DNA from: Octopus vulgaris
Taxonomy: Eukaryota
Assembly (NCBI GenBank): GCA_951406725.2
Contig: OX597816.1
Location: 134,292,001 to 134,356,000 of the forward strand
DNA length: 64,000 bases
Direction: 5' to 3'
This document shows positions 1-64,000 of this stretch, piece by piece (the first letter of the stretch is position 1; each line of letters starts with the position of its first letter). The notes under the pieces were generated by a model that worked only from the letters and a program-made list of their open reading frames with translations, had not been told where the DNA came from and did no database searches. The position numbers and the translations under genes are program-made.

Positions 1-217
1 TCTACAATATAGGATTTCTTCAATTACAATTTACCTGGCATTTTTAAGAGTACAATGCATCGCGTCATGCCAGGTCCAGTTTTTAAAATTTAAACTCCAA
101 TTAAGCAAAATTTACAGAAAACTCACATTCTGGTGTGTGTGTCAAATGCTTTTCTTAGTCTGGTTTACACCACATGCAAACGCACACACACAGTGGGCAA
201 CGAATAAAATGAAACTA
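1..217 (+). repeat. Dispersed repeat copy, near-identical inverted partner of 9362..9578
   Basis: 1..217 is the reverse complement of ~9362..9578 with few differences. Confidence 0.85.
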
Positions 218-460
218 ATTCACTTACTGTAGTGAGTGATTCTTTCACTCTGCCTCCCACTTCCTCTTTCCACACATACACACGCAAATATATAAATAAA
301 ATTGTAAGCTAACGTGCGTGTGTGTGAGTGTGTGTGTGTGTGTGCGCGTGTGTGTGAGTGTGACGGTGCGTGTGTGTGTGTGTGTGTGTGCGTGTGCGTG
401 AGTGTGTGACAGGAAAGTTTTTTTAGACGAATATAAGACCTATATCCAAGTAGCAGAAAG

Positions 461-647
461 ATAAGACAGTAAGGTGTGATTTGAGGGAGATTTGGCTGCT
501 ATTTCTACCATGTCTAGCTGCCATGTAGGGGGTCTCCCTCATAGGCTCATACATACATATATACATAGATAAGACAGTAAGGTGTGATTTGGGGGAAATT
601 TTGCTGCTATTTCTACCAGGTCTAGCTACCATGTAGAGGTCCCCCTC
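461..647 (-). repeat. Two tandem 5' heads of a SINE-like repeat with a structured (HDV-like) end
   Basis: ataagacagtaaggtgtgatt...tttggctgctatttctacc...catgtag...ccctc occurs twice; related copies at ~24470, ~35830 and ~56200. Confidence 0.7.
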
Positions 648-943
648 AATTCTTTTATTCTTCTGCTTTTTCCAGCCATTGCTCTGTGGCCATGCTGGGG
701 CAATGCCTTGAAGAATTGTAGTTTAATGAATCAACTCCAGTTTTATTTTTGTAAGCATTGTACTTATTCTATCTGTTTCCTTTGTCAAACCACTAGGTGA
801 CAGGGATGTAAACAAACCAACATTCGTTGTCAAGCAGTGGTGGAGGACAATCACAAGCACAGACACGCACACACACACACATACATGCATACACATATAC
901 ACACATACATACATACATATATATATATGTGTGTATATATATA

Positions 944-1266
944 TTGCAGCGTGGAAGGTGTTTGTAAGCCATTTAAGAAACACACAAAAACCGTTACATT
1001 CACTTCAACATTTAAATTTAATTTGCCAAAATATTTTCGTCGCTTTGAGACCGCGACCTGTTCACTGACAAAAATATCGTGCTAACAGGTCGCGGTCTCA
1101 AAGCGACGAAAATATTTTGACAAATTAAATTTAAATGTTGAAGTGAATCTAACGGTTTTTGTGTGTTTCTTAAATGGCTTATAAACACCTTCAACGCTGC
1201 AACTGTTTTCGTTCCAGCACACGATCTCAGATCAAGTCACTTGCTATGCAAGTACATCTCTGTAAC
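944..1266. mobile_element. Fold-back element (119-bp arms 944..1062 / 1084..1202), Penelope-like pLTR-type, carrying a hammerhead-like motif
   Basis: Arms pair with 4 mismatches around a 21-nt loop; unique 3' extension; flanked by (TA)n. Confidence 0.7.
1022..1072 (-). ncRNA. Candidate minimal type-I hammerhead ribozyme, G3:C8 core variant
   Basis: UUUGUCA-GUGAACA-G-GUCGC(GGUCUCAAA)GCGAC-GAA-AAUAUU-U-UGGCAAA. Confidence 0.55.
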
Positions 1267-1364
1267 TATATATATATTTATATATATATATATATGTATA
1301 TTGGTAAAAACAGTAAGATAACAAAAGAAAGAAAGAGACCTCAATATTATGTAAATAGAGGAAA

Positions 1365-1759
1365 TCTTTATATATAAAAGTGAGGTTGTGTGTCTGTCTC
1401 CTACGATTTAGATTCCTAACTACTCCCACATTTTGCGGTGCAGTTTAACCAAAACCGGGTATCTTATAGTTGTGATTCATATCGAGACCGTCTGGGTATT
1501 AGCGCGCGTCTACGATGAGTCTACGATTTAAAAAAAAATTTACCATCAATTTTTCCCATTTTTAATCCATTTTTGACATATATAAGGGAAGTAACTCTCT
1601 AAAATTTATTATTAAATCTCAGAACGTAAAAAGCTACAGTAACACCCCTCCCCCTTTGTGGTTAGCCATATTGAGATGGCTATTATACTTTACATCTCTA
1701 AAAATTCTTATATAATTATTTCCCTTACAAACCCGAGCAACGCCGGGCGATACTGCTAG
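1365..1759 (+). mobile_element. Complete non-autonomous Helitron
   Basis: A|TC 5' end, subterminal hairpin CCCG-AGCAACGC-CGGG (1732..1747), CTAG|T 3' end, no TSD. Confidence 0.85.
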
Positions 1760-2928
1760 TCCATTGATAAGATTGCAAAAGCAATAAAAAGTTTAGAAGA
1801 AAAGATATAAATAATAAATGAGTGTAAATCGAATTGGTGAGTGTGTTAGATAATTAATAATGCATTAAGACGGTATGATTCTCATCAGACACAACAAAAT
1901 TTGCTTCAACACATGAATTCACATAAAGAATATTGCAACCAGATACAAAAACAAAGTATATATATATATATATATACAGAGTGGGGAAGCAAAACATGGA
2001 AAATAATAGATAATTCACCAAATTGTTTATTTTACAACCAGCAACCTGACATAAATATACTTTTAACACATATTTATAGAGGTGTAGTGGGAAAGGTGTA
2101 GCAAAAAATGCTGAGGTAGCAGATGAAATAGGCATCAAATGGACGACATCAAAGCATTGGATTGTCATTTAAATAATTTATTTAATTGATGCTTGCATTT
2201 ACTTGCTGTATGCAACAAAAAATTCACTACATGACATTATCAACTTGCTTTTAGTTGGTGAAGAAGAAAATAAACAGGGGAAATACCATGTTGATGTGAT
2301 GAGGTAGAACCGGACATGATTTGTGTCTGTGTGTGCATTGGTCATGCGGTGGTGTCTGTTTATGTTCTGTGACTGCTACTGTGTTGGGCCATTCATGCTG
2401 AATATGTGGTTCTATGTTGGCTGCTTGACTGGCGCAAGTTACTTGCTGGCTGTCTCTTGACAGTTTGCCTGGTGATGGCTATCTCCAGTCCATTGATGGA
2501 TTGCTGTATTCATAATGGTCATGACAGCTAGAACAGACATACCACAGGAGTAATGTCTACTTATGTAGGTCACCTCTTGTCCACTTAAACCTTAAATGAC
2601 ACGGCTCAGGTATAAGTCGAAGGGAAATCCATCCATCACTTTTTGACAGGATAAAGAAATTTCTTTCATGCCTGTTGGGTCAGTGGTAGATCAGATGAGT
2701 GAGCATCCTTAGATTCGGTTTTGAATCTCAGCTCGGAAAAAGGAAGTGTTAGTTTTCACACTACCCACTGATAGAATAAGTACTAGGCTTACAAAGAATA
2801 AATCCCATGGTCAATTCGTTTGACCAATGGTGCTGTTCCAGCATGGCTGCAGTCACATGACTGAAACAAGTAAAACGATAAACAAACTATGCCATTTTAA
2901 TCCCAAGCAAGGCCAGGTATCTCTGCCA

Positions 2929-2980
<52 letters not shown>

Positions 2981-3474
2981 AGAGATATATATACATGATG
3001 GAATCTCCTGTCAAAGACGACTTATGACTGTTCAGGTTTTACTAAATGACCTGCATAAATGATTTTCTTCATAGTATGCGATGTACATTAGCTCACTCCC
3101 TCTATCCAATTGACATTGTTTGTACTGGTGCACAAGTGTGCCACACATCTGATGTTGAAAACCTCTGTATGATAACCTCAGGTTGACCAAAGCTATGTGA
3201 GTTGGTTTGGTGGATGGAAACAACGCGCATCATATGTTTGTATGTGTGTGTGTGTGTGTTTGTGTGTTTGTCTCTCACCACCATCTGACAACTGGTGTTA
3301 TGTGTTTATGTTCCTGTAACTTAGTGGTTCAGCAAAAGAGACTGATAGAGTAAGTACCAGGTTTAAAAGAAAAAGGACTGGCTTCAGTACATTTGCATGG
3401 CTGCAGTCTGATGACTGAAATAAGTAAAAGAAAAAAAGAAAAGATACGTAATTTATTATATTAGTTGTGTCTAA

Positions 3475-3665
3475 GGTGGTGAGCTGGGGAAAATGCTTAG
3501 CAACATTTACTCTGTTTTTATGTTTTGAGTTCAAATGCCACTGAGGTCAACTTTGTGTTTCATCCTTTCGGGGTTGATAAAAAAGCAACAGTTGAGCACT
3601 GTGGTCAATGTAATCAACTCATACCCTTCTCTGAAATTGCTGGCCTTGTGCCAAAATTTGAAACC
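3475..3665 (+). mobile_element. tRNA-type SINE family B copy (other copies ~4172-4385, 4795-5000, 38690-38905, 39298-39490, 50405-50620 on +; ~16030-16170, 36580-36790, 46745-46965, 52445-52665, 52780-52955 on -)
   Basis: Recurrent gagctggcagaa...tctgagttcaaattcc...gactttgcctttcatcctttcggggtcgataaaa motif with a B-box-like gagttcaaat. Confidence 0.75.
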
Positions 3666-4455
3666 TTTATATTGTGTCTAATTGCCTTACATTTGTTACT
3701 TAGCTTCATGCTGAAAATGCATTATCACTAGTATATATGTATGTACATGTGTATGTATATATACACTCTTACACACACATACACACACACACTCACACAC
3801 ATACACTTGCACAAACACATATGATATATAGTGATCATTAAAGTTCTTCATCTGGTGCTTGTACAGTCATTACACTTTCCTAAAGTTAAGTTTCCTCTGA
3901 TAATTAATTCGGTGAACTCTGTGATCATGGCAAATGAAAGAAATCGTAAGTGATAATAATGTGTGGGTGGGGGATGGAGGGGGGGCTTAATATGTCTAAA
4001 CTGAAAAGAAAATCACCAGATTACAAATGGGAAAGAGGATAAATTTTTGTAACTAAGATCCAGTTGAAGACTTCTTTGTATAAATTTGGTTTAACAGTTG
4101 TAATAATTGTAGTGGTAGTAGTGGTGGTAATGATTGTGTAGTAACTATTTTAATAGAATTTGTATTCATTTAAGGCAGCGAGCTGGCAGAAACGCTTAGT
4201 GGTATTCCATCTGCCGTTCTGTCTGAGTTCAAATTCCACCGAGGTTGACTTTGCCTTTCATCCTTTCGGGGTCGATAAAATTAAGTACCAGTTATGCACT
4301 GGGGTCAATGTAATCGACTTAATCTCTTTGTCTGTCCTTGTTTGTTCCTTCTATGTTTAGCCCCTTGTGGGCAGTAAAGAAATAAGAATTTGTATTGATT
4401 GAATTCTGTATAAAGAATTGTTTAATTTGTATCATACATTTGCTGTTATTTTCAG

Positions 4456-4636
4456 ATATTTATTTCAGGAATACTATGACTGTGTAGTGAGGGCTCAGCG
4501 TTTATCTGCTACTAAGCAGGCCACTTCAAAACCCAGTGCATCTACAATCTTATTACAAACAGATGACTTGCTCATTTATCTTCGCTGGCTTATATATTAT
4601 TTGCATTCTACCAAAAAGTTTCACCAGTTTTTGACA
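4456..4636 (+). CDS. Host gene exon 1 in window (YLFQEYYDCVVRAQRLS...FHQFLT)
   Basis: ttttcag acceptor (alternative in-frame AG at 4467-4468), ACA|gtaagt donor, phase 0 end. Confidence 0.85.
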
Positions 4637-5139
4637 GTAAGTACATGTGTTTGTGTTTCTTGGTAGTTTTCCTTCCCTGATGCCACCCTAATGATATCTT
4701 TTTTTTTTAAATATTGAAATAGAAGTATGATACCTAGATAATAAAATTCAAAAACCTTATCATTATTATTGTGTATTTTAAAGTGATGAGCTAACAGAAT
4801 CATTAGCATGCTGGAGTAAAAATGCTTAGTGTTATGTCTTCTGGATTTTTCATTCTGAGTTCAAATTGTGCCAAGATCAACTTTGCCTGTCATCATTTCA
4901 GGGTCGATAAAATAAGTACCAGGGTAGTACTGGGATTGATGCAATTTATTCACCTCTGCCCCAAAATTTCAGACCTTGTGCTTGTAGTAAGTAGAAAAGA
5001 TTATTAGTGTGTCTTTTTGGATGAGCCTTACATTAAAAAACCCTTAACTCCATCCAAGACACTACGCAATATTTTCATACATGCTTTCACAACAATCATT
5101 ATCTGGTTAGTTTCAGTAGTTTTCCTATGTATATACATA

Positions 5140-5232
<93 letters not shown>

Positions 5233-5235
<3 letters not shown>

Positions 5236-5970
5236 TCATCATCATCATTTAGCGTCCGCTTTCCATGCTAGCATGGATTGGACGGTTCAACTGGGGTCTG
5301 TGAAGCCAGAAGGCTGCATCAGGCTCAGTCTGATCTGGCAGTGTTTCTACGGCTGGATGCCTTTCCTAACGCCAACCACTCCGTGAGTGTAGTGGGTGCT
5401 TTTTACGTGCCACCCGCACAGGTGCCAGACGGAGCTGGCAAACGGCCACGGACGGATGGTGTATTTTACATGCTACCAGCACGGGGGCCAGGTGAGGCTG
5501 GCAACGGCCACGAATGGATGGTGCTTTTACGTGCCACCAGCACGAGGGCCAGGCGAGGCTGGCAACGGCCATGAACGGATGGTGCTACATGCCACCGGCA
5601 CGGGGGCCAGGCGGGGCGGCGCTGGCAACGGCCACGATTGGATGGTTCGCTTACTTGTCACCGGCACTGGTACCACAGCTGTATTTTCCATTGATGTTGA
5701 TCGACTTCGATTTTGGTTCTGCTTTCTGATATCGGATTTGATTTGATTTGATTTTGATTTTGATTTTGATTTTCACTTGCCTCAACGGGTCTTCACAAGT
5801 GGAGTTTTGTGTCCCAAGAAGTTAAGGTATGTAGGCCACAGGTTATGTTCTCACTAGTCTTGCCGGGTCTTCTCACGCACAGCATACTTCCATAGGTCTC
5901 GGTCTCTAGTCATTTCCTTGGTGAGACCTAAAGTTCGAAGGTCGTGCTTCACCACCTCGTCCCAGGTTTT
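5233..5970 (-). mobile_element. 3' fragment of RTE LINE with ~61-bp unit array in 3' UTR and (GAT)n tail
   Basis: Reverse complement of the 3' end of the 11.2-13.8 kb LINE (KTWDEVVKHDLR region, tail). Confidence 0.85.
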
Positions 5971-6242
5971 ACATATATATATATATATTATATATATGAA
6001 TAAAAAATGGAGTTAACGCAGGTTTAAACAAGTATTTTTACTTTCTACATATGTTTCGAAAATTCCACTGATACTATTCAAAAGAATAAAAGGTATAAAC
6101 AATGCAATCTTCTCATATATATCATCATCATCATCATCATCATCATTTAACGTCCGCTTTCCATGCTAGCATGGGTTGGACGGTTCAACTGGGGTCTGGG
6201 GAGCCCGAAAGCTGCACCAGTCCAGTCAGATCTGGCAGTGTT

Positions 6243-6362
<120 letters not shown>

Positions 6363-6368
6363 CACACA

Positions 6369-7608
6369 CAGAGACATGCAGAAAGTAAATAGACACCTTT
6401 AATTTAATACGCAAAGCAAACAATTGAAATATAATCGATAGGTAGGTCGACATACTTTAGTATTTAGTTGACATTCCCTGTGCAGTTTTTAATTCAGAAA
6501 CTCTTTTTGGTATTGAACTGATGAGCTTTGTGATTGTCTCTTGTGGAATTTCTGCCCACTTTTCACGCAACAATCGAAACAATTCATCTTTAGATTTAGG
6601 TTTCTGCCGAGTTTTCCATATAGCTCGGTCCAGTATGCTCCAAAGATTTTCAATTGGGATCATGTCAGGAGATTGGCTTGGCCAATGAAGCTTTCTGATC
6701 CCATTTTCAGTCAGCCATTGTTGATTCCTTTCCGCTATGTGGCATAGAACCTCATCTTCCATGAATAAAAACTCATTTTTCATTATGTTGTCGTGTGAAT
6801 ACATCGGAAGTAGTCTTTGCTTAAGTATTTCGATGTATTTTTCAAAGTTTATGGTTCCAACACATTCGATCAGCTCAGAACGACCATTGCAGGTGACAGC
6901 TCCCCATCCCCATACCATTACATTGGTTGGAGTCGTTTCAAATCAAATTCTTGATTGGGAAGCCTCCAGACCCAAACACATCCACTGTCTGAAAATAATG
7001 CAAATCTGGATTCATCTGAGAAAATCACTCTATCCCAAAACGAACTGGATTTTTTTGACATCTTCTTAGCCCATTTCTTTCTTTTCATGATATTAATTGG
7101 TTGAAGGAGAGGTTTTCTTCTAGCTGATCGTCCATAATGCTCAAGCTTATGCAGATATATAACACATGTTCTTGGACTAACTTCTAGCTGTTTTGCAATA
7201 TCAGAAGCCTTCAAACAGGGTTCATTTTTCACAATTCTCTTCAAACAGCGAAGCTTCCTTTCCGAGGGCCCAGGTCGGCCAGGACGAGAATCTGTTAATT
7301 CTTTTCATTGGCTTTTGAATTGCACTATAATTCTATTAACAGTAGCAAGAGGAATTTGAAGATTTTTGGCAATTTTTTGCTGGCTAAGACCAGCCTCAGA
7401 TTGCCCAACAATACGGCCTCTTTGAAAATCTGACTGTTCTGCTGAATTTTTTGTGCATGGTATGGTTACTCCTCGCAAATGTTTAATATAATGGCACCTG
7501 GAATGAAAAAGAATAATTACATTGTAAATTCTACACCGCTGAAAACATATTAAGTCGCTTAGATCAGAAATTTTGAAAATTAAAGATGTCTATTTACTTC
7601 CTGAATGA

Positions 7609-7613
<5 letters not shown>
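6369..7613 (-). mobile_element. Tc1-family (DD34E) transposon with ~37-bp TIRs and a decayed transposase (~6457..7463)
   Basis: TIRs 6369..6405 / 7577..7613; [26 protein letters not shown] with 34 residues between D and E; in-frame stop and a frameshift near 6918. Confidence 0.9.
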
Positions 7614-7642
<29 letters not shown>

Positions 7643-7643
7643 A

Positions 7644-7685
<42 letters not shown>

Positions 7686-7689
<4 letters not shown>

Positions 7690-8321
7690 CAGTATCGCCC
7701 GGCGTTGCTCGGGTTTGTAAGGGAAATAACTATATAAGCATTTTTAGAGAGTTATAGCCACAAAATAGCAAAAAATGCATTAAAAATGGAAAAAATATGA
7801 TGGTAAATTTTTTGAAAAATCGTTGACTCATCGTAGACATTTTTAGAGAGTTACTTCCCTTATATAATAGAGAAAAAATGCATTAAAATGGAAAAAAAAC
7901 GATGGTAAGTTTTTTTTAAATCGTAGACTCATGTAGACACTTTCTTAGCCATTTCTGTTTTGGTGTCTTCAAGCCATGAAGTCGTTGTTCTAAAAGAACG
8001 CTGGTCTCCTTGACAACGCATTACAACGTTGATTTCCTTACACTCCCTTCCCCACAGGTGCAGGTGTGAGCGTGGACGCCAACTCCGCCGCCATCGACAC
8101 ATGAAAAATTATGCATTAAAATGGAATAAAAAATGATGTTAAATTATTTTTAAAATCGTAGACTCATCGTAGACGCGCGCTAATACTCAGACGGGCTCGA
8201 TATGAATCACGACTATAAGCTACCCGAATTTGGTTAAACTGCACCGCAAAATGTGGGAGTAGTTAGGAATCTAAATCGAAGGGGACAGACACTCACACAA
8301 CTACAGTTTTATATATATAGA
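7686..8321 (-). mobile_element. Non-autonomous Helitron of the same family as 1365..1759, inverted
   Basis: On - strand: A|TCTATATATATAAAA start, same CCCGAGCAACGCCGGG hairpin, CTAA|T end, internal partial duplications. Confidence 0.85.
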
Positions 8322-8379
8322 TATACATAGCGCAGTAGTGGTGAGATGTGACAGCAAAGAAAAGCATACATTCACTCTC

Positions 8380-8772
8380 TGCATGCAATTAGACTCGGAA
8401 AGTTCGTGAGGAACCCATTGACCCAATTTGCTGACTTTTCCGATAGCACACAGGTCTCAATGAATGGTTGAATGACCAAATCCAAGCTTCTCTGCTAGTT
8501 CCTCAACAGTTACGATGAGATTTTGTTCCACCAGGGTTTTCAGGATGTCCTTGTCGAGTTCTACAGATCTTTCAGGATGAGGCTCGTCTTCTAGGCTGTT
8601 CCAATATAGCTTTGAAAAAAATAGCTGTTAAAATCGAAATGCACTCTTCAAAACTTGCACTATGAATAAGGACAAGATAAAATTACTACCTGCTTTTATA
8701 GCAAGTTAATATAAGTAGTTTATCCCATTCCCCTCTGACTTTTAGTTCAAGCTGTTGAAAAAACCGCATTAT
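8380..8772 (-). mobile_element. Mariner-like remnant (5' end plus transposase N-terminal fragment)
   Basis: Decayed frame with LEDEP..P and VEQNLI.TVEELAEKLG-like HTH segment. Confidence 0.55.
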
Positions 8773-9060
8773 TATATATATATACATACATACATACATA
8801 CATACATACATACATACATACATACATACACACACACTCTCTCTCTCACACACATGCACACATTTATATTCTGTTATTCTTTTATATGTTTCAGCCTTGA
8901 GGTTGTGGCCATGCTGGATCATGTGTGTGTGTGTGTGTGTCTATCAGTCTGTCTGTCTGTATGTATATATGTATATGTATGTGTGTGAACAATAATATTT
9001 TCAACAGATGTGTTGCAAATGTATCTGATTGTTCTCAAGCTTCAATACTGTGTGTGTGTA

Positions 9061-9091
<31 letters not shown>

Positions 9092-9361
9092 ATATGTATG
9101 TATATGTATGTATGTATGTATGTGTGTATGTATGTGTGTGTGTATGTATGTGTGTGTGTGTATGTATGTATGTATGTATGTATGAGTGTATGTTTACTTT
9201 ATTACTAACACAAGGTTATTTAATGTAAAGTCTTCCTCAAATCACTATCTCTGGCTATTTACTCTCTTCCAAGAACATTTTCACTCACACTTATGTGTTA
9301 GCTTCCCATACATTTTACTCATGTATCTATCAGCATGATAGAGAGAAACAAATATTACATC

Positions 9362-9626
9362 TAGTTTCACTTTATTCGTTGCCCACTGTGTGTGTGCGTT
9401 TGCGTGTGGTGTAAACCAGACTAAGAAAAGCATTTGACACACACACCAGAATGTGAGTTTTCTGTAAATTTTGCTTAATTGGAGTTTAAATTTTAAAAAC
9501 TGGACCTGGCATGACGCGATGCATTGTACTCTTAAAAATGCCAGGTAAATTGTAATTGAAGAAATCCTATATTGTAGATTTGTATAACTCCCAAAGGGAG
9601 GCAGATAAAATCTGCCTTTTATAATA

Positions 9627-9629
<3 letters not shown>
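9362..9629 (-). mobile_element. 5' part of a Helitron-like non-autonomous element
   Basis: On - strand begins A|TCTTATTATAAAAGGCAGAT with an AGGCAGAT/ATCTGCCT hairpin; abuts (TA)n; matches 1..217. Confidence 0.6.
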
Positions 9630-9666
<37 letters not shown>

Positions 9667-9954
9667 ATGTGTGGCCTAGTGGTTAGGCTGTTGCACTCAT
9701 AATTGCTAGATTGTGGGTTCAATTCCCTGAGTAGGCAGTGTGTTGTGTTCTTGAGCAAAACACTTCATTTCAAGTTGCTCCAGTACCCACTTTTGACCAG
9801 CGGGGAATGTTGTTGACCTGCTGGCCTCTCCAGCGGGGTAGCATCATTTGAAGGCTAAAACAATGCAAATGCGCATTGTGACTGGTGATGTGTAACAACA
9901 TCTGATGTTGGCTGGTTGATCACATAATATATATATATATATATGTATATATAT

Positions 9955-10347
9955 TCTTTTATTTGTTTCAGTCATTTCACAGTGGCCATGCTAGAGCACC
10001 ACCTTTAGTTGAACAAATCGACCCTAGAGCTTATTCTTTTGTAAGCCTAGTACTTATTATATCGGTAACTTTTGCCAAACCGCTAAGTTATGGGGGACAT
10101 AAAGACACCAACATTGGTTGTCAAGTGATAGTGGAGGAGAGGGCAAACACAGACACGCAAACATTTTCATATATATATATATACAATGGGCTTCTTTCAG
10201 TTTCTGCCTACCAAATCCACTCACAGGGCTTTGGTTGGCCCGAGGCTATAGTAGAAGACCCTTGCCGAAGGTGCCATGAAGTGGGATGGAACCCAGAACC
10301 GTCTGGTTGGTAAGCAAGCTACTTACCACACAGCCACTCCTGCACCT
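9955..10347 (-). mobile_element. tRNA-type SINE family C copy (other copies ~25290-25933, 26620-26760, 29355-29730, 45945-46105, 50915-51350, all -)
   Basis: Head caggagtggctgtgtggtaag...ggttcagtcccactgc..ggcaccttgggcaagtgtcttc, internal microsatellite, tail ...cagcatggccac..tgactgaaacaa. Confidence 0.8.
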
Positions 10348-10424
10348 ACAGCTTACTTACTACACACCCACTCCTGCACCTACACACATATATGTGTGTG
10401 TGTGTATATTTATATATGTATATA

Positions 10425-11050
10425 AAAGTGGAGCAGAGAATCTGCATCAAATTTTGCTAAAAGCTTGGCAATGCCTGCTCAGAGACCTACCCAATGTTTT
10501 CAAAAGTTTTCATTGTTCTCAACACAATCAAGGAGATCTTGTGCAACTGAAACCCAAGTGTTTTTAGGTCAGCTGAAAGCAGTTTTGGCACAAATTTGGC
10601 AGACACATGACTCATACCCAAATCTTCAGTGATTATGAACTGAACTGAATTGTAACTAATCTGCATATTCTCTGATAACTCACGGATAGTGATACAATGA
10701 TTTCTCCTCACAGCAGCATGCACATCTGCAATGTTTTTCTCAGTTCTGATGTTTGCATGTCTCCTATAACATTCATCAATATCGACATTTTTTCAGCCAT
10801 ATTGGAAATGCATGAACCACTCGTACACTTGTGTGCTGCTCATACACTTCTTTCTATACACTTTCTGCAACTTTGCATAGGCCTCTGAGCAGGTATTGCC
10901 ATGATTACTTTCTCTGTCATGATCAATGCGACGATCACACGCTACACACCTTCCTTCCAAGCACTGCTGTAAACAACGGAAGTGAGCTAGAATGTTAAAA
11001 CTTTGTGTGCATGCATAACAGTCTGGATACTTATTGATCAGACCTCACAT
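10425..11050 (-). mobile_element. Mariner transposon remnant
   Basis: ITIRELSENMQISY.SVQFIITEDLGM..VSAKFVPKLLS matches the mariner HTH and WVP(K/H)L linker; TIR-like end near 11020..11050. Confidence 0.8.
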
Positions 11051-11836
11051 ATATATACAGCAATCTCTTGCCATATCGCAGTTCATCTATCGACCACTCA
11101 GAACATCATAGTTCATCTATCTTGCACTCAGTACATTGCGAGTTTCTGCGACCGATTGGTATTTATATTTTTTAGATTTTAATCATTTCTGTGGGAGGCT
11201 TTGGAATGTAACATGTAACACCTGTGATAGTTGAGGAATTACTGTATATACTCATCAAGAAATTTGATGAGAGGGAAGAGGAGCTTCAGACGTCAGACAT
11301 AGAAGGTAGCTGGGAATTCCTACGGGACAGCCTGTTGAGTGCCACAGACCAAGTTTGTGGATGGTGCAAAGTCCCTTCCAGACCTAGAATTACGTGGTGG
11401 TGGAATAGTGCAGTAGATAAAGCCATCTGTGAAAAGAGACGGGCCTGGAAAGCCTGGAAGGATGGGGGCAGCAGGGAACTGTACCAGATAGCCAAAAGGG
11501 AGGCTGGGCGGCAGGTATACATTGCCAAAGATGTAGCAGAAAAGAAGAAGTTTGCCAATGTCCAGCGTCGCGAGGATCAAAGAGCTGAAGTATTTTGGAT
11601 TGCCAGACAGTGTGTCAGAGAAAATAGCGATGTTATAGGAGAGAAATGTGTCCGCATGGATGATGGGGCACTTGCTTTTACTACTAGTGAAAAGAAAGAG
11701 GCTTGGAGAAGCCATTATGAAAGACTGCTGAATGAGGAGAATGAATGGGAGGAGGAGAGCCTGCCAAATGTTGACCCAGTAGAGGGACCCAGCTACCCGA
11801 ATAGACAGCTCCCTTGTAGATAAGGCAATTAAGGAT

Positions 11837-13573
11837 ATGAAACCAGGCAAAGCCCCTGGCCTATCAGGAATCACTGCTGAGATGCTTAAAACAGCTGGCT
11901 ATGTGGGCCATGCCATAGTCACCCGCATTGTAAACCAGGTAGTTCACAATGGAGCCATACCCAATGACTGGTGCAGCAGTACCATAGTCAACTGCTACAA
12001 GGGTAAGGGTGATGCTCTAGATAGAAATAACTACAGAGGTATCAAACTGTTGGACCAGGTGATGAAGGTCTCAGAGAAGGTCATAACCAATCTCATTAGG
12101 GAGAGAATTTGTTTAGATGAAATGCAGTTCGGTTTTGTACCAGGTAGAAGCACCACTGATGCTATATTCCTGGTCCGACAACTGCAGGAGAAGTACCTAG
12201 CTAAAGATAAACCCCTCTACATAGCTTTTGTAGACTTGGAGAAAGCCTTTGACAGGGTTCCCCGTTCCCTTATCTGGTGGTCGATGCGGAAACTGGAGAT
12301 TGAAGAATGGCTAATAAGGGCTGTACAGGCTCTATACAGAGAGGCTGTCAGCAAGGTTAGGATTGGCAACGAATATAGTGAAGAATTCCGAGTAGAAGTA
12401 GGTGTGCACCAGGGCTCAGCCCTCAGTCCCCTTTTATTCATCATAGTCCTTCAGGCAATAACAGAGGAATTCAAAACGGGATGCCCCTGGGAGCTCCTCT
12501 ATGCCGATGACCTAGCTCTCATAGCAGAATCACTACCGGAACTAGAAGAGAAATTTCGGGTGTGGAAGCAAGGGTTGGAATCAAAGGGCCTTAGAATAAA
12601 TGTAGCAAAGACCAAAGTATTAGTAAGCAGCAAGAGGTACTCAGCACACATCCCCTCGGGTAGGTGGCCCTGCTCAACCTGTAGGAAAGGTACAGGTAGA
12701 AACTCCATAAGATGCACCCAATGTAAGTTATGGACACATAAGAGGTGCAGCAACATTAAAGGGAAATTAACAGATAAGATAGCTTTCATGTGCGGCAGAT
12801 GCACAGGGACAATAGACACAACAGACACTCAGAAAACAGATTCCATCACACTCCAGGGAGAGAAACTAGAAGTAGTTGATAGTTTCCGCTACCTGGGAGA
12901 CCAAGTTAGTAGCGGAGGTGGATGCACAGAGAGTATCACCACTAGAATACGAATAGCCTGGGCAAAGTTCAGAAAGCTCCTACCCCTACTGGCAACAAAA
13001 GGTCTCTCCCTCAGAGCAAAAGGTAGATTGTATGATGCATGTGTGCGAACTGCCATGCTTCACGGTAATGAAACATGGGCTGTGACTGCAGAAGACATGC
13101 GTAGACTTGAAAGAAATGAAGCTAGCATGATCCGCTGGATGTGTAGTGTCAGTGTGCACGCAAAACAGAGTGTAAGTATCCTGAGAGAAATGCTGGATAT
13201 AAGAAGCATCAGATGTGGTGTGCAAGAGCGACGCTTGCGATGGTATGGTCATGTGCTGCGGATGGATGAAGAGAGATGTGTGAAGAAGTGCCACTCCCAA
13301 ACAGTTGAAGGTATCAGGGGGAGAGGTAGACCCAGGAAGACATGGGATGAGGTGGTCAAGCATGACCTCAGAGCATTGGGCCTCACTGAGGCAATGGCGA
13401 AGGACCGAGATCTCTGGAGATATGCTGTGACTACAAAGACCCGGGCTGCTTTCTGCAGCAATTCCACATACCCCCTACCCATTCTAAGTACCCCGGATCC
13501 CCAAAGTACCCTGGATCCCCAAAGTACCCCGATCCCCAAAGTACCCCGGACCTCGTTGCCCCCGTGCCGCTGA
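11837..13573 (+). CDS. RTE LINE reverse transcriptase ORF with an internal PHD-like zinc finger
   Basis: KAPG, NYRGIKLL, QFGF.PGRSTTDAIF, FVDLEKAFD, GVHQGSALSPLLF, YADD, YLG. Confidence 0.92.
   Translation: MKPGKAPGLSGITAEMLKTAGYVGHAIVTRIVNQVVHNGAIPNDWCSSTIVNCYKGKGDALDRNNYRGIKLLDQVMKVSEKVITNLIRERICLDEMQFGFVPGRSTTDAIFLVRQLQEKYLAKDKPLYIAFVDLEKAFDRVPRSLIWWSMRKLEIEEWLIRAVQALYREAVSKVRIGNEYSEEFRVEVGVHQGSALSPLLFIIVLQAITEEFKTGCPWELLYADDLALIAESLPELEEKFRVWKQGLESKGLRINVAKTKVLVSSKRYSAHIPSGRWPCSTCRKGTGRNSIRCTQCKLWTHKRCSNIKGKLTDKIAFMCGRCTGTIDTTDTQKTDSITLQGEKLEVVDSFRYLGDQVSSGGGCTESITTRIRIAWAKFRKLLPLLATKGLSLRAKGRLYDACVRTAMLHGNETWAVTAEDMRRLERNEASMIRWMCSVSVHAKQSVSILREMLDIRSIRCGVQERRLRWYGHVLRMDEERCVKKCHSQTVEGIRGRGRPRKTWDEVVKHDLRALGLTEAMAKDRDLWRYAVTTKTRAAFCSNSTYPLPILSTPDPQSTLDPQSTPIPKVPRTSLPPCR
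13488..13550 (+). repeat. 18-bp minisatellite (gtaccccggatccccaaa) x~3.5 at the LINE ORF end / 3' UTR
   Basis: Direct reading. Confidence 0.85.
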
Positions 13574-13817
13574 CACGTTAAAATGCTCGAACCGATCGTG
13601 ACGATGCCGGACCCTCCGGCCCCTGTGCAGGTGGCACGTAAAAAGCACCCAATCCACTCACGGAGTGGTTGGCGTTAGGAAGGGCATCCAGCTGTAGAAA
13701 CTCTGCCAGATTCAGACTGGAGCCTGGTGCGGACCCTAGCTTCCCAGACCCGGTCAAACCGTCCAACCCGTGCTAGCGCGGAAAGCGGGCGTTAAATGAT
13801 GATGATGATGATGATGA

Positions 13818-13862
<45 letters not shown>

Positions 13863-13956
13863 AGGTTTTATAATTTTAACCTTAAAGATATTTTAATATG
13901 TTGCTTCGTTTTTGATGAAATTTTTTTCTGTAAAAAAACTTCATCCTATATTAGTA

Positions 13957-14016
<60 letters not shown>

Positions 14017-14017
<1 letters not shown>

Positions 14018-14848
14018 CCAACTACATATGTGGAAAATTCTGTCTGTGGGGGTGTTTGTGGTGTTGTTAGCTAACTCCTCCTATATCGTTTTATTGATCT
14101 TATTGAAACTTGACATTGAGTAGAACTCATGTCTGGAAACCTCATGGCATACTCAGATTGTTGAAAAAAATCGATAATAGGGCCTCTGGAAGGGATCCTT
14201 ATATATATAATATATTTCATTTTAACAGCCAAGGGAAATAACCCATTCATTTTCCTAAATCATTTGGTATAAATCAAGTTGAGTATGCTTATTTCTTAGT
14301 ATTTGAACTGTTAGAGTTATTTTTACAATTTATCCAGTACAACCCTTAAACAAGTAAATAGTATTTTCCTAAACAATAGATCCACTTATTTCAGTTAGTG
14401 ACTTATTTACAAATATACCAACACTAATGACGCTGAGGGTAATATTCTCTGTGAATGCCCAATAGCCCTTTTCAGAGTTATTTACTTTGATTGTTATTAT
14501 CTCATATCTGATTATCCTGTTATTACATAACATGCTTCATGATTTTAATATACATACTTTATTTGTATTTCCTCCTAAGTTCTATATGCTCTGGGAATAC
14601 ATTAAAACCGTTTTCGAGGATACTCTATTTGAATTCTTACATTCGGGTAACTAATTTCATGTTATTACATAACTGACTTCACAATTTGAGTATTCTGTGT
14701 GACAGTTCGGTATTCTCTGAAAATGCACAAAAACCGTTTTAAGGGCTACATACTGTGTATTGTTGTTATTGGATTAGCAAAACTATTGTGAGAATGGAAC
14801 CAAGAGATAAACCCCGCTTTCCCAGGAATTACTGGGTACGTCAGCTAG
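14017..14848 (+). mobile_element. Older Helitron-like non-autonomous element
   Basis: 3' CCCAG-gaatta-CTGGG hairpin followed by CTAG|T; 5' end uncertain. Confidence 0.55.
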
Positions 14849-15279
14849 TATGTGCGTGTGTGTGTGTGAAATCAAGAGAACATAGATTTGCACATCTGAG
14901 TTTTGTTTTATAGTTAATCACATCTTTCTTTGTCAAGACCTATGCACGTTTCCGCTGCAAGCCAGTGCACATTGTTAAATGTACATCCTGGTGTTAATTA
15001 TTGGTTCAACTTAATCAGTCTACTTTAACTGTTGGTCGGATGTCATCTGAAGAGAGTACAAGGTCTTGCAGATAAACTGAGACCATTTTTATGATGCATA
15101 AAACTGGTTATAAATACTAAAATAATGGTAGAGGACAAATATAATTTTAATGTAACATTTATTACAACAAAAACATTTATCAGTCAATATGGCTGCCCTT
15201 TTGGCTCCACACAAGAATGAAATTTTCTTGCAGCTGCTGCAACTTCCACCTTTTTGATTTTGCATGTTACACACACTAT

Positions 15280-15950
15280 GCAGGTCTTCAAACTGTTGAC
15301 ACTTGAGTGTGGCGAAGCATTTATCCTTGTTGAAGTATGTCCCATAAAAATTAATCGAGAAGGTTGAGATCTGGATTATTACTAGGTCAGATGTTGGCCA
15401 TCACAAAAAATTGTACCTTCTCACCAAGGAAGGCCTGTGTTGCTTTTGACCCATGGCATGGTGCAGAATCCTGGATAAGCATCACATTGTCAAGTCCGAA
15501 CTTCTGTTCCATCCAAGGTAACAGAGAGTTCTTCAGTATATCCAGATACTCCTTTGTGCTGATCTTCAAACCAGACTCAATGAAGTGTGGATCCATGACA
15601 CTTCCATCACTTGCCATGACTCCAAATAACATCACAGAGGCAGGATTCTTAGTCTCAAACACAGTGGGGACGTCAGAAAGGTTGTATGCAATCACTTGAG
15701 AATTTCTGAAATTCACCTCAGTATCCAAGGTGAACTTCTTGTCCACAAACACGAGAGTTTTCCTTCACCTTGAGGAATGACAGAAGCTTTGGGCATCTCT
15801 TAGCTCTGATTGCTTTGACCTTGGTTGTTAGGAGGTGACGAACATAGCCAGTCATGCCAAGGTTCCTGTTCACAGCTCTGGACCCTGGACCCATTGCATT
15901 TCTTTGCAGGAGTTGTCATGGATATGGATGGGCTAGCATAAATGTTGATG
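15280..15950 (-). pseudogene. DD37D (maT-type) Tc1/mariner transposase fragment
   Basis: KNPASVMLFG, IQDSAPCH...*PSNNPDLNLLD with 37 residues between the aspartates; internal stops. Confidence 0.85.
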
Positions 15951-16446
15951 GTGGAACATGTCCTTCTATAGTGTTGACTTCTAACATAAGCATATAATCA
16001 TAAATTTTTGCAGATGCCAGCCAATTAAATCAACTGCAGTATTTGACAAGTACTTAATTTTAATGATCTCAGAAGGATATAAGGCAAAGTTGACTTTAGT
16101 GGGATTTGAACTCAGAATGTAACTAAATACATTTTGTTCAGTATTCTAATGATTCTGCCAAACTGCCAGCCTTGTGTCCCCATATAATATTAGTAATAAA
16201 CAAGTACTGTTTTACCTTTACTGTATGTCTGAATATATTTTGGATGTTGATTGTATTTGGATGTATAACATATACTGAATATATCTTTTTTATATATTCT
16301 TCCATCTGCATATGAACAACTGGTGATAATTTTTATAAATATTTAATTTGTTAGTGGAAAATAAAATTAACATCAAACTTAGACCATGCTGCCATAATGG
16401 ATCATGAATAAATTCAATATAATGTAATGTATTGTTTCCATTTCAG

Positions 16447-16512
16447 TTGATTAAGTGGTTACCTTTAATCCATATTGATAAATTTATGTTTACAGATGAA
16501 GATGAATGCATG
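16447..16512 (+). CDS. Host gene exon 2 (LIKWLPLIHIDKFMFTDEDECM)
   Basis: tttcag acceptor, ATG|gtaaat donor, 66 nt, phase 0/0. Confidence 0.75.
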
Positions 16513-17419
16513 GTAAATTTCTTTCAGATCTTACTCCTAATTTCTTTTTGTCAGAATCTAATAGATTTTCTCTTTTTCCTGCATTTGAAAATAGACAAAA
16601 ATGACACATAAAGTAATGTTTGATGGTTTCCTTTAAATTTTCACTGAGTATTTGTTACAGATTTGAAGTTACTTCCTGGAAATATTTTCTTCCAATTGTT
16701 AATGCAGTAGGGGAGTTCAAATATTGTATTAAAAATAAAAGTATTTTTATTGTAAGCCTAGTTAACATCCAGTTGGCAAACATTTAAAATAATTGTTTAC
16801 ACTTTAGTTAAAAGTTTGAAATATTTATCTCCCTTTATATTTAAATTATTTGAAGATATGTACCTGTAATATGTGTATGTATCAGTGTGTGGGAGTTTGT
16901 AGTGATACTCTCAAAGCTTAGGTCTGTTCATAGCTCTTTAACTGAAGTAGGTACTTTAATGATCATAGTGAAATTTGATTTGAATATAAATTTTTTAATG
17001 TGACTAAAACTTAGCAAAAATTTTTGAATGTGACTGAGTGGATAAATAGAAGAGAGAGTGTTACATATGAGGGTGAAATGAGTATGAATATGAGTGTGAT
17101 GGTGGGGAAACAGTTTGATAGGTGTGAGACGATGGTGAGGGAGAAATTATGGAAGAGAGACAGTGGTAGCTACTTGTTGGTTGTTAAAGAGACTGAATAA
17201 AAAATAACATGGACAGTGTGATAGGCTAGCAATAGAGATAAATGTTGGTAAGAAAACGCTTATGATGGGTCGCTATAGAGATGGGTTAGGGTAAGTGAGA
17301 GTGGTAGACATCAATGAATAATCATATAGGGGACAGATAGTAATGGCTGGTAGTAAAGAAGGATGATGGTAGTGAATCCTGGATATGGACAGATTAAAAC
17401 TATCCCTCATTACACAACC

Positions 17420-17928
17420 ATCATGCGCATGATGGAATTCGCATCATCAGTTTGGAACCCCTATCTTGCTCAGAACATTGACCTCCTGGAATCTGTTCAG
17501 AGACGTGCAACCAAACGCATACCCTCCATCAGACACCTACCATATTCTGAGCGCCTTGTTTCCCTGGGCATGGATTCACTGAAGCTCCGGCGTCTGGCGA
17601 CGGACTTGGTAAACGCCCACAAAGTTGTCAACCACCTCACCAATAACAACACTGAACACCTTTTTGATCTCCATGTGTCTAACACACGTGGACATGCCTA
17701 CAAAGTCAGAAAACAACACAGCTCCCATGACTTTCGGAAACATTTCTTCACGCTCAGAGTTGCTGAAGCATGGAATAAACTGCCTGCGTCAGTTGTTGAC
17801 TGCCATGACACTGCATCCTTTAAGGCCCTCATGCTTTCCAAAATCCGTCGAAACTACACCTGATTATATATACACTTTAGATGAGTTGTAGTGCACCTGA
17901 GCACTGTACACAATGTTTATTATTATTA
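17420..17928 (+). mobile_element. 3' end of a CR1/L2-like LINE with (ATT)n tail
   Basis: EFASSVWNPY, LESVQRRATK, YSERL, RR...DL, TRGH..K, FFTLRV...WNKLP. Confidence 0.85.
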
Positions 17929-18169
17929 TCATGAGGGAAAAGTAATAGATTTGTTGAGAGGTGATGGTGGAAGAGAAGTAGAGTGATAAGGGTTGAAAGA
18001 TTAAATATAGGCACATCAAATGCCATTCCATATTATACAAGCCACTTAGTGCAGTTGAGAGGAGAATGATAGCTAAAAGAGTAACAAATAGGCAGTAGAT
18101 GATATCATATCAAGAAGATAATCACTGAGCTACCCAAATATAGATATATTATATACCTCCCAGCTGCCA

Positions 18170-19496
18170 TTACTACCACCATTTTAATGTTTATTTCATC
18201 ATGATTGCACTATTTGTTGTTAATCTCTGCAAGTTTTTGATATTTCCTTCATGAGGTTCAACATTCTGGGATTAGATCTCACTACTTCTTTACATTTCTT
18301 TCTCGGTCTCTCTTATCCACAAGTTCCAACAATATGAAACACTTGGCACTTCTTTGTATATCCTGCATAGTCTCCTCTCTCTATACTGCATCTTATTCTG
18401 ATTCCTCTTATGTATAAATTTCTTTTTGGTTCATTTGTGTTTTGTCATTCATGCACACTAGCATTGCACATCCAACAGAGTATGCTCTCTTCATTCTTTC
18501 TAGCCCTTACAAATCTTATTCCACCATGCACTTGCTACTATACAGTATTGCACTTTGTGAAGTCTGTTCTTTATTCTGAGAGAGGAACCCTTTGCTACCA
18601 ACATAGATAATTTGTCTGAACTTTTTCCAACTCATTTTTATTGCTGTTCTTTCAGAACACCCACCGCCACTGCTAATTAGGCCACCTAGGTAACAAAAGT
18701 TATAAACTAATGAGCCTTTAGAGGAATTGAAAGAATTTATTCCTCTTGTATTCTTACTACTAATTCCTCCTGCCACATACAAAGACTACTTTCTCTGCCA
18801 AGTTTACCTGTGGTTTCACTACACTCCTTGTGCATCCATAGTTTACACTGGGTACACTGCATGAAACTTCTACCTTGTCCTTTTCTACATTTTGAGGATG
18901 TCTATTTCTAGGATGGTGGCAAAAATCTACTTTCTTCTACTTACTAAAACTTGTAATGCTAGTCAAATTAGTTTGAAGGCCCTTGATTCCAGGTTTTACT
19001 TCCAAATCTAGAATTTCTTCTCTAAATTTTATACAGATTCTGTGATAAGAATGAGGTCATTAGCATACAGAAGTCCCTGTAAACAGTCAGTCTTAGACTG
19101 TCAAAGGATTTTTCTAGTTGGTTTATGCTAGGTATAGAGCTCAGCACTTCTGCAAGTTGTCTTCCTCTAGGAATGTAGCATTGGTAGTTCCTCTTACTGA
19201 CCTGCATCTCATCCAGGCTAATTCTCTTCCTAATCAATTGTACTGTAACTTTTCATTACATGGTTCAACAATCTGATGTCTCTGTAATTGCCTCTCACAA
19301 CAGCATCTCCTTTTCCTTTGTAATAGTCAACAATGATATTGCTACACCAGTCATTGGGAACTTCTGTATACCTGATTGATTATGCAAATAACTAGCATAT
19401 GACTTTCTTCACCAGATATTTTAAGCATCTCTTTACATTTGTTATTTAACTATTAGGCCCCATGCTGAAAATCTCCAGTGTATATGTATGTGTGTA

Positions 19497-19544
<48 letters not shown>

Positions 19545-20860
19545 CACACACTTACACACATACATAGACACACTCACATGTACATACACATACGCAAACA
19601 CATAATATATAGTGATCATTTAAGTTCTTCATCTGGTGCTTGTACTGCCCTTTCCTAAAGTTAAGTTTACTTTGATAGTTCATTCAGTGAACTTTGCAAT
19701 CATAGTAAATTAAAGAAATCATAAGTGATAGTGCGTGTGTGTATGTGTGTGTGTGGTTTAATATGTCTAAACTAAAATCAGCAAATTACAGATGGAAAAA
19801 AGAATAAATTTTTATAACTGAGATCATTGGCAGTACAAGCACCAGATGAAGAACTTAAATGATCACTATATATTATGTGTATGTACATGTGAGTGTGTCT
19901 ATGTATGTATGTGTAAGTGTATTTATATATATATAAATATATAAATTTCGTTTAACAGAAGTAATAACTGCAGTGTTAGTAGTGATGTTGAACATTGAAG
20001 TAGTAATTATTGTCTAGTTGAACAGTTGTTCCCTCTGTTAGATTTATTTGGTTTAAGTTCTCACACTCCCATGCATTTTTCTTATTCAACATCTTCACAT
20101 AACAACTCTTCATATCTCTTTCTTTTCAGCATCAGGAAGGCCATGTGTACTGTTATTATTCCATATACATATCTTCCCAACAGCATCTTGATTCTCTCCA
20201 GTACACTGCCTAGCAGTGTGGAACACCTTGTACCTCTAACCCTTACACCACAGGACATCTACAAACCTCTTGATTTCTGCATCTTTCCTTTCTAAGTATA
20301 ACAGACATCTAGCCTCTCTTCTTGCTGTTTGACATTATTCTCTGCTGCTCACTTTTTTCAGTCTTTCTAAGCTTGTCTTTTAGCTTTTAGAGCTCCAATT
20401 ACAGTACTATTTCACTATTATGTCAATTTTGCTCAAACCAGCCACAGATCTGTAGTTCTCAGCAGGCTGGTTGTCTTATAGAAACTTTCAGTTGTCCTCT
20501 ATTATATCTCTATCTCCTCCTTCCTCTTAGACCTACAACCAGCCAAGGGTTATTTCAACTCCAATAGTTTCTGTTGTGTGTGTGTTTGTTTCTGGATCTG
20601 TTTAGCTCTAACTTTGAAGTTAGACTTAACATTTCCAGCCATCTGCTTAAAATCTATTTGGTATGGATGTTCACCTGATTGGTTGATGATCATGTAGCTT
20701 GCCAGTTTCTTGAAGTTAGTGATGCAAATGTTTAGGATAATTTGAATTACAGAAACTCAAGAGCTTTAATCCCTCATTCCTCATTTCATATCCTTAACAT
20801 CCATGTACACCAGAGAAATTATCGTGGTATTGCACAACATAATTAGCTATTTTTATGAAG
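18170..20860 (-). mobile_element. Old degraded RTE LINE interrupted at ~19460..20010
   Basis: Decayed homology to the 11.2-13.8 kb element (FCYLG..ISSGGGCSE, IRKRISLDEMQ, PNDWCSNIIV). Confidence 0.7.
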
Positions 20861-21309
20861 TTTTTATCAATTCCCTTCAAATACAGTTACTAAATTCTTT
20901 GGAACAAGTTGCACTGAGGATGACATAAAATATTGAAATAGTCTGTCTAAAATGTAGAGGGATTAAAAGTTGAAATCAAATAAAATATTAAAAAATTAAT
21001 TACAGAAAAAAATTTTGCTTTTTAATTAATATACTAAAATGAAGAAAATTTCTCGCAAAGCTTGTCTCCTTTGCTAAGAAAAAAAAAGGTCTATCTACTC
21101 CTCATTTCGAGCATTCAATGGCAATATGTGTCTTCAAAGACAGTTGCTGAGAGGAAAATAGTGAACACAGGGAGAAATATTTTTTTTGAAAAAAGAAAAG
21201 ATAGAAGAGAGAGAGAGATAGAAGACGTCCAGTCCTTAGAACATCATGCAAGAAAGAAAGATGGATGATGGTCACATGTGAGCAATGAGAGAGAGGAAAA
21301 GAGAAAGAG

Positions 21310-21356
<47 letters not shown>

Positions 21357-21567
21357 TAGAAAACGGTGAATGGGAGAAAACAGTATAGGGTATTTAATTG
21401 AACGCCAAGTATCCATTTCCAAGTATTGTTTATTGACAGATTTAAAGATCTGCAGATAATTTTAATAACTCTGTTCTTTCTTCTTTTTCTTTTTGCTGTG
21501 TTAGTTTATTTTGCATAATTATACTTTTCCCTTTTGTATTTAAGGAAAATATTTTTTCATATTTCAG

Positions 21568-21772
21568 GAAACAGACAGTATAGAAAGTACTGTTCGAAAA
21601 TTGAGTTATCGATATGATGAAGTGAAGTTTAAAGAGAATATTTCAACTACTTCTTATGATAATTTTATTAAATACCTTAGTGAACCATCAAAAACTCCAA
21701 TTCCAGAAAGACAACAATTGTCAAGTCTCTCTCTGCCAAGTTCATTTATCGCCAAAGTTTATGGATTCTTGA
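21568..21772 (+). CDS. Host gene exon 3 (ETDSIESTVRKL...KVYGFL)
   Basis: atttcag acceptor, A|gtatgt donor, phase 0/1. Confidence 0.75.
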
Positions 21773-22229
21773 GTATGTTAAGCTATAGCTCTAATACTGG
21801 AAAATGATTTATCTGCTAACCTATTTCATCATTGATATCATTGCTATCATCATCATTGCCACTGCAATATCCAGCGCCTTCCCACCACTGCCAAACTATA
21901 AAATGATAATAGTAGTAATAATTTCTAACAAGGCTACAATTTTTAAGGGAAGGTGCAGTTGATTAAATTTGATCCAATACCAGGTTGGTACTTATTTATT
22001 AACTTGAAATAGATAAAAAGGAAGAGTCAGTGTTGTGAGATTTGAAATCATATAAAAAGATGTTCTTAAGTGTCAGAAAGTATTTTGTCTGCCGTCCACC
22101 ACCACTTCCCCAACAATAGTAATAATAATTGTTTCAATTATTATCTGTGTATTTATATTTTTACAATATAACATGTATTTATATTTTTACAATATAACAT
22201 TTCTATATTTCATCTTTGCTATATTCTAG

Positions 22230-22342
22230 ATGGAGGCCGTGCATCTAATCATTTAAATCTTGGTATGCCAATACACACTTTAAAGCTTGATGATTTTAAG
22301 GGCAACTTGTTACTATTCATGGATATCTACAAAATTCCTCGT
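22230..22342 (+). CDS. Host gene exon 4 (NGGRASNHLNLGMPIH...IYKIPR)
   Basis: ttctag acceptor, CGT|gtaagt donor, phase 1/0. Confidence 0.8.
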
Positions 22343-22837
22343 GTAAGTTTTTGTATTGTAATTATCTGTAGTCTCAGTAGTTGCTTAATATAAATATGAG
22401 GATTTCTTATTAAGTGCTGGAGTATAGCTGTATTAAATGCAAGGGCTACTTTTGTTATTAGAATTTAGTTTTAGATGAATGTATATCAAATTTTGATAAC
22501 ATTCTTAAAAATTCCTTAAAATGACAATGTGTATTTGCTGCTTTTCTTACCTATTTGAATTTCTTTTATAGAAACTAGTTTAGCTATGAGTTTGAAATAA
22601 GTGTCTACAATAAAATATTTTCCCTAAGCCTTTAGGAGCTTCTAAATACTGTTCATGTAATGAAAGATGCATTTTTTCTGGTTAAAATGGCAGACCATTG
22701 CAGGTAATATGCTGAGATGTTATGGCATCAAATTTTTACAGATATTCATATAATTCCCACTTAGCTGTGTAACTCCCACTATTGTTTGAGCTGTTGTTAT
22801 CATATTTGTAGAAGAATACATTGATTATGTCTTTTAA

Positions 22838-23051
22838 CCCTCTTGGGACACGCAGGCCGATTGATCAGCCCAAGTGATACAAGCTGAAAGGATTTTGAGA
22901 CCGATCTGTTGGCTCGATTGAACAAATGTAAATGGTTGATTTTGAAGTGTAATAGCTAATCAGAGATTGTCTTTCAGTAGATGTCCCTCAGCAGAAAAAA
23001 ATTTTGGTCTTTTTGCCTACACATTTCAAAATACCGTGTGTCTCAAAAGGG
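22838..23051. mobile_element. piggyBac-type MITE
   Basis: TTAA on both flanks; TIRs CCCTCTTGGGACACGC / GTGTGTCTCAAAAGGG. Confidence 0.8.
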
Positions 23052-25037
23052 TTAATTATCTTTGAAAATAATCAAGAATTTGAAGAGATTGACACATTAA
23101 GTTGGTGTTTAGAATATAATTTAACAAAAGGTGCTAATATAAGATTATGAGAGAAGGTTTTAATTAAAATTTGAACTCTTGAAAAATTAGAGGTATCCCA
23201 AGACCAGTGACAGTTTCTGCAAGTTGTTATTGAAAAGGTCAAAACAAAAACCTCTGACTCAGTATTGTTGATGAAACTTATCTAAAGGTCATGTTCCCTA
23301 CTAGAATAGTGTGTTGTTCTTTTTTATTCAGGCTATTTACCATTCATTTTATCTTCTAATGGGCAATATGTTTCGATTATTTTATTGTATTTTTCTGTTG
23401 TAGCCAGGTTACATATTTTTGTGCACATTCACACATGTATTCAAAAATACACATGCATATCTGTTGACTGGACTGAATTTAAAGCTGTTATTTCTATAAT
23501 TGGAAATAATTAGGGTTTTAAATGATGTATACGCTCTGGAATAGATAAAAAGAATAAGGCTAATTATCTGACAACTTTAGTGTTAACTCATTGGGATATA
23601 GATGTGTAATTGTTGTGTATTCTTGGGTGTTTTAGATGATTCTGTTTCCTAGGACTGCTTAGCTTGAACTCTGCTTTTGGCTTAAAGAAATGCAGTGGGT
23701 GTGGCATTATCATCACCATCTTCCTCCTCCTCCTCCTCCTCATCATCATCATCATCATCACCACCACCACCATCACCACCACCACCACCCACGACGACAA
23801 CCACCACCACCACCATCATTATTATCATCATCATCTGCATGGGTTATGGTTTGACTGGAAATGGTAAGCTGGAGAGCTGCACCAGGCCCCAGTCTGTATT
23901 GGCTTGATTTGTATGGCTAGATGCCCTTCCTAATGTCAACCACTTTACAGAGTGTACTGAATACCTTTAACATGTCACCAGCACAAGTACCTTTAAATAA
24001 TATTTAAGAAGTAGATTATCATCTTATTTTCCAGTAGTTAATTTGAAGGGATTTATTTAGATTGGTAGAGTGGAGATAATTGAGTGATGTTACTGTTCAG
24101 TTTGAATTCTCACATGTTAGGGGTTGAAAAGATTGAGAGAGAGTTCCAATGGAAGGCAGTTATAAGAAAGAGGGATGAGGGAAAGTATGCTATGTGGTCT
24201 TGTTGAGATGATGGGAAGAACAATGATGTGTATATCATGCTAGTTCCTGGGGAAAACATAGAATGAAGCCAGCAAGATCAGAAGATTCAAAATTGCCATA
24301 GTGACAGTAGGGGGAAAAAATCGGCACAGGTTGATAGTGTATCAAAAGTTGTAAGAGTTTTAATGTGTGGAAAGCTTGTCTAATAGATAGACAGCTCTCT
24401 TCCTTGACTGAACAGATCTATGATCAAAGGCATTCCAGTCATGACTATCCGATTTGTTTCCAAGATGGTAGGCAGTGATTTGACTGCTATTTCAAACAGG
24501 TCCAGTGACTATAGAGAAAAGCTCCCTTGTCAGTACATTCAGTATTCTAGTGTAGAGCATATTTGGATTTTGTGTAAAGCTATTTTTTTCAATTTTTCAG
24601 TTAGTCTGAGAAGTTTGAGCCAACCATAAAACCTTTTTAGGTCCTCCTAGACTAGGAGTCAAAGCTAGGTTAGTGAATTTGATACAGCTGATTACAATTG
24701 AAATATTTTCTAGCCTTCAAACTCTGTAAAGAAATCAGTTTAGTCACTTGAAAAATATGTAGTTGCTATGAAATATTTTGAGATATTTCAGTGCCTAAAT
24801 GAGTGATAACTCTTGTTTTGTATTTTTTCTAAGTTGGGAGAATGTTGTGTTATTTATTCCAGAAAATACAAACTGTTTAAAATACATTAAATTTTTATTG
24901 GTATATTTTTACATTATTTTTTGTTTAAATTCTATTGTGTCTGGGGAGAGTCATATTCTTTTTGTGCCTTATAAAGTAACACAATCACCGGTAAAATTTC
25001 CATTTATTTTATTTAAATGTTTCTCTTTCAATTTTAG

Positions 25038-25160
25038 AATATTGCTAGTGGTCCAATTATTGATGAAATTAATATATATTCTGAGTCACTCAAGAAATTC
25101 AAAACTTACTTTAACAAACAAGAAACAGCAAGAACTTTCAAAACATATGACTCTTCTGAG
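25038..25160 (+). CDS. Host gene exon 5 (NIASGPIIDE...FKTYDSSE)
   Basis: ttttag acceptor, GAG|gtaaca donor, 123 nt, phase 0/0. Confidence 0.85.
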
Positions 25161-25487
25161 GTAACATTTTTTTATGTAGTTCACCAATGTGCTGGATTAA
25201 GTTTGGCAAATTATTTCATGAGTTATTGCTTGCACATAAGTCAAAAAATCTCCCTCCTTCTCAATTGTAGATTAACTTTATGGATAGAATTCTTTTATTC
25301 TTTTACTTGTTTCAGTTATTTAACTGCAACCTTGCTGGAGCACCACCTTTTTAGTCAAGCAAATCGACCCCAGGGCTTATTCTTTGTAAGCCTAGTACTT
25401 ATTCTATCAGCCCAAACACAGACACACAAACATATAGACACACTGTGTTTGGGCTGATAGAATATATATATATATATATATATATAT

Positions 25488-25752
25488 ATCAACAATCAAG
25501 GAACGGCCATAATAGGCCATTCACCCACTAGAAATAACAGCCAAAGCTTCAACCGCAAATAAATTAATTAATTTTTATTTGCGGTTGAAGCTTTGGCTGT
25601 TATTTCTAGTGGGTGAATGGCCTATTATGGCCGTTCCTTGATTGTTGATGTTGAACTTAAAAATGGTCTATGACTATTTAATTTTTTCCCACTAGGCCGC
25701 TGGTGGCAAAAGAATTCTACAAAATTTTTTTTGCCACCCTATATTGATTAAT
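25488..25752. mobile_element. Fold-back element with perfect 76-bp arms, inserted in (TA)n inside a SINE
   Basis: 25488..25563 is the exact reverse complement of 25574..25649; unique extension to ~25752. Confidence 0.8.
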
Positions 25753-27013
25753 TATATATATATATATATATATATGACAGGATTCTTTCAGTTTCCGCCT
25801 ACCACATCCACTCACAAGGCTTTGGTCGACCCAAGGCTATAGTAGAAGACACTTGCCCAAGGTGCCATGCAGTGGGACTGAACCTGGAGCTATGTGGTTG
25901 GTAAGCAAGCTACTTACCATACAGCCACTCCTGAACTGAAAGAACAATATGCAAGGGATTTTTTTTTTTTTGAGGGTACAATATAATGATCCTTACATAT
26001 ACCTGAAGCATTATATTTATAGATAATAAGAAATGTAAAGTTCTTTTCCTTTCTCAAGGGAATGAAGAACACATGTAATCATAACTGGATCCTTCATTAG
26101 GTTCATAAGCTTACTGCTTTACTGTAGTGCCTGTCAAGATGCAACATAATATTTATAGCAAAATATGGTTTCATGACACTATATCTTTGAATATGTGTAT
26201 GTGTGTGTGTGTATGTATCAATCAATCAATCATCATTTTTATGTCCACTTTTCTGTGCTTGCATGGGTCTGATGGAATTTTGTTAGTATGAATTTTCTCC
26301 AGCTGGATGCCCTTCCTGTTGCCAACCCTCACCTGTTTCCAAGTAAGGTAGGATTTCTCTATAAGCAAACATGTTTTTATGGAAGATTGGAAATGGATGA
26401 CACTGCTTGCATGACAGTAACATTCATTTTGCATTTATCAGGATGTCAAAGCAAGAAAACAGTGATACACATATGCATACACAGACACACATACACATAT
26501 GCATACATACATACATACATACATACATACATACATACATACATACATACATACATACATTTATTTATTTATTTATTTATTTATTTATTTGTGTGTTTGT
26601 GTGCATGAATGATTGAATGACAAGCTTCTTTCAGTTTCTGTTTACCAAATCCATTCACAAGGTTTTGATCAGCTTCAGGCTATAACAAAAGACACTCAGC
26701 CAAGGTGCCTACAGTGGGATTGAACCTGGAACCATGTGTTTGGGAAGCAAACTTCTTGCATTGTTATTTTTAGTGCAGGATTTCAACATTTTGTCTTACA
26801 TTCAGAAAATAATCAACCAGTTGAAACATACTACAGGAAGAAACACAAAAAGTGGGATTAATTGTAGAGAAGCAATTTCATAAACATGAACACAAGTACT
26901 GAAAGTAGTAATTATTGAGTTATATTAGTTTTTAATTCCTATACTTTATATAAAATGAGTAAACATCTTACATGGACATCCAGTTAAAAATAGTTCATTC
27001 TTTGAATTTTTAG

Positions 27014-27205
27014 GCAGTCCAAGAAAAGTGGGGTTCAGAGAAGCACAAACTTCTAAAGAAACCTGCCAACTGGCTTCCATTTGTAAAATTAATACCAAGC
27101 AAAAATATAGAGCAAGAGAAGAAGTGGACAGAACTGAGGCAGAAAAAACAAATTGATGTGTTATTATTGCAACAGTCTAGTCTACTGAAGTTAACAGACC
27201 CTGAT
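27014..27205 (+). CDS. Host gene exon 6 (AVQEKWGSE...ANWLPFVKL...LTDPD)
   Basis: tttttag acceptor, GAT|gtaata donor, 192 nt, phase 0/0. Confidence 0.8.
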
Positions 27206-28654
27206 GTAATATACCTATTTTTTATGCTCCTTTTTTTTCATTATCTTGTCTGAGGATTTCATCATGTTTATCCATGGGAGTGACATCTAGTCATTCTTGT
27301 GCAGTGACTGTTTAAAGTGAAGAAGAATTGCACACTGTCAACTCCACTCTCACATCTGTGACCATCTTGCATCCTGTGGCAAGACCAGGTCGAGATAACT
27401 GGGGATGGAGATCAATGCAATGGATGACAAAGATGCCTTACATGCCTCATCTTGCTCTCTGCACTCCACAATGTATTGCTGCAGCCACCTTTCACTCCAT
27501 TGAATCATGAAGGTTTATTTTGCAAAAGTAAGATACTGCAATAGGTGTTTTACTGATACTAGTTCAGTGAGTTTATTCTGTTCTCATCAAAATTAATTTT
27601 TCTTATCTTGTTGTATAACTCCCAGGCCAGCCTTGATCAAGTAAATCTATAATCAAAGATGTTTTAACTGTTATCATCACAAGTTTTCTTTCAAGCATAA
27701 TGTATCTGTGCTATTTCTGTGCAGTTGAGTTACCATGTAGAGCAGAAGTAGGGATTTTTTTCTACTAGGAGTGGCTTGCAAGTATGAGAAAAATAATGTG
27801 ATGAGTAAAATAATGAATTTATAATTTTCAGAATTCATTGGCATGAAGTTTATGTTAAATTACTGTTTTGGTCTTTGCGAAATTTAAACTGTTTTTCATG
27901 TGGGTTTTTAGAGGATTTCAAATTTGAAGGCTTGTGAAAAACTTTGCCCATTGCCAAGCTGATACAGTGGCTTCCATATTGACTCAACATTATTATTTGA
28001 TACTGGAATATTGCTACTGATGTACCTGTTCAATTGGGAAAGCATTGCTAAGACATAGTGCTTACTTCAGTCACTTCACTGTTAAATAGTTTGTATTATG
28101 AATTCATGTAACATCTAAGTTTTCACAAACATTTTAAACAATTGGTAAAAACTAAATATAAAACAATATAAAATAAGAATATTAGTTTTCATTTTTTTTA
28201 GAAATAATCTCTAACATTCTAAGATGAGTTACTGTTATTCAGTTATTAATTTTATTGACTATTAGCATCTTTAGATTTTATATATACATGTTTATGTGTT
28301 TTGACTAGTTTGATCTCTGATACTTAGCAAGGATCATCTTGAATGTGTATATTTTTCCCAACATGGATTTAAGGTAGAGACTTAGCTTAAATCCTACATA
28401 TTTCTAAATGATGGAATATTAACATCCCATATTCTTTGTCAATAATTTTTACCTAAAATAAAGTAAAGGTTCCTTGTTCAAATTCAATGTGAGACAAATG
28501 TATATACATGAGAATAACACACCTTACTTTAATCTAAAATCAATGTCATTGAAATGTAACATACATGAAATAAATACTTTCAAAGTGAACTTAATAGCAT
28601 GGGAAATAATCAACTGAATTTTCTTAGAACATTTTAATTTCCTAATTTTTCTAG

Positions 28655-28800
28655 AAAGTCATAGTTACTTTGAAAAACCATGTATCAATTGCAAATGGGG
28701 ATAACATGAAAGGTGAAGTAGCTTCTTCAAGTTTTAAACAGTTCCAGAAGACGGAAAAACTATGGAAGAAGATATATTCAAACCCAGAAATCTTCGTTTT
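28655..28800 (+). CDS. Host gene exon 7 (KVIVTLKNH...LWKKIYSNPEIFV)
   Basis: tttctag acceptor, TT|gtaaat donor, phase 0/2. Confidence 0.8.
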
Positions 28801-29122
28801 GTAAATATTACACATTTTTCTTAAATATGTTTAATTTAAATATCAAATTTGCCTTTTAATTGCTGTGTTGATATCTCTTTAAAAATGTCAGGTAATCTGT
28901 CTCTTTCAGACCTATTGTTGTACAAAAATTGCAATGCAATTTCTTGAAGACTTTCTGCACAAATGGTGGGGGTATGGCCAACAGTATGAGAATCTAAGGA
29001 CTGAATATTATGAACTTTTTAGATGACTGAAACAAGTAAAAGATAAAAAATAAATGATACTTCCATTTATTAAAGAGCGAGTTACTACAGATGTAGAACT
29101 GTTGTGAATGGAAAGTAACATA

Positions 29123-29327
29123 TATGAGGGGGTGCTGAAACATTCCTGACTTTGGGTAAAAAAATTACAGGAGGGTCAGTTAATTATGATTTTATTCAAC
29201 ATATTCCTCTCTCAGATTCACACACTTATTGCAGCAGTCCTTCAGTTTTTCTAAGCCCTGTAAAAGAACTCAGAAGGTTGGGCTTTCAACTAGACATTTT
29301 GTGATACCCTTAGAGCACCCCCTTGTA
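29123..29327. mobile_element. Mariner-type MITE / internal deletion derivative
   Basis: TA-TGAGGGGGTGCT ... AGCACCCCCTTG-TA ends. Confidence 0.65.
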
Positions 29328-30014
29328 TTACTTCACTCATATCTTTTTTTTCTGTTTTTCACTTGTTTCAGTCATTAGACTGCGGTCATGCTAGGGCACT
29401 GCCTTGAAGGGTTTTAGTCAGAGAAATTAGTTTTTTAAAGCCTAGTACTTATTCTATTGGTTTCTTTGGCTGAACTGCTAAGTTACAGGGACATAACACC
29501 AATTGTCAAGTGGTGGTGGTGGTGGGGACAAACAGAGACACAAAGACATGCACACATAGATACACATGCACATACGACAGGCTTCTTTCAGTTTCCATCC
29601 ACAAAATCCACTCATAAGGCTTTGGTTGGCCCAAAGCTATTGTAGAAGACACTTGCCCAAGGTGCCATGCAGTGGGACTGAGCCTGAAACAATGTGGTTG
29701 GGAAGCAAGCTTCTTTCCACAAAGCCACACCTATATATATAAGATTTTTCACATATTCAAAATAACTTCATTCTGCCACAAGTTTGAGTCAGTTATTTTA
29801 TATAAAAGCCTAAATTTATTTAATAAAATCCAAATGTTTAATACTTACTACCTCTTAATGTTAAAATGTTAGAAATCTGTAATTATAAGCTTCAAGAGTT
29901 GAGAAACATTTATTTTCTTTGGTGAATGTCTATAAAATAATACCATAGCAGATTGGTTCTATGAATTCTCTTTATGCTTAATTTTAAAAAATCTTTATTT
30001 TCTTTGTGCTATAG

Positions 30015-30118
30015 GAATCAGTCTGAATTAGCAGGTGAGCAGGAGAATGAAAAATCAACCAAAATGCCAACATTCCGTGCAAGCACCTATGATTATTTCT
30101 CAGCATTGAGGATGTTAG
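30015..30118 (+). CDS. Host gene exon 8 (NQSELAGE...YDYFSALRML)
   Basis: ctatag acceptor, G|gtaaga donor, phase 2/1. Confidence 0.8.
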
Positions 30119-31811
30119 GTAAGAGATTCTCTTGACTTGTGTAGTACATTCTGTTAAATGGTTGGCATTAGGAAGGGCATCCAGCCCTAGAAACCAAGCC
30201 AGAACAGATGACTGGAACCTAGTGCAGCTCTCCAAATTACCAGTCCCAGTGAAACCATCTAACACATGCCAACATGTAAAACAGATGTTAAGTGAGACGA
30301 CGGTGACAACAAAACGTAGTAACTTACTTTGATACAAAATGACTCTCATTGTACACCTAGCTACATTTTGTTTCATCAAAAAGTTCTATATCCTCCACCA
30401 CATACTACTACCATAAAATTAGAGACCAAACCAGCACTGCTTAACTGTCTTAAAATGTTTTCTTTCACTGTAAGAAAACCAAGATTATTTCATCATTTCC
30501 ACATATTTTTATATGAACAGATGAAGACATCTAATACCATTAGTGGTAATAATATGATATATGATTTCTTATGGTTCCAGGTCATGCTTCCGAATTAACT
30601 CCCTTTTATGACATTAAGTCATACTACCATTTCATTTTCTTGATTCTAGATTTTTTTCTGTGCATTTTTCCAACTCATCCTCATACGTTTTATCTAAAAC
30701 ATCTCTTGTATTGATTTCTTCTTTAAAAAATTAAATTTTACTTAAGCTATTTGTCTGTTGACTAAAATATTTATTTATTTGAATATCTACATGTTTACTG
30801 TATGTAATAGGTACACCATATCTGCCATATCTCTGAAGTGTTGTTAACAGGAAGGGTATCTGATTGTAAAATATTGCTTTACAAAAGAGAACAATGACAG
30901 TATAAGCCCCATTTTAGTGGAGAAAATGGTATTAAAACATTTGTTGTTGTTACCTAGCTACATGTATGTAACTGCTGAAAAATAAATAGGAAAAATAAAG
31001 GAGAAAAGTTCAAGGAAATTTTGGAGAGAATTCACGAAGCAGTCACACGAATTCAGGTTACTATTGGTGGCATCATCATCATCATTATCAACTTCATATT
31101 TTACATTAACTTTCTATGCTAGCATGGGTTGGCTAGCTTGACAGTATCAAATGACTTACACTGCTCCAGTTTCAACATGGTTTACGACTGGATACCTTTC
31201 CTAATGACAACCACATTACAGAGTGTATTGGGTGATTTTTTTTTGTTGTTTTTTTTTGTTTGTAGCAACAGCACTATCAAGGTTGTCTTGCAACTTGTAA
31301 CACTAAAGAGCCTGTAGAACTCCTATGACTGAAAGGAGAATGTGTTGACTTGGGGTAAGATGATGAGAGAGAGTAGAATATAATGAGAGGAATCATCATT
31401 ATCATCATCATCATCGTTTAACGTCTGCCTTCCATGCTGGCATGGGTGGGGCAGTTTGACAAGAGCTGGCCAGGCAGAAGCCTGCACCAGACGTTTGTAA
31501 CTGTTTTGGCAGGCTATTTACAGCTGGATGCACTTCCTAACACCTACCACTCAGCAGAGTGAATAGATTTATTATTGTGGAATACTGGTAGTAAAGACAA
31601 TAAAAGAATATTCATTGTTGAGTAAAGGAGATTAGAGGGGACAGCAAAAAGGAGAAAGGATTTGTGTCTAGGGTTGAATCTACAAGAAAATTATAATTTC
31701 ATGTCTTTGAATCATATGTGTATTTAGTTTTAAAATATTCTCTTCTGTTGTTCATATTTAAAAAAATTTTATTGTAGCTAATTTGAATGTGTTATCCGTG
31801 GAATTAGTGAA

Positions 31812-32141
31812 GGCGCATGGCTCAGTGGTTAGAGTGTCGAGCTTACGATCATGAGGTTGTGAGCTCGAATCCCAGACTGGGCTGCATGTTGTGTTCTTGA
31901 GCAAGACACTTTATTTCACGTTGCTCCAGTTCACTTAGCTGTAGAAATGAGTTGCGACATCACAGGTGCCAAGCTGTATCGGCCTTTGCCTTTCCCTTGG
32001 ATAACACTGGTGGTGTGGAGAGGGGAGGCCAGTATGCTTGGGTGACTGCTGGTCTTCCATAAACAACCTTGCCCGGACTTGGGCCTGGGAGGGTAACTTT
32101 CTAGGTGCAATTCCATGGTCTGTGTCGTGACTGAAGGGGGT
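31812..32141 (+). mobile_element. tRNA-derived SINE family A (also 56983..57320 +, 51704..52040 -, related heads ~9665 +, ~55900-56020 -, ~60290-60400 -)
   Basis: A box TGGCTCAGTGG, B-box-like GAGCTCGAATCC / GAGTTCGATTCC; the copies are colinear. Confidence 0.85.
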
Positions 32142-32659
32142 CAATATCAATGGAAATATTAATTTTTATTATTTGTGAGGCAAATTGGTAGGATACTTGT
32201 GAACTAAATATACAGTAGTTTGTATCATATTATCTGCATTCAGCTAAAACATTTAACATGACTGAATCCACTTAAATCTTCAAAGACATCACTAGAAAGT
32301 ATTGTTCAGACCTCTCTCTCTGGTGAAGTGTTTAGACTCTGTGTGTGTGTGTATGTGCGTGTGTGCATGTGTGCATGCGTGCGTGCATGCGTGTGTGTGT
32401 GTGCATGCACGTGTGCACCAAGGTACATTTAGAGGTAAAACACAATGGAATATTATTTTACGAATAAGCAAAGTAAATATTAGTAACAATAGCTGATCAT
32501 ATCCAAATTAAATTGTTTATTAATTTTGTGTTCAAACCTTCTTGTGGTTAGTTTTTATTTCTGTCTGCCCGGATAAATGATTATGAATAATATACTTGGT
32601 TTGACTTATTAAACAGAATTCAACCTCTACAAAATTTAGCCTCGATCCCAAGTAAGAAT

Positions 32660-33303
32660 TTATATTTCTCAAAAGAAATGAAGCCAATATGCTCTGCTGG
32701 ATAGGTAATGTCATTGTGGATATACAACAGATTGTGAGTGATTTGAAAGAAAAACTGGGTATACGAGACATCAGATGTAGTGTGCAAGAGAGAAGACTGC
32801 ACTGGTACAGTCATGTAATGTGTATGAATGAAGGCAGATGCATCAAGACGTGTTCATCTCTAATAGTGAAGGGAACATGTAGTGGAGTAGACCATAGAGG
32901 TCATGAGACAAAGTGGTGAGAAAGGATCTTCAGATGTTGGGCCTCACAGAGGGGATGATGGAACCGACTCCTGGTGTTTTGCTGTGGTTGAGAAGACACA
33001 TCAAGCTAAGGAAAATCGTGGTTGTCTTTGCATACAGGCATGTCCCTATCTCCCACTCCAGCTCATGGGTGCTAGTACCAAGTAAAAAGCACTCGTACCA
33101 GTGCCGTGTAAATGTACCTATACCGGTGCTGCATAAAAGCATCCAGTACACTCTGTGAAGTGGCTGGTGTTAGAAAAAGCATCCAGCTGTAGAAACCATG
33201 CCAAAACAGACATGGAGCCTGGACAACTCTCCAGCTGGTTAGCTCCTGTCAAACCGTCAAACCCATGTCAGCATGGAAAATGGACATTAAATGATGATGA
33301 TGA
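32660..33303 (+). mobile_element. RTE LINE 3' fragment with tail
   Basis: LKEKLGIRDIRCSVQERRLHWYSHV; conserved 3' UTR and (GAT)n. Confidence 0.8.
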
Positions 33304-33952
33304 CTTAAGGAGAGAATGGTCAATGATATAGAGTAAGAGGGAAACTCCCAGTGAACCAACTCTATGTTCTTGTTATAATATTTTGCTGAAGTTATTTTGC
33401 ATCATTTACTGCTAATGATCTTGAGAAAGTCATCAATATTATATTTCATTTTTATCCCCAGAATATGGGGTCTTTGTGTTTGCTAAAAGCAAACCAGTAT
33501 TTATGAGGAAGATAGGTTAGTTTTGCAAATTTTAATTTTTTATATTAGTTTAATTGTGTTAGAACAGTTTTCCTTACAGTTGGATGCTTTTCTAAATACT
33601 AATTAGTCACCTGTGAAGTGAGAACAGTGCTTGATTTTACTTAGTAAAATTAAGCATTTTTAATATAAAGAAGCATATACATTGGGCTTTGAAATCAAGG
33701 CATTTTACAATCTTCTGCATGCTTCTTTAGCCTTTTACCATTTAAACTGATCATACCCAGCCAAAATATTCTTTTTTTTTTATGTTCAAACTATCTGGAT
33801 ACAGCCTCTCACACCTACCCTATTGTAAAAATAAACAATCACATCTTCAAAATCTCAAAGCTATGAAATGATGCATGGCTAGTTCCAAACAATGCAAAAA
33901 AATAAGCACTACATTTTACAGAGATACCTGAATGCTAAAGGATTAATTAGAT

Positions 33953-34162
33953 CAGTGTTTCTCAACCATTTTTTTTACCTATAGACCCTATTTTACACTA
34001 CTGAATCTGCTGTATTATTTAATTAAATTTTATTAGGAATTGTATAAAAAAATTAAAATATTTTGTTTATTGTGGAAGTATAAGCAATTTCTTGCACATA
34101 AAATTTAACAAAATCTTATATGAATCCTGAAAGGCTATATGGACCCTGGTTGAAAACCCCTG
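33953..34162. mobile_element. hAT-type MITE, adjacent to a piggyBac-type MITE (~33728..33945)
   Basis: CAGTGTTTCTCAACC / GGTTGAAAACCCCTG TIRs; imperfect 8-bp TSD aattagat/ggttagat. Confidence 0.7.
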
Positions 34163-34254
34163 GGTTAGATTATGTTTAGCTAAATTTTATTGCCAAATCT
34201 TCTCAAATATTTCCAGTTCAGGAGCTAAAAACTGAGAATTTTTTATTCACACAG

Positions 34255-34361
34255 GTTTGGAGGAAAATTCTCGTGACGAAGGATATTGTCCCTCAAAAAA
34301 TAGTAGTTATTCAGCATATCTATTGCTTCGACATCTACGCATTAGAGATTTGCAAATATCG
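34255..34361 (+). CDS. Host gene exon 9 (GLEENSRD...YLLLRHLRIRDLQIS)
   Basis: cacacag acceptor, TCG|gtgaga donor, phase 1/0. Confidence 0.85.
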
Positions 34362-36151
34362 GTGAGACAAATTGTTTGTGTTCTATTGATTATCTGAAAT
34401 ATTACATATGTAAATGCAGCTTAATATTTTGAAGAATTATTATAAAAGTGTCAATACTATCATTAGAAATTGTGGTGTTTGTTTTTTTCAGAAATTTTAC
34501 CCAAGAAAAAACAGAAAAAAAAATTATTAATTGTTAAAGAATAGCTACTTGTTATAAATTTTTTTTTTAAATCAGTAAAAAATAATTGTACAAATTGTTA
34601 AATTACTAGTTGTAAAAATAAATGATACACTTGTTAATAAGAATGAGAAAATATTGAGAAATTAGAACGCTTCCTATTTAGATTCAGCAGAAACACTACA
34701 ATTCAGACATCTTGTGTATTTATTGCTTTTTAAGTTATAGTTGTCACCATCACAGCCACTGTTGTCATTGTCATCATCATTATCATCATCATCATTGCTG
34801 TTGTTGTTGTCATCATCAACAAGACTTATCAGCATTATTATCATTATCACATGATCTGTTTGGATAATCTGCTTTTAGTTCTGGAACTAGATGTTTAACA
34901 CATTTAAATATGCTATTGTTATTGCTACATGTTGTGGTGAAATGGCTTGATGGATAAGGAATTAAGCTAACAACTCATTGGTCATAATTTCATATTGGCT
35001 ACAATCATTTGAGAATATCACAATTACATAACATTTAATTTTATATAATTTAATTCTAAAGCTTTCAATTCACTTAGCTGTCAGCAATAGCTACCAGTTT
35101 TTAGGATGTTATAAACAGAAAAATTCAGCTCTTATTCACTTAATACAACTAGATGTAAAACAAAGTCCCTGCATTATGAGCCCGTGTGTGTTGTTTTGAC
35201 ACTTCTTTTACCCCTTGTTTCCAGTCTTCTGTGATAGCATATCTGCTGATGGGAGAAATATTACCTTTTTTGGGAACAGGTTGGAGTTGGCAACAGAAAG
35301 GATATCTGGCATTGGAAAATCTGATACTTAAAATTCAGTCTGGTCCTTGTAAGTATGGAAAAGGGGATGCTAAAGAGATGATGATGATAGTGAATGGCAG
35401 CATTAATGAACATAAAGATATAGACATGAATGGGGTATATATCTTAATATATAAAATCCGTTCTGTCTGTCTGTTTGTATGCTTATAACTCAAGTATTGT
35501 TCATCTGATCATGCTGAAATTTTAAACAAGGATACATGAGAGAGCTGGGTGTTCCATAATCTAAAAAGATTTTCAAAATCGTTAGTTTCAAAGTGAGAAT
35601 CACTATTTTTGTAATCTTTACTGTCCTGTTTGTTCCGCCATTAAAACAACCAGTTGCTCAGACAGCCAGCATATACTGTTTCACTCGCAAAAAGGGGAGT
35701 ACAGGATGACAGTCAGCCAAAACCGTTGCTATGCTGTCTCTCTTCTTTCCTTTCTCTGTGGGGTTAATAATCTTAATCTTTAGTTAGAGTTTCTCATTCA
35801 AACTACATAATAGGCAGAATTGTTGGATTAAGACACTAGGGTGTTTTGAGGGAGATTTGGCTGCTATTTCTACCAGGTCTAGCTACCACTCTTCCTCCTC
35901 CTCCTCATCATCATCATCGCCGCCGCCGCCACCACAACCCCCCCCCCCATATTCCATGCTGACGTGGGTTTGATGACTTGATAGGATCCTATAGGGTAGA
36001 GGACATGTCATGGTCCAATGTTGTTCTGGCTTGGCTTCTATGGCAGGATGCCCTGCCTATTACCAGTCTCTTTGTTGGAATAATATATATTATTTATAAT
36101 TGGTTATACACTCTTTTTCATGTTCTAAACTCTTTCATTTATAAATTTTAG

Positions 36152-36249
36152 TGTTTATATACTCTTAACTACCTGAGATCTATACAACGAACTCTAACTA
36201 TCACTGATGCAGGACTGACTTTAAAACAGGGGAAACTGACAAAAAGCTG
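36152..36249 (+). CDS. Host gene exon 10 (CLYTLNYLRSIQRTLTITDAGL...)
   Basis: ttttag acceptor, TG|gtgaga donor, phase 0/2. Confidence 0.85.
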
Positions 36250-37324
36250 GTGAGAACTTGGTAACATTTTATCTTCTTTATGGACATTATTTATGAATAT
36301 TGATCGAGTTAAATGAATAAAACTTAAGAGCTTTTAGAGCAGTAGAAGGAAATTTGGCTTCTTCGTTCAGCTTTCTGTTTCATATAATAATGATGACCTT
36401 GTTGTATACAGTACTCAGGTTCACTACAACTCATTGGAAAAGGGTAAAAGAGGGAACAGAAAAAGCAGCATTATATCAAATAAAGAAAGACAGCAATGAT
36501 AGCTAAAAATACATACATAGGACAGAAAGTGAACTGTAAAAGAATTATAAAAAGGAAAGGGTGCATTACATTAATGGTTTCAAATTATGGCACAAGACTA
36601 TCATATCTGGGGGAGAGGGTAAGTTGATTACACTGACTCCAGTGTTCAGCCGGTACTTATTTTATTGACCCTGAAAGGATAAAAGGCAAAATCAACCTTG
36701 GTGGAATTTGAACTCAGAACATAAAGAAGGATGAAATGCCACTAAGCATTTTGTCCAGCATGCTAACTATTCTGCCAGCTTACTGCCTTAGGTGCATTTT
36801 ATTAATAAGATAGAAATGTTTTTGACATATCCTATGATAGACTTAAAATGCTGAATAATTTTTAAAGAAGTCTAGAGCATTATCTTACTATATTAGTTGC
36901 AGCTGTAGCATGTCAGGGAAGCTTTTTTGCTGTCTCATCATAGCACTGTTGTGCTATGGCAACTCCAACCAATCAGTGCTGGGTGTGTATTAATATCAAA
37001 AGCAGTTCTCTTCCTAAGAAGAGAAGCACACATTTTAACTAGTTAGCAGAAAAACAGCAGACAAGCAACATCTTTTCTCCAGCATGTGAATAGCCTCTTT
37101 CTTTTTCACATCAACATCATGCCACTAGCTCTGAATATTATCAGCTCTCACTCAAGTTGCCACATCATGAACAGCGTATTTCATTTATGCTAACTTCACT
37201 CCATGAAATTCTGGATAACATCGGTCACAACTCTACCATATTATGTTTCCATTGACACTGGCTCCATTTCTGTTAGCTTATAATGACTTCCAACTGAATC
37301 CATTTTTCAAATGTAAGTTATAAA

Positions 37325-37820
37325 TAATAATAATGAAATTATTGTATACAGTGCTCAGGTGCACCACAACTTGTCAAAAGTGCGTGTAAAGCATGTGCAG
37401 TAATGTACAAATGTCTGGAAAGTGAACAGTATATGAGTCAGATACATGCTTGCATGTGTATGGAGGGGAGAAAATCAGGTGTAGTGTTAGCAAATCTCAG
37501 GAAGCATGGAAGTTTTGAAGGATGCAGTGCTCCGACAATTAACATCTGATGCCAGCAGTTTGTTCCATACTTCAGCAACTCTTAGCATGAAAAAATGTTT
37601 CCAAAAGTCATGGGAGCTGTGCTGTTTTCTGACTTTGTAAACATGTCCACGGGTGTTAGACAGGTGGAGTTTGAAAAGGTGCTCAGAGTTATTGTTTGTA
37701 AGATGGTTAATAATTCTATGGGTGTCTGCCAAGTCAGCTGCCAGACGTCAGAGTTTCAATGTATCCATGCCCAAGGAAGTAAGGCATTCAGAATATGGCA
37801 AATGCCTGATGGAGGGTATT
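37325..37820 (-). mobile_element. CR1/L2-like LINE 3' fragment (same family as 17420..17928)
   Basis: NHLTNNNSEHLF..SNTRGH.YKVRKQHSSHDF. Confidence 0.85.
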
Positions 37821-39593
37821 AAAGCTTTCTCTGACTCATGCACACACCCCGGCTATGTTCATACTACTTGTCAGTTCTCATTATCCTTTAATAAACTAAA
37901 TTATTTTGTATAAAAATATCTTCTGATATTTTCATTATACATACTTCTCAAAAGTTCACTGGATCTCTCTATGAACACTTTCACTAAAGTAGTAACTTTT
38001 TACCAACTTTCACACTATAAATAGTGACTACTCTCACTAAACAGCTCAACAAGAAGATAACTAATTACTGAACTGCCTCTTAAAATGTTGAATATTTTTA
38101 ATGTGACAATGTTTATATAATGTTTATTAATATGGCAAAGTGGACATGCTTTTTTCACTCCTCAATCATGTGCTAAAGGGAAAATTCTGTTAAATATCTA
38201 CATTAAAACTAAGTGAATTACTAATACTCATAAACTCCATTCTTACAAAAAGGCCCAAATTCTTGTATAATTTGTGTATAACCAAAGTCCTATGTCCTGT
38301 TTCTCTCTCAGCTCTTTTATGGGCTTTTTAGCAAAGAGGTTGTGATTAATTTCTTTTAAGAATTATCTGCTAGTGATGCAAATGTTTTGTTCTGAACTTT
38401 GCCTCACATAGACAACATCTCAAAATCCATCAGAGGAGTTTTCTTTAAAGTGGAAGTTTGTATTGGCAGCAGCAATAATAATGTTGTTGACAATTATGAT
38501 GATGCTACATAAGTTTTTCAGGAGCTAAATGCACAAACTCCTCTTGTAGCGTTTTGCCTTTTGTCAAAGTATAACTGACCTGTGGTACCATTCTTTAGGC
38601 TCAAATGTCAAATTGCATGTAACAAAAAAATTATAACATTCCAGCATCTTTGTTAATTTTCCGTTTTCATTATTTTAAACTGGAATAAGGGAGCAAGCTT
38701 GCAAAATGACTGGCATGCAGAATAAAATGCTGTTAAACATTTTGTCTGTCTTTACATTCTAGTTCAAATTCTGCTGAAGTCAATTTTACCTTTCATCCTT
38801 TTGAAGTCAATGAAATAAGTACCCAGTTGTACACTCTGGTTGCTGTAATTGACTAACCCACTTCTCTCAAAATGCCAAGCCATGTGCCTGTAGAAGAAAG
38901 GATTATGTTAGACGAGATTTATAAAACACAGACTTTTTTTATCACTGTTATCATATTTATGAAGTCTTAGTTTTAATCTTCTATTATAATTCCATTGACA
39001 TCTAAGTTGTTTTATTAAATTGGTCCTAGTATTTTATTGAATTCAGCTGGATGAGAGGTAAAACTGATCCTGGTAGAATTTGATCTCAGAACATAGAAAA
39101 CTATAACTAAACACTGTGGGCACTCTGCTTGATACTCTAATGTCTCTCCCTAATCACCACCAATCTCATACGTTATATCTTTGGATCATTGCACACACCT
39201 TACCTTCACACACTCACATACACACACATGCATGAGGAAGTAAACTGATTATATGCATACAGTTTACTTTCATTCTCAATAAATATAACTGTTATTAAGG
39301 CAGCAAGCTGGCAGAATTGCTAGCATGCCAGGCAAAATGCCGAGCAGCATTTCGTCTGTCTTAACATTTTGAGTTCAGATTCATCTTTTCAGAGTCAATA
39401 AAATAAGCACCTGTTGAGTACTGGGATCAATGTAATTGACTTACCCACTCACTTGATATTGCTGGCCTTGTGCTAAAATTTGAAATCAATAATTATATCT
39501 GTTGTTAATGTTTTCGCCATTAAGAAAGTTCATATAAATTTGTTTGCTTTTTATAAAAACAAGGATGTTATGAATTTTGATTTTCAATTTCAG

Positions 39594-39695
39594 TGCACAG
39601 AATCATCGGATTTCGACAACAGGAGATGGAACAATGGGAGGTGGGGGAGGACTTGGTAGCCATGATTATTTCCACAACACATCTGCTGATTTTAA
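39594..39695 (+). CDS. Host gene exon 11 (AQNHRIS...GGGGGLGSHDYFHNTSADF)
   Basis: tttcag acceptor, AA|gtgagt donor, phase 2/2. Confidence 0.85.
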
Positions 39696-40376
39696 GTGAG
39701 TTGGACCTATTGCTATTTCTTTAGACATGTTGAATTATTAAGTTATCTACAAAGATTTTAATGTAACTGATATTCAGACATTGTAAACCATAGTTTGAAA
39801 GAGAAAAAGAGCAGGACCATTGTTTAGGTGCAATCATGTATCTTTTGCTTGCAGGATACCTGCCATTCCTTCTTGGTTTTCAGTTAAAAAGTCAATGCTT
39901 AGAACTTCTCCACCAGTGCTGCACTGTATTCTTAACAGCACTAAACTATTTGTAACTCAGTGTTTTTAGTTCTAAGTAGTATACTGATATGTGTCTACTC
40001 TAAGATGATGCAGCACTGCATAACTAATGAATGTTTTATTAATTTTGTACAACTAAGCTCAAATCCTTATGTAAACCTTAGAGAATGAAAAACCTCCTTA
40101 GTATACCTACTAAGCATAGTATTTCTTTCTTGTTACCTGAAGCATATATGTATTGTCTCTTTTCTCATTACAGTAATGTGCCTGTAACAGCACTGGAGAC
40201 ACTAAGCTTAAGTCACTATGCTACAAATACAAAACTTTATTTGTCACTGTTTGTGCATACATAAACTTTAATATATACAAATAGTTTTATACAAATGTAT
40301 CTACATGCACTTAAATACAACTTTCATGTTCTTGTACATTGTATTAGAAATACATTTTGATTTCATATCTTTTCAG

Positions 40377-40514
40377 GATTTCAGAGACAGATTTTATTGA
40401 ATACTCTGAAATTGAAAACCATGATGATTTTTATGAAATTGAAGGAGAGAGAATATATATTCGAGATCAACAAGGCCTCTATATCATTTACGATGAAGCT
40501 ATTAATGATTTTAA
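40377..40514 (+). CDS. Host gene exon 12 (ISETDFIEYSEIENHDDFY...YDEAINDF)
   Basis: tttcag acceptor, AA|gtttgt donor, phase 2/2. Confidence 0.85.
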
Positions 40515-40849
40515 GTTTGTACAAATACATTATTTTTTTATGATTATTTTTGATCTTAGTAATCATTGCTTATGCTTGCACCTTTGCTACATGCCTGTCT
40601 GTGACCTTTAGTCTTATGATACAAAACATCGTTTGAAAGAGTTCATACTTGAATTAGATATTCTTATTTCGTGTAATAAACTTTTGTAAAATTTTGTTTC
40701 AAACACTAGCTTAATAAAAATGTTAGTAGTGTGTGTGCATGCATCTGTGTGTGTGCATGCATCTGTGTGTGTGCATGCATATGTGTGTGCACGCATGCAC
40801 ACAGCATGCAAAAGAACACAAAGAGTTGTTTCTGAGTTTTTTTTTTCAT

Positions 40850-41056
40850 ATACGGATACAGGAACTCTTCAGATTTTCCCCAAGAAAACGAAATGAAATG
40901 GAATAAACTAAAATAAAATGAAGTGACATATTTACTTAGTTACAGTCTACTGCAATTCTGAACCACTATATGAAAAATCCTTAAATATAATTTTTATTTT
41001 ATTTCATTCCATTTAATTTCATTCTCTTGGAAAATTTGAAGACTTTTTGCATATAG
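40850..41056. mobile_element. Degenerate MITE with ~70-bp imperfect TIRs
   Basis: tcttcagattttcc.caaga...aaatggaat...aaaataaaa mirrored by ttttatttt...attccattt...tcttggaaaatttgaaga. Confidence 0.55.
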
Positions 41057-43070
41057 ATAAACTGAGATGAAACCCATTTCTTCTGGCTAACATTATCATT
41101 ACCAATATACTATTCTGTACACAATCATAAATGTTTTAATCATATATACATCATCATCACCATTATCATTTAACGTCTTGTTTTTTTGTCTTGAGAAAGG
41201 GACTAATGAGAGTGATGTCATTAACATTTCTCTTGAGTAGTTGTTCATGATTGCAAGGAAAACATGCAGAGAGCGATATCCTAAGGACTAACAATCTACT
41301 GAGAAAAGACTAGTGGTTGGTACAAGATCTCATGGGGACACCACAATGCAATAAGTAAAAGTGAGTCAGGAGTTCCTGAGTAGAGCTGTCATGAAACCAG
41401 CTGAGTTTGAGGAGTAGCTGACTCTGCATTAGTGGTAGAGAGAGAAGACTACCTCTGTCACTAAGGTTTGGAGTATATTTGTGAGCATTTTTATGCTAAA
41501 AAGTCAAGTAACTTTTCTTTGTGCATGATCTATGATATCTGTGTGTGCAGGAGTAGCATCATACCAGATGTGAGGGTAGTACTCCATTGTGGATCTCATG
41601 AGCTTTATAAGTGGTGAGTATTTTGTTGGGGGATACCCATGTGATGCCGTCTTTACGTGTTGAAAATGTGCATTGGTTAGGAAAGATCTTCCAGTGATTT
41701 TGAGACCTAATATTTGATGTAATCAAGAGTGTTCTAGTTGTATACTATTTATGTTTGGGTGAGGGTGTGATAATGTTTTCTTGATATGAGCAATGATTTT
41801 GTCATTTTGCTGTTGAATAAAACGAGATTGGCATGATTATTGGAGGACATTTTGGAGGAGTCTTTTCATGGAGATATTGCAGATTTGAGTTGAGGTGTCT
41901 TAGGTGCATACGATTAGGAAGAAATAAAGAGTGACATCATTTGAATAGCAGTAGGTGTTGTTAAAGTGACAGCAAGTGAATAAACAGAAAAAAGAGCCCA
42001 GTAGATAAAACCAAACCCCGGGAAGTAGCAGAGTTGAAAGCATGTGGATCAGATAGTACTAGATCAGCATGCTGCAATACTGTGATGACACAAGAAACTA
42101 ATGATCCAACATTTGAGAGATGAAGGAAATCCATAAAGAGAAATTCTTTTAATTGACATGGCTTAAAGCTTTGCTAATGCAGAGAGCAGCAAAGCTTTGC
42201 TGATGCTGAGAGTTGTCACCAAATTTATTGATGGTGAAAGCCTATTGGTGAATGGTGTATAAAGCAGGTCTCCAGTTGGTCTGACTTTGCGAAACACCAT
42301 ACTTGTAGTCATTGAGGTAAAAGAGAGATTCAAGATGTTGAGAATTTTTTTTACTAGTGGCTGTCTCTCTATCATTTTAAGATATTGGAAGTTATATGAG
42401 TTAAGTTACATGCCATGAAACATAGTCTGTGACTACAGAGGACATGCAACGGCTTAAAAGAAATGGAAGATATTGGAAGAGGAATAGTTGGCAATGCCAG
42501 AGAGGTTGCTCTTTTGAGGATGGAGATATACTCATCATCATCATCATCATAATCATCATCATTTAATGTCTGTCTTCCATGCTGGGATGGTTTGACTGGA
42601 GCTGGCCAGGTAGAAGCCTGAAGCAGACGTGTGTGTCTGTTTTGGCAGGGTTTTTACAGCTGGATGTCCTTCCTAACACCAACCACCCAGCAGAGTGGAC
42701 TGAGTGCTTTTTTTACAGGGCACAAGCACTGTAGTGCGACTTCTTCCAAATGTAGTGGGTTTTTTTTTCTTTCTTTCTATTTTTTTTTATGTCTGAATTC
42801 CTACAGCATAGTTTAGAGGGAATTACTTAAGGTACTTTAAGCTCCGAATTTTGGTTGCATGTGGAAATCTGGAGAAACTTGTGTAAGAGCATGGTTTCAG
42901 TCACCTCCCTAACTATTTCTCTGTGTGTGTATGTGTGTAAATATGTTTGTGTGTATGTGTGTGTACATATATGTATGTATATGTATATATGTAGTCAGAT
43001 ATTTCACTTTAATACTGAAACTATTAAAGTGAAACTAATATCTCACATATATACAGGCATACATACATAT

Positions 43071-43132
<62 letters not shown>

Positions 43133-43229
43133 CGGGGAGCTTTATGAAAATAGACAAAAGACGAAGGCAGGTAGAAAACAAACAAACAATTGTATTAGTA
43201 TGGCGCTCAGGAAATATAAATAAAACAAG

Positions 43230-43267
43230 TCTTTAACGTTTCGAGCCTACGCTCTTCAACAGAAAGA
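43230..43267 (-). ncRNA. Candidate minimal type-I hammerhead motif (A6U variant), Penelope-like
   Basis: UCUUU-CUGUUGA-A-GAGC(GUAG)GCUC-GAA-ACGU-U-AAAGA. Confidence 0.55.
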
Positions 43268-43410
43268 TACACAGAGAGAAAAAAAACACAGAAAGAAGGA
43301 GAGAAAAAAAATGCGTGCAGTGGATATATATATATATGCATACATCTGCACATATGTGTATATATATATATCATCATCATCATCATCATCGTTTAACGTC
43401 ATATATATAT

Positions 43411-43453
<43 letters not shown>

Positions 43454-43627
43454 TAGATAGATATGAGAGGGGTGATGTTAATTTAATTAATGTCCAATTT
43501 CTCACCCTCATTTTAAATTTATATATAGATAGATGTATATGTATAGATGCATATGTATAGATGTATATATATATAGATATATATGTTTATATATGTATGT
43601 ATATATATATATGTGTATGTGTGTATA

Positions 43628-44890
43628 TCATCATCATCATCATCATCATTTAGCATCCGCTTTCCATGCTAGCATGGGTTGGACGGGTCAACTGGGGTCT
43701 GTGAGGCTGGAAGGCTTCGTCAGGCCCAGTCAGATCTGGCAGTGTTTCTACGGCTGGATGCCCTTCCTAACGCCAACCACTCCGCGAGTGTAGTGGGTGT
43801 TTTTTACGTGCCACCTGCACAGGTGCCAGACAGAGCTGGCGAACGGCCACGAACGGACGGTGCTTTTACATGTCACCGGCACGGGGGCGAGCCGAGGCTG
43901 ACAACGAACACGAACGGATGGTGCTTTTACGTGCCACCGACACGGGGCCAGACAGAGCTGGCAAACGGCCACGAAACGGACGGTGCTTTTACGTGTCACC
44001 GGCACGGGGGCCAGCCGAGGCTGGCAACGGACGTGAACGGATGGTGCTTTTATGTGCCACTGACACGGTTGCCAGACAGAGCTGGCAAACGGCCACGAAC
44101 GGACGGTGCTTTTACGTGTCACCGGCACGGGGGCCAGCTGAGGCTGGCAACGGACACGAACGGATGGTGCTTTTACGTGCCACCGACACGGGGCCAGTCA
44201 GAGCTGGCAAACGGCCACGAACGGACGGTGCTTTTACGTGTCACCGGCACGGGGCCAGGTGAGGCTGGCAACGAACACGAACGGATGGTGCTTTTACGTG
44301 CCACCAACACAGGGGCCAGGCAGAGCTGGCAAACGGCCCGGCACGGGTGCCAGACAAGACTGACAGCGGACACGAACGGATGGGTCACTTAACCCCTGCT
44401 TTCTGATATATGATTTGATTTTGATTGTTCTCACTGGTCTTGCCGGGTCTTCTCACGCACAGCATACTTCCATAGGTCTCGGTCTCTGGTCATTTCCTTG
44501 GTGAGACCTAGAGTTCGAAGGTCGTGCTTCACCACCTCGACCCAGGTTTTCCTGGGTCTACCTCTTCCACAGGTCCCCTCAACTGCCAGGGTGTGGCACT
44601 TTTTCACACACCTATCTTCATCCATTCTCGCCACATGACCATACCAGCGCAATCATCTCTCTTGCACACAACATCTGATGCCTCTTAGGTCCAACTTTTC
44701 TCTCAAGGTACTTACTCTCTGTCAACTATGAACACTGACATTACACATCCAACGGAGCATACTAGCTTCATTTCTCGCGAGCTTACGCATGTCCTCAGCA
44801 GTCACGGCCCATGTTTCACTGCCATGTAGCATGGCTGTTCGTACACATGCATCATACAGTCTGCCTTTTACTCTAAGCGAGAGGCCTTTA
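43628..44890 (-). mobile_element. RTE LINE 3' fragment with a 9-unit alternating ~61-bp array in the 3' UTR
   Basis: RWYGHVARMDEDRCVKKC..RGRPRKTW; tail (GAT)n; array 43797..~44345. Confidence 0.9.
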
Positions 44891-45366
44891 GTCTATATAT
44901 ATATGTATAAATATATGTATGGATATATGTGCATATATATGCGCGTACATATATATGTATGTATATATATGTGTACATATATATGTATGCATATATATGT
45001 ATATATATAGAATTATATGTAATATGTACACATAGACCCCAGTTGAACCGTCCAACCCATGCCAACATGGAAAGCAGACGCTAAACGATGATGATGATGC
45101 TGATGATATACACACATATATACATGCATATATATATTTATACATATACTTTTGACATGTAATACTGAAATAGTGTAAGAGATAAGCGATTGCTCTGGGC
45201 TCACATTAGGCAAGAAGTTGAAATTTTTTGGCCCATGATACTAGATGGACCCTAAGTAAGGCATGTTAAAAAATTTGAATGAAATCGGTTGTGTAGTTCT
45301 CGAATTTTAGGGATTCACACAGACAGACAGACAGACACACACACACACACACACACACATTCTCAT

Positions 45367-45395
<29 letters not shown>

Positions 45396-45397
<2 letters not shown>

Positions 45398-45820
45398 GGA
45401 TTCCAGGTATTAATGCATTACAGCTGTTTCAGGCAGCTCCATTTTATCGATCAATACAAACATTACTTCAATTTGAAATAAACCTTTCTCCTTGGATGCA
45501 TGCAACCCTATAGATTTGCAACATACAGGATATTCCATTATAATTTTTTAGCCAATTTTTCATCAGTACTAGGGACTAAAATGCATTGCTTCTTTTTGCT
45601 ATTATTGTAGCAGAATGAATTTAGGGAAAGAATACCTAAAGCCTACTATAATTTAGAGTGGCAGAAGGAAATAATGGGGGTCAATAAAGAGGAATGTTGA
45701 TATAGCTACATTCATTTTTATCCTTATCACATTCAACCCAATGCAGCATTGGGTCTGCATTGATCGATTAAATTGAGCCACTTGAAACAGCTGTAATGCA
45801 CTAATACCTGGACATCCTTG
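45396..45820. mobile_element. MITE with ~65-bp imperfect TIRs
   Basis: AGGATTCCAGGTATTAATGCATTACAGCTGTTTCA matches the reverse complement of TGAAACAGCTGTAATGCACTAATACCTGGACATCCT. Confidence 0.75.
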
Positions 45821-46380
45821 TTACTTATTTGCTTTTTATTCACCTAACTTTGAGCTGTGCAGACAATACTGGACAGACTTGGTGCCTCAACCTAAGTACC
45901 TAATTCGACTAAATCTTAATTATTTATATATATATATGTATATGACAGGCTTCTTTCAGTTTCTGTCTACCAAATCCACTCACAAGGCTTTCCTTGGCTT
46001 GAAGCTATAGTAGAAGACACTTGCCTAAGGTGCCATGCAGTGAGACTGAATCTGGAATCATGTGATTGGGAAGCAAACTTCTTACCACACAGTCATACCT
46101 GCACCTATAAAATTGGTGAGATTTGATCTCAGATAGAAGAGGGTAGAATAAATACTGTAAAGTATTTATTCTAACACTCTAATGATTCTGCCATTCTACC
46201 AACCATTGTATGTTGAAATTGATTTTATCTTGGGAGGGTCATTTTGCCAATAATCAACATATGCACTGATTCTGTTTTAATTTAATTTCAACATTTAGCC
46301 AATTAATTAATTGATACTTTGAGAAATATAAGTAGTAAAGGAAAACATTTTAAAGTCAAAATAAATTCTTTCTTTTACAG

Positions 46381-46492
46381 GCAACTGGAAGAAGATCTAT
46401 TGCTTTTGGCTTCTTTCTACATTGAGAATGATAAAAGCATCAGAAGCCAATTTGTTGACGGCAAGAAATATTCTAATACTGATAGTGACACG
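46381..46492 (+). CDS. Host gene exon 13 (QLEEDLLLLASFYIEND...); 3' boundary uncertain
   Basis: ttttacag acceptor in phase 2; the best phase-0 donor near the 3' end, ACG|gtctct, is weak. Confidence 0.7.
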
Positions 46493-47289
46493 GTCTCTAA
46501 ATATTTTCTGATATTTAATATGCATTAGCAAATTTGTTAATTTCATGCCATATATTTTTTAGCCTTTGTTCTCAGTTTGTATGAGTGAGAGGGTTTACAA
46601 GAACTGTACTTTTACATAGTGTCTGAGTATTTTTTTTTTACAACTGAAAGTATTTCCATAAGTTAGAAATATAGTTAAAGAGGGAAATGATAAAACATAA
46701 TATGCTGACCAAAATGAAAGAGAGGACAAAAGTACATCGCTTAGTAATATTGATTTCAAGTTTTGGCATGAGGCAAGCAATTTCAGGGGAGGGGACAAGT
46801 CGATTACACCTGCCCCAGTATTCAACTGGTACTTATTTTATCAACTCTGAAAGGATGAAGGGTTAAGTTAACCCTGGCAGAATTTTAACTCAGAACATAA
46901 AGAGAGACGAAATACCACTAAGCATTTCCATGGCATGTTAATGATTCTGCCATTTTGCCACCTTACACCTCTTAGCAAAATTGCCAGAATTTTTTAAAAA
47001 CCTACTATACAGTGAATATCTGGTCAGTTGTACTGCATCCAGGATGAAATCCGTCGACTTGACAATGTCCCTACATTTCTTTTTTAATCAAATAATATAG
47101 ACTTTCCTGGAGAGGTTCAACAAGGATGTTTGCATTCAGGTAAATGGTACTTAGTTGAAACCTTTCAACATGGATGCTGGACTTCAGAAGAGATGTGTAT
47201 TGCCACCCCACCTTTTCATATTTTTTTTTAACTGGATTGACATGTGCAGCTGTTTGTGGAAGTGATAGCACAATCAGTGGGTAAAGAAT

Positions 47290-47880
47290 TGGTTGGTTGA
47301 TATTTGCAGACAACATGGTGCTTTTTGACTCATCAGAAGATAATCTTTAGCATACACTGAATGGGTTTGCTGTCAAGTGCGGCAAAGTAGGAATGAGAAT
47401 TAGTGTTGTGATGACTAAAACATTAGTCCTCTGAAGAACAACTTCCCAGTGCACTCTGCATGTTAGTGGAAGATCACTGAAGCAAATGGAGAAGTTTAAG
47501 CATCTTGGGGGCTGTATTTACAAGTGATGGGAAGCAGGAGGATGAATTGGATGCTAAAATTGCAGATGCTAGCACAGTAATGCACCACCTCCATCATTCA
47601 ATCCTCAGAAGAGAAAAGGTTGATAAAAAGTCCAAACTTGCTCTCTTTAATTCAGTTTTTGTGCCTATTCTCACCTATGGTCATGATTATTGGGTAATGA
47701 CCAAAAGAATATTTTATTAATACAGATGGTTGAAATGGGGTTTCACTGAAGAAGCTTTGGTGTGACATTACTTGACAGGATGCATAGCCCAGTGATCAGG
47801 GTGTCTTTCCAGATTGAGCTGTTACTTTTCCTCATAGAAAGGTCGCTTTTTCAATATTATGAACAGGTGATAAGAATGAC
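47290..47880 (+). mobile_element. Degraded RT fragment of a second RTE-like LINE family
   Basis: IFADNMV (xADD), QMEKFKHLGAVFTSDG, FVPILTYG. Confidence 0.75.
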
Positions 47881-47987
47881 AGAAGAATTTCGCTAAATTT
47901 AATATTATATAATTATATTATTGCTCTATTGTTTTGAAAAAAAACATTTCCTGAGAAAATTAAAAATTCTTTTTCTTTATTTATCAG

Positions 47988-48101
47988 TTGATACCAGAAA
48001 ATTTTAATATTCCTCAATATGCTCTTATGCATATTGACAGATTTGGAATTCTCCTGGATTTATGGACTCAAGAAGCTGCCTTTCAAAATTGTAAACGAAA
48101 T
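47988..48101 (+). CDS. Host gene exon 14 (LIPENFNIP...HIDRFGILLDLWTQEAAFQNCKRN)
   Basis: ttatcag acceptor, AAT|gttagt donor, 114 nt, phase 0/0. Confidence 0.85.
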
Positions 48102-48539
48102 GTTAGTATAAATTCTTATTAATAGCATCTTATATAGACTCACAGTCCAGCTTTGTGATAAACTGTTAAACTTTTAATGTATGGGTATTAGATATTATAA
48201 GCACCAATTTGAGACAGAAAGGGAACAGGTTCAATGAAAAATATCTAAACCATATATCTATTGCTTGCTGAGCATTATTTTTCCATCCTAAATTAGTGCT
48301 TATAATGTTTAATAGCAATTCGAAATTTGATTGCAAACATAGGATACTTTGCTACATTGGACATTAAGTAGTTTATCCTACCAACTCTAATGGGCTGACA
48401 AATTATTTGTAGAGAGAAAATAGAGCAGTTAAAATAGAAGAAACAGTTGTTAACAGTTTGGGAAGATGAAATGCAGAGTGTTCTGTAGTCATGTAATTGT
48501 CTGCATTTCATCTAGGCTAACTCTTTCCCTAATTAGTTG

Positions 48540-49435
48540 GGCTATGACTCTCCATAACTTTCATCACCTTATCCAACAATTTGATACCTCTGTAATTATT
48601 TCTATCTAAGGCATCACCTTTGCCTTTTTAATAGTTGACTACACCAGTCATTGGGTATGACTCCTTTGGGAACCACCTGATTTACAATATGGGTGACTAG
48701 ACATAACCCACACACATATATAAAGTAGTTACATGAGTTAAGTTACATGACATGAAACATAGTCTGTGACTAAAGAGGACATGCAAAGGCTTAAAAGAAA
48801 TGAAGCCAGCATGTTCTGCTGGATGGGTAATGTCAGGGCACATGTACAGCAGGGTGTAAATGATTTAATAGAAAATTGGGTACAAGTGGCATCAGTTGTA
48901 GCATACAAGAGAAAAGAGTATGCTGGTATGGTTATGTGATGCATATGGATGAAGACAACTGTATAAAGAAGTGTAATCTCTAATTGTGGAGAGAACATGT
49001 GGAAGGGGTAGACCCAGGAAGACATGGGACAAAGTAGTGAGAAAGGATCTTCAAATATTGGGCCTCATGGAGGAGATGACAAGGGACTGAGACTCCTGCC
49101 GGTTTGCTGTGCTTGGAGAAGACACGTCAAGCTAAGTAATACTATGGCCATCCATACATACAGGTGTATCTTCTACATCACTCTCATGCAAAAGTTCCTC
49201 CCTTTGAGGACTCATGGGTGCTGGTATCATGTAAAAAGCACTCATGCTGGTGCCATGTAAAAAGCATCCAGTACACTTGTGAAGTGGTTGGCATTAGGAA
49301 GGGCATCCAGCCATAGAAGCTATGCTAAAATAGACAATTGGAACCAGGACAGCACAGCTCCCCAGCCAGTCAGTTCCTGTCAAGCCATCCAGCTCATGCC
49401 AGCATGGAAAGCAAATATTATGTGATGATGATGAT
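48540..49435 (+). mobile_element. RTE LINE copy with an inverted 5' segment (48540..48712 -, 48740..49435 +)
   Basis: The - part matches VTHIVNQVV..IPNDW..GKGDALDRNNYRGIKLLD; the + part matches the RT C-terminus, 3' UTR and tail. Confidence 0.75.
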
Positions 49436-49693
49436 TCTCTTGAAGGATCAGCTGATGTTCATGTATTTTACCAAATAAATCTTAAATACTTTGCTCATAG
49501 TGATAAAATTCTCTTGATTATTTAACCTGGATTTTAATTTCAGTGTCTAATTTTGTGAGCTAGCCTTTTAATGTACTAAAGTTGTGGCTTTATTAAATAT
49601 TTATTTTCTTATTAATTATGTGATAAATATATGACTCATAAATGTAATTATGTATGTTTTACATATTAAATTCACTTCCATATATTTTTGCAG

Positions 49694-49897
49694 TTGATTA
49701 GGTGTTATTTTGAAGCCTACTGCAATGTCTTTGATCGAGATGAGAAGCGACTTCTTGCTCAGACAATTACCAATATTATGTTTCAAAGACCACGTTACAT
49801 GTTTAAACGATGTGACTATTTCATCCAAATTTACTACTCTGAGTGTGTAAATCTTCAGCTCCATATAGATCTTGTTCAAGCAATTCTTAACCAGCAA
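49694..49897 (+). CDS. Host gene exon 15 (LIRCYFEAY...VQAILNQQ)
   Basis: tttgcag acceptor, CAA|gtaagt donor, 204 nt, phase 0/0. Confidence 0.9.
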
Positions 49898-51155
49898 GTA
49901 AGTTTCTCAAAAGAAATAATTTTTTGCAAAAAAAAAGGGATTTATTTATGTATATGATTGTTTTCCTAAAAAAAATATTGAATTTTGTTATGGATGTAAT
50001 GGTTTTTGTAATTCTTTGAGTTTTAACAAACAGACCTTATCAAAGACCTTACATACAAGATTATTCTGTGGTTAGTCTTGGTACTTGGTTGTGTATCACA
50101 AAGCCCAGTACAACAAGCAAATTAGAGTTCAGTCTAAGTCTAGTATACAACATCTTTATCTTCTATCTTTTATCGTTTACTTGTTCCAATCATTAGACTG
50201 CAGCCATGCTGGGGCACTGCCTTGAAGAATTTTTAGCTGAACGAATTGACCCCTGTTCTTATTGTTTTTAAGCTTGGTACTTATTCTAATGTCCAGAAAT
50301 TATTTCATTTTTGCTGTAACAGCAAAGTATTGCAGCCAAACTTATGGCACCAGGTGGAAGTTCATTGTTATTAACAATGGACTTGTTATTAATATTGTTA
50401 TTACTAGGCTGGCGAATTAGCAGAATCATTAGCATAGCATGCCAGACAAAATGCTTAGTGGTATTTCTTCTGGCTTTATGTTCTGATTTCAAATTCCACC
50501 AAGGTTGCCTTCACCTTTCATCCTTTTGGGATCAATAAAATAAGTACCATTTGAGCTCTGGGGTAGATGTAATCAACTAGTCTCTCCCACAAAACTTCAG
50601 GCCTTGTGCCTATAGTAGAAATAATAATTATTTTTAGTATTATTGTTATTATCAAAGTTCATTGCATCATCAAGCAATATCATTGTCATATCATACTAAG
50701 TTTATCCAAGTAAAACTGTAGTTGTGGGCAGTCTTTCACATTCAGCAACTTTATTCAACTGAATAGCCAAACCCTGGCATTGAACAACTGGTAATCACCT
50801 TAAATAATCTTAACCAATACGTAAAGCACATGCAATGCTCCAACAATATTAGCATAACAATGACATCACAGAAACCTGAATCATTAATTCTCTGCAATAT
50901 ACAGTATTCTGTTGATCTTTTATCTTTAACTTGTTTCAATCACTTGACTGTGGCCATGCTGAGGCATCGCCTTGAAGGGTTTTAGTCAAACAAATTAGAC
51001 CCTAGGACTTATTTTTTTGAAGCCTAGTATTTATTCTATTGTTCTCTTTTGCCAAACCACTAAGTTATAGAGGTTGTAAACACACTACCACCAATTGTCA
51101 AGCAGTGGTGATGGACAAATGCAGACATGCATGTGCACACATGCACACACACAGT

Positions 51156-51190
<35 letters not shown>

Positions 51191-51468
51191 CAGTCTTCAT
51201 TTAGTTTCTGTCTACCAAATCCACTCACAAGGTTTTGGTCAGCCCAAGGCTATACTAGAAGACACTTGCCCAAGGTGCCATTCAATGGGACTGAGCCTGG
51301 AATCATGTGATTGAGAAACAAGCTTTTTACCACACAGCCACGCCTGCACCTGAATCAAATCTTTCTAATGAAAGCCACTATTAGTTTCCTCAAATTCTAA
51401 TAATTATCTTTAGTTATGGCTTCAATTTTTTTTCCCTGAATTCCTATGGATTTTTCTTGACTGGTTAA

Positions 51469-52076
51469 CCCTTTAGCATTTCAATTACTCTGTCAAATGT
51501 AATGTTTTATTTTCTTTTTACTTGTTTCAGCCATTAGTCTGGCCATACTGGGGCATGTTTTGAATTAATTATGCACTATTTCATAGCTTTGAGATTTCAA
51601 TGATGGAATTCTTTATTTTTAGAATTATGTTGTTGGCTAGGTGCGGAATGTCAGATGTTGCTGGTTTGAACATAAAACAAGTAGAATATATGCATCAGAT
51701 AAAAGGGTAAAGACCCATTTGGTCATGAATGACCATAGGATTGTACTTAGAAAGTTCCCTTCCAAAGCACAAATCCAAGCAAATTTGTTTATGGAAGACC
51801 AGCAGTTCCCCATACATACCAGCCTTCACTCTCCATGCCACTGATGTTGTCCAAGGGAAAGACAAAGGCTAAATCAGCTCGGCAGCAGTGATGTTGCAAC
51901 TCATTTCTACAGCTGACTGAACTGGAGCAACATGAAATAGAGTATCTTGCTCAAGAACACAACACACAACCTGGTCTGAGAATCGAACTCACTACCTCAT
52001 GATTGAGCCCAACACTTTACCACTGAGCCATGCACCTTCATATGCACCAGATATGGCCAGTTTAGATGCTAAAAGG
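51469..52076. mobile_element. piggyBac-type MITE carrying a nested SINE
   Basis: TTAA|CCCTTTAGCAT ... ATGCTAAAAGG|TTAA; SINE 51704..52040 flanked by tatgca(t/c)cagata duplication. Confidence 0.75.
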
Positions 52077-52205
52077 TTAAGCATCAATTGATTAAATTTT
52101 GAAAATTTGACAATTATTGATTATCCAGTTTAATGTAAAATTTACTGCCACTTCAAATTTTAGTTTAATGCTTCTGTAACTCCTTTTATACCTTTCAATT
52201 TCTAG

Positions 52206-52309
52206 ATTGAAGATGATAGAGAATATATTCAAAAATGTTGTCGAACACGATCAAATGGCATGCCACATCCTATTAATGAACAAACATTAATTAAAATTCA
52301 CACCAACAA
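52206..52309 (+). CDS. Host gene exon 16 (IEDDREYIQKCC...IHTN)
   Basis: ttctag acceptor, AA|gtaagt donor, phase 0/2. Confidence 0.85.
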
Positions 52310-54659
52310 GTAAGTCTTCACCAACATTGTGACACAAAACATTAATTGGTATATGTTGTTTAACAGTGAAATGACCTTTAATATACCTGTTAATTTTCTC
52401 CACCATTCTCGTACTTAAATTACCTCCTTTTTTTTTCCTACTTGATATTGGTTTCAAATTTTGGCATAAGGCCAGCATGTTCAAGGGAGGGAGTAAGTTG
52501 ATTACTACGACCCCGGTGTTCAACTGGTACTTCTTTTATCAACCCTGAAAGGATGAAAGGCAAAGTCAATCTTGGTGGAATTTGAACTTAGAACATAAAA
52601 ACAGACAAAATTCTGCTAAGCATTTTGCCTGCCATGCTAATGATTCTGCTAGCTCACCACCTTGAGGCAGGTAGAATATTGCTAGCATTAATGTTTGAAG
52701 AAATTTTGTTATTATTCTCTTTTTCATCCTTATTACTCGGCAACTAGTATGCGGTAGTATCAAAAACTTCCCAGACTTTAGGGTTACAGGGTAAGTTGGT
52801 TACATCGACCCCAGTACCTAACTGGTACTTATTTTATCAACCCTGAAAGAATGAAAGGCAAAGTTGATCTTAACAGAATTTGAACTCAGAACATATGTGG
52901 ATGAAATGCCACTAAGCATCTTGCCCAGTGTGCTAATGATTCTGCCAGTTCACTACCCTTTTCCATCTTAATATTGAAGTCAAATCATTCCTAGCATATT
53001 ACTGCCATTGGAGCACCTGCATATTTTTTATCACTCTTTCCCCACCTCTCTCTCTGTCATGGGCTTTTAGGCCCTTACCTGCCTGGTATAGACTTTAGCA
53101 TTGGTATATCTTCCATTCAAGTATTTGCTTGGGTTTTATATTTCTGGTGGTGCCCATACCCTCCCTAGGGTGTGGTGCTTCTGGCTCTCAAGAATCTCAT
53201 CCCCTTTTGGGAGGTTTTGTTTTTTAATTTTGCTGGATGCCTACACACCCTTCTCATGGGGCAAGTCCAGTAAGGCTTAGTTGCTGATTACTCAACCATG
53301 AGCATGTAATACTGGACTACATACTAGTAGTAGGCACCTCTAACAGTTTGTGATAGAATTGAAGTTTTAGTGTCAGACACCTGACAATAAAATTAAGGTC
53401 TGTGCTCACAATATCTAGATTTTGCAAGTGGTCATCCACCTAAATACTAACTAGGATTGCTATTACTTAACTTTGGCAATCAAATGAGAACTGACATTTC
53501 CAACATGATATAGATGTGAACAAAATTGATGAAATAATAAAGTATCAATATCATTATTTTTTTTTCTTGGTTTGGACTAGAGGGAAAAGGTGTGCCCCTC
53601 TAAAATCAGTGAGATTGCTGTCATTAGAATTACTCTTGAACAATTACTAGTTGATAACGATGAAAAAAAAACAAAAAAAAACGTGTAAAGTGAAGGAATT
53701 CTAGAACACTAAATGTTCTGGGAAGGAAGGAAGGACTAAACATAGTGGGTAGGTCAGGGTTGGTGGGGTGGGGGTCAACACAATATAGATGATGAGAAGG
53801 AGAGATGAGTAAGGGCTTGAATGGAGGTGGCACAAGACCAGCCAACTGCAGTAGAATTGGCAAAAAGAGAGAGAGAGGATGTGGCACATCTGTTGGCAAG
53901 AATTCAAAATGTATTTGTGAGTAGATTCATGCCAAAGATTGGCCTTTCTTTATATGCAGTCTTGGGATATCTGTGTTTGTAGTAGCAGCACTGTTCTAGA
54001 TGTCGTAGCAGTACTCCATTTTGGGTCCCACCTCAGAAGATTAGTAGCTATTGGAGGCTGAAGTATTTTCTGACTCTGAAGTGAAAAGCCAGTCTTTATG
54101 ATGCAATCTATCCTTTTTTAGATTGTGTAGTTATGCAAAATTATTGATGGTTACATTTCAGGATGACCAATTAGTGAATCATTAAAAGAAAGTTAACCAT
54201 TAAAAAAAGATGTTATAATAATTGTAGGTTAGGTTTTTCTAAGAAAATAGAAAATTCCAACACCTGTTTCAAAGATTAAACCACTTCTATTAACTTACAC
54301 ACTACCTCTACATCAGTTAACATGCTGCAAAAAGAAAAGAGTAATTATGGCTGAAGAGGAACTATATGAAAAAGATTTATTTCTGAATAATTTTGGTGAA
54401 AGAAAAGACAATATATATTCAACATGTTTGAACATGATTGAAGTACCCAAAAACAATAGTTAAAAAGCAAGAAATGTTTTAATCAAGTTAAATTTTATTA
54501 TAATTTTACAAAAATAATGAGTTATGAAAATAATGAAAACATTTGCTATTTTAACCTTTTTTAAAAATTATATTTAAAATTAAATTTCTTTTAACAAGAA
54601 CTGATTTTATTTCAAGCACAATAAAAAAAATTGAGTCAAAACTTAATTTCTTTTTTTAG

Positions 54660-54750
54660 GTCTGCTCTTCTTCCTCTGTATTTGCTAGAATTTCATCCAT
54701 TTCTTGCTTTAGCTGCTCAGATTCCAAGAACCCTGAACTATTTAATGCAA
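54660..54750 (+). CDS. Host gene exon 17 (SALLPLYLLEFHPFLALAAQIPRTLNYLMQ)
   Basis: poly-T-ag acceptor, CAA|gtaagc donor, phase 2/0. Confidence 0.88.
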
Positions 54751-56725
54751 GTAAGCTAAATTTGTTTTAATGTAAATTCTATAAGTGACATTTATTGCAA
54801 AGCTATGGATTAATAAAAATGATAAATGTAACTAAGAAGATAAAGCATCATCTTCTTGGCTGACATGTTGGGAGTTTGTATCTTATTAATATTGTTGTAA
54901 TGCAATAAAGATCAAGATGAAGAGACTGATCAATTTTCAATCCAATAGATTTGAAGTGAACCAAGGAGCTATCAGGTTCTCAAATACAAAATTTATTTCA
55001 TTGCTTAAAGATATAATGACATAAGGGAAATAACTCAAAGGACCAATGGAATGGATTTGGATAATTAAGTTAATGACTGATGTACTGTATACTATGCAAA
55101 AAGATTCTCAATTCATTGAAATTCACTTCTTAACAGCCAACAAAAACTAGCTGACATTTTTTTTTATGGAAAAATTAATTGAAAGTATGTCCCTTCTTAG
55201 AATGTTAACAATTGCAGCTAAACCTTTGTTTTCTTTCACCAAGAGGAAGGATAGTTTTGTGGGACTTTATGGAAAACTTTGGATTGTAGTGATTGCCCAT
55301 AGAACATCATTAGCAAACTCTCTCCATATCATTTCAAGAAAGATATTTATGATACACTTGACCATATATAGTCAAATGTGAAATAACTTCAATGTTGTTG
55401 GAAATCAGTATAAAAATTAGTAAAACATTACCAATTAAAAGGAGCAGTTTTGTCATAGAGTAACTGGTAGAGTTAATAATAACATTAAAGATATTGATAT
55501 TATTTTAGAGATAGCATATGAAGTTTAGGAAGTTGTTGAGTGTGTCGAGTCATAGGTTTTATGGTAGATTAGCTGTTGATGATTTGTTGGAGATGATAGA
55601 TACTTAAGCTTCAATCAACAGGTAGTTGTTTGGAGGAAAATAAAAGAAGTGAATTAACTCTAATGTTTACAAATATAATGGTTCCAAAAAAGATGGAAGG
55701 AAACTTTAGTTTGGGGCTCCATTGCTTATGATGACAAGGGTTCCAGTTGATCCAATCAATGGAACAGCCTGCCTGTGAAATTAATGTGCATGTGGCGGAG
55801 CACTCCACAAACATGCATACCCTTAATATAGTTCTCAGGGAGATTCAGCGTGATAGAGAATGTGACAAGGCTGGCCCTTTGAAATACATTTTTGTTAGCT
55901 GAGTGGACTAGAGCAACATCAAATAAAGTCTCTTGCACAAGGACACAATGCATTGCTAGGAATTGAACTCATGACCTTATGATTGTGAGCCGAATAACCT
56001 AACCACTAAGCCATGCACCTTCACAAACTTACAAGAAGTAAGAAGGTTGCTATTGTTTAGTCATAGGTTAGACCTGATGGAGGAGACCTATTATCAAAGA
56101 CATCTCAGCTATGACCATTTCATTTTTTCTCTCTTTTTTGAGATAATGTGTATTCAGGACCACATTATCCAAACTGTTCTTTTTTTAAGATGGTTAGAAT
56201 AAAAGGGATACTTTGGCAGGTATTTCTAACATATTAAGTGGCCATGTAGAGGCAACATGAGTTGAGGCAGAAGCTGAGATGAGTGCAGTAAAGTTGCTTT
56301 GAAGTTATGGTACATGAAGAAGTTGCTTGCAAAAGGCAGAGTTAGGCAATGGTTTTGAATGACCCTGGTTTTAATACCAAAGCCAACTTCTTGGATTGTT
56401 TTCTCTCCTTCCTGCTTTCCTTTCCAAAAGTAAGCATAACCAGAACTTGTCTCTTAAAGTTTTCTTTCTCTTGTGCCCTGTTTCATGTAAGGAAGTAATA
56501 TTGATGTTGAAACTCAAGAATTCTTTCAAGGCAAGTGTTGTTTATATCAAGATGTGTTCTTATGTTCCATATTTTGAAGATCCATGAAAGCATTTGATTT
56601 TTAGTTATTTTCTTGGGCCTTCCTTGTTCAGGATGATCATGAGAGAATCGTGCATATGTATATGTGTATTAAATGATTTTGTGAAAAATTTTGATAATTA
56701 TTTAACTTTTTTTTTTTTTTTTAAG

Positions 56726-56863
56726 GAACTTTGTTACAAGATCATGCCCAACAACAATGGAAAGCTAATAGCTGTGGAAAAACTGATGTTGGAAATAGCC
56801 TTATCAGAATGGAATTCTATGCAGAAAATAGGGCTTTCATACCGTCATCAAGACCAGAAACAT
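56726..56863 (+). CDS. Host gene exon 18 (ELCYKIMP...YRHQDQKH)
   Basis: poly-T-aag acceptor, CAT|gtattc donor, 138 nt, phase 0/0. Confidence 0.8.
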
Positions 56864-57405
56864 GTATTCATTTGTTTTGAAATAAGGCTACATTTTAATT
56901 ATTCCATTTTGTATGCTATCATATGATATGTGTGTGTGTGTCTGTGTGTTTGTGTGTACATGTGTGTGTGTGTGTGTGTTAAGGCGCATGGCTCAGTGGT
57001 TAGAATATCGAGCTTATGATCGTGAGGTTGTGAGTTCGATTCCTGGACTGGACTGCATGTTGTGTTCTTGAGCAAGACACTTTATTTCACGTTGCTCCAG
57101 TTAACTCAGCTGTAGAAATGAGTTGCGACATCACTGGTGCCAAGCTGTATCGGCCTTTTGCCTTTGCCTTTCCCTTGGATAACATCAGGGGTGTGGAGAG
57201 GGGAGGCTGGTATGCATGGGTGACTGGTGGCCTTCCACAAACAATCTTGCCTTGACTTGTGCCTCAGAGGGCAACTTTCTAAATGTAATCCCATGGTCAT
57301 TCATGACTGAAGTGGGTTTCCATATAAACTTAGATAAACTTAGATATGTTTCGACCAAAGATTGGTCCAGGCCATGTCTAACTTAATAGCACCACCTGAT
57401 AGGAT

Positions 57406-57441
<36 letters not shown>

Positions 57442-57447
57442 ATGTAT

Positions 57448-57524
<77 letters not shown>

Positions 57525-58139
57525 TATATGTATATTAAAAACAAACTTAAGTTCCTTTCACGCACATTTACTATCGCCATTTATTCATTTATCAAATTTT
57601 GTCACATAGTCACTTATTTCTCTAATTTTGACACAGATTAGCTGACTGAAATTTCTAAGATTTTTCACTTCTATTTCACTGTTATCAGCATTTGCTGTTT
57701 CATTAAATTATGTTACCCAAAATTCCAAAAGAATATTTTTCTCCTTCGTGTTCTATCCTTGACCAGCCTAACTCTGCCTCCCCTCTCTCTCTCTCCCTCC
57801 CTCTCTCTCTCTCTGTTTCGATAGCCACTTCCTCCTCCTCCATTACTCCACCCTATATAAACTCGCTCACTTGGATTCCACTACTTCATTTTAATAACTC
57901 TGCCAAAAGAAAACAAATCCAGGAGATATTCTTCTCTAATTTTGCAGTACTGGAAATCCCTATCCTCTGACATCTTTTGGTTGTCTTCCACGAACACTTC
58001 TGAAGGCTTAATGCCATCCCCACCCCTACTTATGGTTTATCTCCTATGTAAGGTAGTGATCATGTAGCGCATAAAAATGATGGTGTATTGTATGCAGGTT
58101 AAAGGATATTGTTTGTTTATGAATTCTGCCGAATGCAAG

Positions 58140-59180
58140 CTTTCTTTTCAGGTACATGACGCTGCTGTCCCTATCCCAGGGTCTCATGGGCCCACACCTC
58201 CCACACCCTCAGGGTTGGCACACTCAACGTAGGCACACTGAAAGGTAGGTCTGGTGAGGTTGTTGAGATACTTGAATGGAGACGTGTTGAGTTGTGCTGC
58301 ATCCAAGATGTAAGGTGGAGAGAAGGTTCTGCTAGGTTCCTCACAGGCAAAGAACAAGATTTTCTGGGCAGGGAACACTGACAGGAGTATACTTCTTGCA
58401 GAGAAATGGGTTGATAAGGTAATCGAGGTAGTCAGGGTCTGCAATAGAATATTTAGGATTAGATTAGGGCTACATCATGGGTTAGCAACCATTATCTCAG
58501 CCTATGCCCCTCAACCAGGGCTACCTGATGGACAGAAAGACCGATTTTATGACACCCTCTTGCTGACTAACTCGTTGACAAATGAAGGGACCTTCAGTTT
58601 GTGGCAGGTGACTTCAATGGACATGTTGGACATGCAGGGGGCTTCCATGGCATACGTGGAGGTTATGGTTTTGGTTCCCGCAATGAGGAAGGAACCAGGC
58701 TGCTGGAGTTCTGTGATGCAAATGATCTTATGGTTTGCAATACTAACTTCAGGAAACCTACCAGTCACCTAGTCACCTACTGATCTAGTAGACACACTAG
58801 CCAAATTGACTACATCCTTGCCAGAAAAAGAGAAAGCTGGCTGCTTATAAATGCTAAAAACCTTCCCAGGCAAAGAATGTACCCCAAAACATAGACTAGT
58901 AGTTAGCGACTTCAGGATCAGGGCTAAATGGATGCTCAGAAAATGACCAGCATGGAGGAGAAGGGTCTGGAAGCTTAAAGATCCTGTGAATGGACAGAGA
59001 TTTAGAGACATTACTTAAAGCTTTTGACAAAATAGAGGGGGATATAGCATCACATGATGTGGAAGACAACTGGAGGTTTCTACGGGACAACCTACTGAGG
59101 GCCACTGACCAGATCTGTGGATGGTGCAAATTCCCCTCTCAACACAAGATAACGTGGTGGTGGAACAATGTTGTTGACAG
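58140..59180 (+). pseudogene. Degraded APE-endonuclease 5' region of an RTE LINE
   Basis: LNVGTL, SAYAPQ, AGDFNGHVG, RNEEGTRLLEFC, IDYIL, WWW; frameshifts and stops. Confidence 0.85.
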
Positions 59181-59182
59181 CA

Positions 59183-59622
59183 TGTAAAAGTTCCCTAATG
59201 AGTGAAGTAAAAACCTTCATTTTGAATTTCAATCTGATCAGCTGATAAATTTTTGCTCACATTTTGGTGGGTGCCACTTGTAGCAGGTCTTTCAGGGATG
59301 TTCTTTCACTTTTGTGCATGGCCCATTGCCTTATTACTCTAAGCTTGCCAAAGCATACTCAGTGTTTCCAGAGAAAACTTCCCAAGTTTAACACAAAATT
59401 TCATGTTTGCTCTTTGTTCTTGTTCATGACAAATTCACAGACTACAGCATATATATGATCACAAAACACAAATTTCACAACTTGTGAAGTGAACACAGTG
59501 ATGTCACTTGGCACACTGCTTCATGGATGTCACTGCTAGTTCTCGCTGCACATGCAACTGTGTGCTGCCATCTGTTGGCATGCTACAGAACTAAACCAGG
59601 AACATTTTGATGCCACCTCATG
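59183..59622 (-). mobile_element. Mariner-like remnant end
   Basis: AVCEFV.N..Q.A.MKFCVKLGK-like N-terminal frame and TIR-like ttttgatgccacctca. Confidence 0.55.
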
Positions 59623-60870
59623 CAGCTGGATAGCCTTCTTGTTCTCATCATTCGCTTACTTCCAAGCAAGTCGATATCTCCATAACCAGACATATTTTCA
59701 GGGTAGATAGGAAATGAATGATACTCTTTTGTTATGACAGTGATGCTCATTTACAACTATCATTTGATGCCAAGTAAAGAAGCACAACACACATGTGAAT
59801 TCACAAACACACTCATCGATTAGTTAAATCTAATCTATCACCTAGTTTAACTTAACAGTTTGGTAAAAAGACATTGATAGAATAAGAAGTAAGCTTAACA
59901 AAAAATAGGTACTGGAATTGATTCATTTATCTAAATATTTTTCAAGATGGTGCTCCAGCATGGCCACAGTCTAATAACCGAAACAAGTAAAAAGTAAAAG
60001 GTGTATCCACACTCTCCAAATGCTCACTTGCACATGCACACACATGCATGCATGCACACGCACACATTCTTTCTCTCTCATGATGATGATGATGATGATG
60101 GACTCTCCTATTGTAGATGATAGATGAGGGTTCCATAATTTCTTGCTGAACAACTTTCACAGATTTCTTACTTATAGTAATCAAATGTTAGTGCTGTACA
60201 TTAGCTCACTCCCTCAATCAAATTAACATTATCTGTTGGGATGCACAATGTGCCACACATCAGATGTTGAAGTGATTGCAGAGCAACTTCAGTTGAAGTG
60301 TTTTTACTCAAGAACACAATGCACTACCCACTCAGGGCATTGAGATCATGATCTCATAATCGTAAGTACAACTCCCTAACCACAAGGCTGTGTGCCCTCA
60401 CAAATGCATGTGTTGGTGTGTTTACATGCCTGTAATTTAGCGGTTCAGCAAAAGAAACCAACAGAATCAGTACCAGACTTAAAAAGAAAATAAATACTGG
60501 AGCCAATTAGTCTGACTAAAATATTCCTCAAGGCAGTGCCCCAGCATAGCCACAGTCTAAAGACTGAAACGAGTAAAACATAAAAGATAAAAGATATATA
60601 CACACATACTTATATACATACATTTATATATATCTGTATGTTTATATATATAAACTAAGAAAGATACCATGCATTACTTGGGTAAAAATGAGGGCCCTGT
60701 TAAGGGGGTTTCTTTTCATCTTGTATTCTCATGTTTCTTTCTTTGACTTACTGGTTGACTCACTTCTTTGACACCCATTTCAAAATTTTGTTTGGTTGTT
60801 TAATGTTACTACTTGCTGCCATTGAATGTTTCTTGAAATATTCCTATCATAATTGCTCTATTTATTATAG

Positions 60871-61011
60871 GTATTCTTTGATAGTTATATTGAAGACCCT
60901 CTGTTGATGAGTGAGTTAGTGTGCAAAAATATTGCTGCAACTGAACAGACTGAAAAAAGCCATGCAGACAAACAAATTGACAGCATCGATGAAATAAGAC
61001 ACATGCTTGAG
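60871..61011 (+). CDS. Host gene exon 19 (VFFDSYIEDPLLM...IRHMLE)
   Basis: ttatag acceptor, GAG|gtatat donor, 141 nt, phase 0/0. Confidence 0.82.
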
Positions 61012-61560
61012 GTATATACCATCATATATTTCTATTCCAAATAATATTTTTACTCACCTACTACAGTTTTATGTTGGAAACGTCTTTGTTTACAGAATAA
61101 CTCATTCATAGTTGCTTCAATAAATATGAAACCTCTATTTCATAAGTCTGAAGATACAGAAATGGAAAGTTTTAGTTTTTAAACTTTTCAAGAAAATTAA
61201 CAACAAAGGTCAAGTTGTTCACACTGGAAATTAAATGGTGTTATGGTCTCTGTTTACTAATAACATACTTCTGTGTTATGATTTCCACTTTTGTGATTAA
61301 TAAAAATACATGTTTTGTAGTTTATCTCTTGGCTCATAGAAAGTATTTATTTGGAGCTGGGCTTTGTGAATTGACTCTGAGAAATCTAAAATACTGATCT
61401 AATCAGGAGAATCTGTTTCATGGATACAATGATGGCCTGATATTATTTGTAAAATAGCTAGCCTGTGCACCAGTAACTGAAAATATAAATATCCTTCAAG
61501 TAATAATGTCTCTGTGATGGAGTTTCATAAACTAGCCAAATATAAAAATTGAGAAATAGT

Positions 61561-61900
61561 TGTGATATGAAGGAAGAAGACGGAAGCAAAGAGAGAATTA
61601 TGGTAGTCTTACTTGTCGGTCAGGAAAAGGGTCGCTTTCAACATCCACATGCTCTGTCTCGACCTGCAAGATTCACATTGAGTGAATCTTGCAGATCCAC
61701 ATGCACTATCCATTGCTGTACAATCTAACATGTCTGCTCTGATGCGCTGTTCACCGCCAATTGACTCCTCGTGCCTTGCTGACTCTGCATGCCCACCGTG
61801 GCCCTTCTGGCAGGACCCACAGGCCCCACTACCAACAGGACATGCCTACTTCCTCACTTCCAATCCTTCTCTACAACACAGCCTGGCTCATAATACCACA
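61561..61900 (-). repeat. 3' LTR (340 bp) of the Gypsy element, with PPT at 61901..61909
   Basis: TGTGATATGA...TCATAATACCACA inverted termini (TG..CA); adjacent AGAGGGGCG purine tract on - strand. Confidence 0.7.
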
Positions 61901-64000
61901 CGCCCCTCTGATCTGAAGATCATTCAACCAACCTGCCACAGCCTCTCCTCAACCCTGACCACACACCTTAACTTGTCTCGTAATCAGCAAACAAGTGAGG
62001 AAGGCACCACTCCCTCTGTGACTGCCATGGAACTTCAGGACTGGCCTCGTTCTTGGCATGTTGCTGTTGGCTTCGTCTTCTTGTCCATTACTGTTGGCTC
62101 CATCCTCCATTGCAGTGATGATCCTGTGCACATCCAAAACATGTTGTGGCATGCTGTCTACAGACACATTGTTCCTCAAATTTACAGAGGTTATTGCCCT
62201 CTTTCCCCACTGTGATGTGCATTGCGCATTTGGGGATTTAACCCAGACTTCTTCCCCAATCTGAACAAAGGCATGCTCTTTCTCTTCTGCAGGATGTGGT
62301 GATGCGGTATATTGATATCCCCACTTGTACTCCTCAGCCTGTCCCATACTGGGCAACATATTATACCAAAAACGACCTCAACCGGTGAGATGTGGCCCCT
62401 CTCTGCTATGGTCATGATGGTACGATGATGCCTCTCCACAACCTCTTTCCCACTTGGCCAGTATGCCGCCCTGAAGAAACAGCTGACATGCCACTTGTTG
62501 AGTATTTCCTCCAGCACCTTCAACCAAAATGCAGTGCCATTGTCTATAAGCAGCTCATCCATGGGGCATCATTCTAGGAATATCTCATTCAGTATTCTTG
62601 TAATTTCCTCCATGGTCCCCATCTTCATCTCCCTCCATATAGCCAACTGCCCTGGTCTGCAGTCGACCATCGAGATGTATGTCCCCTGCCGGTAGTGCAC
62701 CACATCCGCTGCTAGTCATTTCCAGTTGTGTTCAACTGGAATGATTCCTGCCTCATGCACACCTGGAGTGGGGTCAATGGACTAGCACCTGTTGCAGCTC
62801 CCAACTACTCTTTGCACACTCTGGTCATGTCAGAATCAACTTTCTTGGCTAGGAACAGGGTTCTGTCTACCCCCATGTGATGCAAGGTATGCGGTCTCTT
62901 CAGCTCAGTCATTCAGTCAACACACTGCAGCCACTCCTTGCTCCAGATCCTCTGGCACCTGCAACCAGGCTTTCTTTACTCTGGTTAGGACATCTGCTCT
63001 ATTCCTCTCAGAGGGCACAAAAACCACACTCAGCCTTGGATCAAACTCAGTAGCTAGCTCGTCCAGAATTTCCAAACGGCGTTTTATCAGCATCTCTGTG
63101 CTCCCTTTGGTTCACACCCTCTGCTTGCCAGTAACCACTTATCCCACCCATCTAAGTACAGTGGCCGAATTGGTTTGGATCTCGATGGTATGCAGCCCCC
63201 ACCTCAGGATCAGGTTCAGCCCCTTCAATACAGCATCCAGTTCTGCCGCATTGATGTGGTTGCAGTCGTCCTTCTTCCTAAATCAGGCCACATCCTCCAC
63301 CACGACACCTCAAATTTCCAGGACAACTTCCATTGCTTTGCTGCTGGCATCACACCACATGATCCTATTCTTCAATTTGGGCACATACCTGTTTCCTCTT
63401 ACAGGGTCCTCCACAGTCACTCTCTCCAAGACTTTTTTCATCATGGTGGTTGTCTTTTCACCCACGTTATCACTCCACCTCACTCCTTCAGCTCGCCTCT
63501 TAATGAAGCTGCATGCTGTCCGGAGATATCCTGCAATTGGGTAGTATCCCAGCAGCTTCCCATACACAAAACAGTTCTTGCCTACTTCTCTTGGAGCCCA
63601 GTTCTGAGATCTCATTCCCTCTCCAAAACACCAATGTGCCAGCCTTGTTTCTCTGTAGCTTGAGTCCCAGTGCAGCTCCTCCTTCCATCGCCTCCGGCAG
63701 TTTGGCAGTTAGCCCAAAACTCTTTAGGTGGCTTATGACCTCCTTTGCTGACACTATGCTCTTGTCCACCAGGATGTCATCAATATTGGAATTGGTGGCT
63801 CTTTTCACTTTGTTGGCCTTTCCCAGGATGGTTTTGAGAATCGTCGCCATAATCTTCGTTACCGAATTTAGCCCAAATCCCAACCTGGTCAGGCAGTATG
63901 TCTGTCCCTTATACTTTACTAGCTGATATCTCCACAGTCTCTCAGCCACATGCAGCTGCAGGTATGCCGACTTCAAATTGACGATTGTGGAGGCCCCTGT
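61901..64000 (-). mobile_element. Ty3/Gypsy LTR retrotransposon pol remnant (RT-RNaseH-integrase), runs off the window
   Basis: DLKSAYLQ, RLGFGL, NIDDILV, WCDASS, DNGTAF, VERHHRT in RT-RH-INT order; frameshifts and stops. Confidence 0.88.

What the first reader, a model, noticed from the sequence alone, without database searches (positions are those of the whole stretch)
1022..1072. Minimal hammerhead-like fold with a swapped G3:C8 catalytic core
Seen on the - strand: stem I UUUGUCA/UGGCAAA (7 bp, one G-U; the partner arm has the perfect UGACAAA), core GUGAACA in place of CUGANGA, one extra G, stem II GUCGC/GCGAC, GAA, self-complementary stem III AAUAUU, and a UUU cleavage triplet. Established: positions 3 and 8 form a Watson-Crick tertiary pair, so C3G plus G8C is a compensatory double change; minimal type-I hammerheads with palindromic stem III occur in Penelope-like elements and cleave as dimers. 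Inference: a variant hammerhead family that a CUGANGA pattern search would miss.
Basis: partly seen in the sequence, partly recalled or inferred. Interest (0 to 1): 0.78.

Follow-up and report, generated by a model that had tools for sequence, protein, structure and literature searches.

The report
Natural swapped-core hammerhead in octopus retroelement
A small RNA motif in the end repeats of a Penelope-like jumping gene, present in over 5,000 copies in this animal genome, has the layout of a self-cutting hammerhead ribozyme with two paired core letters swapped (G3:C8 instead of C3:G8), a swap I found in print only as a lab mutant; it likely still cuts slowly, but cutting is untested.

Summary
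Confirmed. The motif at 1022-1072 (-) is the minimal type I hammerhead in the pseudo-LTR of a Penelope-like element (RT, Zn-linker, GIY-YIG). A full-length copy has one motif 56 nt before the ORF start and a second 4.26 kb downstream. 5,153 copies keep the core exactly. At the same position, the sister family and 3 metagenome relatives have C3:G8 and one has U3:A8, with different stems. The RT tree makes G3:C8 the derived state. I found natural G3:C8 in no paper I could read; a key paper (Lunse 2017) was not held. The scan noted such swaps in three unchecked findings from other genomes.

Limits: cleavage is untested. The window copy is a truncated passenger in a Helitron-like element (659 copies), folded into a 119-bp hairpin. 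Genomic copies do not start at the cut site (at most 2 of 89). They cluster about 58 nt upstream (40 of 89), often with an untemplated G, so uncut, probably capped RNA is the usual template. New variant of a known kind.

The parts
1022..1072 (-). Minimal type I hammerhead motif with G3:C8 core
1066..1072 (-). Stem I, 5' strand
1059..1065 (-). Core G3-U4-G5-A6-A7-C8-A9
1058..1058 (-). Extra G between position 9 and 10.1, shared with all six homologous motifs
   Evidence: trait described in PMC4209133
1039..1057 (-). Stem II (5 bp, G10.1-C11.1) and loop II (1052-1044), which differs between subfamilies
1030..1038 (-). G12-A13-A14 and palindromic stem III (1035-1030)
1029..1029 (-). U17; predicted cut between 1029 and 1028
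   Evidence: position by hammerhead numbering; cleavage untested
1022..1028 (-). Stem I, 3' strand; carries the subfamily A>G change that leaves a U-G pair
   Evidence: G in 10 of 90
944..1080 (-). 5'-truncated pseudo-LTR copy of the PLE, short 3' end next to (TA)n; ORF start codon at 972
1084..1265 (+). Inverted partner copy, truncated inside the core (starts at A6), with ORF start at 1174 and the longer 'tail' end
1..1759 (+). Young non-autonomous Helitron-like carrier (starts about 54 nt before the window; 3' hairpin 1732-1747, CTAG 1756-1759) that holds the PLE fragment as cargo

Best explanation
The motif is the pseudo-LTR hammerhead of a Penelope-like retroelement family, with G3:C8 in place of the C3:G8 or U3:A8 of its relatives; it likely keeps the 3-8 tertiary pair and is predicted to cut slowly after U17, only as a dimer or with help from the element's protein. 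Shown: position in both pseudo-LTRs, conservation, covariation across families. Inferred: the swap arose once on the branch to this family; stem III is completed by pairing the palindromes of two motifs, for instance those 4.26 kb apart in a full-length transcript; cutting is rare, so most new insertions are copied from uncut, probably capped RNA starting about 58 nt upstream of the cut site. The window's own copy is a truncated insertion that was captured and multiplied by a Helitron-like element and is probably inactive.
For: Full-length copy L204: motif at 4142, ATG 56 nt after the predicted cut, ORF, second motif at 8403, inverted copy at 353. GIY-YIG Pfam hit; RT motif YVDD and CX3CxxC linker in the translation. 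With positions 3, 8, 9 left free, the descriptor finds this motif in family A, the sister family and 4 of 9 metagenome loci, always after the endonuclease stop, and 3:8 is Watson-Crick in 6 of 6 (G-C, C-G x4, U-A); background 0.0013 hits per kb. A versus sister: double changes at 3:8, stem I, stem II and stem III. Tree: A sister to B (SH-aLRT 100), with C3:G8 bearers outside. Within family A, shared non-CpG variants fall in 5 of 9 loop II columns and 1 of 42 structured columns, that one a wobble. Engineered C3G/G8C partly restores a PLE hammerhead, which needed the PLE protein to cut (PMC11167929).
Against: No cleavage data. At most 2 of 89 copies chosen by a 3' anchor begin within 3 nt of the cut site, one an internal deletion and one ambiguous; 40 of 89 begin 50-62 nt upstream. 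The triplet is UUU, and the palindrome extends to 10 nt, so A13/A14 could pair with U17/U1.1 in a dimer and block the core (-3.8 versus -0.2 kcal/mol). The cofolded dimer's minimum-energy structure is not the active fold. Within the family there is no covariation at 3:8: 0 of 100 listed position-3 mutants have C3:G8. L213 has 883 nt of flank and no motif. The tree is the quick search with SH-aLRT only.
Confidence: 0.65

Rival explanations
1. A true hammerhead descendant that no longer cuts. The fold is kept for another job in the 5' leader of the element's RNA, such as protein binding, translation or priming.
For: Insertions show no footprint of cut RNA and an untemplated G at 34 of 58 junctions at the -58 site. 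UUU triplet and over-long palindrome. In a lizard PLE, cleavage was dispensable for insertion in vitro and no RNA-seq reads ended at the cut site (PMC11167929). Relatives tolerate other core changes (C9 in two, U15.1-A16.1 in one).
Against: The 3-8 pair and the single-stranded core letters are what catalysis needs, and they are kept (U4, G5 90 of 90; A14 90 of 90) while stems turn over between families. The same absence of footprint was reported for a PLE hammerhead that does cut.
Confidence: 0.26
2. A decayed hammerhead: positions 3 and 8 changed independently and are complementary by luck, then hitch-hiked with a successful family.
For: Given two changes, complementarity has about a 1 in 3 chance (own reasoning). 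Copies decay without compensation. Only one origin of G3:C8 is sampled here.
Against: All other core positions are canonical across an RT branch of 0.35 changes per site, and the same core stands in copies whose RT is 72-80% identical. Subfamily changes avoid the structure.
Confidence: 0.05
3. A MITE or fold-back DNA element whose inverted repeat happens to contain a hammerhead-like string.
For: The window shows a 119-nt-arm inverted repeat with no ORF nearby.
Against: The arms are the 3' end of an RT-GIY-YIG element, and inverted 5'-truncated copies with varied junctions are typical of PLEs (PMC8557442).
Confidence: 0.01
4. The motif cuts efficiently as a monomer, using a 2-bp stem III or loop I-loop II contacts.
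For: Stem I is 7 bp, longer than the 4-5 bp described for minimal PLE motifs.
Against: Minimal PLE motifs showed no monomer activity (PMC4209133). Fast cutting would separate the 5' leader from the ORF start, yet copies spanning the site dominate.
Confidence: 0.03

Closest known systems
Minimal type I hammerheads (min-HHR) of metazoan Penelope-like elements (Cervera and de la Pena 2014, PMC4209133)
   Same: Place in both pseudo-LTRs, type I topology, extra base between 9 and 10.1, G10.1-C11.1, palindromic stem III, thousands of solo copies, pairs on opposite strands.
   Different: G3:C8 instead of C3:G8; U17; 7-bp stem I and 5-bp stem II; low sequence variability within the family.
Natural U3:A8 hammerheads (Schistosoma Cercyon PLE, PMC4209133; Perreault 2011, PMC3088659)
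   Same: Compensatory double change at the 3-8 tertiary pair.
   Different: U3:A8 is two transitions and keeps pyrimidine-3/purine-8; G3:C8 is two transversions and reverses it.
Engineered C3G/G8C double mutants (PAc PLE hammerhead, PMC11167929; review PMC8495972)
   Same: Same base pair; partial rescue reported.
   Different: Laboratory mutants in a C3:G8 background; here the pair is the natural state of a family with over 5,000 copies.
Neptune/Nematis-type EN+ PLEs (PMC8557442)
   Same: RT, then a CX2-5CxxC linker, then GIY-YIG; pseudo-LTRs, inverted truncated copy, tail at one end, microsatellite targets.
   Different: Clade not fixed: no named reference element was in the tree.

Membership tests
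Hammerhead ribozyme | Core U4 G5 A6, A9, G12 A13 A14, A15.1-U16.1, H17 | tested here: met
   87-90 of 90 copies at each of these positions
Hammerhead ribozyme | Literal C3 and G8 of the consensus | tested here: not met
   G3 87 of 90, C8 83 of 90; this is the variant
Hammerhead ribozyme | Watson-Crick pair between positions 3 and 8 | tested here: met
   G-C here; C-G or U-A in 5 of 5 homologous motifs found with 3 and 8 left free
Hammerhead ribozyme | Stems I and II around the core, with covariation | tested here: met
   within the family only one wobble change
Hammerhead ribozyme | Site-specific self-cleavage 3' of H17 | not testable with these tools
   no RNA data were examined; genomic 5' ends show no enrichment at the site
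Hammerhead ribozyme (Rfam models) | Match to an Rfam hammerhead model | tested here: inconclusive
   no match in the window; none among the 150 of 199 listed matches on 8 loci that include canonical C3:G8 minimal motifs, so Rfam misses this architecture in general
PLE minimal hammerhead | Located in both pseudo-LTRs of a PLE | tested here: met
   L204: 4142 and 8403 around the ORF
PLE minimal hammerhead | Extra base between 9 and 10.1; G10.1-C11.1; palindromic stem III | tested here: met
PLE minimal hammerhead | Cleavage as a dimer | not testable with these tools
   the cofold minimum is not the active dimer, which does not model tertiary contacts
EN+ Penelope-like element | One ORF with RT and C-terminal GIY-YIG endonuclease | tested here: met
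   1,025-aa open frame in L148; PF01541 E 2.6e-5; the RT part had no Pfam hit and is recognised from its YVDD motif and homologs
EN+ Penelope-like element | Pseudo-LTRs, inverted 5'-truncated copies, tail at one end | tested here: met
Neptune clade | CX2-5CxxC linker between RT and EN | tested here: met
   CX3CxxC in family A, CX4CxxC in B; shared with Nematis
Neptune clade | RT groups with named Neptune elements | not tested
   no reference sequences in hand
Non-autonomous Helitron (carrier) | 5' TC, 3' hairpin and CTAG, insertion between A and T (features recalled) | tested here: met
   CTAG followed by T in 27 of 27; A before TC in 25 of 29, the other 4 head-to-tail junctions
Non-autonomous Helitron (carrier) | Autonomous Rep/helicase partner with the same ends | not tested
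   no search made

The most novel reading that the evidence does not exclude
An active natural G3:C8 hammerhead, the purine-pyrimidine-reversed form of the catalytic 3-8 pair, made possible because the lineage had already replaced C17 with U17, which removes an inhibitory G3-C17 pair. It marks a hidden class of PLE ribozymes that CUGANGA and UUGANAA searches miss, and it works as a slow switch on a capped RNA that is normally copied uncut.
Probability: 0.35. Interest if true: 0.72.

Novelty: new variant of a known kind. Interest (0 to 1): 0.55.

Why it matters
It would complete the natural covariation series at the hammerhead's 3-8 pair (C-G, U-A, now G-C) within one retroelement lineage, and show that descriptor searches undercount ribozymes by thousands of copies per genome. 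It offers a ready test of whether U17 enables the swap. The genomic 5' ends also bear on an open question, what PLE hammerheads are for: here insertions come from RNA that was not cut. The ribozyme class, its PLE setting and the lab double mutant are all known, which caps the surprise.

Tried and rejected
One search's 40 identical copies are not independent: they share 1.8 kb of Helitron-like flank. One search seemed to show a highly variable loop II, but its gap of 20-26 excluded the common 18-19 nt spacing, so it picked out insertion variants; it is not used as evidence. A C3:G8 subfamily inside family A was sought and not seen (0 of 100 listed of 273; 2 had A3:U8). A genomic footprint of cleavage was sought and not found. 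The strict descriptor misses the sister family, whose stem I is 3 bp plus a bulge; the relaxed one finds it. Of 9 metagenome loci scanned, 5 gave no motif: L213 despite 883 nt of flank, L211 with 315 nt, and L212, L215, L216 with little or no 3' flank; the other 41 of 50 loci were weak matches and were not scanned. Rfam was uninformative. The careful tree did not finish. The window's RT ORF at 11783-13573 was not linked to this element. Expression and RNA ends remain unexamined. Papers not held: Lunse 2017, Martick and Scott 2006, Hammann 2012, Arkhipova 2017. Supplements of Cervera 2014 and Perreault 2011 were not opened, and figures cannot be seen; either could list a G3:C8 motif.

Full report
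OBSERVATION. Stems I and II are the predicted fold of the 51-mer (z -2.1; 7 of 200 shuffles as good). A strict descriptor for minimal type I hammerheads finds only this site in the window and none in 20 shuffles. Rfam has no match, but it also listed no hammerhead among the top 150 of 199 matches on 8 loci that hold canonical minimal motifs, so that miss says nothing about the swap.

SETTING OF THIS COPY. The motif is in one arm of a 119-nt inverted repeat. Forty identical copies were scored in the 2.8-Gb genome, but the 30 fetched share flanks from about -53 to 1760. Those ends look like a non-autonomous Helitron (features recalled): CTAG then T in 27 of 27, A before TC in 25 of 29. 659 sites carry the window's exact junction. 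In context the strand folds into one long hairpin (-197.9 kcal/mol) that would bury the motif. The partner arm starts at A6 on the other strand. So this copy is cargo and probably inactive. A database protein labelled Octopus vulgaris is nearly identical to the sister family's ORF, so the host is likely an octopus.

THE FAMILY. Anchors outside the motif give 2,551 copies, and 5,153 sites keep the core, the stem II ends and stem III exactly (reversed-pattern controls 0). Widely spaced inverted pairs enclose an ORF with an RT motif, a CX3CxxC linker and a GIY-YIG domain. Locus L204 shows the whole unit: motif at 4142, ATG 56 nt after the predicted cut, a frameshifted ORF, a second motif at 8403, and an inverted copy. 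The sequence after the motif in the window is the ORF start. This is the pseudo-LTR layout, with inverted truncated copy and one-sided tail, described for PLEs (PMC8557442, passages). The linker fits Neptune or Nematis; the clade was not fixed.

CONSERVATION WITHIN THE FAMILY. In 90 of the 100 listed copies, G3 is in 87 and C8 in 83; other core positions are in 87-90. Variants shared by at least 8% fall in 5 of 9 loop II columns, 7 of 62 other unpaired or downstream columns, and 1 of 42 structured columns, an A>G that leaves a U-G pair. Four stem II columns and one downstream column were set aside as CpG decay, and the last column as ragged. Fisher p is 0.03 for 1/42 against 12/71; columns are not independent, so this is modest. 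Position-3 mutants are uncompensated: 0 of 100 listed have C3:G8.

COVARIATION ACROSS FAMILIES, the main evidence. An RT search found a sister family at 56-58% identity with a 1,312-aa ORF between two pseudo-LTRs. Its motif lies 101 nt before a homologous ORF start and has C3:G8, with double changes against family A in stems I, II and III. With positions 3, 8 and 9 free, the descriptor finds one motif after the endonuclease stop in 4 of 9 metagenome loci: C3:G8 in L208, L210, L214 and U3:A8 in L209; background is 0.0013 per kb, and 0 of 300 shuffles of each flank gave a hit under the strict version. All six motifs have the extra G and G10.1-C11.1; five have U17. L213 has none despite enough flank. 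A quick IQ-TREE tree joins A and B (SH-aLRT 100) inside a group of 11 rows that also holds L208 and L210 (93), so G3:C8 is most simply one derived double change. Unrelated motifs met in fetched loci have C3:G8 (L065, L086/L158) or U3:A8 (L119, L154).

MECHANISM. The 3-8 pair is established: natural U3:A8 is reported (PMC3088659, passages; PMC4209133, parts 1-2 of 4 with results and discussion), and engineered C3G/G8C partly restores a lizard PLE hammerhead that cuts only with the PLE protein (PMC11167929, passages and first part of main text). Minimal PLE motifs cut weakly and only as multimers (review section of PMC6765202). I infer the same here. One paper notes, as data not shown, that G3-C8 is more active with G17 than with C17 (PMC3884650, passage). 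That suggests G3 mispairs with C17, and that the lineage's U17 eased the swap; this is inference. Against strong activity: UUU triplet, a 10-nt palindrome that can over-extend stem III, and a cofold that is not the active dimer.

GENOMIC FOOTPRINT. If cut RNA were copied, insertions should start at the cut site. Of 89 distinct copies from the first 90 of 5,471 matches to a 3' anchor, 2 start within 3 nt of it, one an internal deletion and one ambiguous in a T-rich flank, whereas 40 start 50-62 nt upstream. At the -58 site the element's own upstream base is C or T (30 of 30), yet 34 of 58 junctions have G (all own-genome loci; 8 of 19 in the 3'-anchored set alone). Untemplated 5' G has been attributed to copying of the cap in L1 and SVA (PMC3287187, passages). 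So the usual template is likely capped and uncut. The same site also resembles a 3' splice site, which I cannot exclude. This result fits a slow, gated ribozyme and a silent one equally, and it matches the lizard element, where uncut RNA was the dominant substrate.

NOVELTY. Searches for hammerhead with 'G3-C8' (1 paper, the lab variant), 'C3G' and 'G8C' (2 papers, lab mutants), 'G3C8' (0), 'G3 C8' (0), 'GUGA' with Penelope-like (1), and octopus or cephalopod (listings only, apart from PMC8557442) gave no natural G3:C8 record. PMC8495972 and PMC11014351 were seen as passages. Lunse 2017, the most likely place for such a record, was not held, and supplements and figures were not seen. The scan's own notes list three unchecked swapped-core motifs beside PLE RTs in other genomes and none for this genome or sequence; I did not test them.

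VERDICT. Real feature; a new variant of a known kind. Hammerhead homology with a compensatory swap about 0.93; still able to cut about 0.65-0.7. Interest 0.55.

Noticed in passing
L204:~4120 and family copies genome-wide: Insertion 5' ends pile up about 58 nt upstream of the predicted cut, often with an untemplated G: a likely capped start site inside the pseudo-LTR. The same place resembles a 3' splice site with a pyrimidine tract.
   Followed up: partly
L173:1337 and 5925: The sister PLE family has a C3:G8 hammerhead with C in place of A9, a 3-bp plus bulge stem I and a non-palindromic stem III loop; dozens of near-identical long ORFs suggest recent activity.
   Followed up: partly
L208:4973; L209:2497: Related elements carry other core variants: U15.1-A16.1 (L208) and U3:A8 with C9 (L209).
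   Followed up: partly
L154:6164-6748; L119; L158:4258; L065: Other hammerhead families in this genome: two with U3:A8 and two with canonical C3:G8; their elements were not traced.
   Followed up: no
window 1-1759 and 1365-1759: The Helitron-like carrier seems to contain a second 5'-end-like motif at 1365, as if a short element had been extended upstream; some copies are in head-to-tail tandems.
   Followed up: partly
window 9362-9578: 99% inverted copy of window 1-217, probably a second carrier 5' part.
   Followed up: no
window 11783-13573 (+): 596-aa frame with RVT_1 (E 4.7e-30) and a weak PHD match below cut-off.
   Followed up: no
window 6457-6942 (-): DDE_3 transposase fragment (E 2.5e-9).
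   Followed up: no
window 53403-53521 (-): Degenerate 5S rRNA-like copy (54.6 bits) with several broken pairs; pseudogene or 5S-derived repeat.
   Followed up: no
window 5395-5675 and 43802-44338: 61/123-bp tandem arrays inside a dispersed repeat family.
   Followed up: no
window about 1880-1890 (-): A CUGAUGA heptamer that did not pass the hammerhead descriptor.
   Followed up: partly
L213:1691-2574: A related PLE (42%) with 883 nt of 3' flank and no detectable hammerhead.
   Followed up: partly
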